Origin: Candidatus Omnitrophota bacterium
GTDB taxonomy: Bacteria > Omnitrophota > Gorgyraeia > Gygaellales > Profunditerraquicolaceae
Direction: 5' to 3'
NCBI GenBank assembly: GCA_028715415.1
Contig: JAQURX010000009.1
Location: forward strand, 11,807 to 75,806
Length of the DNA stretch: 64,000 bases
The translations under genes and the position numbers were made by a program. Below are positions 1 through 64,000 of the stretch, piece after piece (within the stretch, counting starts at the first letter, position 1; every line of letters starts with the position of its first letter). The notes below the pieces were generated by a model. It was not told the origin of the DNA, made no database searches, and saw only the letters and a program-made list of their open reading frames with translations.

Positions 1-1157
1 GGTTTTAAATCAATGAATTCGCCTTCAATTTCTTTAGTAGTCAACAACCTGTATATTTCTTTAATTGAGTCTTTAGTGATATCGCGGCCGCCTAAGCCAA
101 CTATAAAACTACTAATAACCTCAGGGGTTTTTTTCTTGCCAAAGAATGCACCTTTTACCTCTGAAACTAAAGGCGCCTGAGCACCTAAAGAAACAGCCCT
201 GTCTAAAACTGCGATTTTAGGAACCGCTTTAAGTGCATTATAAATTGCCTCCGCGGGAAACGGCCTATAACTAACTATTTTTAATAAGCCGACCTTTTTG
301 CCTTTTGCGCGCAAGTCATCAATAACATCTTTAATCGTCCCGCAAACCGAACCCATCGCTATTATTACTCTTTCCGCGTCTTTAACCTGGTATTCTTCAA
401 CTAATCCGGGATAATTTCTTCCGAATGCTTTGGAGAAATCAGAAAAAACCTGCGGAATAAATTTCAAGGCTTCTTCAAGGGTCTTTTGCAGAGCATAGCG
501 TGTTTCCATGTAATAATCAGGGCCTACTAAGGGGCCGATAGTCATCGGATTATTTACATCTAGGTGATAAAGCGGTTTGTAAGCAGGGAGGAATTTATCT
601 ACTTGCTCCTGAGAGGGGATATCAACTGTTTCAATTCCATGAGTAAGGATAAAACCATCCATACACACCATCACCGGAAGCATCATACTCTTATCTTCAG
701 AAATTCTGTAAGCCATGAAGTGCAAATCTACTGCCTCCTGGATATTCTCGGCAAAAAGCTGAATCCAGCCGGAATCACGCAAAGAAACCGAATCCTGCTG
801 ATCATTCCAGATATTAATCGGAGCTGAAATAGCGCGGTTTGCGCAAGTCATAACCAAAGGCATGCGAAGCCCGGCTATATTAAAAACAACCTCCATCATA
901 TAAAATAACCCCTGAGAACTAGTCGCTGTGTAAGAACGAACTCCTGCTCCAACTCCTCCCAAGACTACAGAAGCTGCGGAATGCTCAGATTCTACATTAA
1001 CAAACTGTGAATCAAGCTTGCCGTCAGCAACCATCTGCGCCAAGTCTTCAACGATATGGGTCTGAGGAGTAATCGGATACGCTGAGATAACTCCCGGCCT
1101 GCATAATTTAACCGCTTCCGCTACTGCATGAGAACCTTCAAAAAACTCTTTCATATT
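1..1157 (-). CDS. porA: pyruvate:ferredoxin oxidoreductase alpha subunit, partial (3' end beyond window start)
   Basis: Minus-strand ATG at 1157 translates MKEFFEGSHAVAEAVKLCRPGVISAYPITPQT..., the conserved PorA N-terminus. Follows porG-porD in canonical order. No stop codon before position 1. Confidence 0.85.
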
Positions 1158-1433
1158 TTATTCCTTCTTCCCTTCCGCTGATTCTTCTTTAATCATCACA
1201 ATATCTTTTTTTGGACAAATAAACGCGCAAAAACCGCAGCCCTTACAATAATTATAATCACAAATATAGGTATTCTTTTCTGTGCCTGAAATACAACCTT
1301 CGGGACAGACCGAAAGGCACATTTTGCAACCAATGCAATTCTTCTGCAGGAATTTCGGCTTTAACTCTATTCGCCAAGAACCTGTTTTATTATTCTTACT
1401 TGAACCCGATTTTACAATTAACGGACCAAACAT
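1158..1433 (-). CDS. porD: pyruvate:ferredoxin oxidoreductase delta subunit (2x[4Fe-4S] ferredoxin)
   Basis: 91 aa with two CxxCxxCxxxCP cluster motifs (CIGCKMCLSVCP, CKGCGFCAFICP). Located between porG and porA. Confidence 0.85.
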   Translation of the reverse strand: MFGPLIVKSGSSKNNKTGSWRIELKPKFLQKNCIGCKMCLSVCPEGCISGTEKNTYICDYNYCKGCGFCAFICPKKDIVMIKEESAEGKKE

Positions 1434-1434
1434 A

Positions 1435-1980
1435 TTATTTTCCTTTTTTTATGAATTCAAAACCTTCTTTTACAGCTTGAATATTTGCTTCCTGAGCCTT
1501 ACCGGAAAACCTTCTTTTTATCGCCTCAAGCAGCGCTTCCAAAGTAAGCTCTCCTGTTGCAGCACAAAAAGCGCCCAACAAAGCAGTATTTCCTAGAGGC
1601 CTACCGATTGTTTTCATCGCGATATCATTAGCTGGAACCATAAAAACCTTCTGTTTTGCTCCAACCTTAGGTGCAACATCTCCCTCTTTCTGATTAATAA
1701 TGGCAATCCCATTCTCTTTTAATCCAGAAAAACAGTTGAAACCTCGCATTAATGTAGCATCCATGATAACCAGATAATCAGGTTCATAAATCTGGCTTCT
1801 TAACCTGACAGGCTTTGAGTCAACACGGACAAAAGCATTCATCGGAGCACCCATTCTTGCTGCTCCAAAATGCGGGAATGCATAAGGATACATCCCTTTT
1901 ACAAAATATGCATAACCCAATAATGTCGCCGTTGTAATGGCTCCCTGGCCTGCCCTTGCGTGTATACGTATCTCTTTCAT
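1435..1980 (-). CDS. porG: pyruvate:ferredoxin oxidoreductase gamma subunit
   Basis: 181 aa, MKEIRIHARAGQGAITTATLLG... matches the PorG/2-oxoacid:ferredoxin oxidoreductase gamma family. First gene of the por operon. Confidence 0.85.
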   Translation of the reverse strand: MKEIRIHARAGQGAITTATLLGYAYFVKGMYPYAFPHFGAARMGAPMNAFVRVDSKPVRLRSQIYEPDYLVIMDATLMRGFNCFSGLKENGIAIINQKEGDVAPKVGAKQKVFMVPANDIAMKTIGRPLGNTALLGAFCAATGELTLEALLEAIKRRFSGKAQEANIQAVKEGFEFIKKGK

Positions 1981-2018
1981 CTAATTAAGCTCCTTCTATG
2001 GTAACAAAGTGAGAATCT

Positions 2019-2047
2019 ATAATATAATCTTTATCCTGATTTGTCAA
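2019..2047 (-). promoter_or_regulatory. sigma70-like promoter for the por operon
   Basis: Minus strand reads TTGACA, a 17-nt spacer, then TATTAT. Lies about 40 nt upstream of the porG ATG, which has an AGGAG RBS. Confidence 0.5.
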
Positions 2048-2058
2048 ATAATTTATTT

Positions 2059-3093
2059 TTATTGGTTTTTTCTCAAAATCTGGGAGGTTTCAGCAAGAAG
2101 GCTAAATCTTGCTTCGGCTTCTTCAACGGTTAGCGTTCCCAAGCCGCAAGCAGTGCTTAAAGTCAAGTTTTCGAAAGCTAAATCTCTATCTGCACCCTTT
2201 TTCACCAAAATATCTGCCCCTTCAGCAACCTTTTTAGCTAAAGATGCTGCTGTTTCTTTGTCGCTAATACTTTGAGTCGGAACAACGCCCCAGCAAATCA
2301 AGCCGTTTCGCTTAAGAAAGGCGTTCAAATCTTTCGCGTAAAGCAGGAATTTATCCTGAAAATCAAAGGCATCAAAGTTAATAATATCAATGGCTTTAAC
2401 ATCCGTGAACATGGACCAATCGGTATTCCCGCAGCAATGAATACCCAGTAAACAATCCTTGGAATCAATAGCTTCTGTAAATTCTACTAAGCCTTTTACC
2501 ACAGCCTCCCTGGTAAGAGGCGTATAGGCAGAGCCAAAACAACCTAAATAAGGTTCATCAATAAAAATAATGAGTTTCTTGCCAAACTCCCTGAATAAAT
2601 CCAGCTGCCAACGAGCCTTCATGATCAGGCCCTTCATTATGACCTGCCAGAAGACTTCGTTATGCAATAAGGCAACACCATTTTCATCATTTAAACCCGC
2701 AGCAAAGGTAAACGGGCCGGTAACCTGGCATTTGATGTACTTAACTTGACTAAGGTCTTCCTTCTTAAGACGCTGGTATAATTTACTCAAGCCTAAAGCA
2801 AAATCAGAGCTTATTGAGAAATAATCCGAATTATTAGAAATTACCTCTTCGTAGAATTTTTCTAATTCCGCCTCTTGATTTTTCGCATTAAAGAATAGCC
2901 CTTCAGGAGAGATCTTAAGACAGGGTAGATTCTGGCTAAACTGAGCTATCATGCCTTCACAAATATCCCGTTTAGGTAATTGCGGCCAAAAAGGGACTTC
3001 GGGCAGGTATTTGAAAATTAAATCTAATGCAGAATCAGCATCGCGGTGAGGCAGGCTCCCAATCCCAATTGCCAAAGCTCTTAAATCGTTCAT
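2059..3093 (-). CDS. MetE C-terminal-domain-like (core-MetE / UROD-MetE superfamily) methyltransferase
   Basis: 344 aa. IFIDEPYLG resembles the MetE IQIDEPA motif. Putative Zn ligands are H/C in GIHCCGN and C in STACGLG. No N-terminal folate-binding domain. Confidence 0.5.
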   Translation of the reverse strand: MNDLRALAIGIGSLPHRDADSALDLIFKYLPEVPFWPQLPKRDICEGMIAQFSQNLPCLKISPEGLFFNAKNQEAELEKFYEEVISNNSDYFSISSDFALGLSKLYQRLKKEDLSQVKYIKCQVTGPFTFAAGLNDENGVALLHNEVFWQVIMKGLIMKARWQLDLFREFGKKLIIFIDEPYLGCFGSAYTPLTREAVVKGLVEFTEAIDSKDCLLGIHCCGNTDWSMFTDVKAIDIINFDAFDFQDKFLLYAKDLNAFLKRNGLICWGVVPTQSISDKETAASLAKKVAEGADILVKKGADRDLAFENLTLSTACGLGTLTVEEAEARFSLLAETSQILRKNQ

Positions 3094-3551
3094 ACGCTTT
3101 CTCTTTTTACACCGCTTGGCCCAATCTCTACTGCCTCTTCTATGCTTACCTTAAAAATAACAAACTTCTTAGGGATGGCGAGTTCATAACTTTCATGCCT
3201 TTTACCGGTAGTAATAGCATTAATAATTCTTTCTGTAGAAAGATTTATCTCTTTTTGTTCTAACTCCTTCACAATATCATCATATTCAGCGCCTTTTTCA
3301 AGTATTTGAACCGAACCATTTATCTGATAACCTCTCAAGCTCTCAGTATCCATAAAAGACAACCCAACACGCGGATTCATCTTAAGATTCTCCCAGGTCC
3401 TGCCAATTGTATAATCAACAAGATATATAGTGCTGTCTTCGCACCTAAGCAGGAATTTAGGCGCTGCGTTCGGCCGGCCTTTAAAATCGCAAGTGGCCAC
3501 ACTGATAAAATTCCTCATTTTTAATAATTCATTAATGCGCTTCTTTATCAT
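3090..3551 (-). CDS. pyridoxamine 5'-phosphate oxidase-like FMN-binding protein
   Basis: 153 aa, NFISVATCDFKGRPNAAPKFLL... has PNPOx split-barrel-like composition. Four-nt overlap with the upstream gene. Confidence 0.45.
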   Translation of the reverse strand: MIKKRINELLKMRNFISVATCDFKGRPNAAPKFLLRCEDSTIYLVDYTIGRTWENLKMNPRVGLSFMDTESLRGYQINGSVQILEKGAEYDDIVKELEQKEINLSTERIINAITTGKRHESYELAIPKKFVIFKVSIEEAVEIGPSGVKRESV

Positions 3552-3555
3552 TTGA

Positions 3556-3942
3556 TTAAATATCCTTTATCACAAGGTCTTTTAGGACATTCCCAAAACA
3601 ATCATTAAAATCATAGACGTCTTTGAAATCATCTATTGAATCCTCGTCGGTCTTCGCAAGAATCTTTTCCTTAACCATATTAAAGACAATATTGCCAAAA
3701 TCCTGCGTTTTAAAAACTCCCCAATGGGTCAACACAGTCTTAGCCATCGGGCCGTATTGGTCAATTGCAAGGTCACGCAATCCCTCTAAAAGCTCTTTGC
3801 CACTGACATGAGTTTCTTTCTTCAGTTTGTTTTGAGTATAATGAAGGCCTTGCATTACAAACTCATAAGCATCCGGTTTATAACGCTTGTCCTTAACACT
3901 GAGAGCTTCAATAACTTTATAGAAATCCTTTTTTTCTTCCAT
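3556..3942 (-). CDS. hypothetical protein
   Basis: 128 aa ORF with good coding density and no recognised motif. Confidence 0.4.
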   Translation of the reverse strand: MEEKKDFYKVIEALSVKDKRYKPDAYEFVMQGLHYTQNKLKKETHVSGKELLEGLRDLAIDQYGPMAKTVLTHWGVFKTQDFGNIVFNMVKEKILAKTDEDSIDDFKDVYDFNDCFGNVLKDLVIKDI

Positions 3943-3947
3943 TTATT

Positions 3948-4244
3948 TTAAGTCAAGCCCGGGATATTAAAACCGGTTACCTCTTTCATCTTCTGTGCTG
4001 CAACATCATGAGAACGCTTAATCGCTTTATTATAAATATCTTTAAAGGTTTTTTCAAGGTAAGTTTTATCCATAGAGCTAATCCCATCTTGAACCGACAC
4101 TTCTTTTACTTCCTGAGCGCCATTCATTGTAATTTTCACCAAACCATCGTTTGAGGCAATCTCAAAATTAGTATTTTCTAATTCCCGCTTAACTTCCTGC
4201 ATCTTCTTTTGCATATCCATAAGCTGCTTCATCTTATCAAACAT
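3948..4244 (-). CDS. ybaB: nucleoid-associated protein YbaB/EbfC
   Basis: 98 aa; MFDKMKQLMDMQKKMQEVKRELENT...GLVKITMNG is the typical YbaB/EbfC sequence. Confidence 0.85.
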   Translation of the reverse strand: MFDKMKQLMDMQKKMQEVKRELENTNFEIASNDGLVKITMNGAQEVKEVSVQDGISSMDKTYLEKTFKDIYNKAIKRSHDVAAQKMKEVTGFNIPGLT

Positions 4245-4257
4245 ATTTCTCCTTTGT

Positions 4258-4884
4258 TTAAAACCCTAATTTTTCACCAACCAAAATAACCTTAAGCCTG
4301 CCCGGCACAACTTCCGCTTCAATAATTAAGACTTGGCAACACATCCTCTTATAATCAGAGGGCAAACACACTTCAGGATTACAAACTCCCTCTTTTAAAC
4401 AATAGCTCGGCCAATTCAGCCGTTTGCAATTAAGGGGAGTCGCGTATTCCCTTGCTCTTTTAAGAGCCGCTTCGACATTCGGGGTAATTTTATTAATTCC
4501 ACAGACTACGATAACGTTTTTTGCGCTGGAAATTCCTGCTATGCGATTTCCATAGGCACTTAAAAAAATCAGTTCTCCTGATAAGGATAACGCGTTTGCA
4601 CTGGTTAGATAATAATCTGCTTGCGAACCTTTATTCCTTAACTCTAAGCTTTCTTCTCTTGTTATCCCTGGCCTATATTGGTTAAAGACCTTGTTCCCGC
4701 GCAGCTCAAGGTGTTTTACAATCTCCAACTGGTCCAACGTAACCGATCCTGAAATCCCGACACTCGCAGCCAAGGGGATAGCCGACAAGACCCTGCCTCT
4801 TGCCTCTGTAATATCATTAGTAAAAATTCCGGAAATATTCCTTTTTTGCCAATTCCCAATTATCGTTTTTATTTCTTGTTCCAT
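4258..4884 (-). CDS. LUD-domain (LutC/YkgG family) protein
   Basis: 208 aa; LutC-like pattern (VIVVCGINKI, C-terminal cysteine-rich segment). Confidence 0.6.
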   Translation of the reverse strand: MEQEIKTIIGNWQKRNISGIFTNDITEARGRVLSAIPLAASVGISGSVTLDQLEIVKHLELRGNKVFNQYRPGITREESLELRNKGSQADYYLTSANALSLSGELIFLSAYGNRIAGISSAKNVIVVCGINKITPNVEAALKRAREYATPLNCKRLNWPSYCLKEGVCNPEVCLPSDYKRMCCQVLIIEAEVVPGRLKVILVGEKLGF

Positions 4885-4899
4885 ATTTAACTTTAAAAT

Positions 4900-6258
4900 C
4901 TATTGCCTGCGCACCAATTGTTTTGATAAATCTTTTTTTAGTTTCTCTAATCCGGGGCTAAACAAGACTGGATACCTATAATCAGAATCAATTTCTTTCA
5001 TTGCCACCGGGAAATATTTAAGATTTTGTTTTAGGTATATCCTTGATTGTTCAAGAGCAGGCGCTTTATAAACCAAGTTACCACCATGAATTACTTTCTT
5101 TAATAAAGGCTTGCCTTTTATCGCTTCATCCCAAAGGCCAATAATATCCTTAACAAACCTGCCTCGTTTATCTTTTATCCTATAAACTTGTTTTCTGCCC
5201 GGATAGGTAGCCTTACCTTTGCTGATTTTCATCTTAGGCTGAAACTTTCCGAATTCATCTGTAACTTCGCTTAATTTATATACAACATCTAAGACCGGAG
5301 CGTCAGTACTTGCCCCCATATTCGTCCCTACGCCGAAACTATCAATACAGGCCCCCTTAGAAAGCAAAACCTTGATTTTAAATTCATCCAAGTCTCCGCT
5401 GGCATAGATCTTAACATCTCCAAGCCCCGCTTGATTTAGCTTATGACGCGCAATCTTAGATAATGAGACAAAATCTCCGCTATCAAGCCTGATTCCAACT
5501 AATCTATGGCCCTTTTCTTTAAGAAACAAGCCGACTGTTACCGCATTTTCAATACCTTTTAATGTATCATACGTATCAACAAGAAGAATTGTTTTCTTAG
5601 GGAAAGTCTCTGCATACGCAAGAAAACTATCCAACTCGTGTCTAAAACTCATTACAAAAGAATGCGCCATTGTGCCGGCAACAGGTATTTTATACATCTT
5701 ACCTGCCAATACATTTGATGTCCCGCTAAAGCCTGCCAGGTAAGAACTTCTTGCCACTTTTAAACCTGCCTCCGGGCCATGAGTCCTTCTTAAAGAAAAA
5801 TCATAAACATTGGAAGACTTAGCACTCAGCACTATCCGTGAAGCTTTACTTGCAATCATTGACTGCAGATTAACTGTATTTAAAAGAACACTTTCAATGA
5901 GTTGGGTTTGAATAATTGGCGCTGTTACCCTTATTACCGTCTCCTGAGGAAAGAAAACCTCGCCCTCCGGAAGAGCCCAAAGATGCCCCTTAAAACGAAA
6001 ATCTTTAAGATAACCTAGAAAATCCGGAGTGAAAAGTTTCAGGCTTTTTAAATATGCTAATTCGGCATCAACAAATCTTAAGTTCAAAACATACTTTAAT
6101 ATATCATCTAAACCTGCAGCAACCAGGTATGAACGGTTTTTAGGAAAATCGCGCACAAATAAATCAAAAGTAGCCCAAGTATCCTCCCGATAATGGAAAT
6201 AACACTGGGCCATAGTAAGTTCGTATAAATCAACAAGAAGCGCATAACTATTATACAT
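4900..6258 (-). CDS. pncB: nicotinate phosphoribosyltransferase
   Basis: 452 aa; N-terminus LVDLYELTMAQCYFHY matches the NAPRTase family. Confidence 0.85.
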   Translation of the reverse strand: MYNSYALLVDLYELTMAQCYFHYREDTWATFDLFVRDFPKNRSYLVAAGLDDILKYVLNLRFVDAELAYLKSLKLFTPDFLGYLKDFRFKGHLWALPEGEVFFPQETVIRVTAPIIQTQLIESVLLNTVNLQSMIASKASRIVLSAKSSNVYDFSLRRTHGPEAGLKVARSSYLAGFSGTSNVLAGKMYKIPVAGTMAHSFVMSFRHELDSFLAYAETFPKKTILLVDTYDTLKGIENAVTVGLFLKEKGHRLVGIRLDSGDFVSLSKIARHKLNQAGLGDVKIYASGDLDEFKIKVLLSKGACIDSFGVGTNMGASTDAPVLDVVYKLSEVTDEFGKFQPKMKISKGKATYPGRKQVYRIKDKRGRFVKDIIGLWDEAIKGKPLLKKVIHGGNLVYKAPALEQSRIYLKQNLKYFPVAMKEIDSDYRYPVLFSPGLEKLKKDLSKQLVRRQ

Positions 6259-6259
6259 T

Positions 6260-6724
6260 TTATTTAGTAATTAATAACCTGTAAGCATCTTTTGAGAAAG
6301 AATTATCCTTGAGGGCTATTTCTCCTGCTTTAGTAATAAAAACATACGTTGGCACTCCAAGAAGTTCGTAAGACTGAGAAACGCTGGAATCATTGTCCAA
6401 TAAAACATTTAGATTAAGGCTGCGCGCTTTAAGAAAACTCTCCACTTTATACTTCTCCTCCCCAACATCAATCACCAAGAGTTCAACCCCGTCTTTCTTA
6501 AAGTCTCCCGATAAATTCATTAACTCTTTTAGCTCTGCCCTGCAATATGGGCACCAAGTAGTCCAGAAGAATAAAATAACCGGCTTATTACCCTTCAAAC
6601 TAGAGAATGATACCTCCTTGCCGGATATATCATTGAGTTTAAAATCCGGAGCATTCTGGGCAAAAAGCGGGTTTAAACAAAAAAACAAAGAAATAATAAA
6701 CACCGCAACAAACGATTTTCTCAT
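6260..6724 (-). CDS. TlpA/ResA-like thiol-disulfide oxidoreductase (thioredoxin fold), secreted
   Basis: 154 aa, signal peptide, WTTWCPYC active site. Confidence 0.8.
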   Translation of the reverse strand: MRKSFVAVFIISLFFCLNPLFAQNAPDFKLNDISGKEVSFSSLKGNKPVILFFWTTWCPYCRAELKELMNLSGDFKKDGVELLVIDVGEEKYKVESFLKARSLNLNVLLDNDSSVSQSYELLGVPTYVFITKAGEIALKDNSFSKDAYRLLITK

Positions 6725-7395
6725 TAAAAACTCCTTATAGATAGATAAATAAAATATCCGCCCATGCCAATCAAGACAATCGCGAATAATACTTTGATGA
6801 TTTTAAGCCATTTACCTGACTTTGGAAGATTAATTAATGCTGCACTAAAAAAACCTATTACAATTAAAACAAACCCCATACCAAAAGCAAAGGTAAACAA
6901 AAGAGTAGCGCCATACAACAGGTTCTTCTTTGCCGCTAAATAAGCCAATATAGAACCTAAGACCGGAGTCAGGCACGGAGAGACAACTAACCCGGAAACT
7001 AAACCGAAAATGAATCCCGATAAATATCCTTTTTTAGTAGAAACCGGCAGTTTTATTTTTATGGGAAAATTTAATGCAAAAAAATCCAACATTGACAGGC
7101 CAAAAATAATGATGATAATACCCACAACCAGATAAGTAACAGGATTAGTGCTAAAACTGCCAAATATTTTTCCGGACAATGACGCGATTAATCCCAAAAT
7201 TGAATATGTAACCGCAACACCTGTTACATAAACTAAGCCTAAACTTAAACCTTTAAGTTTTGAACCACTGGAACTTATTCCGATGTAGCTTGCGCTAATT
7301 GGTATAAGAGGATATATACAAGGCGTGAAACTAACTAAAATTCCGCCCAAAAAAGCTAATAAATAATCTATTGGGCTACCTGAGAGCTGCATCAA
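6724..7395 (-). CDS. ccdA: cytochrome c-type biogenesis protein CcdA (DsbD-family electron transporter)
   Basis: 223 aa polytopic membrane protein with conserved Cys pair (FTPCIYPLIP and VSPCLTPVLG). Adjacent to the TlpA-like gene. Confidence 0.8.
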   Translation of the reverse strand: MMQLSGSPIDYLLAFLGGILVSFTPCIYPLIPISASYIGISSSGSKLKGLSLGLVYVTGVAVTYSILGLIASLSGKIFGSFSTNPVTYLVVGIIIIIFGLSMLDFFALNFPIKIKLPVSTKKGYLSGFIFGLVSGLVVSPCLTPVLGSILAYLAAKKNLLYGATLLFTFAFGMGFVLIVIGFFSAALINLPKSGKWLKIIKVLFAIVLIGMGGYFIYLSIRSF

Positions 7396-7687
7396 TCCAC
7401 CTTAAGTATTTTTCTTCACCACTTACTATGGGTAAGGCAATTATTTCCGGGACTTCATAGCTATGCAGGGACTTTACAAGCTTAATAATCTTTGGCATAT
7501 TTGATTTCTTTGATTTAATTATCAAGAGTGACTCTTTCGCCTTATCAACTTTCCCCTGCCATGTAAAAATTGAACTAACTCCGTCAATAATATTTACACA
7601 AGCAGCGAGCTTTTTTGAAATTAACCCATCAGCTATACACTCAGCTTCCTTTTTACTTGAAGCAGTAACAAAAACTACAACATACAT
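7376..7687 (-). CDS. cutA: divalent-cation tolerance protein CutA
   Basis: 103 aa, CutA1 family (VNIIDGVSSIFTWQGKV). Confidence 0.8.
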   Translation of the reverse strand: MYVVVFVTASSKKEAECIADGLISKKLAACVNIIDGVSSIFTWQGKVDKAKESLLIIKSKKSNMPKIIKLVKSLHSYEVPEIIALPIVSGEEKYLRWIDAALR

Positions 7688-7709
7688 ACATTTACCCCTT
7701 TTAAAAGTT

Positions 7710-7738
7710 ATTATATGAAGATTAACCTGCTATATCAA
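7710..7738 (-). promoter_or_regulatory. sigma70-like promoter for cutA
   Basis: Minus strand reads TTGATA, a 17-nt spacer, then TATAAT. About 20 nt downstream is an AAAAGGGG RBS and the ATG at 7687. Confidence 0.5.
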
Positions 7739-7756
7739 GAGCTTTTGCGCACTTCG

Positions 7757-7841
7757 TCCAGCGGGTGACGCCGAGCCGGGGCACCCCACCGGGCGCAGTG
7801 GGCGAGCACGGTGGGGTGGATCGGCGGCAGGACCCGCTGGA
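7757..7841. other. 85-nt GC-rich (about 72% GC) rod-like imperfect palindrome; candidate structured RNA or REP-like element
   Basis: A 10-bp closing stem (TCCAGCGGGT/ACCCGCTGGA) encloses a perfect 10-bp inner stem (CACCCCACCG/CGGTGGGGTG) plus further GC pairs. Lies between the flavodoxin stop and the cutA promoter. The genome background is about 35% GC. Confidence 0.5.
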
Positions 7842-7856
7842 AAAATTTACACGAAA

Positions 7857-8339
7857 TTACTTACAAAGCTTTTTTACTAACTGCGCTGTTCTTTCTCCAA
7901 GCCTAATACATTCTTTTGTGCTTCTTGAGTCGGGTGAACCTATCGCAACAGGACCGTAATGATCTCCCTGGGAATCCCCAAGAATAACCATCCCATGGAT
8001 TAACATTGCCTTTAAAATATCCAAAACGGTTGTCTCATTGCCGCCTCCGACATTTGCGCTTGAGGAAAAAGCAGCTCCGATTTTTCCTTCTAACTTTCCA
8101 TGAATTTTAACCGTATCATCAAAAAGCTTTTTTATTTCAGCTGACATTGTCCCATAATAGGTAGGCGAACCGATGATTATCCCCTCAACTTTCAATAATT
8201 CATCGACTGCTACGCCTGACACATCTTTAATTACTGCTTCAACCCCTTCTTTTTTAATTCCTTCAACTACTAACTCAGCCATCTTCTTTGTATTTCCTGA
8301 GCGAGAGTAATAAATTACCAGTATTTTTGCCATAACCAT
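7857..8339 (-). CDS. flavodoxin-family FMN protein
   Basis: 160 aa; KILVIYYSRSGNTKKMAE and IIGSPTYYG are flavodoxin-like FMN-binding signatures. Confidence 0.75.
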   Translation of the reverse strand: MVMAKILVIYYSRSGNTKKMAELVVEGIKKEGVEAVIKDVSGVAVDELLKVEGIIIGSPTYYGTMSAEIKKLFDDTVKIHGKLEGKIGAAFSSSANVGGGNETTVLDILKAMLIHGMVILGDSQGDHYGPVAIGSPDSRSTKECIRLGERTAQLVKKLCK

Positions 8340-8353
8340 TCCCTCCCTTAGCT

Positions 8354-8587
8354 TTATTCTTCGTTAATTTTAATTTCCTTAATCCTGCCAAATTGAGAAC
8401 AGACATCAAATATCAATGTCGGATCAAGAGTTTTTGCTGTTACCTTAAAATTACAGCTTTTTGTGAATTCCTCATTCTTAATCTCGCTTACCTCTAACTC
8501 TTCCGCGAATTCTTTAAGAGAATTTCCCACTGTTTCCTGCGTTGATCCGTAGGTAGTCAAAATAAATTCTAAAGAATATTTTCCCAC
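8354..8587 (-). CDS. small hypothetical protein (possibly YbeD/DUF493-like)
   Basis: 77 aa ORF, no firm motif. Confidence 0.35.
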   Translation of the reverse strand: MGKYSLEFILTTYGSTQETVGNSLKEFAEELEVSEIKNEEFTKSCNFKVTAKTLDPTLIFDVCSQFGRIKEIKINEE

Positions 8588-8601
8588 ATTAGCCTCTCTG
8601 A

Positions 8602-9321
8602 CTATTTTAACATTATTACTGAAAGCATTCTTGCGCTCTTATCGCGTTCTTTGCGATAAGAAAAATATTCATTATTCCGGCAAGAAGTACAGATCCCAGA
8701 ATCAAAAATATTGCCAGAGCTTAATCCTGCGGCCAAGAGCTGTTCTTTATTAGCCTTAATTAAATCAAAATAAAAACGCCCATCTCTTTCAATCAAAGCC
8801 CCTCCAAAATCCTTTCCTACCTCATAGCAACAATTTCTTATTGCGGGGCTAAAGCTTGCAGAAAGATTCTTTGGCTGCGCATCAAACTTCTCTTGCATTA
8901 ATCTAATAGTTTCTAATACTATGTTTTCTTTGGTGCTTTTCCATCCGGCGTGTACAATCCCTACTGAAGGCCTGGACGAATCAAACAAAGAAACACACAA
9001 ACAATCCGCAGTAAATATTGCTAAAGGTAACTTCTTGATATCGGTAATAAAAGCATCCGTATCGGGGATTGATGAATCGTAGGTTAAAGCTCCCTTTCCC
9101 CTATCTTCTTCAGTTACATAGACAACTTTATTTGAATGGATTTGTTTAGCGCAAACTAAATCTCTATAATCAATGCCTAATGTTTCTAAAAAACCTTTTC
9201 GGTTATCAAGCGAATGCTCTATGTTTTGATAAAATAACGACGTATTCCCGTGTTGCCTGTTACTTGTTGCGCAAACTAAGATTTGATTCTCTAAAAGAGG
9301 GGCATTAACCATTGATTTCAA
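8602..9321 (-). CDS. pgeF: peptidoglycan editing factor PgeF / YfiH (DUF152 purine nucleoside phosphorylase-like)
   Basis: 239 aa; FTADCLCV...IVHAGWKS are conserved YfiH motifs. Confidence 0.8.
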   Translation of the reverse strand: MKSMVNAPLLENQILVCATSNRQHGNTSLFYQNIEHSLDNRKGFLETLGIDYRDLVCAKQIHSNKVVYVTEEDRGKGALTYDSSIPDTDAFITDIKKLPLAIFTADCLCVSLFDSSRPSVGIVHAGWKSTKENIVLETIRLMQEKFDAQPKNLSASFSPAIRNCCYEVGKDFGGALIERDGRFYFDLIKANKEQLLAAGLSSGNIFDSGICTSCRNNEYFSYRKERDKSARMLSVIMLK

Positions 9322-9523
9322 CTAGCTTTTCCCTGCTGGTAAGCCCTTTAATTATTTTAATATTATATTTCTTAATTTTGAAGTGCTCAGACAATAACTC
9401 AATAAGTTTATGGTTTGCAAGCCCTTCCTGCGCTGGTTTAGTAAGATAAACTTTTAATTTATCGCCTTCTTCCTTGACCAGGTTCCTGCTTGCCCGGGGG
9501 ATGACGCGGACACTTATAATCAT
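9305..9523 (-). CDS. DUF167 (YggU) family protein
   Basis: 72 aa; VRVIPRASRNLV...KVYLTKPAQEGLANHKLIELL is the YggU pattern. Confidence 0.75.
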   Translation of the reverse strand: MIISVRVIPRASRNLVKEEGDKLKVYLTKPAQEGLANHKLIELLSEHFKIKKYNIKIIKGLTSREKLVEING

Positions 9524-9867
9524 TTTCTTGCAGCAGTGCGGTATGCATCAAGTATGCTATATATCCCTGCCATTGCACAAATAGTTAAACCAAGCAAAAA
9601 CAAAACAACACCAGTAACTAGAATTTTTAAACCCAGAATCTTTCCCAAAAGAAGAAACGCAATAAGAATACTGCCGGAAACCAAAAACATAATACCAATA
9701 GCAGAAATCATCATAATCAAAATACCTTTAAAGATTTGCCCATTATAAATCTGCCCTAAGCCGCTAAATATAAAAGAGAGAACTGCTACTAATCCGGGGT
9801 TTGTCCTTATGTTTTCATTACACATTTTCTTTAACCTCCTCTTTTGACTCAATCTGCTTTCTCTCAA
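9520..9867 (-). CDS. small membrane protein; start is possibly internal
   Basis: 115 aa with two or three TM helices and a GLGQIYNGQ motif. The annotated N-terminus overlaps the rmuC 3' end by 50 nt, so an internal Met is the likelier start. Confidence 0.45.
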   Translation of the reverse strand: MRESRLSQKRRLKKMCNENIRTNPGLVAVLSFIFSGLGQIYNGQIFKGILIMMISAIGIMFLVSGSILIAFLLLGKILGLKILVTGVVLFLLGLTICAMAGIYSILDAYRTAARK

Positions 9868-10804
9868 CCGTTGATATGATTTTATCGCTTAGCTGGGTAA
9901 GCTTAGTCCTTGCGTCATTATATTTCTTTGCTGCGTTGGTTAAATGACCGCCTACCAGGTCAAAATCTTCCTGAAATTTATTAATATCAACGCGCAGGCT
10001 CCCAAGCTCTGAGAATATTTTCTGAATATCGCGCTGGATATTTATTCCGCGCAAACCGTAAAGAATAGCCTGCAAATACGCGTAGAAAGTATTTGGAGAA
10101 ACAAAAACTACCTTTTTAGATTTTGAATATATGCTAAGCTCTTCATCCTTAGAAATATGATAGTAGACAGCTTCTGCCGGGATATACATAAGCGCAAAAT
10201 CAAACGTCCCTTCATCCGGAAGGATATATTTTGAGGCTACTTCATCAATGCGGTTTTTTACATCACGCAAAAATACCCGGTTCGTTAGCTTACGCTCCTC
10301 ATCAGTAACAGCATCTTGAAACTTACGAAAATTTTCCAAAGGGAATTTTGCATCAATTGAAATAATGTTTTTCCCTATGATAATGGCAGCATCCACAATA
10401 TCGCCGCTTTTAAATCTATGCTGGAGCTTTATGTTTTCTTTAGGCAGGATATCTTCTAGTAATTTACCAAGCAGAGTCTCCCCCATCTCACCTCTAAATT
10501 TAGGGGCGCGCAAAAGATCCTGCAAGCTGGTTATATCTTTGCTAATTTCGTAAATCTGCTTGTGGGTTTCTTCAAGGCGGCCTAAACTTTTTTGCACATC
10601 ACCAAAAACTTTTGTCGCAGAGTCCAGCCTTTCGCCGACTGTGCGATTCGCAACTGCCAAGGCGTCAGAGGTATCTTTCAGCCTCTGATTAAGCTGGTTA
10701 TTCATAGAGCTAAGCTGTGAATTCACTTGCTGGGAAATCTTCATCACAAGGAATACAACTACAGTTAGCCCTAAAGCAAATATTACCACAATTATCCAAA
10801 TCAT
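9818..10804 (-). CDS. rmuC: DNA recombination protein RmuC
   Basis: 328 aa; N-terminal TM helix, coiled coil, RmuC nuclease-like C-terminus. Confidence 0.75.
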   Translation of the reverse strand: MIWIIVVIFALGLTVVVFLVMKISQQVNSQLSSMNNQLNQRLKDTSDALAVANRTVGERLDSATKVFGDVQKSLGRLEETHKQIYEISKDITSLQDLLRAPKFRGEMGETLLGKLLEDILPKENIKLQHRFKSGDIVDAAIIIGKNIISIDAKFPLENFRKFQDAVTDEERKLTNRVFLRDVKNRIDEVASKYILPDEGTFDFALMYIPAEAVYYHISKDEELSIYSKSKKVVFVSPNTFYAYLQAILYGLRGINIQRDIQKIFSELGSLRVDINKFQEDFDLVGGHLTNAAKKYNDARTKLTQLSDKIISTVERKQIESKEEVKENV

Positions 10805-10834
10805 GGGCTTATTATACCACCGAGCTAATCGTTC

Positions 10835-11554
10835 TTAAAGCAAATAATCTTTCTTTATGCGCTTAATTGACCGGAAGATGTTTTTCTTTACATCGGGGCA
10901 GACTTTTTGCAGGTCAGCGATAATACGGGCTATCTTTGTGCGGCTTGAAGTGTGGTAATTCGGGCAGATGCAGTCAAAAGTAGAAATCTTTGCGTCTTCT
11001 ATAAATCGCCTTACCTGGCGCTCTTCAACATAGGCAAGCGGACGGATTAAGGTAATTTTTCCTTTAAATAATTCCTGCTTTGGCGCCATTGCGGAAATTT
11101 CACCCTGAAAAAATAAGTTTAAGAGAATAGTCTGGATAATGTCGTCAAAATGATGCCCCAAGGCAATCTTATTAAAACCAAATTTATCTGCCTGCTCAAA
11201 TAAAGCCTTTCTTCTATTCCATGAGCACCAAAAACAGTTTATATCTTTCTTCTTAGTCTTTTTCAAGACATCAACTTTTTCAATATGATATTTAACGCCG
11301 ATTTTCTTAAAATATTTCTCAAGCGCCTTTGCACAGGACTTAGGATAACCCTGGTCTATATGCAGCGCCATTAAATCATACTTAACCGGGACAAAGCTCA
11401 TCCTATCCTGCATCACTTTTAACAGTGTCAGACTGTCTTTGCCACCGGAGACAGCAACAGCAATCTTATCGCCATCCTGGATCATATCATAATCCCCGAT
11501 AGCCTTGCCTATTTTATTAGAAATATAATATTCCGAACCTTTAATGTTTGACAT
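10835..11554 (-). CDS. PP-loop ATP pyrophosphatase, TtcA/TilS-like tRNA thiolation family
   Basis: 239 aa; SGGKDS PP-loop motif and CFWCS cysteines. Confidence 0.7.
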   Translation of the reverse strand: MSNIKGSEYYISNKIGKAIGDYDMIQDGDKIAVAVSGGKDSLTLLKVMQDRMSFVPVKYDLMALHIDQGYPKSCAKALEKYFKKIGVKYHIEKVDVLKKTKKKDINCFWCSWNRRKALFEQADKFGFNKIALGHHFDDIIQTILLNLFFQGEISAMAPKQELFKGKITLIRPLAYVEERQVRRFIEDAKISTFDCICPNYHTSSRTKIARIIADLQKVCPDVKKNIFRSIKRIKKDYLL

Positions 11555-11602
11555 AGTGGTTAATTATACTCTCCAAACTCAAAATTCTCAATTATTATCT
11601 CT

Positions 11603-11746
11603 TTGCGTCTGCCTTTGCTTGCTTCTCGCAGGGACGTTCGCCAGCCCCAGCGTGGCTGGCTCACTCTCGAAAATTCTCGCTCTGCCTACATTCTATTTAG
11701 CGGGGCAACCTTGCCCGCTCGAATTTCCGGAAGCCCTGCTGCGAAC
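11603..11746. other. 144-nt GC-rich element closed by a roughly 20-bp stem with two internal hairpins
   Basis: CCTTTGCTTGCTTCTCGCAGGG (11603-11624) pairs with CCCTGCTGCGAACCAAGCAAAGG (11724-11746), with two mismatches and one bulge. Internal hairpins are GCCAGCC/GGCTGGC and GCGGGGCAA/TTGCCCGC. Confidence 0.45.
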
Positions 11747-11780
11747 CAAGCAAAGGCATCCGCTAAATCTCTTGCAATAC

Positions 11781-11813
11781 CAAACAAAAACCCCAAGCGT
11801 TTTTAGTGCTTGG
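11781..11813 (-). terminator. rho-independent terminator-like hairpin (minus strand)
   Basis: Minus strand reads CCAAGCACUAAAAACGCUUGG followed by GGUUUUUGUUUGG. Confidence 0.5.
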
Positions 11814-11823
11814 AGTAGTAAAA

Positions 11824-11848
11824 ACCAGAACCGTCCCTATTATTTTTA
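11824..11848 (-). repeat. degenerate third copy of the REP-like motif
   Basis: Minus strand AAATAATAGGGACGGTTCTGGTTTTT compared with AAATAAAGGGGACGGTTCTATTTTT at 40148-40172 and 42088-42112. Confidence 0.6.
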
Positions 11849-11850
11849 AA

Positions 11851-12079
11851 TGAATCTGGCGGCTTTTCGAGCGAATGTCGATTTTAGGCAAAGCAGCTTG
11901 AGCATTGAGGGAATCCCGATGCCGCGACCGACAGGGCGCGGCAATATCGGGATGGCGATGCTGTTCGAGCGCCGAGTGAGAGCACGAGGCGCGAGTTCAG
12001 CAGCCACCGAAATGCGAAAGACCTTTGGCGGCCCCGAAGGGGCAAAATCTACCTTGAGCGAGAAAAGACGGCAGATTCA
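11851..12079. mobile_element. 229-bp MITE-like nonautonomous element with imperfect 18-bp terminal inverted repeats, flanked by a TTAAA direct repeat
   Basis: The left end TGAATCTGGCGGCTTTTC is an inverted repeat of the right end GAAAAGACGGCAGATTCA (16/18 match). Flanking TTAAA sits at 11846-11850 and 12080-12084. About 57% GC. Inserted exactly at the malQ stop codon. Confidence 0.55.
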
Positions 12080-13909
12080 TTAAACCCTATTCGAATCAAC
12101 AACCATCTTCTTGATTTCGCCGGTAACGTGGTGCCGGAGCAAATCATCCAATGAAATCGGAAGGCGCATGGACCAGTTTTTATTGCTGATAATTCCCGGA
12201 GTATTAATCCTGTATTGGTAGGGGTCGCCCTTAAAGATTCCCGCAATACTTAGCCAGTCTGTAATTAACTGGATACAAAATATTGCCTGGGATTCTAAGG
12301 TAAAGTTTAAAGCAGCATAAATTAATTCATTACCGGCATCTTCCTGCATCTTTCCCGGCATCTCTAAAATGCTCCAGAGCTTTTCTTTCTCCTGATAAGT
12401 ATCAAGATATAAACTTATAAAATCCCCCACCTTCTCTCTCGGCTTAGCTAGTACATGCAAAAGCGCATCTACTGAATCAATGCTATCAAGCCAGCGCAGC
12501 CTTCCATGACAAGATAGATTTAAATCAAAAAGATTATCCCTTGCATAACTAAAATCAATCCCTCTGTCATTACATTTTCTTACGAATAATGCTTCATCAA
12601 CTGTGCCTGCCTCATATTTCCACCAAGCTGACCAGTTTGTCGTATCATGCGTTGAAAGCATGGCAACTGAAAGCGCCCTGTAGTCTTGCGGCATAAGAAA
12701 ATCGTGTTTAACACTCCAATCCTTTACCCAGCGCTGCACATCATTTCCGGGAATTCCTAATTCTTTCAATGTGTCAGTGCAACACTTTGGTATTGTCCCT
12801 AAATCTTCGGCGCACAAAGCCATCTTGCTTGAATCGAGCATCACATTTAGAATCTTCTTGCCCTGCCCGCACCATTTACTCTCATCACTCGGGTCAAAAG
12901 ATCCATGCAAACCCTGATTTTCTTTTGGATCATTATAAGGAATACTCCAAATCCTAAATAAACCAACCACGTGGTCAATCCTTAAAATGTCATAAAAATT
13001 CTCAGCGTATTTTAACCTTTCTTTAAGATACCTAAAACCATCCTGTTCAATCTTTTCCCAATTATAAGTCGGCATCCCCCAACGCTGGCCCTTTGCGCAA
13101 TACATATCAGGCGGAGCGCCTGCTGCAAAATCAAGCTTAAAAAAATGCGGCTGCTGCCAGACATCAGCGCTGTCGCGGGAAACCAAGATCGGGAGGTCGC
13201 CCTTTATAAGAATATTCTTTAAGGCAGCATAATCTTTTAAATCCTGGAATTGCTCAAAAAGAATCCACTGCAGCCACATCTGAAAAGTAATTTCTTTTTC
13301 ATGGGCTTTATAAAAACTATCCAACGACTCTTTATTCCTATCTCTGTAACCCGGATCCCAATCATACCAAGCGCTTTCGCCGTGACTACTCTTTAATGCT
13401 TTATAAAGCGCGAAATCAAAAAGCCAATAGGAATTTGCTTCCTGAAATTTATTAAATTTCACGGCATCCATAACTCCATTTATAGAAAAAATCTCCCAGA
13501 GTAAATCTAATTTCTCCTTCTTTACCCCGTAATCTACATTGGAAGTTGTGGAAGGAAAATTTTTTGAAAGTGCATCTATTCTCGCAAGGATTGTTTTATT
13601 TTTAGGAAGGAATTTATCCTTAAGGCAAATATACGAAGGCTCCAAAGCAAAGGAGCTTACCGAATCATAAGGGCAGAATACTCCCCCTAACTCATTCATC
13701 GGCAAGAGTTGAATAATTGAATTACCGGATTTAGCTGCCCAGTCAACTAGGAGCTTTAAATCATTAAGGTCGCCAATGCCTTGGCTTTGTTTTGAACAAA
13801 GCGAGAAAATCGGGGCTACAACTCCCACTCTCTTACTTAAACCAATCTTCTTCCACTTTTCCTGTGATTTTGTGGCAAGAAGATACTCATATTTAGTCTC
13901 TTGCGTCAT
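12080..13909 (-). CDS. malQ: 4-alpha-glucanotransferase (amylomaltase, GH77)
   Basis: 609 aa; QLLPMNE...PYDSVSSFALEP matches the GH77 N-terminal signature. Confidence 0.8.
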   Translation of the reverse strand: MTQETKYEYLLATKSQEKWKKIGLSKRVGVVAPIFSLCSKQSQGIGDLNDLKLLVDWAAKSGNSIIQLLPMNELGGVFCPYDSVSSFALEPSYICLKDKFLPKNKTILARIDALSKNFPSTTSNVDYGVKKEKLDLLWEIFSINGVMDAVKFNKFQEANSYWLFDFALYKALKSSHGESAWYDWDPGYRDRNKESLDSFYKAHEKEITFQMWLQWILFEQFQDLKDYAALKNILIKGDLPILVSRDSADVWQQPHFFKLDFAAGAPPDMYCAKGQRWGMPTYNWEKIEQDGFRYLKERLKYAENFYDILRIDHVVGLFRIWSIPYNDPKENQGLHGSFDPSDESKWCGQGKKILNVMLDSSKMALCAEDLGTIPKCCTDTLKELGIPGNDVQRWVKDWSVKHDFLMPQDYRALSVAMLSTHDTTNWSAWWKYEAGTVDEALFVRKCNDRGIDFSYARDNLFDLNLSCHGRLRWLDSIDSVDALLHVLAKPREKVGDFISLYLDTYQEKEKLWSILEMPGKMQEDAGNELIYAALNFTLESQAIFCIQLITDWLSIAGIFKGDPYQYRINTPGIISNKNWSMRLPISLDDLLRHHVTGEIKKMVVDSNRV

Positions 13910-13917
13910 CTTTTAAA

Positions 13918-14727
13918 TTAGTGCATAAAAAACGTAGCAATTATTTTATCTGCGTAGAATATTGAAATGACTGCCGCTATTGACAAAAATGGGCCATAAG
14001 GAATAGTATGGTCTTTTTTTAACAAAAGATTATAGACGCCAATTATTATCCCTAAGAAAGGCGCTAAGAAGAAGGTAATCAAAGCTAATTTCCATCCAAG
14101 GAAAGCGCCGATCATCGCTAAAAGCTTCACATCTCCCCCGCCCATAGACTCTGTTTCACCCTGAATAGGGGGTTTCTTTAAAAGCTTAAAATAGACTACG
14201 TCAAAAAGAAAACCGGTTAAATAAATAATACCGCCTCCTATAATAATACCCAAAAGAGAATTACGCAGGGGCGCCCAACTCCAAGTAAGTGGCGCAAGCG
14301 AAAAACCTTTAACCGAACTTAATATAAAACCGATAATTATCCCTCCGACAGAGATTTCATCAGGGATTATACGGTGTTTTATATCTACGAATGTCGCGAT
14401 AATCAAAGCACAGACAAAGATTGAATAAAAAAAGAACTCATAACTTAAGCCATGGATATTATAAAAAGTTAAAAAGGTTGCAGCACTTAGCAGCTCTACT
14501 AATGGATAACGCAAAGAAATTCTCTTTTTGCAAAACCGGCATTTGCCGCCTAAAAACAAGAAGCTTAAGAATGGGATATTATCGTACCCGGGGATTCTCT
14601 TCTTGCACTGAGGGCAATGCGAACGCGGCCAAACAACCGATTCACCAAGCGGCATACGATGGATACATACATTTAAGAAGCTTCCGATAATTGAGCCAAA
14701 AAGGAAAACAACTATTTTTGCTATCAT
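13918..14727 (-). CDS. pilD: prepilin peptidase (A24 family)
   Basis: 269 aa; N-terminal Zn-finger cysteines (CPQC...CRFC) and a polytopic membrane domain. Confidence 0.8.
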   Translation of the reverse strand: MIAKIVVFLFGSIIGSFLNVCIHRMPLGESVVWPRSHCPQCKKRIPGYDNIPFLSFLFLGGKCRFCKKRISLRYPLVELLSAATFLTFYNIHGLSYEFFFYSIFVCALIIATFVDIKHRIIPDEISVGGIIIGFILSSVKGFSLAPLTWSWAPLRNSLLGIIIGGGIIYLTGFLFDVVYFKLLKKPPIQGETESMGGGDVKLLAMIGAFLGWKLALITFFLAPFLGIIIGVYNLLLKKDHTIPYGPFLSIAAVISIFYADKIIATFFMH

Positions 14728-15575
14728 AATTTCTTAACTCCTTCTTCTAAAGCTGCTCTCATTATTTCGACTGGGGCCTTGCCTTCAGTCCAAATCTCAA
14801 AAGCAGCTACTCCTTGGTATAAAAGCATCCCTAACCCGTTAGAAAATCTTGCGCCCTTTTCCTTAGCAAGCTTTAATAATTTTGTTTCTTTAGGATTATA
14901 GATTACATCGTAAACCAATAAATCTTTATGGATAAGCTCCTCTCTAACAAGACAAGGATCATTCTCCCTCATCCCTATAGGTGTCGTATTAACCAATAAA
15001 TCACATTCCTTTATGCCAAGGCTATCTATCGAAGAAGCTGAATTTATCTTAATTGCCTTAAAATTATTTCTTAGTTGGCTGACTAAAGCGTCCATTTTTT
15101 TACTGTCAATATCAAAGATTGAAATCGATTTTACTTTTGCATTTGCCAAAGAAACTGTAACTGCCTTTGCTGCGCCTCCTGCGCCGATAATACAAACCGA
15201 TTTTCCTTGAGGAGAGAACTTTAAGTCTTTTGTAAGATGCATAATAAATCCCGGGGCATCAGTATTAAAGCCTGCTAATTTATTTCCTGAAACTTTGATT
15301 GTATTGACCGCACCAATTAATTTTGCTTCATCGGACAACAAACTTAAGAAAGGGATTATTTGTTCCTTATAAGGCACAGTAATATTAAGCCCGGAAATAT
15401 TGATCTTGTTTAACTCCGAGATAAATTTTTTTATTTCTTCCGGTTTTAGTTCAAATAATTGATATTCTGCATTTATTTTTAATGCCTTAAAAGCGGCATT
15501 ATGCATGGCAGGAGACAAGCTGTGTTTTACAGGATTTCCTATTAATCCGTAAATTTGTTTATCTTGCGGGGTCAT
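14724..15575 (-). CDS. aroE: shikimate dehydrogenase
   Basis: 283 aa; GLIGNPVKHSLSP...NVTVPYK and IGAGGAAKA Rossmann motif. Confidence 0.85.
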   Translation of the reverse strand: MTPQDKQIYGLIGNPVKHSLSPAMHNAAFKALKINAEYQLFELKPEEIKKFISELNKINISGLNITVPYKEQIIPFLSLLSDEAKLIGAVNTIKVSGNKLAGFNTDAPGFIMHLTKDLKFSPQGKSVCIIGAGGAAKAVTVSLANAKVKSISIFDIDSKKMDALVSQLRNNFKAIKINSASSIDSLGIKECDLLVNTTPIGMRENDPCLVREELIHKDLLVYDVIYNPKETKLLKLAKEKGARFSNGLGMLLYQGVAAFEIWTEGKAPVEIMRAALEEGVKKL

Positions 15576-16021
15576 TTTTTAAAGATGACTTGGTATAAAC
15601 TACTCCAATGAGAATCTTGGTACATAAGAAAAGGCTGTGGATAGAGTGAAATTAATTCACTGGTTATTTCATCTTCGGTTAACTGCCTCATTTTATTGGG
15701 AAGCCCCGGCTTACCTGCGGGCTCTTTAGGAAATAAACCGTACATCAAATTCCAAAACTGGCTCCATTCTTCTCTTGTAAAATCAGTAAATGGTTCTCCG
15801 AAATAGGATTGCAACTCGGATTCCCTTTCACTAAATGCTACCGGTCGTTTTCTTTCAAGGTTTGGATTTGCTTTCGCAAAAAAATTATCAAAATTAATTT
15901 TCGCTTTCTCAAGGCTAAATCCGCCCTTATCTTTTAAAACTCCTTGAAATTTAAAGATTAAAAAAAGGGAAACAAAACCAAAAATAAGAAAAAGCTTTAT
16001 TCCAATTTTTTTAGACAGCAT
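15572..16021 (-). CDS. hypothetical membrane-anchored protein
   Basis: 149 aa, N-terminal TM helix, no motif recognised. Confidence 0.4.
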   Translation of the reverse strand: MLSKKIGIKLFLIFGFVSLFLIFKFQGVLKDKGGFSLEKAKINFDNFFAKANPNLERKRPVAFSERESELQSYFGEPFTDFTREEWSQFWNLMYGLFPKEPAGKPGLPNKMRQLTEDEITSELISLYPQPFLMYQDSHWSSLYQVIFKK

Positions 16022-17513
16022 ATTTATTGACTGCGTTTAGGTAAGCCAAAATAGAAGCCTCAATTATATCGGTACTTGACCCTCTGCCAGAGAATTCTTT
16101 ATTCTTTATTTTAACACGGAGATTTACCTCGCCGATTGCGTCTTTTCCTCTTGTAACTGCTTCAAGTCGGTAATCAAGCAACTCTCCTTTTATTCCGGCA
16201 ATTTTATCAGCAGCCTTAAAACAAGCATCCACCGGACCGTCTCCAGAAGAAGAGCCTTCCATAATCTTGCCTTTTTTCTTTAGCTTTACTATTGCCTGAG
16301 GAGAAAGGTCGGTACCGGAGTCAACACGGAAGCTATTTAATTGCCAAAGAGGCTTTATTACTCTAATCTCCTCTTCAACTATTGTAATTAAATCGTCATC
16401 AAATATATTCTTCTTTTTATCAGCTAGCAGTTTAAAACGTTCAAAGGCCCGTTCAAGCTGAGTATCGGAAAGCTTAAAACCAAGAGCCTTTAATCTCTCG
16501 TTAAACGCATGCCTTCCGGAATGTTTCCCTAAAACCAAGCCTTCTCCATAGAAACCAACGTCTTCCGGACGGATAATTTCATAAGTAGAGCGTTCTTTAA
16601 GGACTCCATCCTGATGTATACCTGATTCATGCCGAAAAGCATTTGTTCCGACGATTGCCTTGTTAGGGGCGATAACAAAACCTGTAAGCTTGCTAACCAA
16701 ACGCGAAGTCTTATAAATTTCTTTTTTATTTATGTTCGTAGTCAGGCCAGAAAAGATATCTTTGCGGGTTGCAATTGCCATTACAATCTCTTCCATGGAA
16801 GCATTTCCCGCGCGCTCTCCTATCCCATTAACCGTGCATTCAACCTGGCGCGCCCCATTCTTTATTGCCTCCAAAGAATTTGCAACCCCTAACCCTAAAT
16901 CATTATGGCAATGCACTGAAATAACCGCATTGTCAATATTCGGGACATTCTCTTTTATCGCAGAAATCAATGAGCCGTATTCCTGAGGCTCAGTGTATCC
17001 AACAGTATCAGGGATATTAACCGTTGTCGCTCCGGCAGCAATAACAGCCTCCACAACCTTAAAAAGAAATTCTCTTTCCGTGCGGGAAGCGTCTTCCGGA
17101 GAAAACTCTACATCAAAACATTTTTTCTTTGCGTATTTAACAGAATTGATAGCAAGGCGCAAAATCTCATCCTCGGCCTTCTTCAACTTATACTTCATAT
17201 GTATCTTAGAAGTTGCCAAGAAAACATGCACACGCGGATGCCTGGCGTATTTAACCGCCTGACAGGCTGCGTCTATATCACTATTAATGGCTCTTGCCAA
17301 ACCGCAAATAATAGAACCCTTAATTGATTTTGCAACTGCCTTAACCGCCTCAAAATCTCCTTTTGAAGAAATGGGAAAACCTGCCTCAATTACATCTACT
17401 CCAAGGCTTGCGAGCGCATATGCAATTTCCAGCTTCTCCGCTTGGTTAAGGGACGCACCCGGGGCTTGTTCTCCGTCGCGAAGCGTCGTATCAAATATTA
17501 ATATTTTTTCCAT
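16011..17513 (-). CDS. leuA: 2-isopropylmalate synthase / citramalate synthase family (LeuA/CimA)
   Basis: 500 aa; IFDTTLRDGEQ, HCHNDLG and the C-terminal LeuA regulatory domain. Confidence 0.8.
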   Translation of the reverse strand: MEKILIFDTTLRDGEQAPGASLNQAEKLEIAYALASLGVDVIEAGFPISSKGDFEAVKAVAKSIKGSIICGLARAINSDIDAACQAVKYARHPRVHVFLATSKIHMKYKLKKAEDEILRLAINSVKYAKKKCFDVEFSPEDASRTEREFLFKVVEAVIAAGATTVNIPDTVGYTEPQEYGSLISAIKENVPNIDNAVISVHCHNDLGLGVANSLEAIKNGARQVECTVNGIGERAGNASMEEIVMAIATRKDIFSGLTTNINKKEIYKTSRLVSKLTGFVIAPNKAIVGTNAFRHESGIHQDGVLKERSTYEIIRPEDVGFYGEGLVLGKHSGRHAFNERLKALGFKLSDTQLERAFERFKLLADKKKNIFDDDLITIVEEEIRVIKPLWQLNSFRVDSGTDLSPQAIVKLKKKGKIMEGSSSGDGPVDACFKAADKIAGIKGELLDYRLEAVTRGKDAIGEVNLRVKIKNKEFSGRGSSTDIIEASILAYLNAVNKYAV

Positions 17514-17555
17514 AGTTTATCCTGCAACCTGAAACCTGAAACTTGAAACTTATAA

Positions 17556-18548
17556 TTACTTCTTCATCCATGGCATCATTTCACGAAGTTGCTTTCCAAC
17601 CTTCTCAATCAGATGCTCATCGCCTGCTTTAATTAATTTATTAAAATTCGGCCTGCCTTCTTCATTTTCCTTAATCCACTCTTTGGCGAATTTGCCGGAT
17701 TTAATTTCTTTTAATATCTTTTTCATTTCTTTGCGGGTTCTTTCGGTAATTATTCTTGGGCCGCGGCTTAAATCTCCATAACAAGCTGTGTTTGAAACTC
17801 CACGCCTCATCCCGGAAATCCCTCTTTCCTGGATTAAGTCAGTAATTAGTTTTAACTCATGCAAAACTTCAAAATAAGCGATCTCCGGCTGATAACCTGC
17901 TTCAATCAAAGTATCAAAACCTGCCTTGATTAATTCAGAGGCTCCTCCGCAAAGAACAGCCTGCTCGCCAAACAAATCAGTTTCAGTTTCTTCTTCAAAT
18001 GTTGTTTCAATTACTCCCGCTGTAGTTGCTTTAATGCCTTTTGCATAAGCTAAAGCAATGTCAAGCGCTTTGCCGCTTGCATTCTGATAAACTGCAACTA
18101 GTGAAGGAACTCCTTTGCCCTCTTCATACATTTTACGCACCAATGCACCGGGTCCTTTAGGAGCAACCATAAAAACATCTACGTTTTTCGGAGGTTTAAT
18201 CTGTTTAAAACGAATATTAAACCCGTGCGAAAAACAAAGTGCTTTACCTTTTTTCAAATTTGGCTTGATGCTTTCATTATAAACCTTAGCCTGAACATGA
18301 TCCTGGGTTAAAATCTGGATAATGTCGGCTGCAGCAGCTGCCTCAGTTGCTGATACCGGTTTAAAACCATCCTTAATTGCCTGCTCAAAATTCGGAGTTC
18401 CGGGCATTTCAGAAACAATTACATTAAGGCCTGAATCACGTAAGCACAAACTTTGTCCCCGGCCTTGAATTCCATAACCAATAATTGCAATTTTCTTATC
18501 TTTTAATAAATTCAAATCCGCATCCTTGTCATAATAAATCTTTGCCAT
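17556..18548 (-). CDS. ilvC: ketol-acid reductoisomerase
   Basis: 330 aa; [21 protein letters not shown] matches the KARI N-terminus. Confidence 0.9.
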
Positions 18549-18564
18549 TTTTGTCTCTCCTTTT

Positions 18565-19038
18565 TTATCTTTCTATCGCAATCTTACCAGTTCTAATTAA
18601 TTCCTTAACACCAAATTTCGCTACTACAGTTAAAAGTGCTTGAATTTGTTCCTGCTCGCCAACTGCTTCAATAATCGCAACATTATTTTTAAATTGGATT
18701 ACTTTAGCGATATATTTTTTTAAAACAGCTTCCAATTTAGCCTTATCCTTCTGGGCACAGTTTACTTTAGCCAACACAAGCTCTCTCTCCACATGTTCTT
18801 TCTTGGTAAAATCCGTTATTGTGATAACATCAATAAGTTTATTTAACTGCTTTTTAATCTGCTCTAAAATCTGCTCATCTTTAGTGTCAACTACTATGGT
18901 CATATAAGAAATTGACGGATCAAGCGTTTCGCTGACTGCCAAAGAAGAAATATTATATCCTCGAGCGCTAAATAAACCTGAAATCCTGGCAAGGACTCCA
19001 AACTTATTCTCAACTAAAACCGAAATTGTATGTTTCAT
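18565..19038 (-). CDS. ilvN: acetolactate synthase small (regulatory) subunit
   Basis: 157 aa; [31 protein letters not shown] domain. Confidence 0.85.
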
Positions 19039-20705
19039 TATGCTAACCCCTCTAACATCTTATTGATTGCTTCGCCTGCCGGAACCATCGGAAACACATT
19101 CTCTTCAGGCTCAACATGAAAATCAACGAAAACAGTATTTTCTATTTTAAGCATTTTCTCTAAAGCAGCTCGCACGTCTTCTTTTTTAGTTACACGCATC
19201 CCAACTGCATTATAACTCTCTGCTAATTTTACAAAATCAGGGCTCGTGATACACACGCCAGAATAACGTCTCTTATAAAAGAGCTCCTGCCACTGCCGCA
19301 CCATTCCTAAATAACCGTTGTTCAAAATAACCACCTTTACATTTATCTTATTACACACACAAGTAGCGAGCTCCTGGATATTCATCTGGATTGAACCGTC
19401 CCCCGCTATATCAATAACTTGCTTTTCCGGGCATCCAATCTTTGCTCCCATTGCAGCAGGAAAACCAAAACCCATTGTGCCTAATCCCCCGCTTGAGAGA
19501 AAAGTGCGTGGCTTAATATATTTATACCATTGCGCTGCCCACATCTGGTTTTGCCCGACTTCAGTTGTAATAATTGCGTCTCCCTTGGTCAAATCCCAAA
19601 GTTGTTCAATAACATACTGCGGCTTAATAATACCCGCGCTATCTTTATATTTAAGAGGGAATTTTTTCTTCCAACCATCTATTGTCTTAAGCCAAGCTGA
19701 AGTATCGGCTTTCTTCTTTATCTCTTCTAATAATTCTCCAAGGATATTTTTAGCATCTCCTACAATCGGGATGTCCACCCGGATATTCTTGCTTATAGAG
19801 GATGGGTCAATATCAATATGGATTACTTTTGCTCCAGGCGCGAATGTATCAGTTCTACCGGTAACGCGGTCATCAAAACGAGCACCAACTGCGATAATTA
19901 AATCAGCCTCGGTAATTGCATGATTTGCATAGGCTGTCCCATGCATACCAAGCATACCCAAAGACAACTCGTTTGTCGCCGGAAAACATCCAATACCCAT
20001 TAAAGTCCAGGTTACCGGGGCTTGAATCTTTTCTGCTAAAGCCTTTAATTCCCGATGAGCACCCGAAGTAATTATCCCGCCACCTGCATAAATTACAGGC
20101 TTTTTTGCGTTAACAATAAATTTAGCTGCTTTTTTAATTTGACCGGGATGCCCAAAAAGCGTTGGCTTATAACCTTTAATTTCTACTTCCTCGGGCCAGA
20201 TAAATTCCGTATCCTGAAGCTGCACATCAGAAGGAATATCAATTAAAACCGGGCCGGGCCTGCCAGTTGAAGCAATCAAAAAAGCTTCCCGTACAGTCCT
20301 TGCCAAATCCTTAATATCTTTAACTAAATAATTGTGCTTTGTAATCGGGCGTGTTATACCTGTAACATCAGCCTCCTGAAAAGCGTCATTACCGATAAGA
20401 AAGCTTTTAACTTGGCCCGTAATTGCCACCATTGGGATTGAATCCATATAAGCATTGGCAATACCAGTAGTAAGATTAGTTGCTCCGGGCCCGCTGGTTG
20501 CAAGGCAAACTCCAGTTTTTCCGGTTGCGCGAGAATAGCCATCAGCAGCATGCGCTGCACCTTGCTCATGGCGCACCAGGATAAACTTAATATCTGAATC
20601 ATAAAGCTTATCAAACAAAGGCAAAACCTGTCCGCCCGGGTAACCAAAAATCACCTCAACGCCTTCACGCTTCAAACACTCAATTAATATTTGTGCACCT
20701 GTCAT
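19038..20705 (-). CDS. ilvB: acetolactate synthase large subunit
   Basis: 555 aa thiamine-diphosphate enzyme (GYPGG...GDGS). Confidence 0.9.
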
Positions 20706-22354
20706 TTTAATACCGCACCTTTATCCGCTGAAGAAACTAATCTTGAATAACGCGCCAAATATCCTTTTTTAATCTTTGGCTCAATCGGTTTCCAAGCCTT
20801 TAATCTTTTTTGAATTTCTGTATTCGTCAATTTTACGTCTATTTTTCTATTCGTAATATCAATTGTGATTATATCACCGTCTTTTAATATAGCAATGGGC
20901 CCGCCCGATTTTGCCTCAGGAGAAACATGCCCTATACAAGGGCCTTTTGTCCCTCCAGAGAAGCGTCCATCAGTAATTAAAGCAACTGAATCAGTCAACC
21001 CCATACCAACAATTGCTGAAGTAGGCGCTAACATCTCACGCATACCAGGCCCTCCTGCTGGGCCTTCATAGCGGATAACTATAACCTCGCCGCCTTTGAT
21101 TTTCCCATTAAGGATTGCCTGCATTGCTTCTTCTTCCTGATTAAACACAACGGCTTTGCCAGTAAACTTCATCATCTTTGCATTCACTGCTGCCTGCTTT
21201 ACGATTGCGCCATCAGGAGCAATATTACCAAATAAAATCGCAAGCCCGCCTTCTTTATGATATGCTTTGTTAAACGGACGAATCACATCTTCATCATAAA
21301 TTTCCGCAGAATCCGCGATATCATATACTTTTTTACCGCTTAATGTTAATGTATTATTTAATTTGCTCTTTAACCTCTTAAGAACAGCGGGAATCCCTCC
21401 TGCATATTCCAAGTCTTCCATATAATGAGCTCCCACCGGCTCTAAAGAAGTGATATGCGGGGTAGTTTTGCCGATTTTATCAAATGATTTTAAATCAAAA
21501 TCTACTCCTGCCTCATGGGCAATAGCCATTAAATGCAAGACTGTATTACTTGAGCCACCTAATGCCATATCAACTACAATTGCATTCTCTATAGATTGCT
21601 TGGTAATAATATCAAGCGGCTTAATATCTTTTTTCACCAATTCAACAATGCGTTCTCCGCTTGCCTGTGCAATCCTGCGCTTTTTTGCAGAGGCTGCTAA
21701 AGCAGTGCCGCATCCGGGTAATGACATACCCATAGTTTCGGTTAAACATGCCATGGTATTTGCTGTATATAACCCCTGGCAAGAACCAGCGCCCGGACAT
21801 GCTTCCTGCTCAAGACAAACTACTTCTTCCGGAGAAATCTTACCTTGTTTTGCCAAGGCAACAGCTTCAAAAGTATCATGCACAAAAGCAAGCTTTCTTT
21901 GTTTGTAGCGTCCTGAAAGCATTGGTCCTGCAGTAACAATAATCGCTGGAATATTTAAGCGCGCAACACCCATAAGCATACCGGGAGTAATTTTATCGCA
22001 ATTAGTAAGACAAACTATGCCGTCTAATTGATGCGCATTACAGACTGTTTCAATTGTATCAGCAACAATTTCACGAAGAGCCAGAGGATAACACATCCCC
22101 AAATGCCCCATAGCAAGCCCGTCGCAGATACCAGGCACACCAAACAGAAAAGGTACGCCTCCGCCATAGCAAACGCCGCGTTCAATAAAACGCTCAAGGT
22201 CCCGCATACCAACATGGCCGGGAATCAAATCAGTAAAAGATGTAGCAATCCCAATAAATGGCCTATCTAAATCTTTTCTTGATAAACCGGTTGCATGCAA
22301 TAATGCGCGATGCGGAATCCTCTCAACACCTTTTTTAATTTTATCTGAACGCAT
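20702..22354 (-). CDS. ilvD: dihydroxy-acid dehydratase
   Basis: 550 aa; [19 protein letters not shown] and CIGHVSPEA motifs. Confidence 0.9.
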
Positions 22355-22377
22355 ATTAAATCTCCTTGTGGATAAAA

Positions 22378-23703
22378 CTAATCAGCACCTTCTCCGTCAT
22401 GAACTACCCCGGAATCTTCAATAGGCTTACGCACAATAACGCGTTTTAAAACTGTATATTTATCAACCAATTCTTTATTATTAACATTGTTCAATTGCTT
22501 AAATAGAAAATCAAACTTCGCCTCTATCTGGGCAGCAATCTTTCCACGCACATCATTAGGCAAACTCATTATGTCTTTCTTGAATTGCCCAAGTGCTTTT
22601 TTACGTGCCTTATAGAAAAACTGCTCATCGCTTTCGCCTTCTTTTCTTTCTGAGGCAGCATTTATCTTTAACCAATCATACATTTTTGCTTTCAGGTCTT
22701 TAGGAAAATATTCACTATCAAGCATCATATTCTGAAAACCTGTTGCTAAATGCACTTCTGCAGCATCAGATTCTGAGAATTTATGGAATGCTTCGTCCGG
22801 CAAAGTTGAAGCGCCATGCTGAACTGCACCGGCTAAGCCATATTCTTTTTTCGCAAGTTCAGAAATTGTCTTTAATGTATTAAAATCAAGCGCAACAGTA
22901 GCTATTGAGCCATCAGGTAAGACTACTCCGCCATGTGAAGTACCTGTTTGAATGCTGATCTTGCTTATCCCGATTCTTCCTTTACGTAATTTTTCTTTAA
23001 ACCCGTCCATAAATGCGCGCAAATCTTCGGGAGTTGAATTCTGATGCCCTACTTCACCGATTTCACCGCCGACTGAAACCTCAATCCCTCGCGGCTGGAT
23101 CTGGCGGATAAATTGAGTAAGCTTTGCACAAATTTCATAATTAAGTAGCTGCTGCTTTTTAATATCGGTCTTTGACAAATCTACTACAGTTGAAGAATCA
23201 ATATCAATGTTATAAAACCCTGCTTCAACAGCGTCTTTAATTAATGCTTTTAAAGCCTCCAATTCCTTCTCCGGGTCTTCCTTATATTTCTTTGCATTAA
23301 CCTGAGTGTGGTCCGCCTGAATAAAAACAGGGCCCTTGTGCCCTTCTTTAAGAGCTGCTGCCAGCACAACTGCAGAATATTCCTGAGGAATCTGGTTGGT
23401 ATAGCCCATTTCAGACTTGGCAATTTCAAAAATAAATGCACTAGTGTTATTCTTCTTACCTGTTCTAAATAAAGCGCGTGCCAAATCATAAGTCATACTT
23501 CTTAAATTTATCGCAGGCACTGTAAACCCGCTAAATTCACCCTTACCTCTTGCCATATAAAATTCATGGATACTCGCCGGATAAACTCCATTTTTATAAG
23601 CGATATCAAGTATTTTCTTTGATAATGCTTTCTTCTTCGCAACATCATCAGTCATTATTAAATCCATTGCTATTTTTTCTACATCCAAAGGCCTTCTCCC
23701 CAT
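22378..23703 (-). CDS. class II (metal-dependent) fructose/ketose-bisphosphate aldolase family protein, long form
   Basis: 441 aa; IQADHTQ and [11 protein letters not shown] resemble the class II FBA catalytic core with insertions. Adjacent to pfkA. Confidence 0.5.
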
Positions 23704-23730
23704 CTTAAATCTACCTCCCCTTTATTCTTT

Positions 23731-25961
<2,231 letters not shown>

Positions 25962-25978
25962 TCAATTCTTTAATTTAA

Positions 25979-27145
25979 TTATAATTTAGCTGCTGCTTTC
26001 TTTAATGCTGCTACTTTATCTGTTTTCTCCCACTTAAAATCATCTCTTCCAAAATGCCCGTAGCAGGCAGTTTTTCTGTAGATAGGTTGCAGTAAATCCA
26101 AAGAACTAATTATCCCTCTAGGAGTAAGTTCAAAATTTTCTCTGATAAGCTTTACTAACCTTTCATCGGTTAACTTTCCAGTGCCATAAGTATCAACGTA
26201 AATAGATAAAGGCTCCGAATAGCCGATAACATAAGACAACTGCACCATGAATTTATCCGCTAAACCCGCAGCTACCATATTTTTTGCAATGTAACGACAG
26301 GCATAGGCTGCTGATCTATCCACCTTAGTCGGATCCTTACCGGAAAAAGCGCCTCCGCCATGCGGAACGCTTCCACCATAAGTATCTACAATAATCTTTC
26401 TTCCGGTCATACCGGTGTCAGACTGAGGCCCGCCTACAACAAATTTTCCCGTCTGATTAACGTAATATTTCGTATCTTTATCAATCAAGTCTTTTAAAAT
26501 TGGCTGCGCAATAACTTCAATCATCTCCTGCCGCGCCTTTTGAGTGATATTTTTTCCCGTCTTATCCAAAATATCCTCGGTATGCTGGCAAGCCATTACC
26601 ACAGAATCAACTCGTTTAGCAACTCCATCGTGGTACTCAACTGTCACCTGAGATTTAGAATCAGGGCCTAAGTACTTTAAAGTATTCGATCTACGCACAT
26701 CCGCCATACGCTTTACTAATCTATGCGCTAACATTATAGGAAGAGGCATGTATTCCTCGGTCTCTTTACAGGCATAACCAAACATAATACCCTGATCCCC
26801 TGCTCCACCGGTATTTACACCCTGTGCAATATCAGGAGACTGGCTATTAATAGTATTGATAATTGCGCATGTCTCATAATCAAAACCGTACTTTGGATGA
26901 GTATAGCCGATTTCTTTGATAATGTTGCGCGCGAGTTTCTGTATATCTATATAGGCATTGGTCGTAATTTCACCGCCAACGATTAAAAGCCCCATCGTAA
27001 CATAAGTTTCACAGGCAACCCTACTTACTTCTTTCTTAGGATCAAGCTTCAAAACTTCATCTAATACACCGTCTGATATCTGATCGCATACTTTATCCGG
27101 ATGCCCCTCGCCAACTGACTCTGAAGTAAAAAAATGTTTACGCAT
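25979..27145 (-). CDS. metK: S-adenosylmethionine synthetase
   Basis: 388 aa; [13 protein letters not shown] and [16 protein letters not shown] motifs. Confidence 0.9.
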
Positions 27146-27177
27146 TTTACCTGTTTCCTCCCTTTCTTTACAACTGG

Positions 27178-27921
27178 TTAATTATTAGCAAATTCTTCCT
27201 TAGCTTCATTATAATACTTGTAGTCTCCAATATCAAACCATCTGCCGCGAAATACAAAACCATAGACTGAAACTTTTTTTCTTAGCCAATCAATATAAAG
27301 GCCTGTTGCATCATGCTTGTTGACACGGCTATCCATATATTCCTTAATAAGCCTCAACTCTTTAGCAGGAAAATAATATAAACACATTGCAACTAAGGTA
27401 GATTTAGGAAATTTTGGCTTTTCTTGAAAATCAATAATCTTGTTTTCCTTATCTACTTTAATCACTCCGTATTTTTTTGCAAAAGACTTTTTACCAATGT
27501 CATAAGCACCGATTACGGGGCTAGGCTTATTCTTTTCTGCAAATGAAATAAAATCGCTTAATGAACCATCAAAAATATTATCCCCACCTACAACCAATAA
27601 ATCATCCTTAATCTTTCTATCCTTTATAGCAAAAAATGTATCCCCAATTGCACCTCTTCTATCCGTTAAATCCTTGGTTAAATCATCAACCAGGCTTAAG
27701 GTTTTCTTGGTTTTAATTTTTTCCGCCCAAGACTGGAAACGATGGATAAACTTAGAATTTGTCACAACAATAATTTCATCTATCTCAGGGACTTGCGACA
27801 ACCTATCTACTATATAATCAATTATCGGCCTTTTGCCTATATGAAGTAGAGGCTTTGGATAATCCTTTGTTAAAGGATAAAGCCTTGTTGCGTACCCTGC
27901 TGCTAAAATTAATGCTTTCAT
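27178..27921 (-). CDS. sugar-phosphate nucleotidyltransferase (mannose-1-P guanylyl-/glucose-1-P thymidylyltransferase-like)
   Basis: 247 aa; [26 protein letters not shown] matches the NTP-transferase family N-terminus. Confidence 0.7.
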
Positions 27922-27922
27922 T

Positions 27923-29002
27923 TTATGAATTTAACTTACCCTTGGCAAGCTCCTGCTTTAGATAATTAATATTATCAATTGGCGTTGGGTCAATTCCGCG
28001 AAGAATCGCAAGGTAAAACGAAATAAAGTCCCCAATATAAACAAGAGAGAATATCCTACTTAACAGCTCCGTTCCTCTACTATGAATCTCATTAACCTCA
28101 ACACCTCTTTTACGAATCAAATCCCGGACAATATCCATTCTTTTTGAGATTCTCGGGTTAATAAAATTATCCCTAAACATAATTACTGAAACATTTTTTA
28201 ATATTCTTCTTTCGGCTTGCCACCCCATAATCTCATTATGGCTTACTTCAGGGAACACATTGCTGGACGCAAGAACTTTTGAATTTTCGTTAAGCTGCCC
28301 CTTAAAACGCACTGCACAAGCCTCAAAGTAAATTGAAGGAGCATAAATAACCGGAAACCTGTTATATAATCTAAAAGCGATGTGCTTGGCTATGTTATCT
28401 TTTTGCCCTATATGTGGATTAAGATTCAAATCCCGTAATGATTCAAGAACGCTAGACAACCTTATCACTTCATCACGAACATCTTTAATTAAGCCAAGTT
28501 TGGCCAAGATACATAAAGGAATTATACTTAAATACCCAAGACCGCATCTAGGAGGGATATTAGGCGGAACTTCTATAAACACCTCCTTATCCCTTAAGGC
28601 ACATTCTTTTAGTAACCCACCGGAAGAAACAACGATTACTTTCCCACCCAGTTCTACGGCACTCTTGTAAGCACTCAGCGTCTCTTCAGTGTTACCTGAA
28701 TAGCTTACAACAAAAACAAGCGTATTGTTGTCAATATAAGCCGGAGGATCATAATCCCTTATTACCGAAACAGAAACCTTGCTTTCAAAATATAGATATG
28801 ACTTTACAAGGTCGCTGCCGATAGCTGAACCGCCAGAACCAAGAAAAACAACCTTAGTAATATCCTTGAAACTCGCAGGCAATGAAACTTTATCCGCAAT
28901 ACTTATTGCAACTTTGCACTGAACGGGGAAATCCAACAAAATATCCAATAAACCCGATTTATCAATTTTATTTATAGTGCCGAGAGAAAGGCTTCTTCTC
29001 AC
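27923..29002 (-). CDS. bifunctional phosphoglucose/phosphomannose isomerase (SIS-domain, archaeal-type PGI/PMI)
   Basis: 359 aa with two SIS-like segments ([11 protein letters not shown]). Confidence 0.6.
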
Positions 29003-30732
29003 TTTAAAATCTCTTTGACTTTCAACTGACTGAATTCTTCAACTTCTTTTCCTGTAGAAAGCTTTAAGGCTTCCAAAGCAATCTCCTGGGCCTGCTTTAA
29101 AGTAACAGAACGAATAATATACTTTAACTCGGGGATAACTTGCGGTGGCATACTAAATTCATCAAGGCCCAATCCTAGAAGTATCAAAGCAAAATTTGGC
29201 TCCCCTGCCATTTCTCCGCACATCCCTACTTTAATATTTGCATTATGAGCTGAATCAACAATATTTTTTATAAGCCTTAATACTGCTGGATGCGCAGGAT
29301 CATAAAGGTAAGCCACCTTTTCATTTGCACGGTCGACAGCAAGCGAATACTGAATCAAATCATTTGTTCCAATGCTAAAGAAATCCGCTTCCTGTGCCAA
29401 AATATCAGCAGTCAAAGCTGCTGAAGGAACTTCAATCATAGCACCAACCTTGATATCGTTATTAAATGGGACTCCTTTACTTCTTAATTCTTCCTTAGCT
29501 TCTTCTAATATCTTATTAGCTTGTTTTAATTCTTCAATACCAGAAATCATCGGATACATTAACTTTAGATTTCCATGCACAGAAGCTCTCAATATCGCCC
29601 TCAACTGTAACTTAAATGTATCCGGCTGGGCAAGGCAAAACCTGATAGCGCGCCAGCCAAGAAACGGCTGCATCTCATGAGGGACTTGGAATTGCGATAA
29701 GAATTTATCTCCGCCCAAATCAAGCGTACGTATAATTACAGGGTAAGGATTCATTTCTTTCGCTACATATTCATAAGCCTGATAGTGCTCCTCTTCAGTA
29801 GGGGCATCTTTTCTATTCATATAGAAGAATTCCGTGCGATACAAACCAATCCCTTGCGCACCATGTATTTTTACCGATGGAACTTCATCAGGGAATTCTA
29901 TGTTTGCGGTTATTTCAATCCTCTTTCCATCAAGGGTAACTGCCTCAAGGTCCTTAGCCGACATGAATCCTGCGGCGACTCCTTTTAACCTCTCCTCCTC
30001 CTTCTGATAGAAACGTAAAGTCTCTTCATCGGGATTGATAATAATAACCCCTGTGCTTCCGTCAACTATTAATATATCCTGCGGCTTAATCTTAAGAGTT
30101 GCGTCTTCCACTCCGACGACTGCCGGGATTTCCAAAGATTTTGCCATAATGGCAGTGTGTGACGTCTTTCCTCCTACATCAGTTACAAAGCCAGCTACAT
30201 TTTGCTTATGCATTGCCGCTGTATCCGAAGGGGAAAGATCGTGGGCAACAACAATTACTTTTTCTTTTAAATCACTTAAACCGACTCGTTCCTTGCCTCC
30301 TAAAAGATGCCGTAAAATTCTCTTACCAACATCATTAATGTCTGAAATACGTTCCTTAAGATACTCATCTTCAATCTTAGAGAACACCTCAATATATTTC
30401 TTTAAAACTCCGGAAAATATATACGCTACATTTACCTGTTCTTTTTTTAGGCGAGAAATTACTTCCTCAATAAGCATCCTGTCTTCTAAAACCAAAAGAT
30501 GCGCGTCAAAAATCTGAGCTTCCTCCTGCCCCATCTCGGCACTGATTCTTTTCTGCAGCTCAATAATCTCCCTGCGGGTTTTAATTAAGGCTTCTTCAAA
30601 AATCTGTATCTGCAAAGGTATTTCTTCCTCGCGGATTGCCTCCTTGGGGATCTCAAATTCCTCCCTGCCTACTTTATAAGCAGGAGCAATACTTATCCCG
30701 CTTGCCGCAGCTATACCTTTTATCTGAATCAT
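28999..30732 (-). CDS. ptsI: phosphoenolpyruvate-protein phosphotransferase (PTS enzyme I)
   Basis: 577 aa; phospho-His segment [21 protein letters not shown] and PEP-utilizing C-terminal domain. Confidence 0.85.
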
Positions 30733-30998
30733 ATTTCTTCCTCGCTTACTATTATCTTTTCAAGCTCGCCTAAAGCAGCTTCTGCATCAATCCCATCTGC
30801 CTCGATAATGATAGTGCTTCCTCTTTCAGCTCCAAGCATAAGAATACCCATAATTGATTTCCCGTTTACCTCTTCTTCATCATGTTTAACAGTAATGCGG
30901 GAGTCAAATTTATTAGCAATCTGCACAAATAGCGCAGCTGGCCGCGCGTGCAGGCCTTGCTTATTCTGTACAGTTAACTTCTTTTTAAATACCGGCAT
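30729..30998 (-). CDS. ptsH: phosphocarrier protein HPr
   Basis: 89 aa; active-site His15 in GLHARPAA and Ser46 region KSIMGI. Confidence 0.85.
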
Positions 30999-31000
30999 TC

Positions 31001-32245
31001 TTAAATTTCCTCAATTAAACCTAAAACAATTCTTGCTAATTTCTGGGGATCATGCCTAACCACATCTGTTTCAACTATGCCAAAATCGTCTTCAATAACA
31101 CGATACCCCATATTCTCAATTTTTTTCCGATCATTAACGACAAGATAAGAACCCTGTTCAGCGTAACGTTTAAGTATCTCTTGTGAAATCTCCCCGGTAT
31201 TTACAACACAATAATCAATTATACGCGGGCTACTGTGAGTAACAAGAGTCTTAATATGGTCGGATGCACTAAATCCATCAGTTTCTCCGGGTTGAGTCAT
31301 AGCATTACAAACATAAACTTTAATCGCACTGGAAGCAGCGATAGCGTCAGAAATTTCTTTTATTAAAAGATTCGGTATAATACTCGTATACAAAGAACCC
31401 GGACCCAAGATAATAAGCTGGGCATCATTAATAACCTTTATAGCCTCGGGAGTCGCTTGAGGATTAGCCGGATTAAGATAGACCTTATCAATAGGCTTAA
31501 GAGCTTTAGGGATCTTTTCTTCTCCCTCAGTCTTCGAGCCATCTTTATGCAAAGCTACCAAATTTACATTGCTTAACGTTGAAGGAATTACCTGCCCTCT
31601 TAAAGCCAAGACTTTACTTGTTTCCTTTATCGCCTTCTCAAAATCTCCGGTTAACCTGGTCATCGCTGTAATAAAAAGATTTCCGAAACTATGCCCCGCA
31701 AGATCGGAATTCTTATCAAACCGGAATTGAAATAAGTCGCGCATCAAAACAGGCGCATCTGCTAACGCTACAAGGCAATTACGTATATCACCCGGAGGGA
31801 GAATATCAAACTGCTGCCTAAGCCTGCCGCTTGAGCCTCCATCATCTGCAACAGTAACGATTGCGGAAATATTGGATGTATATTCCTTTAAACCCATCAA
31901 CAAAACAGACAAACCAGTACCACCACCAACCGTTACAATCTTAGGCCCCCGGCTTAGATGCTTTTTCTTATATAAAATATCAACTATGCCTGAGGTATCT
32001 TTGGAAGAAGGCATTATTACAGCAAAGAAGGAACGAATAAGCCTTTTAACACCTAAAATTAAAATTATTATTCCCGAAAAAACTATTCCTGCATCAAGTA
32101 TCTGGATCAGCCAAAATGCATCATTGCGCAGATAAGCAGTGCCTAAAATTAGCAAAATAACTCCGAAAGCGCTTAGGCCTACCCAGCGCTTTATCCCTAT
32201 ACCGGGATACAACCATTTAAAGATGCCGCTTACTCTTTTTACCAT
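31001..32245 (-). CDS. yvcK: gluconeogenesis factor YvcK (CofD-like, UPF0052) with N-terminal membrane anchor
   Basis: 414 aa; TVGGGTGLSVLL...VADDGGSSGRLR family motifs, preceded by two TM helices. Confidence 0.75.
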   Translation of the reverse strand: MVKRVSGIFKWLYPGIGIKRWVGLSAFGVILLILGTAYLRNDAFWLIQILDAGIVFSGIIILILGVKRLIRSFFAVIMPSSKDTSGIVDILYKKKHLSRGPKIVTVGGGTGLSVLLMGLKEYTSNISAIVTVADDGGSSGRLRQQFDILPPGDIRNCLVALADAPVLMRDLFQFRFDKNSDLAGHSFGNLFITAMTRLTGDFEKAIKETSKVLALRGQVIPSTLSNVNLVALHKDGSKTEGEEKIPKALKPIDKVYLNPANPQATPEAIKVINDAQLIILGPGSLYTSIIPNLLIKEISDAIAASSAIKVYVCNAMTQPGETDGFSASDHIKTLVTHSSPRIIDYCVVNTGEISQEILKRYAEQGSYLVVNDRKKIENMGYRVIEDDFGIVETDVVRHDPQKLARIVLGLIEEI

Positions 32246-32263
32246 AATTTAACCGGCACTTTC

Positions 32264-32734
32264 TTAAAGCTTTTTTTCGTCTTCTTCGGTGATTATTTTT
32301 ACTACACTTTTATCGTCAGCGCAATTGCGTAAACTTTCACGAAAATATTTGTCTTTTAATAAACGCGAAATACGAGCCAATGCCTTTAGATGTGGACCTG
32401 CGGAATCTTGAGGAGCGACCAATAAAAAGAAAATATATGCCTGTTCTCCATCAAGAGAGTCAAAATCAACACCCTTTTTTGAGAGACCAAAAGCAGCAAT
32501 CAATTTATCAACACAATCGCATTTAGCATGTGGAATAGCGATACCTTGCCCAATAGCAGTTGAGCCCAAAGACTCCCTATTCATCAATGCCTCAATGAGT
32601 TTGTTGCGGTTTTTCTTATCAATATCTCCCGAATTAATCAAAGCATCCACCAATTCTTTGATAATGTCTTCTTTCTTTGTGGACTTGATATCGGTAACTA
32701 TTGCTTTCTTTGACAAAAAATCCATTATCTGCAT
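32264..32734 (-). CDS. ptsN: PTS EIIA-Ntr (PtsN-like, fructose-type IIA) regulatory protein
   Basis: 156 aa; active-site region GQGIAIPHAKCD. Confidence 0.75.
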   Translation of the reverse strand: MQIMDFLSKKAIVTDIKSTKKEDIIKELVDALINSGDIDKKNRNKLIEALMNRESLGSTAIGQGIAIPHAKCDCVDKLIAAFGLSKKGVDFDSLDGEQAYIFFLLVAPQDSAGPHLKALARISRLLKDKYFRESLRNCADDKSVVKIITEEDEKKL

Positions 32735-32782
32735 AACAATTCTCCTTTATTATTCTTCTTCAATAATGATTTTGAAAGAAAA

Positions 32783-32855
32783 AGCGGGAGACGGGATTCG
32801 AACCCGCGACATTAACCTTGGCAAGGTTACGCTCTACCAACTGAGCCACTCCCGC
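32783..32855 (-). tRNA. tRNA-Gly(GCC)
   Basis: Minus strand GCGGGAGTGGCTCAGTTGGTAGAGCGTAACCTTGCCAAGGTTAATGTCGCGGGTTCGAATCCCGTCTCCCGCT folds as a cloverleaf with anticodon GCC. No encoded CCA. Confidence 0.9.
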
Positions 32856-32893
32856 GTTGTTCGTTGTTACTTAAAAACTTTTTAAAAAACAAA

Positions 32894-32975
32894 TGGGCGG
32901 AAGAGGATTTGAACCTCCAAGGGTTGCCCCAATAGCTCCTAAGGCTATCGTGTCTGCCAGTTCCACCACCCGCCC
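32894..32975 (-). tRNA. tRNA-Leu(TAG), long variable arm
   Basis: Minus strand GGGCGGGTGGTGGAACTGGCAGACACGATAGCCTTAGGAGCTAT...GGTTCAAATCCTCTTCCGCCCA has anticodon loop CTTAGGA. Confidence 0.85.
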
Positions 32976-33013
32976 TTAAAAGGCGAAAAAATTGACTCAT
33001 TTGAAAAATTAAA

Positions 33014-33086
33014 TGAGCCTCCCGAGACTCGAACTCGGCACACGCGGCTTAAAAAGCCGCTGCTCTACCGGATGAGCTAGAGGCCC
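33014..33086 (-). tRNA. tRNA-Lys(TTT)
   Basis: Minus strand GGGCCTCTAGCTCATCCGGTAGAGCAGCGGCTTTTTAAGCCGCGTGTGCCGAGTTCGAGTCTCGGGAGGCTCA has anticodon loop TTTTTAA. Confidence 0.9.
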
Positions 33087-33093
33087 AAATTTA

Positions 33094-33651
33094 TTAACCT
33101 AAGATTTCTTTCTCTTTACTCTTTAATATCTCTTCAACTCTTAGGATATATTTATCTACAAGTTTTTGCAATTCTTCTATTCCACGAAATCTATCATCTT
33201 CAGAGATTACCTTATCTTTTTCTAATTTTTCAACCGACTCTTTGGCATCTCTTCTTATTGTCCTAAGGGAAACTCTTCCTTCTTCAGCCATTTTATGCGC
33301 TACTTTAACCATCTCTTCGCGCCTGTCTTTTGATAATTGGGGGACAGACAACCTAATTACTTTACCGTCGTTAGAAGGAGTTATTCCTAAATTAGATTTT
33401 AAAATTGCCTTTTCAACTTCCGGTATGGCGCTTACATCCCAAGGCTGAATTATAATCAAATGAGCGTCGGGAGCGGAAATTGAAGCTAATTGCTTTAAAA
33501 GTGTAGGCGTGCCATAATAATCTACATGCAGCCCTTCAACCAAATTCGGGCTTGCTCTGCCAGTCCTAACTTCGGAGAATTCGCGGGTAACTGACTCTAA
33601 GGCCTTCTTCATCTTTTCTTCTGTATTATGTAAAATTTCTTTTGCTGTCAT
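33094..33651 (-). CDS. frr: ribosome recycling factor
   Basis: 185 aa, RRF family. Confidence 0.9.
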   Translation of the reverse strand: MTAKEILHNTEEKMKKALESVTREFSEVRTGRASPNLVEGLHVDYYGTPTLLKQLASISAPDAHLIIIQPWDVSAIPEVEKAILKSNLGITPSNDGKVIRLSVPQLSKDRREEMVKVAHKMAEEGRVSLRTIRRDAKESVEKLEKDKVISEDDRFRGIEELQKLVDKYILRVEEILKSKEKEILG

Positions 33652-33682
33652 TTTACCCTCCTAAACAAACCATTACATAAAT

Positions 33683-34405
33683 TTATTCTACAACCGTACC
33701 AATCTTCTCGCCCATAACTACACGCTTTATATTGCCTTCTTTATTAAGATTAAAAACAACTATCGGCAATTTATTAGTCATGCATAAAGTTACGGCTGTC
33801 GCATCCATTACATTTAAATTCTTTTTTAAAACATCAATATACACTAATCTATTAAATTTTTTAGCGGTTTTAACTTTCATCGGGTCATCAGAATAGACCC
33901 CATCTACTTTTGTTGCTTTTAATATAACATCAGCGTGTATCTCAACTGCTCTTAAAGCTGCAGCGGTGTCTGTTGTAAAATAAGGATTTCCCGTGCCTGC
34001 CACAAAAATAATAATTCTTCCCTTCTCCAAATGCCTGATCGCCCTTCTTCTAATATAAGGCTCTGCGATTCTCTGCATCTCAATTGCCGTCATAACGCGC
34101 GTCGGAAGGCCGGTCTTTTCTAATACATCCTGAAGGGCTAACCCATTGATCACAGTTGCAAGCATCCCCATATAGTCAGCAACAGACCTATCCATGTTTA
34201 ACCCTCTGGAACCGGTGTTCTCTTGCCCGCGGAATATATTTCCGGCACCCAGGACAATTGCCACCTCAACATCCATAGCCCTGATTTCTTTAATCTGACG
34301 AGCAATAGAAATTAGGACTGCCTGGTCAATACCGTGTGATTTCTTGCCCTGCAACGCTTCACCGCTTAATTTTAGGACTATTCTTTTGTAAATTGAATGA
34401 GGCAT
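33683..34405 (-). CDS. pyrH: UMP kinase
   Basis: 240 aa; [11 protein letters not shown]...GAGNIFRG motifs. Confidence 0.9.
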
Positions 34406-34431
34406 TATGAAGAAAAATATGCTATTAGGAC

Positions 34432-34956
34432 TTATTCGCCAATCTTATAGCGGATAAATCTGCGGATTACAATATTTTCACCAATTTTAGAAACTATTGT
34501 TCCCAAATAATCATTGATAGTAATACTTGGATCCTTCACAAAAACTTGATCCAAAAGACAATGATTCTTATAAAAATCTTCTTTGCTCTTTTCCTGTTCC
34601 AGCACTTCTGCCGGGACTTCATCTCTTTTAATATAAAGAGGGCTTGTTGCTGCAATCTGCATGGCAACATCTTTGGTAAACTGTGTGAATTCGGCATTTC
34701 TGGCAACAAAATCAGATTCACAATCTACCTCAAGCAAAACTCCAATCTTATTCCCATGATGCACATATGATTCAATCCTGCCTTCTTTTGCGGCGCGTGA
34801 TTGCTTTTTCGCAGCAATCTCCAGGCCCTGTTTACGAAGTAAAGTTGCTGCCTTCTTAATATCCCCTGAGGTTTCTTCAAGGGCTTTCTTACAATGCGCA
34901 ACTGACGCGCAGGTTAAATCCCTTAATTCTTTGATTGCTTCAACTGGCACTTTCAT
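34432..34956 (-). CDS. tsf: elongation factor Ts (short form)
   Basis: 174 aa; [37 protein letters not shown]-like N-terminus. Confidence 0.85.
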
Positions 34957-34983
34957 CTCTCAAGACTTCCTTTCAATAATAAA

Positions 34984-35883
34984 TTATATTTTTTTTCTTA
35001 GTTTTGGCTTCTCGTCAACCGGTTTTGCGCGACCCTTCTTTAAAAGCTTGGCTTCATCGGTATCCGGTTCGGTAGTTTCTACTAATTCTTCAATCTCTTT
35101 GATTTTTACCTCTTCCTCTGGAAGGACTATCGGAGCAATCTCTTCTTCCTTTTTCTCCTCTTTCTTTGCCGCAACGCCTTCCTGCGACAAATAAGATAAG
35201 AATTTCTTCCTTCCTTCAATAATAGTATCGGCGATTATAGAAGTAACTGCCTTGATTGATTTCGTAGCGTCATCATTTCCCGGAATAGGAAAACTCACAT
35301 AATCGGGATTTGAATTAGTGTCAATCAATGCGATTATCGGGATACCTAATCTATTTGCTTCTTTAACTGCAGTATCTTCCTTTTTAGTATCTACGATGAA
35401 CATCGCTTTTGGAGAACGTTCCATTTTGACGATACCAGAGAAATTCTTGTTAAGCTTAGCTAATTCTTTTTCTAAGCGAGCTACTTCTTTCTTGGTAAGC
35501 TTTTCAAATGTTCCGTCCTCGCGCATCTTTTCAATTTCCTTCAGGCGGTTTATGCTCTTCTTTATTGTAGCAAAATTGGTAAGCAATCCTCCCGGCCAGC
35601 GTTCAGTGACATAATACATGCCGCTTCTTATCGCTTCCTGCTGGACTACTTCCTGAGCCTGCTTTTTTGTGCCCACAAAAAGGACAAATTCCCCTTTTGA
35701 AGCTATATCCATCAGGAAATCTCTCGCACGGTTTAAACATTCTTCGGTTTTTTCCAAATCAATGATATAGATTTTGCTTCTTTCGCCAAAAATAAATTTC
35801 TTCATTTTAGGGTTCCAGCGTTTTGTCTGGTGCCCAAAATGTACTCCTGCCTCTAAAAGTTGTTTGATTAATTCTGAAGCCAC
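34984..35883 (-). CDS. rpsB: 30S ribosomal protein S2 with Lys/Glu-rich C-terminal extension
   Basis: 299 aa; LLEAGVHFGHQTKRWNPKM core plus an extension of about 60 aa. Confidence 0.9.
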   Translation of the reverse strand: MASELIKQLLEAGVHFGHQTKRWNPKMKKFIFGERSKIYIIDLEKTEECLNRARDFLMDIASKGEFVLFVGTKKQAQEVVQQEAIRSGMYYVTERWPGGLLTNFATIKKSINRLKEIEKMREDGTFEKLTKKEVARLEKELAKLNKNFSGIVKMERSPKAMFIVDTKKEDTAVKEANRLGIPIIALIDTNSNPDYVSFPIPGNDDATKSIKAVTSIIADTIIEGRKKFLSYLSQEGVAAKKEEKKEEEIAPIVLPEEEVKIKEIEELVETTEPDTDEAKLLKKGRAKPVDEKPKLRKKI

Positions 35884-36077
35884 TCTTTATTCCCCCTTCT
35901 TTGTTAACTCCAAGCTTTAAACCTTAATTAAAAGGCTTTTATCCCAAAATTTGTTTGTTTTTGGCAAACTGCTTTGAAAAAAGTTAACAAAAACTATGAT
36001 TGTTAATTTTAACTCATGCCATACCTTTAGGCACATAGTTAATTCTATCAGTATAACACAAAAATGTTTCTTTGCAA

Positions 36078-37868
36078 CTATTTTTGTAACTCTTGCATCT
36101 GGTAAAGCCGTTTATATAAACCTTCTTTATTCAGTAATTCTGTATGGCTACCCTGCTCAACGATTAAACCTTTATCTAAAACAACGATTGTTTGTGCATT
36201 ACGCACAGTTGAAAGCCTATGAGCTATAACAAATACGGTTCTTCCTTGTATTAACCTGTCTAATGCCGCCTGTACAATCCGCTCTGCCTGAGAATCTAAT
36301 TGAGAGGTAGCCTCATCCAGGATTAGAATAGGTGGATTTTTAAGTAGCGCCCTTGCAATAGCTATTCTTTGACGCTCTCCCCCTGAAAGCCGCATTCCTC
36401 TGTCACCGATTACCGTGTTATAACCATTTGGCGTATGCTTAATAAATTCATGTGCGTGCGCCTGAGTTGCTGCATCTTCAATTTGGCTGTCCGTAGCTTC
36501 AGGATGGCCATAAGCAATATTAGCTCTTATAGTATCGTTAAATAATATAGTCTCCTGCGTAACTATACCGATTTGCTCCCGAAGAGACTTTAAGCTTACT
36601 TCCTTTATATCTATTCCGTCAATAAGAATCCTTCCATTAACGGGGTCGTAAAAACGCGGGATTAGGTCTACCATCGTGGTTTTTCCTGACCCGCTCGGGC
36701 CGACAATAGCCAACATTGAACCTTTCCTAACCTCTAAATTAACACCTTTTAAGATTTCATTATCCGCATATTTAAACCAAACGTTTTCAAAAGCTACTTT
36801 TTCTTTAAAATTTCCCAACTCTAAAGCGCCTTTCTTTTCAACTACGCTTGGGTTTGTTTCCAAAACTTCGTAAATTCTCTCGCTAGCTGCCACTGCCTGC
36901 TGGTTTAATGAATGCACCTGGCTTAATTTCTTAAACGGCCTGATTAATGAAAGTAGTGACCCTAGGAATAAACCGAATACACCAAAAGACAGTTTTCCTG
37001 CAATTACCTCTCTTCCTCCCCAGAAAAAGACCGTTACACCGGCAATACACCCTAATATTTCCGTACTAGGGCTCAAAAGCAGCAACTTCTTTATAGACTT
37101 CATAGTGATTTTATAATAATCTTGATTAACGCGGTTAAATTTTTTAATCTCGTATGGCTCCATATTAAAAGCTTTAACAATCCTTGCGCCGATTATAGTC
37201 TCATAAAGCAAGGAGTTGATATCAGCCATCTTTTCTTGGGAGCTTCTTGAGAGCTTCCTTAATTTTTTCCCGACCATAACGATAGGCATGCTGATAAGCG
37301 GAACTAAAATAATTGATATAACCGCCATCTTTAAATAAATGAAAAAGGTTAAGAAAGCGAATATAACAACCTGAAGCGTTTGATAAACGATGTCCGTTGA
37401 GCCATAAGAAACCGCGTTTTCCACGATTTTCACATCATTAGTGATTCTTGAGATCATTTCTCCGCCGCGCTTATGGGTGTAATAATCCAAGGAAAGATGT
37501 TGGAACTTGTCGTAGAGCTTAGCCCGGATATCCCGCACAACCCGCTGGCCTATGTCGGACATTAAATAACTTTGTAGGAAACCAAATAACCCCTTAAAAA
37601 CAAACATCAAAACAATGCCTATCGCCATATAATTAAGCATATCTGCTGATGGGGTAGCGTTTATTTTATCTATAAAGCTAGAAAGAAAAGGCGGTAACTT
37701 GGTTGGAATAATAATCTGTTTATTAGTTAAGACCTTATCCGACAAAGGCACAATCATTGCCAGCTGGAATCCGTCAAAAATCGCGGAAAACGCCATACAG
37801 ACAATTGCAATAGAGAACTTACCTATATATGGCCGGACAAATCTTAGTAACTTCAAATAATCCCGCAT
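36078..37868 (-). CDS. ABC transporter permease/ATPase, MsbA-like lipid exporter
   Basis: 596 aa; 6-TM domain plus Walker A GPSGSGKTT, signature LSGGERQ and Walker B ILILDEATS. Confidence 0.8.
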   Translation of the reverse strand: MRDYLKLLRFVRPYIGKFSIAIVCMAFSAIFDGFQLAMIVPLSDKVLTNKQIIIPTKLPPFLSSFIDKINATPSADMLNYMAIGIVLMFVFKGLFGFLQSYLMSDIGQRVVRDIRAKLYDKFQHLSLDYYTHKRGGEMISRITNDVKIVENAVSYGSTDIVYQTLQVVIFAFLTFFIYLKMAVISIILVPLISMPIVMVGKKLRKLSRSSQEKMADINSLLYETIIGARIVKAFNMEPYEIKKFNRVNQDYYKITMKSIKKLLLLSPSTEILGCIAGVTVFFWGGREVIAGKLSFGVFGLFLGSLLSLIRPFKKLSQVHSLNQQAVAASERIYEVLETNPSVVEKKGALELGNFKEKVAFENVWFKYADNEILKGVNLEVRKGSMLAIVGPSGSGKTTMVDLIPRFYDPVNGRILIDGIDIKEVSLKSLREQIGIVTQETILFNDTIRANIAYGHPEATDSQIEDAATQAHAHEFIKHTPNGYNTVIGDRGMRLSGGERQRIAIARALLKNPPILILDEATSQLDSQAERIVQAALDRLIQGRTVFVIAHRLSTVRNAQTIVVLDKGLIVEQGSHTELLNKEGLYKRLYQMQELQK

Positions 37869-37948
37869 GTTTCATTCCTCCCAAAAAGAAAGTGTATTGT
37901 AGCACAATCACCCTATGTATGCAAATTATTTTAGTTGCCCACATCTTT

Positions 37949-38027
37949 GTCGTTCCCGCAATCTTTTTGTCATTCCCGCGAAAGCGGGAATCTACTATTT
38001 AGCCTGGATCCCTGCTTTCGCAGGGAT
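37949..38027. promoter_or_regulatory. pair of inverted GAAA-loop palindromes plus a half-site direct repeat in the divergent intergenic region
   Basis: ATTCCCGC-GAAA-GCGGGAAT (37972-37991) and, on the opposite strand, ATCCCTGC-GAAA-GCAGGGAT (38008-38027). A GTC(G/A)TTCCCGC half-site repeats at 37949 and 37969. Lies between the msbA-like start and the oxidoreductase/lpxB start. Confidence 0.45.
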
Positions 38028-38073
38028 GACATTTTAGTTGCAAAACCTCCCCTGCTTTGTTATTATGCTTAAC

Positions 38074-39000
38074 ATGGATAAAATAAGAGTAGGAGTAATT
38101 GGGGTTGGGCATTTAGGCAGTATACACGCAAAAATCTATAAAGATATCAAAAACTGCACTTTGGCTGGAGTCTGCGATACTGACGCGAAGCGGCTTCAAG
38201 AAATATCTAGAAATTTACGCGTCCCTGCTTTTTCCGATTTTCACCAATTTTTCGGCAAAGTTGACGCGATAAGCGTTGCTGTTCCAACTAAATTCCATTA
38301 TGAGGTTGCAAAAACTTGCCTAGAAAATAATACTCATATACTTGTAGAAAAGCCTTTTACTACCAATCTTGAAGAAGCTGACGCGCTAATTAAGCTTGCC
38401 AAAGAAAAAAATCTTATATTACAAGTTGGCCACATTGAGCGTTTTAATTCCGCTTTCTCAGCAACACAAAAATTAATCAAAGATCCTAAGTTTATTGAAT
38501 GCCATCGTCTAAGCCCGTTTCCAAATCGTTCTTTGGATGTTGGAGCTGTGCTTGATATTATGATCCACGATATTGATATAATTTTAGGCCTCGTCCCCTC
38601 TCCTGTTGAAAAGATTGAATCCGTAGGCATAAATGTTTTAACTCAGTTTGAGGATATCGCAAATGCTCGCATTACATTTAAAAATGGCTGTGTAGCAAAT
38701 TTAACCGCAAGCAGGATCTCCGATGAATTTATGCGTAAAATCCGGATTTTTCAGGAAGCAACATACATCTCCCTTGATTACAAAGATGCCAAAGCCTGCA
38801 TTTATAAAAAAACCGGCTATTCAATTTCAAAAGATAACATCCCTATTGAAAAAGAACAGCCTCTGCAAAAAGAGCTTCAAGCCTTCATTGATTGCGTGCA
38901 AAATCATAAAGAGCCTTTAGTTTCAGGAGAAGTAGCCAGAGAAGCCCTTGCAGTTGCACTCATAATCCAAAACCAGATATGGCAGAAAAACAAATCCTAA
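38074..39000 (+). CDS. Gfo/Idh/MocA-family NAD(P)-dependent oxidoreductase (GnnA-like candidate); start taken as MDKIRVG, not the upstream in-frame ATG at 38038
   Basis: MDKIRVGVIGVGHLGSIHAKIY Rossmann N-terminus and ...LVEKP... consensus. 22-nt overlap with lpxB. Confidence 0.7.
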   Translation: MDKIRVGVIGVGHLGSIHAKIYKDIKNCTLAGVCDTDAKRLQEISRNLRVPAFSDFHQFFGKVDAISVAVPTKFHYEVAKTCLENNTHILVEKPFTTNLEEADALIKLAKEKNLILQVGHIERFNSAFSATQKLIKDPKFIECHRLSPFPNRSLDVGAVLDIMIHDIDIILGLVPSPVEKIESVGINVLTQFEDIANARITFKNGCVANLTASRISDEFMRKIRIFQEATYISLDYKDAKACIYKKTGYSISKDNIPIEKEQPLQKELQAFIDCVQNHKEPLVSGEVAREALAVALIIQNQIWQKNKS

Positions 39001-40112
39001 TTGTCTGCGGGGAAGCCTCAGGCGATTTAAACGCAGCCAACCTTGCAAAAAATATCCTTAAGATTAATCCTAAAATTAAAATCTTTGCAGTTGGCGGGAA
39101 CTTGCTTAAACAGGCGGGCGCGGAAATCATTTATGACATAAAAGATCTTTCAGTAATGGGGTTTTTTGATGTTTTAAAGAAACTCCCTAATTTCTTCGCT
39201 CTTAAAAAATTCGTTTTAGAAAAAATAGCTCGTATCAAACCCGACTTAATAATCTTGGTTGATTTCTCCGGATTTAATTTAAGGCTTGCCAAAGATATTA
39301 ATAAATCAATCCCGATAATTTACTATATTAGCCCGCAGGTCTGGGCGTCGCGAGCTGGCAGGATAAATACTATAAAAGAATATATTTCAAAGATGATTGT
39401 TCTTTTTAAATTTGAGGAAGATTTCTACAAAAAACATGGTGTTAATGTTGACCTAACAGGACACCCCCTTCTTGATATAGTAAAGCCTTCTATGGATAAA
39501 AATGACTTTATTTCCAAATATTACATATCTGGAGCAAAAAAAACAATTGCTATTTTACCCGGTTCGCGCAAAGCTGAAATTAAAAACATCCTGCCAATTA
39601 TGCTTGAGGCTGCAGAAATTTTAAGCAAAAAAATCCCGGATATTCAGTTTGTTATTGCAAAATCTCCACAGGTAGATATGAAAGACTATAAATCCATTAT
39701 GAGTAGCTTTAACTTTGATATTAAAATTATCGAAGGGAAAACTTACGATTGTTTAAATGTCGCAGATTTCTGCTTTGTCTGCTCGGGTACAGCAACCCTT
39801 GAAACAGCTATCATGCAAAAACCATTCTGTATTATCTACAAGATGAATTTGCTAAATTACTTATTGTACCGTCCGCAGGTAAAAATTCCTTTCATCGGGA
39901 TGGTTAATATTGTTGCCGATAAATTGATTGTTCCTGAATTTATCCAATTCCGTGCAAGGCCCGAAGATATTGCAGAAAAAACATTGGAGATAATAAATTT
40001 ACCTTCCGAAATTAACCGCATCAAAGACGAACTTGCTAAAGTTAAAGACTCCCTCGGAGAAACTGGTGCAAGCGCCCGCGCCGCAAAAATCGTCGTAGAT
40101 TATCTAAAATAA
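38979..40112 (+). CDS. lpxB: lipid-A-disaccharide synthase
   Basis: 377 aa; ILIVCGEASGDLNAANLAKNI matches the LpxB GT19 N-terminus. Confidence 0.85.
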   Translation: MAEKQILIVCGEASGDLNAANLAKNILKINPKIKIFAVGGNLLKQAGAEIIYDIKDLSVMGFFDVLKKLPNFFALKKFVLEKIARIKPDLIILVDFSGFNLRLAKDINKSIPIIYYISPQVWASRAGRINTIKEYISKMIVLFKFEEDFYKKHGVNVDLTGHPLLDIVKPSMDKNDFISKYYISGAKKTIAILPGSRKAEIKNILPIMLEAAEILSKKIPDIQFVIAKSPQVDMKDYKSIMSSFNFDIKIIEGKTYDCLNVADFCFVCSGTATLETAIMQKPFCIIYKMNLLNYLLYRPQVKIPFIGMVNIVADKLIVPEFIQFRARPEDIAEKTLEIINLPSEINRIKDELAKVKDSLGETGASARAAKIVVDYLK

Positions 40113-40172
40113 AGGGGACGGTTCTATTTTTGTTCTTCTTCAAATTAAAAAATAGAACCGTCCCCTTTATTT
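40107..40172. terminator. perfect 25-bp palindrome (two inverted REP-like copies) between convergent lpxB and the cargo gene; bidirectional terminator / BIME-like
   Basis: Arms 40107-40131 and 40148-40172 (AAATAAAGGGGACGGTTCTATTTTT) with a 16-nt loop. The TAA stops of both convergent genes lie symmetrically inside the arms. Confidence 0.75.
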
Positions 40173-41306
40173 CTCATTTAATGAATTCTCAAGAATAACA
40201 ACAGGACTCTTCCCAAAAGTAATTAAACCTATCTGAAATGTATTTAAATCAAATAGAATAATTTGATTATCCCCCAACTGACAAATAACCTGATCATTTG
40301 GTAATACTGTTACTTTAGTCACTGGCCACATTAAAAAAGGAGTCTCAAGAGCAATCCGTAAGGACTTTCCTGTATGTATATTGTCCGCCCGCAATCCTTC
40401 TATAGCCCAACTTCCCGCATAAACATACCAATCACGCTCATTTTCTGCTCTAAAATCAATAGGTTCCCGACTATAAGGCCCGATATCTGAACTACAAGGT
40501 TCATTTGCAGCCGTCATTCCATTAATATCATCTAACAAAACTCTTGAATAATCATAATAAAGCTCGGATTTCTTATTATATTCAAACCAATTAATACTTA
40601 ATTTCCCTTTGCCTCCTTTATTGCAGATGTAAAGCGTTGCTCCGAGTTCATCTTTAAGCATAAATTCTTTAACTTTTTCCTTAGAACTACCGTCTGCTCT
40701 AATTCTATACAAACCGTCACAATCCGAAGAAACATAATAAACCCAAGCATTATTAGATTTAAGAAAAAATGCCGGTTTATCAACTTTGGTTTTAGTTATT
40801 AAACTTACTCCACTAACAGAAAGATAAATAGGTATGAATATACCATAGGATATTGTCTGTAAAACAATACTAGCCTTGAATGATAGCCTATCTCGATCGG
40901 TTTTTTCTTTCATAATCCAAAAACAAAAAGGCCATTCAATAAAGATTGTTAATACGTAAGAGAACAATAAGATAAATACAAGCATACAAAAAACATTGTT
41001 TATTGAAACGAAATTGTCAACTATTCCTTGCGAGAAAATTATCCCAATTACTCCAATAATCATTGAAAAGTAATTTGCTAATATCATTATTAAAATACTT
41101 CTCATTGTTTTCGTTCCAAAATAACGAACTAGGATTTTTCCTTCAATTACACCAATGAGAGTATTACCTAAAAGCAAATGACCGACACCTAACCATAACA
41201 AAGCTGTTCCTGCATTTGCACAGGCAAAAGAAGGATAAGCAAATAAAACAGCTAAGAAAAACAAACTAGCAAACCTTACTTTTAACTTATTCACATCTTT
41301 CTCCAT
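40167..41306 (-). CDS. hypothetical membrane protein (N-terminal 4-5 TM helices, C-terminal soluble domain); cargo gene next to the RAYT
   Basis: 379 aa ORF. The C-terminal YY/DG-rich region resembles beta-propeller-type repeats. No enzymatic motif recognised. Confidence 0.5.
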   Translation of the reverse strand: MEKDVNKLKVRFASLFFLAVLFAYPSFACANAGTALLWLGVGHLLLGNTLIGVIEGKILVRYFGTKTMRSILIMILANYFSMIIGVIGIIFSQGIVDNFVSINNVFCMLVFILLFSYVLTIFIEWPFCFWIMKEKTDRDRLSFKASIVLQTISYGIFIPIYLSVSGVSLITKTKVDKPAFFLKSNNAWVYYVSSDCDGLYRIRADGSSKEKVKEFMLKDELGATLYICNKGGKGKLSINWFEYNKKSELYYDYSRVLLDDINGMTAANEPCSSDIGPYSREPIDFRAENERDWYVYAGSWAIEGLRADNIHTGKSLRIALETPFLMWPVTKVTVLPNDQVICQLGDNQIILFDLNTFQIGLITFGKSPVVILENSLNEK

Positions 41307-41345
41307 TCTGCTAAACTATTTCTTACCAAGAAAAAAATGACGGTT

Positions 41346-42023
41346 CTAATATTTGTCTTTGGGCGGCCTTCCTTTGCTATCTCTCCTATTCTTCGTCTGA
41401 TAATATTCCTGTAACTTATCGATAAAAGCTTGGCTGCCAATATACAGTTTTTTCGCGAGTACATCTGAATTAATTATACTGCCATCAATTACAAAATCAA
41501 TAAATTGCTTTTGCCTTGAGGTAGCGGAATCAGATAATCCCAAATAAGCCGGGCTTAGGGTAATAAGCGAATCTGGTTTACCTTTCGCATAGCAATTATA
41601 ACTAGAGAAACGATACTCTGCTGGATGGCTGACCACTCCCGCGCGCACAGGATTCAGTTCAATATATTTTCCGCACTGTAATAGATAAGAATCGACCTCA
41701 ATAATGTTGCTTTTAAACCTATCTTGCCATAAATGGCCACAGTAATCATATAATTTACTATAATAATAAAAGTAAGTTAAATTTAGCTGTTTCATGAATC
41801 TTGACAATTTACTTTCCGGCTTAAGATTTAAGATTAAGTGAACATGATTATCCATCAAACAGTAATGTAAAATATCTATTTTATTTTCATTCTTTAATTC
41901 ATTTAACAAAGAATAATACCTTAATTTATCATTATCACAATGAAATACATTATTCTTGTTATTCCCCCTACAAATAACATGTAAAGCTGAATTACAAGAG
42001 ACTATTCGTTTAATCCTTGGCAT
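41346..42023 (-). mobile_element. REP-associated tyrosine transposase (RAYT, IS200-like Y1 HUH transposase)
   Basis: 225 aa. HUH motif NHVHLIL, catalytic-Tyr region EYRFSSY and the RGNN...LWQDRFKS...YIELNPVRAG pattern match the TnpA_REP / IS200 transposase family. Confidence 0.8.
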
Positions 42024-42087
42024 AAAAAATCCCTCCTTCTACTATAATAGACGTAGAAAAAGGGCAAATCTAACAGATTTATTTTAG

Positions 42088-42112
42088 AAAAATAGAACCG
42101 TCCCCTTTATTT
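42088..42112 (-). repeat. REP-like 25-nt motif copy, providing the stop codon of the M48 peptidase gene
   Basis: Identical to 40148-40172. On the minus strand, AAA-TAA-AGGGGACGGTTCTATTTTT follows the last Lys codon. Confidence 0.8.
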
Positions 42113-43216
42113 TGCTAATTTGATGCGTTCGTCAATCGGCGGGTGGTCGAAGAAAAAGAATTTAATTATTGGGTGAGGATTTCTGTCTGCGAGGTTTTGG
42201 GTTGCAAGCTTATCCATCGTAGAAATAAAAGCTTCTTTCATACCCGTGGTCTTTAGTGCAAGTTTATCTGCTTCTCTCTCAAGCACTCTGCTATAAAAAC
42301 ATGTTAAAGGCTGTGAAATTACTCCAAATAAAACGAAATAAATAAAAACTATTGGCAAAGCTGATATCTGAGACAAAGAATCAAACCCGAATAAATTCAA
42401 AACAAAATGATTTGTAATAAAAATAAGATAGAAAACCAGAAAAGTTGCCAACGAATTAACAATTATCAACTTCGTAAGATGTTTAAGCTTATAGTGAGCA
42501 AATTCGTGCGCTAAGATAACCTCTATTTCCTCCTGAGAATATTTATCCTTGAGCGTATCAGCCAATAAAACTCTTCTTGAGCGGCCTAAGCCTACAAAAG
42601 CAGCATTAGCCTTAAGCGATTTTGAGCTTAAATCAATTTCAAAACAATCCAGCAAACTAACTCCCATTTTCTTAGCCAAATTCATAATCCTCTCTCTTAA
42701 GCTCTCATCTGAGAGTTTCTTATACTTAAAGAATAAAGGGATTATAATCGTGGGAGTTAACTTTGCTAAAATTAAGCTAAAAAGTATCCAAAACAAAGAA
42801 ATTACCAGCCACCAGTTCTGCTGGAAACGATTCAGGATAAAATAAAATGCCGATAACAAGACTAGGCCAATAATATACGAAAGAATAAACGACTTTAACT
42901 GATCAATAAACCAATTACTTAGTTTTTGATTTGAGAGGTTAAATTTGTGCTCTACGTAATACGAACCGTAGAAATTAAGCGGGAAACTAAAAAATAGATA
43001 AATAACTGATAAAAGGAATAAATAGGCAGGAATTACAAAATAGTTATTCGCAGACAGGCTTAAAACAAAAAGCGCCAGATTCTTAGAAAACCCTAAACCA
43101 ACAAAAACAAACAAAAGCACCAGTAAATATATTGTATCAATAATTACTAGTGCATATTTTAAGGAAGAATACTCTTTTGCTTTACCAAGAGTATCTTCCT
43201 TAACCTGAGAATTCAT
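42107..43216 (-). CDS. M48-family zinc metallopeptidase (HtpX/Ste24-like), polytopic
   Basis: 369 aa; HEFAHYKLKH HExxH motif and multiple TM helices. Confidence 0.75.
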   Translation of the reverse strand: MNSQVKEDTLGKAKEYSSLKYALVIIDTIYLLVLLFVFVGLGFSKNLALFVLSLSANNYFVIPAYLFLLSVIYLFFSFPLNFYGSYYVEHKFNLSNQKLSNWFIDQLKSFILSYIIGLVLLSAFYFILNRFQQNWWLVISLFWILFSLILAKLTPTIIIPLFFKYKKLSDESLRERIMNLAKKMGVSLLDCFEIDLSSKSLKANAAFVGLGRSRRVLLADTLKDKYSQEEIEVILAHEFAHYKLKHLTKLIIVNSLATFLVFYLIFITNHFVLNLFGFDSLSQISALPIVFIYFVLFGVISQPLTCFYSRVLEREADKLALKTTGMKEAFISTMDKLATQNLADRNPHPIIKFFFFDHPPIDERIKLAK

Positions 43217-43470
43217 TACTTTTTGGGCTTTTCTTTAACAATAGTTGGCTGGACGTTAATAAAAGTACGCAATTTACCATGGCTGGTCTTCTTTTTTGTG
43301 AAATAAACCTTACCTGGGCAAAGAGCGAAGATTGTTCCAAGCCCTTTTACGTTAACTCCGGGCTTATAAGTAGTAAGGCCCCTTGCGATAATCTGGCCAG
43401 TTTTTACCGTAGTTCCGGTTGAAGCTTTAATCCCTCTGTCTCTTTTTCTCGTTGAAAATCCACCTGCCAT
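43216..43470 (-). CDS. rpmA: 50S ribosomal protein L27
   Basis: 84 aa; GQIIARGLTTYKPGVNVKG...TIFALCPGKVYF follows the L27 pattern GSIIVRQRGTKFHAGANVG...TLFAKADGKVKF. Confidence 0.7.
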   Translation of the reverse strand: MAGGFSTRKRDRGIKASTGTTVKTGQIIARGLTTYKPGVNVKGLGTIFALCPGKVYFTKKKTSHGKLRTFINVQPTIVKEKPKK

Positions 43471-43546
43471 TTTGATGCCTCCTTAAATAATAGTTTAGTT
43501 GAAAGAATTGAAAATTTTTAGGAAAAGCTATAATACCACAAAATTA

Positions 43547-44941
43547 CTAATCTAGCAAGACTTCTTCACCTTTGGTCGGGATATAAGCATTAAGCCCCTT
43601 TTGGGTAAGTGTATCAAATAAAGCCTGGGTCTGCTCAAGTTCCCCATGCACTAAGAATATGCGTTTTAGAGGAAGGCAATCAGAAACAAATTCCGCAAGG
43701 TCATTTTTATCTGCATGCCCGGAAAAGGCATTAATCACCGCTACTTCCGCGTTTAACTCACATTCAATGCCATAAATTCGCACAAAAGGCACTTTTTCCA
43801 CAATTCTTCTACCTAACGTATCTTTTGCCATATATCCGACAACCAGAACCGTATTCCGGGAATCTTCAATATTATTTTTTAGATGGTGTAGGACCCTTCC
43901 GGATTCACACATCCCGCTTCCTGAGATAATAATCATCGGACGCTTATCTGTATTTAACATCTTTGATTCCTGCTGATCCTTGATAAAACGAAGGTTTAAG
44001 AATTCAAAAGGGTTATCCCCTTTGTTTATCGCATCGCATGTCTTTTTATCCATATAGTCAGCGTGGCACTGAAAAGCATCGGTTATATCAGTTGCTAACG
44101 GGCTATCCACATAAATAGGAACTATTGGAATCTCTTTTTCTTTCAAAAGCTCATTTAAGAAATAAATAACTTCTTGGGCGCGTTCAAGGGTAAAAGAAGG
44201 AATAATAACCTTGCCTTTTCGTTCGATAGTCCGGTTAATCACTTCTTTCAACTTTGACTTTGCTTCTTCTATCGGAGAATGCAGCCTTCCGCCGTAAGTA
44301 GACTCCAGGATCAAATAATCCAGCCCCTTTAATACGGTTGGGTCATTTAACATAGGAAGCCCTTTTCTGCCTAAATCAACCGCGTAACCAAGCCGGATTG
44401 TTTTCTGCTCTTCCTTTATTTCAAGCACAACAACAGAAGAACCCAGGATGTGCCCTGCATCAAATAAAGTAAAATAGATATCTTTGGTTAGCCCAAGCCT
44501 TTGTTTATAAGAAACCGGATGGATTCTTCTTGCTGCTTTACTTGCCTCTTTCATATTATAAAGCGGCTTTCTTAATGGCAGGTTCAACCTTCTGTTAATC
44601 TTATTAACATACCTTATATCTTCCTCTTGAATCTTACCCGAATCTTCCAGCATAAGCTTACACAAATCCTTAGTGGCACTTGTTGCAAATATTTTTGAAC
44701 GAAGCCCTGCCTTAACCAAGCTTGGAAGATTTCCGCAATGATCAATATGCGCGTGGGAAATAATCAGAGCGTTAATTCTACGCACATTAAAATCAAAAGT
44801 AGTATTTATCTCATAAAACTGATCACGTTTTCCCTGAAAGAGCCCTATATCAAGCAACACCTGTGAATCTTCTGTTGAAACCAGATGGCATGAGCCTGTT
44901 ACCGTCCGGACCCCCCCTAAGAATTTAAGATTAACTGCCAT
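43547..44941 (-). CDS. MBL-fold beta-CASP ribonuclease (RNase J / CPSF-like)
   Basis: 464 aa; HAHIDHCG metallo-beta-lactamase motif plus beta-CASP region. Confidence 0.75.
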   Translation of the reverse strand: MAVNLKFLGGVRTVTGSCHLVSTEDSQVLLDIGLFQGKRDQFYEINTTFDFNVRRINALIISHAHIDHCGNLPSLVKAGLRSKIFATSATKDLCKLMLEDSGKIQEEDIRYVNKINRRLNLPLRKPLYNMKEASKAARRIHPVSYKQRLGLTKDIYFTLFDAGHILGSSVVVLEIKEEQKTIRLGYAVDLGRKGLPMLNDPTVLKGLDYLILESTYGGRLHSPIEEAKSKLKEVINRTIERKGKVIIPSFTLERAQEVIYFLNELLKEKEIPIVPIYVDSPLATDITDAFQCHADYMDKKTCDAINKGDNPFEFLNLRFIKDQQESKMLNTDKRPMIIISGSGMCESGRVLHHLKNNIEDSRNTVLVVGYMAKDTLGRRIVEKVPFVRIYGIECELNAEVAVINAFSGHADKNDLAEFVSDCLPLKRIFLVHGELEQTQALFDTLTQKGLNAYIPTKGEEVLLD

Positions 44942-45626
44942 ATTTTTCCTTAAAAAACCTTAGTTTATAAATCACAGCTAGAATTAATATAATATATGTT
45001 AAGCTAAATAGCAAGAAAATACGGTTGTTTAGAAAAAATTGCACAATTAGATTCGGGTCTTTAAAAATATTTACCCCTATATTAGCAATTATATATTGGA
45101 TCCAAAACATCTTTAGCGGAGTGCCGAAAATAACTGCCGCTAAATACTTTCTAAAGCTCATCCCGGTAAGCCCGGATGCCATATCCATAAATCTATAAGG
45201 GATAACCGGAGCAGCACGAAAGATAAAAAGCCAAAAAAAGCTAATCCTGCCCAATTTGTAATCCAGATTCTTATATTTCTTAGACAAGGATTCTTTAACA
45301 TATGCTCTTCCCAGAAACCTTGAAAGATAAAACAATATATAAGCATTAATTATTTCAGCAATACAAATATATAATGCACTTAAAAATGGGCCGAATAAAA
45401 AAGCTCCGGCTATCCAGAAAACATCTTTAGAGAAAAATAAGAAAAAGGTTACTATTACGTATGCTAAGACATATAAAAAAGCGCTGATTAAACCGGGGAA
45501 ACTGCCTAATTTATCCTGTAAAGCGGGGATATGTATATTAAGCGAGGTGCCAAGCCACCAGAAAACAAATAATGACGCTATCAGAACAAAAAATCCAAAC
45601 CCTTGCCTGTATTTGCCAAAACCCAT
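44931..45626 (-). CDS. TVP38/TMEM64 (DedA-related) family membrane protein
   Basis: 231 aa polytopic protein. Confidence 0.55.
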   Translation of the reverse strand: MGFGKYRQGFGFFVLIASLFVFWWLGTSLNIHIPALQDKLGSFPGLISAFLYVLAYVIVTFFLFFSKDVFWIAGAFLFGPFLSALYICIAEIINAYILFYLSRFLGRAYVKESLSKKYKNLDYKLGRISFFWLFIFRAAPVIPYRFMDMASGLTGMSFRKYLAAVIFGTPLKMFWIQYIIANIGVNIFKDPNLIVQFFLNNRIFLLFSLTYIILILAVIYKLRFFKEKYGS

Positions 45627-45652
45627 AGAATAATTATATCTTAGATAATATT

Positions 45653-47179
45653 TTATGTCACGAAAAGATTACGGGAGGAGAATTTTCCATCGGTTGTAAG
45701 ATTTACCCCCAGCCTCTTTAAACCAACTTCATCTCCAGGGGTGGGGATATGAGTCATGTGGACTTCGCAGCCTTTTAACTCACCTAATTTGTTCATCGCA
45801 AGTTCCGCAGTATGATTTGTAGTCGCGCTAATTGAAAGCGCTATGAGGGTTTCTTCCAAATCAAGGCTTTCTGAACCGCTATCAAGTATCCCTTCTTTAA
45901 GTTTTGCAATTTGAGCAATAATATGGGGAGATAATAAAAGTATCTCGTCAGGTATATTCGCGAGCACCTTTACAGCATTTAATATTAAACTGGAAGCTGC
46001 ATGCATCAGTTTTGAATTCTTCCCGGTAATAACCCTTCCATCGGCAAGCTGGATTGCCGCACCGCAGAAGATTCCTTCATTCCCTTTACCTTTTCCTTCA
46101 GCTTCATCAGCGGATTTCCGGGCAATCTCCACAACTACCCTATCCGTAGGCTTAACGCCTAACTCTTCCATTAACAGTATTACTCTATCTACGGTTTCTT
46201 TCTTCTCAATGCCTAGGACATATTCAGCGTTATACCTAAAATACCTCCGGATTAATTCCTGTTTTGCTGCTTCCTGCACTACTTTATCTTCTGTTATTCC
46301 GAATCCTGCGCGATTTACCCCCATATCCGTCGGAGAATTATACATTAAAAGGCTTGAATCCTTCTCAAATATCCTGTTCAAGATTAATTTTAATATAGGG
46401 AAACTCTCAACATCACGGTTATAGTTAATTGAGGTCTTGCTGTATTTATTAAGATGGAATGGATCAACAAGATTAAAATCTAAGATATCGGCTGTTGCGG
46501 CTTCATAAGCAACATTAACAGGATGTTTAAGCGGGATATTCCAGATAGGGAATGTTTCAAATTTGGCGTAGCCTGCATTAACTCCGCGTTTATGTTCATG
46601 GTATAGCTGAGAAAGGCAGATTGCCAGTTTTCCGCTGTTTGGCCCCGGAGCAGTTACGACAACAATCGGCTTTTTGGTCTCAATATAATCATTCTTTCCG
46701 AAGCCTTTTTCACTTACTATCGTGTCCACATCAGCCGGATAACCTTCAATAGGATAGTGCAGATAAACCTTAACCCCTCTTCGTTCTAATTTATTTTTAA
46801 AAATTACCGCCGAAGACTGGTTGTTAAAGCGCGTGATCACAACTGAAAGAATATCCAAACCCCAATTCCTTAAATCATCTATAAGCTTTAAAGTAGCGAC
46901 ATCATAAGTAATGCCGAAATCTCCACGCACCCTGCCCTTTTCAATATCCCCGGCATAAATACCAAGCACAATATTGATTTTATCTTTTAAGGATTGTAAT
47001 AATCTGATTTTAACATTAGGGTCATAACCCGGAAGGACTCTTGCGGCGTGATAATCAAAACAAAGCTTCCCTCCAAATTCAAGGTAAAGCTTATTTCCGA
47101 ACTTCCCTACTCTGTCTAAAATAGCAGTAGTCTGTTCTTTCAAATATTTTTCATTATCAAAACCTATTTTTTTAGTCAT
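45653..47179 (-). CDS. DUF1846 (UPF0371) family protein
   Basis: 508 aa; conserved N-terminus FDNEKYLKEQTTAILDRV... Confidence 0.6.
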   Translation of the reverse strand: MTKKIGFDNEKYLKEQTTAILDRVGKFGNKLYLEFGGKLCFDYHAARVLPGYDPNVKIRLLQSLKDKINIVLGIYAGDIEKGRVRGDFGITYDVATLKLIDDLRNWGLDILSVVITRFNNQSSAVIFKNKLERRGVKVYLHYPIEGYPADVDTIVSEKGFGKNDYIETKKPIVVVTAPGPNSGKLAICLSQLYHEHKRGVNAGYAKFETFPIWNIPLKHPVNVAYEAATADILDFNLVDPFHLNKYSKTSINYNRDVESFPILKLILNRIFEKDSSLLMYNSPTDMGVNRAGFGITEDKVVQEAAKQELIRRYFRYNAEYVLGIEKKETVDRVILLMEELGVKPTDRVVVEIARKSADEAEGKGKGNEGIFCGAAIQLADGRVITGKNSKLMHAASSLILNAVKVLANIPDEILLLSPHIIAQIAKLKEGILDSGSESLDLEETLIALSISATTNHTAELAMNKLGELKGCEVHMTHIPTPGDEVGLKRLGVNLTTDGKFSSRNLFVT

Positions 47180-47202
47180 ATTTTGCCTAATTATTAGTCA
47201 AT

Positions 47203-47231
47203 ATTATATGATAGTATCCCTGTTTTGTAAA
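47203..47231 (-). promoter_or_regulatory. sigma70-like promoter for the DUF1846 gene
   Basis: Minus strand reads TTTACA, a 17-nt spacer, then TATAAT. About 25 nt upstream of the ATG. Confidence 0.45.
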
Positions 47232-47325
47232 GAGGGCATTCCTTTGATTGCCCACCTGTCGACAGGCGGGATTCGTCGGCAGAGCATGTTGCTAAAAAAC
47301 GAGGTGATGGGGGGTGCTGCGGCGC

Positions 47326-48660
47326 TTAGACTAGCTTCAGATAATCCTTACCTTCATTCCATGGATTTAAGAAGCCGGTTATCTTAATTTTATTCTTTTT
47401 TAAATCTACTAAGCCCTTCTTTTCTACCGGGCTTAGTATTTCAACTATGGGTGAAAAAACATCTTCAGCAGACTCTTCTCTTACAACCGCAACAGTGTTA
47501 TCAGAAAGGCTAACAATAGACCCAATTGGCCAAACTCCAACTATCTTAAAGAATTTATCAATTAAACCCGGATCAAAAGCAGTATCTTTATCTTTAATCA
47601 TGGCGTTGTATATCATATCAGGAGAATATGCAGCCTTATAACTTCTCCTTAAAGAAAGCGCGTCATAAACATCACAAATAGAAACAATTAAAGAAGCTAT
47701 ATGGGGTCTCTTCTCAAAGACAAGGCGAGGATAACCGGAAAGGTCATTTTTTAAATGATGTTCAAAAGCAACAACAACAGGCAAGATTCCTAAGCTATCC
47801 ACATACTTAAGCATAATCTCTGCTCCAAGAACAGCGTGGCTTTTGATCTGGGCAAATTCATTATCGGTTAATTTATCGGCCTTAGTAAGCACTTTTCGGG
47901 AAATATACATCTTCCCGATATCATGGAATAAAGCAGCTACACCTAAATCCAACACATCATTTTTATTAAACCCGATCTTAGAAGAAAAATACATAGAAAG
48001 TATTGAAACATTCAAAAGATGAACGTAAGTTTCAACATTATACCGCTTTACAGTAGTTAATTTCAGGAATTCCTGGTATTGAGAAGAAAAATTTTCAACA
48101 ATATTATTTATGGCAAATTTTAGCGAAAGATAATTGATGTCTCCGGAACCCAATACGGCTTCAGCCGAATTAAAAACATTTTCTAATGTGCTATCATATA
48201 ATTTTAAGGCGCCATTTTCCTTTAAAGCCCCTTCTTTCTTTTGAGATCCTTCTTTATCAGATAACTTTCCCAGGGAAACATTACCCACGTGCATAATTTC
48301 CAGCTGTTCCTGTATCCAATCATTTGATTCTTCTTTCCTTCCGGAAAGTAAAACAATCAACTTTAGCAATTCCTCGTTTTTTAAACCCCGGGAGAACCTG
48401 ATTTTCTCAATATTTTTTTCTTTAAGGAATATAATCGCGGGCTTAAAAAACTTGCTTAAATCAAACATAACATCATTTTCGAAAACAAGCTCTTCTCCGA
48501 CAATGCCAAAAACCAACTCTTCTTTTTCCAGAAGAATTTCGTTTAAAGAAGAATAGGATTTCTCTACAGAATTCTTAAATATCTGGTGTTCAACCCCATA
48601 TAATTTTGCGCTCTGAAGAGAAGAGAAAAAATCTTTCAGGCAATTCTCAATCTTATCCAA
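47326..48660 (-). CDS. HD-GYP domain c-di-GMP phosphodiesterase with N-terminal sensor-like domain
   Basis: HD motif (FHDIGK), HHLKNDLSGYPRL GYP motif. Start reassigned to TTG at 48660, preceded by an AAGGUGG SD. Confidence 0.7.
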   Translation of the reverse strand: MDKIENCLKDFFSSLQSAKLYGVEHQIFKNSVEKSYSSLNEILLEKEELVFGIVGEELVFENDVMFDLSKFFKPAIIFLKEKNIEKIRFSRGLKNEELLKLIVLLSGRKEESNDWIQEQLEIMHVGNVSLGKLSDKEGSQKKEGALKENGALKLYDSTLENVFNSAEAVLGSGDINYLSLKFAINNIVENFSSQYQEFLKLTTVKRYNVETYVHLLNVSILSMYFSSKIGFNKNDVLDLGVAALFHDIGKMYISRKVLTKADKLTDNEFAQIKSHAVLGAEIMLKYVDSLGILPVVVAFEHHLKNDLSGYPRLVFEKRPHIASLIVSICDVYDALSLRRSYKAAYSPDMIYNAMIKDKDTAFDPGLIDKFFKIVGVWPIGSIVSLSDNTVAVVREESAEDVFSPIVEILSPVEKKGLVDLKKNKIKITGFLNPWNEGKDYLKLV

Positions 48661-50587
48661 CTTGCCACCTTGCCAAGATAGATCTGGCCTTTTCACGCAA
48701 AAGCTTGTTCCAAAAGAATTTTCTTTTCGCCAACATCTCAATATAATCTTTGGCTTCCTTTACCTGAGCTCCTTCGAAAATACATAAATTATCAATAATC
48801 AAATTATTTTTTAAACCGAAAGGGCTTTTAATAAGCAGCATCTCCTTGATTACCTTATCTCTCGAGGCTCCATTCTTAACCAATGCAAGAAACGCTTCTC
48901 TCTTTAAGAATAAATCTTTAAGATTTAGAATCTCAAACAAGAAACCTTCATCAATATTATAAAGATTCTGCATCGCCTTTAATATTTCAATTCTTATAAA
49001 CTCGTTAGAAAATGAATACATCTGTTTTAAAGCAATTAAAGACTCTGCTGTATCAACTTTTCTAAGCCCTTCAATTACCTTTGAAATAAATTCTATATCT
49101 GAAATCCTTCCTTTTAAATTATCACAAAAAAGATTAACCTTGTCCGGAAAGAATTTGAAATATAATTTCAGGATAATGAAACTAACTTTATTATCCTGAA
49201 ATATCTTGGAAACATATTCATCGGCCTGAAACCTGCTTTTAGGCATTGATTCGATTATCGGCAGAATAATACTGTAAATTTCTTCATTATCCCAAATCAC
49301 ATCTTCTATAATTTTATATATGTGCTCTTCTAATTTTCCAAAGAGCTCGCCCGCAGGAGAATTCCCCCTTTCCTGCCTCTTACACAATTCATGCAGATAA
49401 AGTATGAATTCAAAATCTTTTTGTTCATACGCTTCTGAAATTTCCTTATAGAGCTTTTCAAAAATCAAATCCAAATAAACCTTATTTTTCTCAATTGCAG
49501 CAAGATTGGCGATTACAAAACGATAGTTTATCTTTAAGGCAGCCCTGTCAAAAAACAGCTCTTCCTTGGCGTCCATAGATTTAAATAGTTGAGAAAGTGT
49601 ACTCTGATAGACTTCTGAAATCAGTTTGTTTTGTGAATCAGAATTCGTTAATAATTCCTTGATCTTCTTCGATAATTTTGCGCTTTCTTTGCCTAAGCTA
49701 AATTCTTTGGCACTTTTTAAAAATTCTTCCGAAACGTTCCCCTTCTTACCTACCCCAGAAAGCTGAGAGAACAAATTAAAGCTTAAAATATCAAAATTAT
49801 CATTAGTTGAGATCTCTTCAAAGAAAAGCTGGGAATAATCTTTTTCATCTAAATTCTTAAATAAAACTTCCAATTTTCTTAGATCTTCCTCATTAAACGA
49901 TTTTTTTGACCTTGCGACAACTTCAAACATCTCTTTAATGCATTTTTTGAATAATCCGAAGTCATATTTCCTTAAAAGCGATAAATATTTAGAGACAGAC
50001 TGACTAAGCTCTCCGTCATAAAGAAGCTCTTTTAAATCTATCCTCCCCAGATTCTTCCCAAAGTTACCGGCTATTTTTGAAATCTCATCGGGATTGCCTT
50101 CGCCACGGGTAGAATTTCTTAAAATATATAGCCATACATCCAACTCCGGAGAACCTTCTCCTAACAGCTTAGAATAATCAAGCTCCTCTACAGTAATACT
50201 GGGGATTTTCCTTGGTAATAAATTTTTAACGCCTCCCCCTCTTAACAGCTCTTTTCTTGGCAAAGTTACGACTCCAAAGAAATCAACCAACTCATCAACA
50301 CTTATCCCCTTTTTTATCTCAAGGCTGCTTATCTTACGCAAATGGAAGTATTGAGCAAGCTCAAGATAAATTGCCTGATTTAACCACTGCTTTCCATCCA
50401 AAATGATAAAATCCGGGTTAATATTTAGTTTTATTGAATCTAGAAATAAAAACAGTCCATCAACTTTTAATTTAAAATTCTCTACTGATTTCTTGAAAAA
50501 AGGATGCTCTTTTGAATAATTAGCCGCGTTATTCAAGACTATGCGCAATCCTTTTAGGAAATCAACCAAAGCTTCTTCTTTATTCAT
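48653..50587 (-). CDS. large hypothetical protein, paralog of the HD-GYP N-terminal domain, lacking the HD-GYP catalytic domain
   Basis: 644 aa. The N-terminal roughly 120 aa (HPFFKKSVENFKL...) parallels the HD-GYP protein N-terminus (EHQIFKNSVEKSY...). Remainder is helical and repeat-like. Confidence 0.55.
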   Translation of the reverse strand: MNKEEALVDFLKGLRIVLNNAANYSKEHPFFKKSVENFKLKVDGLFLFLDSIKLNINPDFIILDGKQWLNQAIYLELAQYFHLRKISSLEIKKGISVDELVDFFGVVTLPRKELLRGGGVKNLLPRKIPSITVEELDYSKLLGEGSPELDVWLYILRNSTRGEGNPDEISKIAGNFGKNLGRIDLKELLYDGELSQSVSKYLSLLRKYDFGLFKKCIKEMFEVVARSKKSFNEEDLRKLEVLFKNLDEKDYSQLFFEEISTNDNFDILSFNLFSQLSGVGKKGNVSEEFLKSAKEFSLGKESAKLSKKIKELLTNSDSQNKLISEVYQSTLSQLFKSMDAKEELFFDRAALKINYRFVIANLAAIEKNKVYLDLIFEKLYKEISEAYEQKDFEFILYLHELCKRQERGNSPAGELFGKLEEHIYKIIEDVIWDNEEIYSIILPIIESMPKSRFQADEYVSKIFQDNKVSFIILKLYFKFFPDKVNLFCDNLKGRISDIEFISKVIEGLRKVDTAESLIALKQMYSFSNEFIRIEILKAMQNLYNIDEGFLFEILNLKDLFLKREAFLALVKNGASRDKVIKEMLLIKSPFGLKNNLIIDNLCIFEGAQVKEAKDYIEMLAKRKFFWNKLLREKARSILARWQVG

Positions 50588-50732
50588 GCTTAACCTTTAA
50601 AATTTAAACTCTTCCTGTCAGAAAAATTTAACCGAAGCCGGATATCGGAGAAAAAAATAGCAACTCTTCACATGTTCTGAAAAGTTGCCATTAAGAAATC
50701 TGTTAACTCAAAACCCATTTTGTATTTAACTC

Positions 50733-50963
50733 TTACTTTTCTATCTTAATCTTTTCTATTTTTATACCCTTGGATTTTAAAAAATCAAAAGCTTTTTTCA
50801 TTTCACTATCCTGACCCGCAATCCCGAGTATCGCCCACCCCGCATAAGTTGAGAATGAAGCTTCATATATATTTAGCGTAATATCGTAATCTTTACAAAG
50901 ACGGCAAATAATCGATTCATCTTTTAGCTGCCCGGGAAACGTTAATCCAATTATTGTTTGCAT
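50733..50963 (-). CDS. NIL-domain small protein
   Basis: 76 aa; AGWAILGIAGQDSEMKKAFDFLKSKGIKIE resembles the NIL (MetN C-terminal) domain. Confidence 0.45.
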   Translation of the reverse strand: MQTIIGLTFPGQLKDESIICRLCKDYDITLNIYEASFSTYAGWAILGIAGQDSEMKKAFDFLKSKGIKIEKIKIEK

Positions 50964-51053
50964 ATAATTTAACCTCCTAATGTGGTATCAAATAAGTAGT
51001 TAATTCATTCTAACTTTAGTAATAAACTTAGTCAAGATATTTAACGCAGGAAT

Positions 51054-51087
51054 AAAAAAAGGCACCTTTTTTAAATACGCAGGCGCC
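51054..51087 (-). terminator. rho-independent terminator downstream of the lipoprotein gene
   Basis: Minus strand GGCGCC-UGCGUAUUUAAAAAA-GGUGCC followed by UUUUUUU. Confidence 0.6.
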
Positions 51088-51108
51088 TTTTTATTTACTA
51101 AATTATTC

Positions 51109-51477
51109 CTATCTAACGTTATGCAGGTATTCCCATCCCCAGCCAACAAGCTTACCATTCTCAATGACTAAAGGAACAAGCTGCTGGTCAGTAATTACAT
51201 CTGCTTCTAAAGGGACATCTGTATCAATTACATAATAAAAAACTTCATACCTATGATTTGTAGCTACAAGAAGATCAATCTTGTAAGGATTATTGATAGT
51301 CATCTCACGAGATAGGAAAGGCTTTGTTTTCATTATATTTAATACTTTTTCCTTTGGCATGCCAACAGTTAACCTAGCCAACCTGTTTCTATTACTTGAA
51401 ATTGCATTAAAATTCCTGGCAGTTTCACAACCCCCTAACATCAAAGCCAATGCAAGGAAAAATATAACCCTTTTCAC
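51109..51477 (-). CDS. lipoprotein (BamE/DUF3192-like)
   Basis: 122 aa; signal peptide with LGGC lipobox. Confidence 0.5.
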   Translation of the reverse strand: MKRVIFFLALALMLGGCETARNFNAISSNRNRLARLTVGMPKEKVLNIMKTKPFLSREMTINNPYKIDLLVATNHRYEVFYYVIDTDVPLEADVITDQQLVPLVIENGKLVGWGWEYLHNVR

Positions 51478-51552
51478 CTATCCACCTCCGGTTTTAATTA
51501 AAGTCAGTTTATTCTCTCCACAAATAGACAAAATCAAACGATTTTCTTTCAA

Positions 51553-51951
51553 TTAAACCTTTAACAAAACATAATCCAAGAGCAAGCGTATATTATCATC
51601 CTCAGGATTTTCAAATTTAACTCCAGAATAATACCATGATTGCCCATGCATTCTGTAAGTTCTTACAATTTCTGCATTAATACTATCTTCGTTGTTGCGA
51701 TTAGGCAGATGAAATCTGATTTCTACTTTGGTCCCGGGGAAAATTTTTTTCTCGCTTGTAACCGTCAACAAGCCCCCCTGCGAAATATTCACTACGCCTA
51801 TAGGAGCGCGGACTCTACCGCCTCCGGCATTGTAAATACAAGAACAATCAACTGATCTAACGGGCGCAAACCGAGGATAACGCCTTCTATTCCACAGTTT
51901 CCAGAAATAAATATAGCTTTTTAACTTCTTGATAATCTTATTTTTTATCAT
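51553..51951 (-). CDS. PilZ-domain c-di-GMP receptor protein
   Basis: 132 aa; RRYPRF (RxxxR) and NISQGG (D/NxSxGG) PilZ motifs. Confidence 0.75.
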   Translation of the reverse strand: MIKNKIIKKLKSYIYFWKLWNRRRYPRFAPVRSVDCSCIYNAGGGRVRAPIGVVNISQGGLLTVTSEKKIFPGTKVEIRFHLPNRNNEDSINAEIVRTYRMHGQSWYYSGVKFENPEDDNIRLLLDYVLLKV

Positions 51952-51982
51952 TCTTTACCCGTTTACACTCTGCACTTGCCTC

Positions 51983-52011
51983 ATTTTATCTCTACTTGGC
52001 AGATTGGTCAA
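51983..52011 (-). promoter_or_regulatory. sigma70-like promoter for the PilZ gene
   Basis: Minus strand reads TTGACC, a 17-nt spacer, then TAAAAT. Confidence 0.4.
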
Positions 52012-52050
52012 CAAAAATAACCTTTAATCATAGAATAAAAGCTATTCTTA

Positions 52051-52392
52051 TTAAAAAGCAGGATAATCCTTATTTAACACAATACTAACCGCAACAGCTT
52101 CTCCGGAAGAATTTTCATAATAACTAATTTCAACGTTATCATCAATTTCAATATCGGATAAAGAAATATATTCTGTTTGTTCCCTTATCTTCACATCAGA
52201 AGGAACTTGGAAGGTTTTTTCATCGGATGATCTTACGCTTATAAGAGATCCTGTCCAATCAACATTTGTAACCTGCCCGGAGTAAGTCTTAATAATCCGC
52301 TCTCTTTCTTCTGTTTTTTCCTGACAAAACCCTGTATCGAGTGAGATCATATTAAAAATAAACACCGCAGCAATCAAGCTAACTTTAATCAC
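52051..52392 (-). CDS. secreted hypothetical protein
   Basis: 113 aa with N-terminal signal peptide. Confidence 0.4.
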   Translation of the reverse strand: MIKVSLIAAVFIFNMISLDTGFCQEKTEERERIIKTYSGQVTNVDWTGSLISVRSSDEKTFQVPSDVKIREQTEYISLSDIEIDDNVEISYYENSSGEAVAVSIVLNKDYPAF

Positions 52393-52406
52393 TTTATCCT
52401 CCTTTT

Positions 52407-52868
52407 CTAAAATCTAACTGCCTCTCCGGATTTAAGATTATGTTTATCCGCAAAGCCAGAAATTACTTCCAGAACATATTTAGCTTTTTCCTTAGAGGTG
52501 AATCCTTCGCAAGAGCCTAAGCAAGGCTTAACTTCTTTCATAATATCGTTTATTTTCTTGTCAGGGCCAATCCAGATTACATCCAAAGGAATCAGCATAT
52601 TCTTCATCCAGAAATTATATTTTCCCTCTTCATCAAAAACAAACAACATGCCACAATCAGGCTTTAATTCATTCCTAAACATAAGGCCTTTTTGCCTGGC
52701 TTGCGCATTATCCGCAACTTCAGCCGTTATACAAATATCATTAATGCAGACTCTCTTAATATTATTGTTATCGCATCCAAAACAGGTGAGCAAAACTGGA
52801 AAGAAAAAACAGATGATCTTAAATCTTTGATTGGCTTTGATATTTAAGGTAGAATTATGCCTATTCAA
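52407..52868 (-). CDS. DUF192 (COG1430) family protein, secreted
   Basis: 153 aa; GLMFRNELKPDCGMLFVF...MKNMLIPLDVIWI matches the DUF192 pattern. Confidence 0.65.
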   Translation of the reverse strand: MNRHNSTLNIKANQRFKIICFFFPVLLTCFGCDNNNIKRVCINDICITAEVADNAQARQKGLMFRNELKPDCGMLFVFDEEGKYNFWMKNMLIPLDVIWIGPDKKINDIMKEVKPCLGSCEGFTSKEKAKYVLEVISGFADKHNLKSGEAVRF

Positions 52869-53133
52869 CTCTGTCTAAAAGCATTGTGACATTATTTTTC
52901 AAAACTTCCAAGAATCCATTCCCCTGAGAATCAATGGTTTGATGAGTTCCTGTTGCTTCCTTCAAAAAAATCTTACCCGGTACAATATTTGCAATAAGAG
53001 GGGCGTGGCTTGCCAAAACTCCCAGGTATCCTCCTTCGCAGGGGACAACAAGAGACAAAAGTTTCCCCTGGAAAATAATTTTCTCCGGGGTTACGATACT
53101 AAAAGAAAAAAACTTATCCTGTTTACCTTCCAT
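52861..53133 (-). CDS. atpC: F-type ATP synthase epsilon subunit (beta-sandwich only, short)
   Basis: 90 aa; IVTPEKIIFQGKLLSLVVPCEGGYLGVLASHAPL. Confidence 0.8.
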   Translation of the reverse strand: MEGKQDKFFSFSIVTPEKIIFQGKLLSLVVPCEGGYLGVLASHAPLIANIVPGKIFLKEATGTHQTIDSQGNGFLEVLKNNVTMLLDRVE

Positions 53134-53134
53134 T

Positions 53135-54541
<1,407 letters not shown>

Positions 54542-55396
54542 TTATCCTTTCAATGCTTCTGCACTAGAAATAATCTCAAGCATCTCCCTAGTAATATTTG
54601 CCTGGCGCTGCTTGTTTCTTAAAAGAATGAGCCCCTTAAGCAAATCTCTGGCGTTGTCTGTAGCTGCTTTCATCGCAAAACTCCTTGCAGCAAGCTCCGA
54701 AGTAATTGACTCTAATAACACAACCTTCATCTTCATTGACATATAACTCGTAATAAGCTTATCCAAAATCTTCTCAGTCCCGGTTTCAAAAATATAATCT
54801 ATCCTTCTGCCTGCTTCATGCTCTAATTCCAGGTATTTCCTTAGAACGGGCCGCTGCGTCAGAGTATTTTCATAAAAAGTGTAGGCTATATAAACCTCAT
54901 CTGCTTGCCTGGAAAGAAAAATATTAATTAGATAATTTGTAATTTCGTTAGATATCTTATCGGAAAATTTAGCATTTATCCCTATAAATGAATTTATAAT
55001 ATTAATCCCTCGTTTCTTAAAATAATTATACCCTCTTCTGCCGACAACTACTAAATCTATCCTTCCCTTCCCATAGCTGTTAATAAAATCTTCGGCAAGC
55101 CTGATAATATTATTATTATATATCCCGCAGAGGCCATTATCCGAAGTAATAACACACAAAACTATTTTTTTCTTAAGAAGCCTTTTCTCCAAATAAGGGC
55201 TTAAAAAATTCTCCGAAGAAGATATCAGGTTATTCAAGAGCGATTCGAGCTTTGTAAAATACGGACGGGCAGCGAAAAGATAATTATCAATGCGGTTTAA
55301 TTTCGTAAATGAAATCATCTGCATTGCGCTTGTTACCTTCTCGGTATTTTGAATACTGCGAATCCTGTTTTTTATCTGCCGGATTGACTGGGCCAT
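54542..55396 (-). CDS. atpG: F-type ATP synthase gamma subunit
   Basis: 284 aa; N-terminus IKNRIRSIQNTEKVTSAMQMIS. Confidence 0.9.
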   Translation of the reverse strand: MAQSIRQIKNRIRSIQNTEKVTSAMQMISFTKLNRIDNYLFAARPYFTKLESLLNNLISSSENFLSPYLEKRLLKKKIVLCVITSDNGLCGIYNNNIIRLAEDFINSYGKGRIDLVVVGRRGYNYFKKRGINIINSFIGINAKFSDKISNEITNYLINIFLSRQADEVYIAYTFYENTLTQRPVLRKYLELEHEAGRRIDYIFETGTEKILDKLITSYMSMKMKVVLLESITSELAARSFAMKAATDNARDLLKGLILLRNKQRQANITREMLEIISSAEALKG

Positions 55397-55408
55397 AAAT
55401 CTTAATAA

Positions 55409-56932
55409 CTAACTCTTAGAGGTAAATTCTTTTTTAAATAATAAAATAGCGCTATCCATTTTTTCCATTAATTCTTTGCTTAGCTCATTTTTCTGTTCAA
55501 TCTCATGTTCTAAATGAGCATAATTATTTTCAATGTATTTAAAAAATCCCGCTTCAAACTTCCTGACTTCTGGAACCGGCAAATCATCAAGGAACCCGCG
55601 CGTCCCGCAATAAATAATCATTACCTGTTTTGAAACTGACATCGGCATAAATTGCGGCTGCTTAAGGATCTCAACCATTCTTTCTCCCCGCACAAGCTGC
55701 GCTTGCGTTGTCTTATCAAGATCTGTCCCAAACTGCGTAAAGGTAACCAATTCTCTGTATTGAGCCAAGTCAATACGCAATTTTGCCGCAACCTGGCGCA
55801 TTGCCTTACCCTGAGCCTTTCCTCCTACTCTTGAAACCGATAAACCTACATTTATCGCAGGCCGTACACCGGCATAAAACAGATCGTTTTCCAGATAAAT
55901 CTGCCCGTCTGTAATTGAGATTACATTCGTAGGGATATAACTGGTAATATCGCCTGCCTGTGTTTCAATTATTGGCAATGCTGTTATAGAGCCGCCCCCT
56001 AAACTACTATTTAACTTTGCCGCTCTTTCAAGTAAACGTGAATGCAGGTAAAAGATATCCCCCGGGTAAGCCTCTCTTCCGGGAGGCCTGCGCAAAAGCA
56101 AAGACAACTGCCTGTAGGCTTGAGCGTGTTTTGACAAATCATCATAAATAATCAAAACATGCTTTCCAGAATACATAAGTTCTTCACCGATTGCACATGC
56201 TGAATATGGGGCCAGGTATTGTAAAGAAGCGGATGCCCTGCTGGAAGCGCTTACAATTGTTGAGTATTGCATTGCGCCGTATTTTTCTAATATTTCGTGC
56301 ACTGCAACAATACTGGACATCTTTTGCCCAATCCCAACATAAATGCAAAAGACATTCTTGCCTTTTTGATTAATTATAGTATCAATTGCCAAAGCAGTCT
56401 TGCCTGTCTGCCTGTCGCCGATAATTAATTCGCGTTGGCCCCGTCCTATAGGAATCATAGAGTCAACCGCTTTAATACCTGTTTGCAAAGACTCATTTAC
56501 AGGCTGGCGCTCAACTACATTTGGCGCCTTTGTTTCAAGAGGCCTGAATTTATCGGTTGTAATCGGGCCTTTTCCGTCAATTGGTTTACCCAATGCATTT
56601 ACAACCCTTCCGACAAGAGCTTCCCCAACAGGAATTTGAGCAATCTTCCCCGTTCTCTTAACAACATCCCCTTCTTTTATAGTTTGATCCGGGTTATCCG
56701 TACCAAAAACAACAACACCTACGCTGTCTTCTTCAAGGTTTAAAACCATACCAGTAATATTCCCGGAAAATTGCACTAATTCTCCGACCATCACATCATC
56801 TAAGCCGTAAATACGCGCAATCGTATCCCCAACCTGGATAACTGTCCCGATAGATTCCATGCGCAATCTAGTTTTATATCTCTCCAATTCTTTCTTAATA
56901 ACTGAAGTTACTTCCTCAGGTTTTAATGTCAT
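55409..56932 (-). CDS. atpA: F-type ATP synthase alpha subunit
   Basis: 507 aa; GDRQTGKTA Walker A. Confidence 0.95.
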
Positions 56933-56933
56933 T

Positions 56934-57482
56934 TTAATTCACCCTTACTGTTGATAATTTTTCCCGCAGCTCATCAATGCGCCTGCGCACAGATCCGTCA
57001 ATTACAGTGTTCCCAACCTGCACCTGCACCCCGCCGAGCAAACTCCCATCCAAACTAATATAAAATTTAAAGTTTCTCTTAAACTTTTTTACCAGCATCT
57101 CTTCAATCTCTTTTATAATATCCAAATCTAACGGCAAACTCGTCCTGATTACCGCCTCAATCTCCTCGCCATGGGAATAAGTTTCTCTCACATATTCAAG
57201 AATATCCACTAGCTCCTTAATACGGTCTTTATCAAGTAACAATTTAATAAAATTCCTGAACTCAACTGAAAAATAATCCTTAAGCACATTATTGATAAAT
57301 TCAAACTTCTGCTGATGAGTCACATCAGGCGCTTCTAAAAATTCCAAGAATTCCGGATTATCGCGTATGATAGACTTTAAGTTCTTAAATTCCAAAGCAG
57401 AAGGCGCTTCCCCGATGGTATGCCGGACAAAATCAAAGTAAGCATCGGCATATCTTTTAACTATGATCTTATCTTTAATCAT
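56934..57482 (-). CDS. atpH: F-type ATP synthase delta subunit
   Basis: 182 aa, OSCP/delta family, operon position. Confidence 0.8.
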
Positions 57483-57976
57483 TCTATTTTATCGGCTCTT
57501 TGCAAAAAGTCTTTAATCAGCTTCTTATCGCCTTCATCAGTAAGTTTCTCTTGAATTATATTCTCAGTTGCCATAATCGTTAAATCTATAACGTTATTTT
57601 TCAATTCTTCTTTGGCCTTAGTTAATTCATATTTGATATTGGCCCGGGCGCTATCAATAATTTCCTGCGCTTCCTGATGCGCTTTTTTATGTATTTCTTC
57701 GGTAATCTTCCTGCCCTCGGCAACAGCATCCTGCATTTTCTTTCTTACGGCATCTTCAATTACGTCTAACTTTGATTCATAATCCTGTTTTAATTTAGCG
57801 ACTTCCTGCTTAACTTTCTCTATATTGTTAAGTTCCGAAGAAATCTTTTCTTTTCTTTTATCAAGAAGCGCTAAAATGTTTTTCCAGGCGAATGCCCGTA
57901 AAAGAAAAAGCAGAATAAGGAAACTAATTACCTGCGCAATTATTTCATTTGTGCTAAGAAGTTTTAACAGTTCCAT
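57479..57976 (-). CDS. atpF: F-type ATP synthase B subunit
   Basis: 165 aa; single N-terminal TM helix plus long charged helix. Confidence 0.8.
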   Translation of the reverse strand: MELLKLLSTNEIIAQVISFLILLFLLRAFAWKNILALLDKRKEKISSELNNIEKVKQEVAKLKQDYESKLDVIEDAVRKKMQDAVAEGRKITEEIHKKAHQEAQEIIDSARANIKYELTKAKEELKNNVIDLTIMATENIIQEKLTDEGDKKLIKDFLQRADKIE

Positions 57977-57989
57977 TTTTTTGGCTTAA

Positions 57990-58220
57990 TTAAAGTTTAC
58001 CTGCCAGAACAAAAGCAAAAACCAAAGCATAGATAGTTAAGGCTTCAATAAAAGCGCAGCCAGTAGCCATATTAATTAAGATTTTAGTTGATGCTTCAGG
58101 CTGCCTTCCGGTTGCATCCATTGCCGCAGCAACTGCTTTTCCCAAACCTAATGCTGAACCAAACGCAGCTAAACCTAAACCTAAAGGCATAGCCAATGCC
58201 AATGCTACTTTGTAATCCAT
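57990..58220 (-). CDS. atpE: F-type ATP synthase c subunit
   Basis: 76 aa two-helix hairpin with conserved carboxylate (FIEALTIYA). Confidence 0.85.
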   Translation of the reverse strand: MDYKVALALAMPLGLGLAAFGSALGLGKAVAAAMDATGRQPEASTKILINMATGCAFIEALTIYALVFAFVLAGKL

Positions 58221-58234
58221 TTCATTCCTCCTTG

Positions 58235-58990
58235 TTAAGCATGCTCTTCTTCATGTGGTAAACAGAGAGCAAAATAGATTGTTGTTAAAAGGCAAAATAC
58301 CACCGCCTGAACTACTGAAGCCAAGATTGCCAAGAAAGAACTAAAAACCAAAAGCGGGACTCCCATAATCCCAAAATTAGCCAAAACCGCAAGGAGCATA
58401 TCATCTCCCCAAATATTGCTTCTTAAACGAAGAGACAAGCTTATCGGCCTGACCAACTGAGAAACAATCTCCAAAACAAACATCATCAAAGGTATAAAAA
58501 CCGAGAATGCGAGTATCCCGCGAGGCTTGCCCATCATATGGTCTAAATAACCAAAGAAACCCAATTCCTTAAAAGCAGAATACTGCACATAAACAAAAAC
58601 ACAAATCGCTAATGCCAAAGTTGTAGACCAACTGGAAGTTGATGATTTAATAAATGGGATTAAGCCTGAAAGATTCATTACAATTATATATAAAAACAAA
58701 GTCCCGATAAAAGGAGTAAATTTCCTTCCCTTATCCCCCAGAATCCCGCAAATAAAATCATCTAAACCTCCCACAACCACTTCCACCGCATTCTGAAACC
58801 TATCGGGGATTAATTTATTTTTTCTACTTGCGAAATAAGCAACCAAAGAAAGAACACTGATAACAATCAAAGAAAAAATTACATTCTCCCAAATAACAAT
58901 ATTCTTTGAAAAAGTTGAATGCGGAGATAACTTTGCAATGCTTGTAATTATATTAGGCAGCTCTAGATTGCTGGCGTTGGCTTCAGACAT
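58235..58990 (-). CDS. atpB: F-type ATP synthase a subunit
   Basis: 251 aa; conserved Arg in LSLRLRSNIWGD. Confidence 0.85.
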   Translation of the reverse strand: MSEANASNLELPNIITSIAKLSPHSTFSKNIVIWENVIFSLIVISVLSLVAYFASRKNKLIPDRFQNAVEVVVGGLDDFICGILGDKGRKFTPFIGTLFLYIIVMNLSGLIPFIKSSTSSWSTTLALAICVFVYVQYSAFKELGFFGYLDHMMGKPRGILAFSVFIPLMMFVLEIVSQLVRPISLSLRLRSNIWGDDMLLAVLANFGIMGVPLLVFSSFLAILASVVQAVVFCLLTTIYFALCLPHEEEHA

Positions 58991-59319
58991 AACCTAACTA
59001 CTCCTGCTATTAAAAAAACAGAAAAAACTCCGATAAACAGGCCTAATAGAGAAAATACCCTTGAAAATAAAATTAATCCACCCGCTAAGTATAATACCGG
59101 AAATTTTATTAATAGAAAAACCCATAGTTTACTCTTTGATTTCTTTAATATCGCAATCCTTAAGAGATTTACAGTCATAATAATATTTATTAAAGACCAT
59201 GCTGCCCCAAGCAGAATTCCAAAAGCAAAAGCTGTTTTACCCATAGCGAACAAAGGGAATATCAACATTAAAATAAAGATCAGCTCTGATTTGGTCACCT
59301 TATTTAAAAAATCATCCAT
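58963..59319 (-). CDS. ATP synthase protein I-like small membrane protein
   Basis: 118 aa hydrophobic, immediately upstream of atpB. Confidence 0.5.
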   Translation of the reverse strand: MDDFLNKVTKSELIFILMLIFPLFAMGKTAFAFGILLGAAWSLINIIMTVNLLRIAILKKSKSKLWVFLLIKFPVLYLAGGLILFSRVFSLLGLFIGVFSVFLIAGVVRLCLKPTPAI

Positions 59320-59609
59320 TATTTATCCTTTTCAATCTTCACAGTTTTTCTTAATATCTTAATTACTTCAATTATGCTTATTGCAAAGCCCAATACAACT
59401 AAAGCATAAGTATAATATTCGGAAAAAAAAAATTTCTTCTGTAAAAAGCTTCCTAAAACAAATGCGGCGATTGGCCCGGAAACCAAAACAAAGGGAATAA
59501 ATGTAACTAACCCGGCAAGTTTAATTAATTTATAAATTTGCTTTTTGTCTGCCAAGAGAAATACCCTATTTCTCGTTAGCATGGATAATCTCCATGACTT
59601 CGTCTTCAT
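59319..59609 (-). CDS. AtpZ/AtpR-like small membrane protein
   Basis: 96 aa, two TM helices, first gene of the atp cluster. Start possibly internal. Confidence 0.45.
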   Translation of the reverse strand: MKTKSWRLSMLTRNRVFLLADKKQIYKLIKLAGLVTFIPFVLVSGPIAAFVLGSFLQKKFFFSEYYTYALVVLGFAISIIEVIKILRKTVKIEKDK

Positions 59610-60045
59610 CTTCGGCTTTTTTTAGCCGCTCAATTACAAATTTGTCCTTAACGAGATGGGAAACTTTTGCCATAATCTTTAGGTGGCCGCCAACTTCATT
59701 CTGAGGAGAAACAAGCACAAAGAACAAATAAGTTTTTTCAGCGTCCAACGCTCCAAAATCTACACCTTGAGGTATCCTGCCAAATATAAGTAAGAATTTT
59801 TTTACATCTGCTAACTTTACATGAGGGATTGCAACCCCATTGCCTATACCTGTTGAACCTAATTTCTCCCGCAACAAAAGAGCCTTAGCAATTACCTTTT
59901 TATCCTTAAATTTCCCGCTTTTGGCGATTAAATCTGCTAATTCCAGAATGATATCTTTTTTCGTGGTACTTGTGAGATTTAAATTGATGCATTTTTTCTT
60001 TAACAGTTCTGCCAATTTCTGTTCGTGCATAACCTTTAAGCTCAT
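59566..60045 (-). CDS. PTS EIIA-Ntr (PtsN-like) paralog
   Basis: 159 aa; GNGVAIPHVKL active-site region; paralog of 32264-32734. The 3' end overlaps the atpZ-like ORF by 44 nt. Confidence 0.7.
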   Translation of the reverse strand: MSLKVMHEQKLAELLKKKCINLNLTSTTKKDIILELADLIAKSGKFKDKKVIAKALLLREKLGSTGIGNGVAIPHVKLADVKKFLLIFGRIPQGVDFGALDAEKTYLFFVLVSPQNEVGGHLKIMAKVSHLVKDKFVIERLKKAEDEDEVMEIIHANEK

Positions 60046-60056
60046 TAGCTACTTCC

Positions 60057-61010
60057 TTACTCTACAGGAATAATAATCTTCCTGCCTGATTTCAAGTTAT
60101 TTGGGTTCTTAATCCTGTCTTTATTTAATTCATACAAATACTTCCAGCGATGCCCATTACCCAATTCTTTTTGAGCTATCTTCCAAAGAGAATCATTCTT
60201 CTTTATCGTATACTCTCTTGTTGAAACCTTTACTTCGCCTTCAACTTCTTCGGTCTTTTCTTCTATGTATTTACCTTGTTCAACTTGGCGAGCTTCTTTA
60301 AGGAGCTTGCCTTCATAAGGAAGCATAATCTCTTCAACTTCAGCAACCATAAACTGCGCATTCCTGTCTTTCTGCATACCCACAAGGTCAGTTACATGGG
60401 CAACCGCATCAAGCTTGCCACGGCTTACAATCTTTATCCTCTCTTCCGGGATACCATTCTCCAGCATAAAATTCTTAACTGCTGCAGCGCGCTTCTTACC
60501 TAATTTTTCATTATATTTTTCCGATCCGCGGATATCGCAATTACCGGTAATTAAAATCTCGGATCCGGGATTCTTATTTAAGGCCAAAACCGCATTCCTT
60601 AAGATTTCCACGGCATCATCTCTTAACCCAGATTTGTTGAAATCAAAGTAGACTTTAACGTTCTTTATCACTTTCTTAATTAATAGCGACGGGCGTAACT
60701 CCTGAGGCTTAGGCGCAGGAAGCTCTTCTTCTTTATAGTCAAAAATAATCTTGCGTACAAAACAATAGCCTCTATTGCCCCATAAGCGTTCATTACCCGG
60801 CTCTTTCGGCCACCACCAATAACCTCCATGCTCAGGGTCCTTCACAGGAGCAGGCTTAGCATCCGTAGGCCACCAGGAAAACTGTTTTTGCAGTTCATCT
60901 AATTTCTGTTGGCGCTTTTCCTGACGGTTAGATACGCAACCGGAAAGAAAGACTGACAGAGAAACAAAAAACACAAAAATATAAATATTATTATGTTTTT
61001 TCATAACCAC
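60057..61010 (-). CDS. OmpA-family lipoprotein with C-terminal LysM domain
   Basis: 317 aa; lipobox LSGC, OmpA-C motifs (ITGNCDIRGSEKYNEKLGKKRAAAV) and LysM (YTIKKNDSLWKIA). Confidence 0.8.
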   Translation of the reverse strand: MVMKKHNNIYIFVFFVSLSVFLSGCVSNRQEKRQQKLDELQKQFSWWPTDAKPAPVKDPEHGGYWWWPKEPGNERLWGNRGYCFVRKIIFDYKEEELPAPKPQELRPSLLIKKVIKNVKVYFDFNKSGLRDDAVEILRNAVLALNKNPGSEILITGNCDIRGSEKYNEKLGKKRAAAVKNFMLENGIPEERIKIVSRGKLDAVAHVTDLVGMQKDRNAQFMVAEVEEIMLPYEGKLLKEARQVEQGKYIEEKTEEVEGEVKVSTREYTIKKNDSLWKIAQKELGNGHRWKYLYELNKDRIKNPNNLKSGRKIIIPVE

Positions 61011-61020
61011 CTGCCTTTTC

Positions 61021-61401
61021 TTAAGAAATATACTTACCTAACAGGCTCTGGGTTTTGGGCCCAACAATACCATCAGCCTTTAAACCATTGGCTTTTTGAA
61101 ATTCTCTGATAGCCCTTCTTGTGCCTTTTCCTATATGCCCATCAACATGCCCTTTATAAAACCCGGCTTTTTTCAAAGCAAGCTGAATTTGTTTCTTGCT
61201 TAATGGTTTTTGATTAACATCTGGTGTTGCTTGTGCTACCTGAGCAACAGATCCTTCGGGTTGAGTAGCCACAATAGACTCTTGATTAACTGACTCCGGC
61301 GCAACACTAGCCATGCTTTCAGAATTAACAACCTTTTTATTGACAGCACAACCACCTAACAACACTACTAAAACAATTACTAAAAAAATACTTCTTTTCA
61401 T
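61021..61401 (-). CDS. lipoprotein with peptidoglycan-binding (PG_binding_1) domain
   Basis: 126 aa; lipobox LGGC and PGBD pattern GHVDGHIGKGTRRAIREFQKANGLKADGIVGPKT. Confidence 0.75.
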   Translation of the reverse strand: MKRSIFLVIVLVVLLGGCAVNKKVVNSESMASVAPESVNQESIVATQPEGSVAQVAQATPDVNQKPLSKKQIQLALKKAGFYKGHVDGHIGKGTRRAIREFQKANGLKADGIVGPKTQSLLGKYIS

Positions 61402-61418
61402 TGCTCTCCTCCTAATTA

Positions 61419-63401
61419 TTATACTCTAATTGGTAATATTACAAATGAAATACCTTCCCGGTACAGCCTCTTTTGCAAGGAAAAAACCGTATAGTTATGC
61501 AAGAAACGATAAATAAAAGAATCCTGCGGAAAAATTAACTGGCCTCCGAAGAAAACAGCATTGGGAAACTTCTCTATAATTTGGGGAGCAATACGGGCAA
61601 GTTCATCAACAACATCTACCCCCATCAAACAAACACTCTCTGCATAAAATCCATTCTTGTGCATGAATTTTACGTAACGGTCTGTATCGGATTTTACCTC
61701 TGACTCCAGATGCTCAACCTCTTGAGCCCCTTTAAAATTCCCTACATCTACAACGCCTACCTGAACAAAAACAAAATTCTTAAAAACCCCGCCAAACATC
61801 CTTACTACTCCAAAAAGAGTATGTAACCCCATCCCATTAAAACCGCTAACAAGCAACACAGCAGTCTTGGCTGTTGGATCAAATCTCTGCTGTTCGTTAA
61901 AAGTTACCGGCAAAAGAGTTGTATCGTCAGCTTCTACGGCGACAACCAAGCTATTAAGCCTTCTTAAAAGTTTTGCAGTCTCAAAATAATGCCGTTTTAT
62001 AAATATTGCAAAAGCGATTAAAGTGCCTGTAATAAAAATAGTTATCCAACCACCTTCTTGAAATTTAAAAACTATCATTGAGAAAAGTATAAAAACGCAC
62101 AAAATTAGCCCAATACCATTAACTAATAATTTCTTAAACCACTTCTTCACTTTTTCCCTCGATTGCCACCAATGCTTAACCATGCCCAATTGTGAAAGAG
62201 AAAAAGTTATAAATACATTAATACTATAAAGGACCACCAAAAGCTTGACGCTTCCTTTAGTAAAAATCATGATTAATAAAGCCAAACCACTCATTATTAA
62301 AACACCATTCTGGGTAACTAACCTATCACTTAAACTAGAGAACCTGATAGGAAACCATCTATCTAAAGACATATTCGCTAATACCCTTGGCCCATCAAGA
62401 AAACCTGCCTGAGCTGCGACGAATAACAACATTCCTTCTGAGATAAGCGCTATAAAGACAAAAATAATCCCCATCTTTCCCCAAGAACCTGTTGCAGACT
62501 CTAGAAGTACTGCGTTAAGAGTCTTGCCGGGAGCAAGATTAACCTGGAAAAACAAATAAGCAAGCATTAAACCTAAAACTACGAAAGAAAGTGAAATAGC
62601 CATATAACGCATAGTATGCTTTGCCGTCTGGACCTTAGGGTCCCTTAAGACAGGGATACCATTACTAACTGCTTCAATTCCGGTAAATGTACCAGCTCCC
62701 ATACTGTAAGCACGTAGCACAAGGAAAATCACCCCCATTAAACCTAATTCCGAAAAACTACTACGCATATCAACAACCGCAGCAGTCTTAAATTGTGAGA
62801 AATTTGAAAGGTGGGTAAATATTGCATAAATAATAATAAAAGCGTGAGTAGCAAGAAAGGTAAGAAATATCGGGACTAGCGGAAGTATTGATTCCTTAAC
62901 CCCGCGCATATTTAAAAACATCATTACAATAAGCACACAAACTGCGAAAATAAGCCTATAAGGATACCATGACAAAGGAAGAAAACTGAATATTGCGTCA
63001 GCTCCAGAAGCAATAGAAACAGCAATGGTAAGAACATAGTCGATTAGAAGAGCGCATCCAGAAACCATCCCTAGCGTTGGAGATAAAAGCTTACTGGCAA
63101 CCAGGTATCCTCCACCGCCGGTTGGGAATAACTCAATAATATGAGAATAACTTGAACTTATAATAAAAATTGTAAGTACTGTGCCAATTGCAACAAAGAT
63201 ACTTAAGTATATATGATTCCCAAGCGCCAAAAAGGCTTCTTGGGGGCCGTAACAGGAAGATGATAACCCGTCGGCCCCCAAACCTACCCAGGCAAAAAAA
63301 GCAATCAAAGAAAGATTATGGAAAAGCGAATGATCCCCAAGATTACGCGATTTCCCAATAACTAAATTCTTTATTTTCTTGCCTAATGTTGTTTTCTGCA
63401 T
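61419..63401 (-). CDS. APC-superfamily amino-acid permease with C-terminal cytoplasmic extension
   Basis: 660 aa; about 12 TM helices followed by a soluble domain of about 200 aa. Confidence 0.65.
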   Translation of the reverse strand: MQKTTLGKKIKNLVIGKSRNLGDHSLFHNLSLIAFFAWVGLGADGLSSSCYGPQEAFLALGNHIYLSIFVAIGTVLTIFIISSSYSHIIELFPTGGGGYLVASKLLSPTLGMVSGCALLIDYVLTIAVSIASGADAIFSFLPLSWYPYRLIFAVCVLIVMMFLNMRGVKESILPLVPIFLTFLATHAFIIIYAIFTHLSNFSQFKTAAVVDMRSSFSELGLMGVIFLVLRAYSMGAGTFTGIEAVSNGIPVLRDPKVQTAKHTMRYMAISLSFVVLGLMLAYLFFQVNLAPGKTLNAVLLESATGSWGKMGIIFVFIALISEGMLLFVAAQAGFLDGPRVLANMSLDRWFPIRFSSLSDRLVTQNGVLIMSGLALLIMIFTKGSVKLLVVLYSINVFITFSLSQLGMVKHWWQSREKVKKWFKKLLVNGIGLILCVFILFSMIVFKFQEGGWITIFITGTLIAFAIFIKRHYFETAKLLRRLNSLVVAVEADDTTLLPVTFNEQQRFDPTAKTAVLLVSGFNGMGLHTLFGVVRMFGGVFKNFVFVQVGVVDVGNFKGAQEVEHLESEVKSDTDRYVKFMHKNGFYAESVCLMGVDVVDELARIAPQIIEKFPNAVFFGGQLIFPQDSFIYRFLHNYTVFSLQKRLYREGISFVILPIRV

Positions 63402-63407
63402 TTTTAA

Positions 63408-64000
63408 TTAAAACTCAGCTCCGTCTTTTTTCTGGTGAAAAGACAACGCGCCATGCTTAGAATAAAGAATCGCGCCAAAAATAATAATGACGCAAGCTAT
63501 CGCTGCTGCAATTACGCGCGGGTCTGTATTTTTATATTGTATAAGAATCGGCGCTGCCAACAAAGAAACAAGATTAATAACTTTTAACATCGGATTTAAT
63601 GCAGGCCCCGAAGTGTCTTTCAGTGGGTCCCCTACTGTATCTCCAACAACAGCAGCTTTATGAGCGTCCGATCCCTTTCCTCCGTAAAGCCCGTCTTCAA
63701 TAGTCTTCTTGGCATTATCCCAAGAGCCGCCAGCGCTTGCCATAAATACGGCTAAGAGCTGCCCGGAAAGAATTGCTCCTGCAAGAAATCCGCCTAAAGC
63801 CTCTACTTTTAAAACCATCCCTACTAAAAGCGGGCTTAAAACTGCAATCAAAGATAAACCAATCAGCTCTTTTTGTGCAGCTACAGTACAGATTCCAACA
63901 GCTTTTTTATAATCAGGCGCAACTTTGCCTTCCATTAAACCCGGAATATGAAACTGCCTACGTACTTCATTTACAATTAAAGAAGCAGCGCGCGCAACAG
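63408..64000 (-). CDS. hppA: membrane-bound H+/Na+-translocating pyrophosphatase, C-terminal part (5' portion beyond window end)
   Basis: GDTVGDPLKDTSGPALNPMLKVINLVSLLAAP is the conserved H+-PPase C-terminal motif. The ORF stays open upstream to position 64000. Confidence 0.85.
   Translation of the reverse strand, partial: VARAASLIVNEVRRQFHIPGLMEGKVAPDYKKAVGICTVAAQKELIGLSLIAVLSPLLVGMVLKVEALGGFLAGAILSGQLLAVFMASAGGSWDNAKKTIEDGLYGGKGSDAHKAAVVGDTVGDPLKDTSGPALNPMLKVINLVSLLAAPILIQYKNTDPRVIAAAIACVIIIFGAILYSKHGALSFHQKKDGAEF

Follow-up and report, generated by a model that had tools for sequence, protein, structure and literature searches.

Genes and repeats between lpxB and the M48 gene

The window is a 64-kb stretch of DNA from an uncultured Omnitrophota bacterium. 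In it, lpxB, which encodes lipid-A-disaccharide synthase (38979–40112, plus strand; Pfam LpxB, E = 3e-88), converges on an M48 (HtpX/Ste24-like) peptidase gene (42107–43216, minus strand; Pfam Peptidase_M48_N and Peptidase_M48). Two minus-strand genes lie between them, one for a 379-aa membrane protein (40167–41306) and one for a 225-aa Y1/HUH transposase (41346–42023). An earlier note on this DNA had described a 25-nt motif, AAATAAAGGGGACGGTTCTATTTTT, at three positions, and exact pattern matching returned exactly those three mutually identical copies: arm A (40107–40131, plus), arm B (40148–40172, minus) and arm C (42088–42112, minus). No further copies were found in the window with up to 3 mismatches allowed, and 0 of 100 shuffled sequences contained any match.

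Arm A reads AAATAAA-GGGGACGGTTCT-ATTTTT. Arms A and B form a perfect 25-bp inverted repeat around a 16-nt spacer (40132–40147), as the note had said and an inverted-pair search confirmed. The resulting doublet, 40107–40172, folds into a hairpin with a 25–26-bp stem (−37 kcal/mol, z = −9.4), and folding of the solo copy at 42088–42112 gave no strong hairpin. The arm stem in this genome consists of A/T pairs only, with one mismatch, and the stability of a solo arm without protein would be marginal. Two diverged copies had been overlooked in the earlier note. One is a degenerate arm, D' (41337–41348, plus; ATGACGGTTCTA compared to GGGACGGTTCTA), which overlaps the end of the transposase gene, its CTA being the reverse complement of the TAG stop. 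The other is a diverged solo arm (11821–11845, minus; AAATAATAGGGACGGTTCTGGTTTT) within a 525-nt intergenic region; an Rfam search of 11500–12120 around it gave no match. The window therefore holds four copies and one degenerate copy per 64 kb, and one alone lies away from the transposase locus.

Three genes end in AAA-TAA inside the motif, as the sequence and its open reading frames show. The Lys and TAA codons of lpxB are at 40107–40109 and 40110–40112. On the opposite strand, the TAA and Lys codons of the membrane gene are the reverse complements of 40167–40169 and 40170–40172 in arm B, and those of the M48 gene are the reverse complements of 42107–42109 and 42110–42112 in arm C. Each arm carries an outward-facing TAA and, thus, the three genes now abutting the arms terminate inside them. 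The LpxB C-terminus (...DYLK*) ends where it does in L143, L145 and L150, the closest relatives. In each of the 12 relatives examined, the M48 C-terminus extends 2–11 residues further than here. The membrane protein is 5 residues longer at its C-terminus than all seven aligned homologues, its reading frame continuing as far as the arm B TAA. Stop donation by the arms would have cost M48 at least 2 residues, added 5 to the membrane protein and left the end of LpxB unchanged. At least 16 more arms, in other genomes, lie where an ORF of 80 codons or longer stops no more than 8 nt 5' of the core.

The transposase and its class

The 225-aa protein belongs to the Y1/HUH family, as had been proposed, with a Pfam Y1_Tnp (PF01797) match at E = 6e-18 (65.6 bits, cut-off 23). 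The note had called it an IS200-like transposase and a RAYT, and a RAYT-like class was supported. The NCBIfam model REP_Tyr_transpos scored 65 bits, under its cut-off of 80, and the best PDB match of the AlphaFold model (pLDDT 73) was 4ER8, E. coli TnpA-REP (E = 2e-7, TM 0.72). The IS200 model gave 29 bits, under its cut-off of 55, so the IS200 label was not supported. The signatures are the HUH motif H60-V-H62 (NHVH), W99-Q100, Y120 in YIELNP and an S140-S141 tail; residues invariant among 38 homologues include N59, H60, H62, Y120, E122, L123, N124, P125, S140 and S141. Y120 aligns to the KYIE tyrosine of ISDra2 TnpA, which we take to be catalytic. The predicted catalytic tyrosine is therefore Y120, and the YRFSSY stretch corresponds to the "SS" tail motif instead.

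The set NHVH, WQ, YIELNP and SS is the row of TnpA-Y1 subclass 2.1 in Table 1 of Quentin et al. (2018, PMC6006769). In the same paper, subclass 2.2 has the motifs DHLH/YIHYNP, and the Y-motif is Y---Q in class 1.1 and Y---NP in class 2. Subclass 2.1 is equivalent to the TIRYTs, the TIR-associated tyrosine transposases of TIRtrons (Di Nocera et al. 2013, PMC3733652), and to the Group 1 RAYTs (Bertels et al. 2017, PMC5581495). By its motifs, the enzyme is assigned to this group and not to the canonical GTAG-REP RAYTs. The gene is single-copy in the 64-kb window; nearly all protein clusters were on just a few contigs each, most of them on one.

A predicted 12-bp hairpin in the 5' leader of the gene (42031–42064, minus; CCCUUUUUCUAC...GUAGAAGGAGGG) base-pairs to the Shine-Dalgarno sequence. 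Seven homologue loci carry the leader in conserved form, with changes on the 5' side that place C or U opposite G so that pairing is retained via G-U. The leader also precedes paralogue L179b, which has a different TIR type. This hairpin probably holds translation of the transposase low, as in IS200, where mRNA structure suppresses tnpA (PMC4513863).

Inverted arms bracket the transposase gene alone

Homologues with 58–77% identity to the window protein were found in six other Omnitrophota loci (L002, L004, L006, L179, L180 and L181). At 7/7 loci, the window included, the gene lies between inverted copies of GGGGACG[G/T/C]TTC, the left copy 69–103 nt ahead of the ATG, the right one at the stop or no more than about 30 nt past it. 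The same inverted bracketing was seen at the distant loci L096, L126 and L121 (38–42% identity). Across all homologue loci, 55–111 nt separate the left core from the ATG downstream of it; in the window, the distance is 81 nt. A stop codon within the core (TAGAACCGTCCC) also occurs in L006, L126 and L179; in L004 and L096, the copy at the stop is degenerate and an intact one follows 29 nt later. L179 holds two paralogues 1 kb apart, one with GGGGACGGTTCT ends and the other with GGGGTCAGAAT ends. In each of the ten homologue loci with the core, the unit is the transposase gene alone between two arms. The seven close loci and the three distant ones support the motif as the cognate flanking repeat of this transposase.

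More remote homologues on plasmids of P. aeruginosa, R. rubrum, Skermanella and Iodobacter (31–37% identity) have a GGGGACAG or GGGGTCAG motif at the left end, and both motifs conform to GGGGWSAS, the consensus published for TIRYT elements (PMC3733652). In P. aeruginosa, R. rubrum and Iodobacter, an inverted counterpart on the right lies at the stop or 3–60 nt past it, and a matching right copy was not found for the Skermanella plasmid homologue.

By this geometry, arm C would be the left end of the unit in the window and degenerate arm D' its true right end. With the right end at 41337–41348, the minimal unit would therefore be about 41337–42112, with the membrane gene between the doublet and the unit and outside both. 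The earlier note had placed the membrane gene inside the unit as cargo. This does not fit a unit that ends at the transposase stop, nor does it fit the homologues of the membrane protein, of which there are only 42, patchily distributed; their contexts are unrelated, and neither motif nor transposase was found there. Pfam and NCBIfam searches with the membrane protein gave no match.

The lpxB–M48 junction in relatives

Twelve relatives retain the order oxidoreductase-lpxB-> <-M48-L27-MBL, with lpxB and M48 convergent. Their ends overlap by 14–26 nt or have other genes between them, often differing minus-strand genes 3' of M48. None of the 12 has the transposase, the membrane gene or the core at this site, and the 2 kb in the window is therefore regarded as a lineage-specific insertion. 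The comparison bears out the earlier suggestion of an inserted segment and indicates that all DNA between lpxB and M48 was acquired at an ancestrally convergent junction. The further suggestion that an original lpxB/M48 terminator bore the motif was not upheld, as the core was present in 0 of 30 related lpxB loci. The gene contexts of the seven close Omnitrophota loci are all different and unrelated; since context differs per relative and housekeeping synteny is conserved, the unit appears to move.

Dispersal of arms in other genomes

The motif is not unique to this locus. A scan of GTDB genomes returned at least 120 stretches with at least 221 arms; the window's own MAG was not among the matches listed. 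At least 57 convergent pairs (plus then minus, less than 150 nt apart) and no divergent pairs were present among the listed arms, and the MAGs with convergent doublets represented at least 8 phylum-level groups. Among the matches listed, arms greatly outnumber the transposase gene, mostly have no such gene nearby and, as inverted doublets, mostly adjoin gene 3' ends. Each arm is a short A/T-rich stem around an invariant 12–13-nt centre, GGGGACGGTTCT. The flanks vary between genomes yet are complementary within each arm. Paired flank cells made up 58.4%, compared to 52.2 ± 1.0 in shuffles (0/500 shuffles reached the observed value), and the covariation score was 0.265 vs 0.178 (slid registers, 0.14–0.175), in a sequence set that is not phylogenetically independent. 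The doublet at 40107–40172 appears to be a separate arm pair, a REPIN- or MITE-like derivative of a kind dispersed in many genomes.

Interpretation of the locus

The locus is probably a TIRtron: a single-copy subclass 2.1 Y1/HUH gene, bracketed by inverted cognate arms, that was inserted between lpxB and M48. A different history, in which the whole 2,008 bp of 40106–42113 moved once via outer arms A and C with the membrane gene as true cargo alongside the transposase and inner arms B and D', seems unlikely to us. In its favor, the complementarity of arms A and C is complete across 26 nt and the two arms directly abut lpxB and M48, the cargo family has the rare, patchy occurrence expected of an accessory gene, and no relative has that gene at this site. 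Such a composite would nevertheless depart from all ten core-bearing homologue loci, and cargo homologues L173 and L174 lie in unrelated contexts without arms or transposase. Arm B is as identical as A and C, and A with B is the standard doublet seen at least 57 times elsewhere. With other minus-strand genes often at the junction in relatives, a resident gene and two separate insertions are equally simple. The identity of the three 25-nt copies could be explained by recent duplication or gene conversion as well as by transposition.

The arrangement had been likened to the gamma-proteobacterial REP/RAYT system, which consists of GTAG-footed REPs in hundreds of copies, with REPINs mobilised by an immobile, vertically inherited RAYT. 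We consider this very improbable here. The arms lack a GTAG or GTGG foot, their centre and not the stem is conserved, the REP_Tyr_transpos score is below cut-off, YIELNP with NHVH is subclass 2.1 and not 2.2, copies in the window are few, and the gene context differs in every relative although housekeeping synteny is conserved, so the unit appears to move. Points in favor of that system are the RAYT-like enzyme (NCBIfam scores, 4ER8 fold) and the inverted doublets at gene 3' ends. The arrangement is probably the TIR-flanked variant. There is similarly little chance that this is simply an autonomous insertion sequence of the ordinary IS200/IS605 type, whose subterminal hairpins would be the motif. 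Its Y-motif is of class 2, not class 1.1, its IS200 score falls short, and it has no tnpB; its ends are inverted copies of each other, unlike those of IS200/IS605. In addition, the gene is single-copy in 64 kb with protein clusters mostly on one contig each, and among the matches listed the repeats far outnumber it. These points outweigh the Y1_Tnp match, the differing sites across species and the leader hairpin resembling that of IS200 (PMC4513863).

The enzyme would recognise an arm in single-stranded DNA, folded as a stem-loop or paired with a second arm, and would then cut and rejoin at it. This could be how the unit with its gene and the short doublets both came to be dispersed. With its 25-bp stem and a UUUAUUU after the stem on each strand, the doublet probably acts as a transcription terminator for lpxB and probably also for the M48-transposase-membrane gene string. 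The earlier note had proposed terminator function for the repeats in general; judged from sequence, it is plausible only for the 40107–40172 doublet.

Comparison with known systems

The element shares with IS200 a Y1/HUH catalytic core, a very small size (about 0.78 kb here) and a 5'-leader stem-loop that occludes the ribosome-binding site, predicted here and described for IS200 in PMC4513863. It differs in lacking the class 1.1 motif (Y---Q), in having ends that are inverted copies of each other and in its non-autonomous arm doublets, which far outnumber the gene among the matches listed.

The REP/REPIN-RAYT systems (E. coli TnpA-REP, 4ER8; Pseudomonas REPINs) are alike in their HUH/Y1 enzyme, in a single-copy gene with inverted repeats on either side and in dispersed inverted doublets that form long hairpins, mostly beside gene 3' ends. 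In contrast, the arms here have no GTAG foot and conserve their centre, not a G+C-rich stem. The protein is of another subclass with an extra C-terminal tail, and the gene changes location between related species and has a low copy number in the genome.

The TIRtrons agree in protein length and in the motifs NHVH, W[EQ], YIELNP and the SS tail. Their TIRs lie at a fixed distance, the left one some tens of nt 5' of the ATG and the right one at the stop, a geometry checked directly on the four proteobacterial plasmid homologues. They start A-rich, followed by GGGG[A/T][C/G], and moderate numbers of single and dimeric TIRs are present at other genomic sites; gene copy number is low. The GGGGACGGTTCT core departs from GGGGWSAS at position 7 (G for A) and is invariant over 11–12 nt across many phyla, and its hosts belong to Omnitrophota and further lineages, mostly uncultured, that were unsampled in PMC3733652, PMC6006769 and PMC5581495. 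The arms here show stem covariation around the core, whereas no REP-like structure was reported for subclass 2.1 in PMC6006769, and they also give stop codons to three adjacent genes. This kind of element is already known, though little studied, and the locus is a fresh example between tightly packed Omnitrophota genes.

Family assignment of the transposase

The window comes from a Candidatus Omnitrophota MAG. The 225-aa protein encoded at 41346-42023 (minus strand) matched Pfam Y1_Tnp (PF01797) at E = 6e-18 (65.6 bits, cut-off 23), in agreement with the Y1/HUH family proposed for it in the earlier note. Residues H60-V-H62 and Y120 were invariant across 38 homologues. Y120 aligned with the KYIE tyrosine of ISDra2 TnpA, the catalytic residue of that enzyme; the catalytic tyrosine of the protein is Y120, outside the YRFSSY stretch. 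The best structural match of the AlphaFold model (pLDDT 73) was E. coli TnpA-REP (4ER8; E = 2e-7, TM 0.72, 160 columns), followed by IS608 TnpA and ISDra2 TnpA.

The translation contains the motifs DNHVHLIL, HLWQDRF, KYIELNPVRAG, and YRFSSY. The signature published for TnpA-Y1 subclass 2.1 consists of NHVH (or NH[YF]H), W[EQ], YIELNP (or Y[IV]HLNP), and an SS tail in proteins of ~238 aa (Table 1, PMC6006769). The match to this signature is exact and places the protein in subclass 2.1 (Quentin et al., PMC6006769), which corresponds to Bertels' Group 1 RAYTs (PMC5581495) and covers most of the TIRYT proteins of Di Nocera et al. (PMC3733652). NCBIfam NF047646 (REP_Tyr_transpos) scored 65.3 bits, under its equivalog cut-off of 80. 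Judged by these profiles and motifs, the protein is RAYT-like and not a canonical RAYT (subclass 2.2). A Pfam scan of residues 134-225 at E <= 10 gave no match of any kind, and hence none to the C-terminal HTH-like domain (Bac_DnaA_C, HTH_23, or HTH_28) described for subclass 2.1; AlphaFold modelled this part as helical, with low confidence past residue 185. Since the published HTH similarity is itself weak, the missing match is compatible with subclass 2.1 membership.

An IS200/IS605 insertion sequence was also considered and rejected. The Y-motif is YIELNP and not the Y---Q of class 1.1, NCBIfam transpos_IS200 reached 29.4 bits against a cut-off of 55, and the transposase gene is present in one copy in the window.

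Arms and leader of the transposase unit

The homologue search gave 1,311 matches, the best 120 of which were 56-100% identical; among these 120, nearly all clusters lay on few contigs, most of them on one. Six close homologue loci were taken (L002, L004, L006, L179, L180, and L181; 58-77% identity), and the gene neighbourhood was different in every one. In the window and at all six loci, inverted copies of GGGGACG[G/T/C]TTC bracketed the transposase gene. The left copy lay 69-103 nt before the ATG, and the right copy overlapped the stop codon or followed it closely, the stop often being the TAG of TAGAACCGTCCC. The same bracketing was seen at three more distant homologues found via the motif scan (L096, L126, and L121; 38-42% identity). 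Flanking inverted repeats were present in 10 of 10 loci, a gene-arm association that was constant across ten contexts.

The right-hand copy of the window unit is degenerate (ATGACGGTTCTA, 41337-41348), and its CTA is the transposase stop. Because this copy sits at the stop, the minimal unit spans approximately 41337-42112 (~0.78 kb), and the neighbouring membrane protein gene lies outside it. At L004 and L096, a decayed copy was found at the stop and an intact copy 29 nt beyond. At L179, 1 kb separates two paralogues, one with GGGGACGGTTCT ends and the other with GGGGTCAGAAT ends, the variant ends also being given as GGGGTCAG. The difference in end types is good evidence that each enzyme is tied to its own arm. 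An RHH/Fic pair separates the two subclass 2.1 paralogues (L179:3900-6450).

Just outside some copies, the 5' half of the arm was partly duplicated in tandem: CAATAAAGGG twice at L002:9915-9945, TAAAGGGG twice at L004:7500-7530, GAATAAATGG three times upstream of the left arm at L126, AACTAGGGGACGCTTCG three times at L180:3835-3960, and GGAAATGGGGTCAGAG twice at L177:1380-1420. These duplicates may have been left behind by slippage, or by several rounds of cutting and rejoining near the boundary between GGGG and AC. In a Lachnospiraceae MAG, the arms beside the transposase homologue occurred in tandem arrays and not as single copies (L121:5100-5230 and 5975-6070; L129:3670-3720), with a 34-nt period and the unit GACCAAT-GGGGACGGTTCT-ATTTTGGC....

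From the left arm to the ATG, the leader was conserved (GTTAGATTT-CCCTCCTTTTAC-GTCTATTAATA-GTAGAAGGAGGG-ATTTTTTATG). A 12-bp hairpin predicted at 42031-42064 (minus strand) pairs with the Shine-Dalgarno GGAGG of the transposase gene, and a conserved GTTAGATTT box lies just upstream of it. A hairpin upstream of the ATG was also found at L002, L004, L006, L179, and L180. Homologue differences on the 5' side of the hairpin placed C or U opposite G, so that RNA pairing (G-U) was kept, and the same leader precedes the L179 paralogue with the other TIR type. The hairpin is similar to the RBS-occluding structure of IS200 (PMC4513863), suggesting that translation of the transposase may be tightly controlled.

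Motif copies and gene ends in the window

The 25-mer AAATAAAGGGGACGGTTCTATTTTT occurred exactly at 40107-40131 (plus), 40148-40172 (minus), and 42088-42112 (minus) in the 64-kb window. Further matches with up to 3 mismatches were found neither in the window nor in any of 100 shuffles. The earlier note had described three genes ending with AAA-TAA inside these copies, and a pattern scan together with the ORF list and the sequence confirmed this for lpxB (38979-40112, plus), the 379-aa membrane protein gene (40167-41306, minus), and the M48 peptidase gene (42107-43216, minus).

The first two copies form a perfect 25-bp inverted repeat with a 16-nt spacer (the doublet). RNA folding of the doublet gave -37 to -38 kcal/mol on either strand (z ~ -9), and the hairpin is followed by UUUAUUU on both strands. 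A consensus terminator scan of 39900-42300 found nothing because the 16-nt loop of the doublet exceeds the scanner's limit of 8. By analogy, we infer that the doublet at 40107-40172 may act as a bidirectional terminator.

A diverged arm at 11821-11845 was the only further arm in the window, which brings the total to four copies and one degenerate copy in 64 kb. Arm stems are weak in this A/T-rich genome, so that a solo arm does not make a stable hairpin on its own. The diverged arm lies in a 525-nt gene-free stretch between two minus-strand genes (11554-12080) and adjoins a terminator-like hairpin, CCAAGC...GCTTGG, followed by GGTTTTTG (minus strand). Sequence further upstream in the stretch is G+C-richer, and Rfam gave no match at E <= 0.1 for the 11.5-12.1 kb intergenic region. 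The core-like GGGGACGGTTCAA at 19391-19403, with one mismatch, is inside the coding region of a 555-aa gene (19038-20705), lacks arm-like flanks, and probably matches by chance. Three clustered minus-strand tRNA genes at 32783-33087 (Gly-GCC, Leu-TAG, and Lys-TTT) are unrelated to the element.

Structure and distribution of the arms

The invariance of the 11-nt core across genomes is by construction of the pattern search. The flanks vary between genomes, and within one arm the 5' flank complements the 3' flank, as in tgtgtcaatA-core-Aattgacaca, gccaaaG-core-Gtttggc, and gggaaaaG-core-Gatttccc. Over 131 distinct arms, which are related to each other in sequence, 58.4% of the cells in the in-register stem were paired, compared to 52.2 ± 1.0 in column-preserving shuffles (reached in 0 of 500), and the covariation score was 0.265, compared to 0.178 ± 0.012 in shuffles (0 of 500); sliding the register by 1-3 nt gave 0.14-0.175. 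AU, UA, CG, and GC all occurred as alternatives at the inner six pairs. Because the flanks pair and covary, each arm looks like a ~6-bp stem that encloses a 13-nt centre, and the long hairpin is made up of two convergent arms.

A degenerate pattern scan with one genome per GTDB species returned at least 120 stretches, and the GTDB matches listed contained at least 221 arms in 8-kb tiles. Among the arms listed, 57 pairs less than 150 nt apart were convergent (+,-), 9 were tandem, and none was divergent. Pairs were present among these matches at about 20 or more Omnitrophota loci, in Aminicenantes, Deltaproteobacteria/Smithella/Syntrophorhabdus, Planctomycetia, and Elusimicrobia, and in Clostridia/Lachnospiraceae, Bacteroidales, and Coriobacteriia MAGs, and most of those listed were far from any transposase gene. 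The motif therefore extends beyond this locus, with arms dispersed in many GTDB MAGs and doublets strictly convergent in many phyla among the matches listed. Some other MAGs had 5-7 arms per 8 kb, in tiles chosen by the motif itself. Viral contigs gave 16 single matches, mostly without arm stems, and 0 doublets.

Stop-codon donation recurs in other genomes. Among the matches listed, TAA was at -5 in 54 of 229 arms, and ORFs of 80 codons or more had their stop within 8 nt before the core in 19 arms (three of them in the window) and within 30 nt in 65 of 224. ORF-based sorting of the doublets into intergenic and intragenic was too crude, since many of them are crossed spuriously by six-frame ORFs of 100 codons or more. 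Rfam assigned the window doublet to no specific family, with sub-threshold matches to generic long hairpins only (miRNA precursors, plastid 3'UTR), and found nothing at nine doublet-rich loci. In a Clostridia MAG, a doublet begins at 4441, ~30 nt past the 3' end of a tmRNA (L063:4056-4490; Rfam tmRNA 4056-4410).

Insertion history of the lpxB-M48 junction

Thirty metagenome loci with LpxB relatives were taken, and 12 of the 30 (56-71% identity) kept the gene order in which oxidoreductase-lpxB converges on M48-L27-metallo-beta-lactamase-fold protein. In these related Omnitrophota, the convergent 3' ends of lpxB and M48 overlap by 14-26 nt at L149 (7105-7135), L155 (2005-2025), and L156 (2372-2392) and are 76-222 nt apart at L154 and L168, while seven other relatives have different, unrelated minus-strand genes between the two. 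The lpxB-M48 junction is a variable spot. Small minus-strand genes at the junction in other relatives encode a ~130-aa secreted protein or a ~210-260-aa protein. Base composition gave no clear mark of an insert (GC 0.30-0.37 inside versus 0.33-0.40 outside).

The transposase, the membrane gene, and the core were all absent from the 12 synteny-keeping relatives, which indicates that the 2 kb between lpxB and M48 are lineage-specific. An ancestral lpxB/M48 terminator carrying the motif, as envisaged in the earlier note, did not find support in these 12 relatives. The gene ends were remodelled as well. The M48 C-terminus (...ERIKLAK) is 2-11 residues shorter than in 12 of 12 relatives, the last residue of LpxB is the one at which its closest relatives also end, and the membrane protein exceeds its seven aligned homologues by 5 residues. 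Since the M48 protein is shorter and the membrane protein longer, two or more of the three TAA stops come from the element and have replaced native ends.

The membrane protein had 42 homologues only, with a patchy spread, and its family had no Pfam or NCBIfam assignment. It had been regarded as cargo inside the element, and a composite insertion would carry it between the perfect outer arms, copies 1 and 3, which are complementary over 26 nt. We consider such an insertion unlikely. The transposase unit ends at the degenerate copy, and the two readable cargo-homologue loci were in unrelated neighbourhoods with neither arms nor transposase, so the cargo claim was not upheld. The simplest explanation is a variable gene downstream of M48 that was later flanked by the transposase unit on one side and the arm doublet on the other.

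Proposed mechanism and significance

HUH/Y1 enzymes such as those of IS608 and ISDra2 and TnpA-REP bind hairpins in single-stranded DNA, which they cut and rejoin through a 5'-phosphotyrosine. By extension from these systems, the enzyme would recognise the arm and mobilise the stretch between two convergent arms, and such mobilisation could account for the 0.78-kb unit as well as the short doublets. Subclass 2.1/Group 1 is the largest and least understood RAYT-like group, and we know of no defined substrate or demonstrated activity for it. We tentatively propose that the arm with the invariant GGGGACGGTTCT centre is the missing cognate DNA element of this group and also makes up a cross-phylum REPIN-like family and a portable cassette, a reading we regard as possible rather than probable. 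If true, one repeat family would be common to Omnitrophota, Aminicenantes, Desulfobacterota, Nitrospirota, Planctomycetota, Elusimicrobiota, Bacillota, and Bacteroidota. The outward TAA and hairpin would then be a portable "stop codon plus terminator" cassette, which could lodge where convergent gene ends overlap and leave both genes functional.

This locus and its relatives provide a precise 12-nt candidate recognition sequence in a simple, synthesizable architecture, and the L179 paralogue with GGGGTCAG ends is a natural specificity control. The element family reaches many uncultured phyla. The locus shows how an element can enter a compact, overlapping convergent junction, its ends rebuilding the stop codons of the neighbours, and for annotation the arms explain identical 3' ends of unrelated genes.

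Comparison with published elements

A tblastn search against plasmids found homologues annotated as transposase in Pseudomonas aeruginosa, Rhodospirillum rubrum, Skermanella, and Iodobacter (31-37% identity), which carry NHVH, YIELNP, and WSSY. Their left flanks carried ATAAAGGGGACAGATTTATTTT..., AAAAGGGGTCAGACCCC, AAATGGGGTCAGAG, and ACTGGGGTCAGAGC, and a matching inverted right copy at the stop or 3-60 nt after it was found in three of the four, the exception being Skermanella. The published TIR consensus of TIRYT elements is GGGGWSAS (PMC3733652). The proteobacterial homologues and the second L179 paralogue (L179b) fit it at 8 of 8 positions and the window core GGGGACGG at 7 of 8. The Pseudomonas arm (ATAAAGGGGAC-AGATT-TATTTT) is visibly homologous to the window arm (ATAAAGGGGAC-GGTTC-TATTTT).

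The REP/RAYT label of the earlier note was close, in that the enzyme is a RAYT-like Y1/HUH protein, but not exact, given the subclass 2.1 motifs, the score of 65 bits against 80, and the lack of a GTAG or GTGG foot in the window arms. Canonical REPs and REPINs have a 5' GT[AG]G at the foot of an imperfect G+C-rich palindrome, whereas the window arm has an A/T stem and a non-palindromic core. Their copy numbers run from tens to hundreds per genome, chiefly outside genes; the 64 kb of the window contain four copies plus one degenerate. CGTC-tagged REPs combine stems of 8-9 bp and loops of 4-5 nt with a CCA tail, and a transposase is not associated with them (PMC3733652). They were rejected as a match: the reverse complement of the core contains CCGTC, but the stem and loop, the CCA tail, and the lack of a transposase differ. 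The core sequence had unrelated primer matches only in the searchable literature and was absent from the supplements of two key papers.

The element is real and well defined, and it belongs to a described kind, the TIRtron/TIRYT of subclass 2.1 (Group 1 RAYT). Compared with published accounts of TIRYT and subclass 2.1, what is new is the GGGGACGGTTCT core variant and the breadth across uncultured phyla, a covarying arm stem in a subclass reported without REP-like structures, and a clear instance in which arms have supplied stop codons at a junction that used to be convergent or overlapping.
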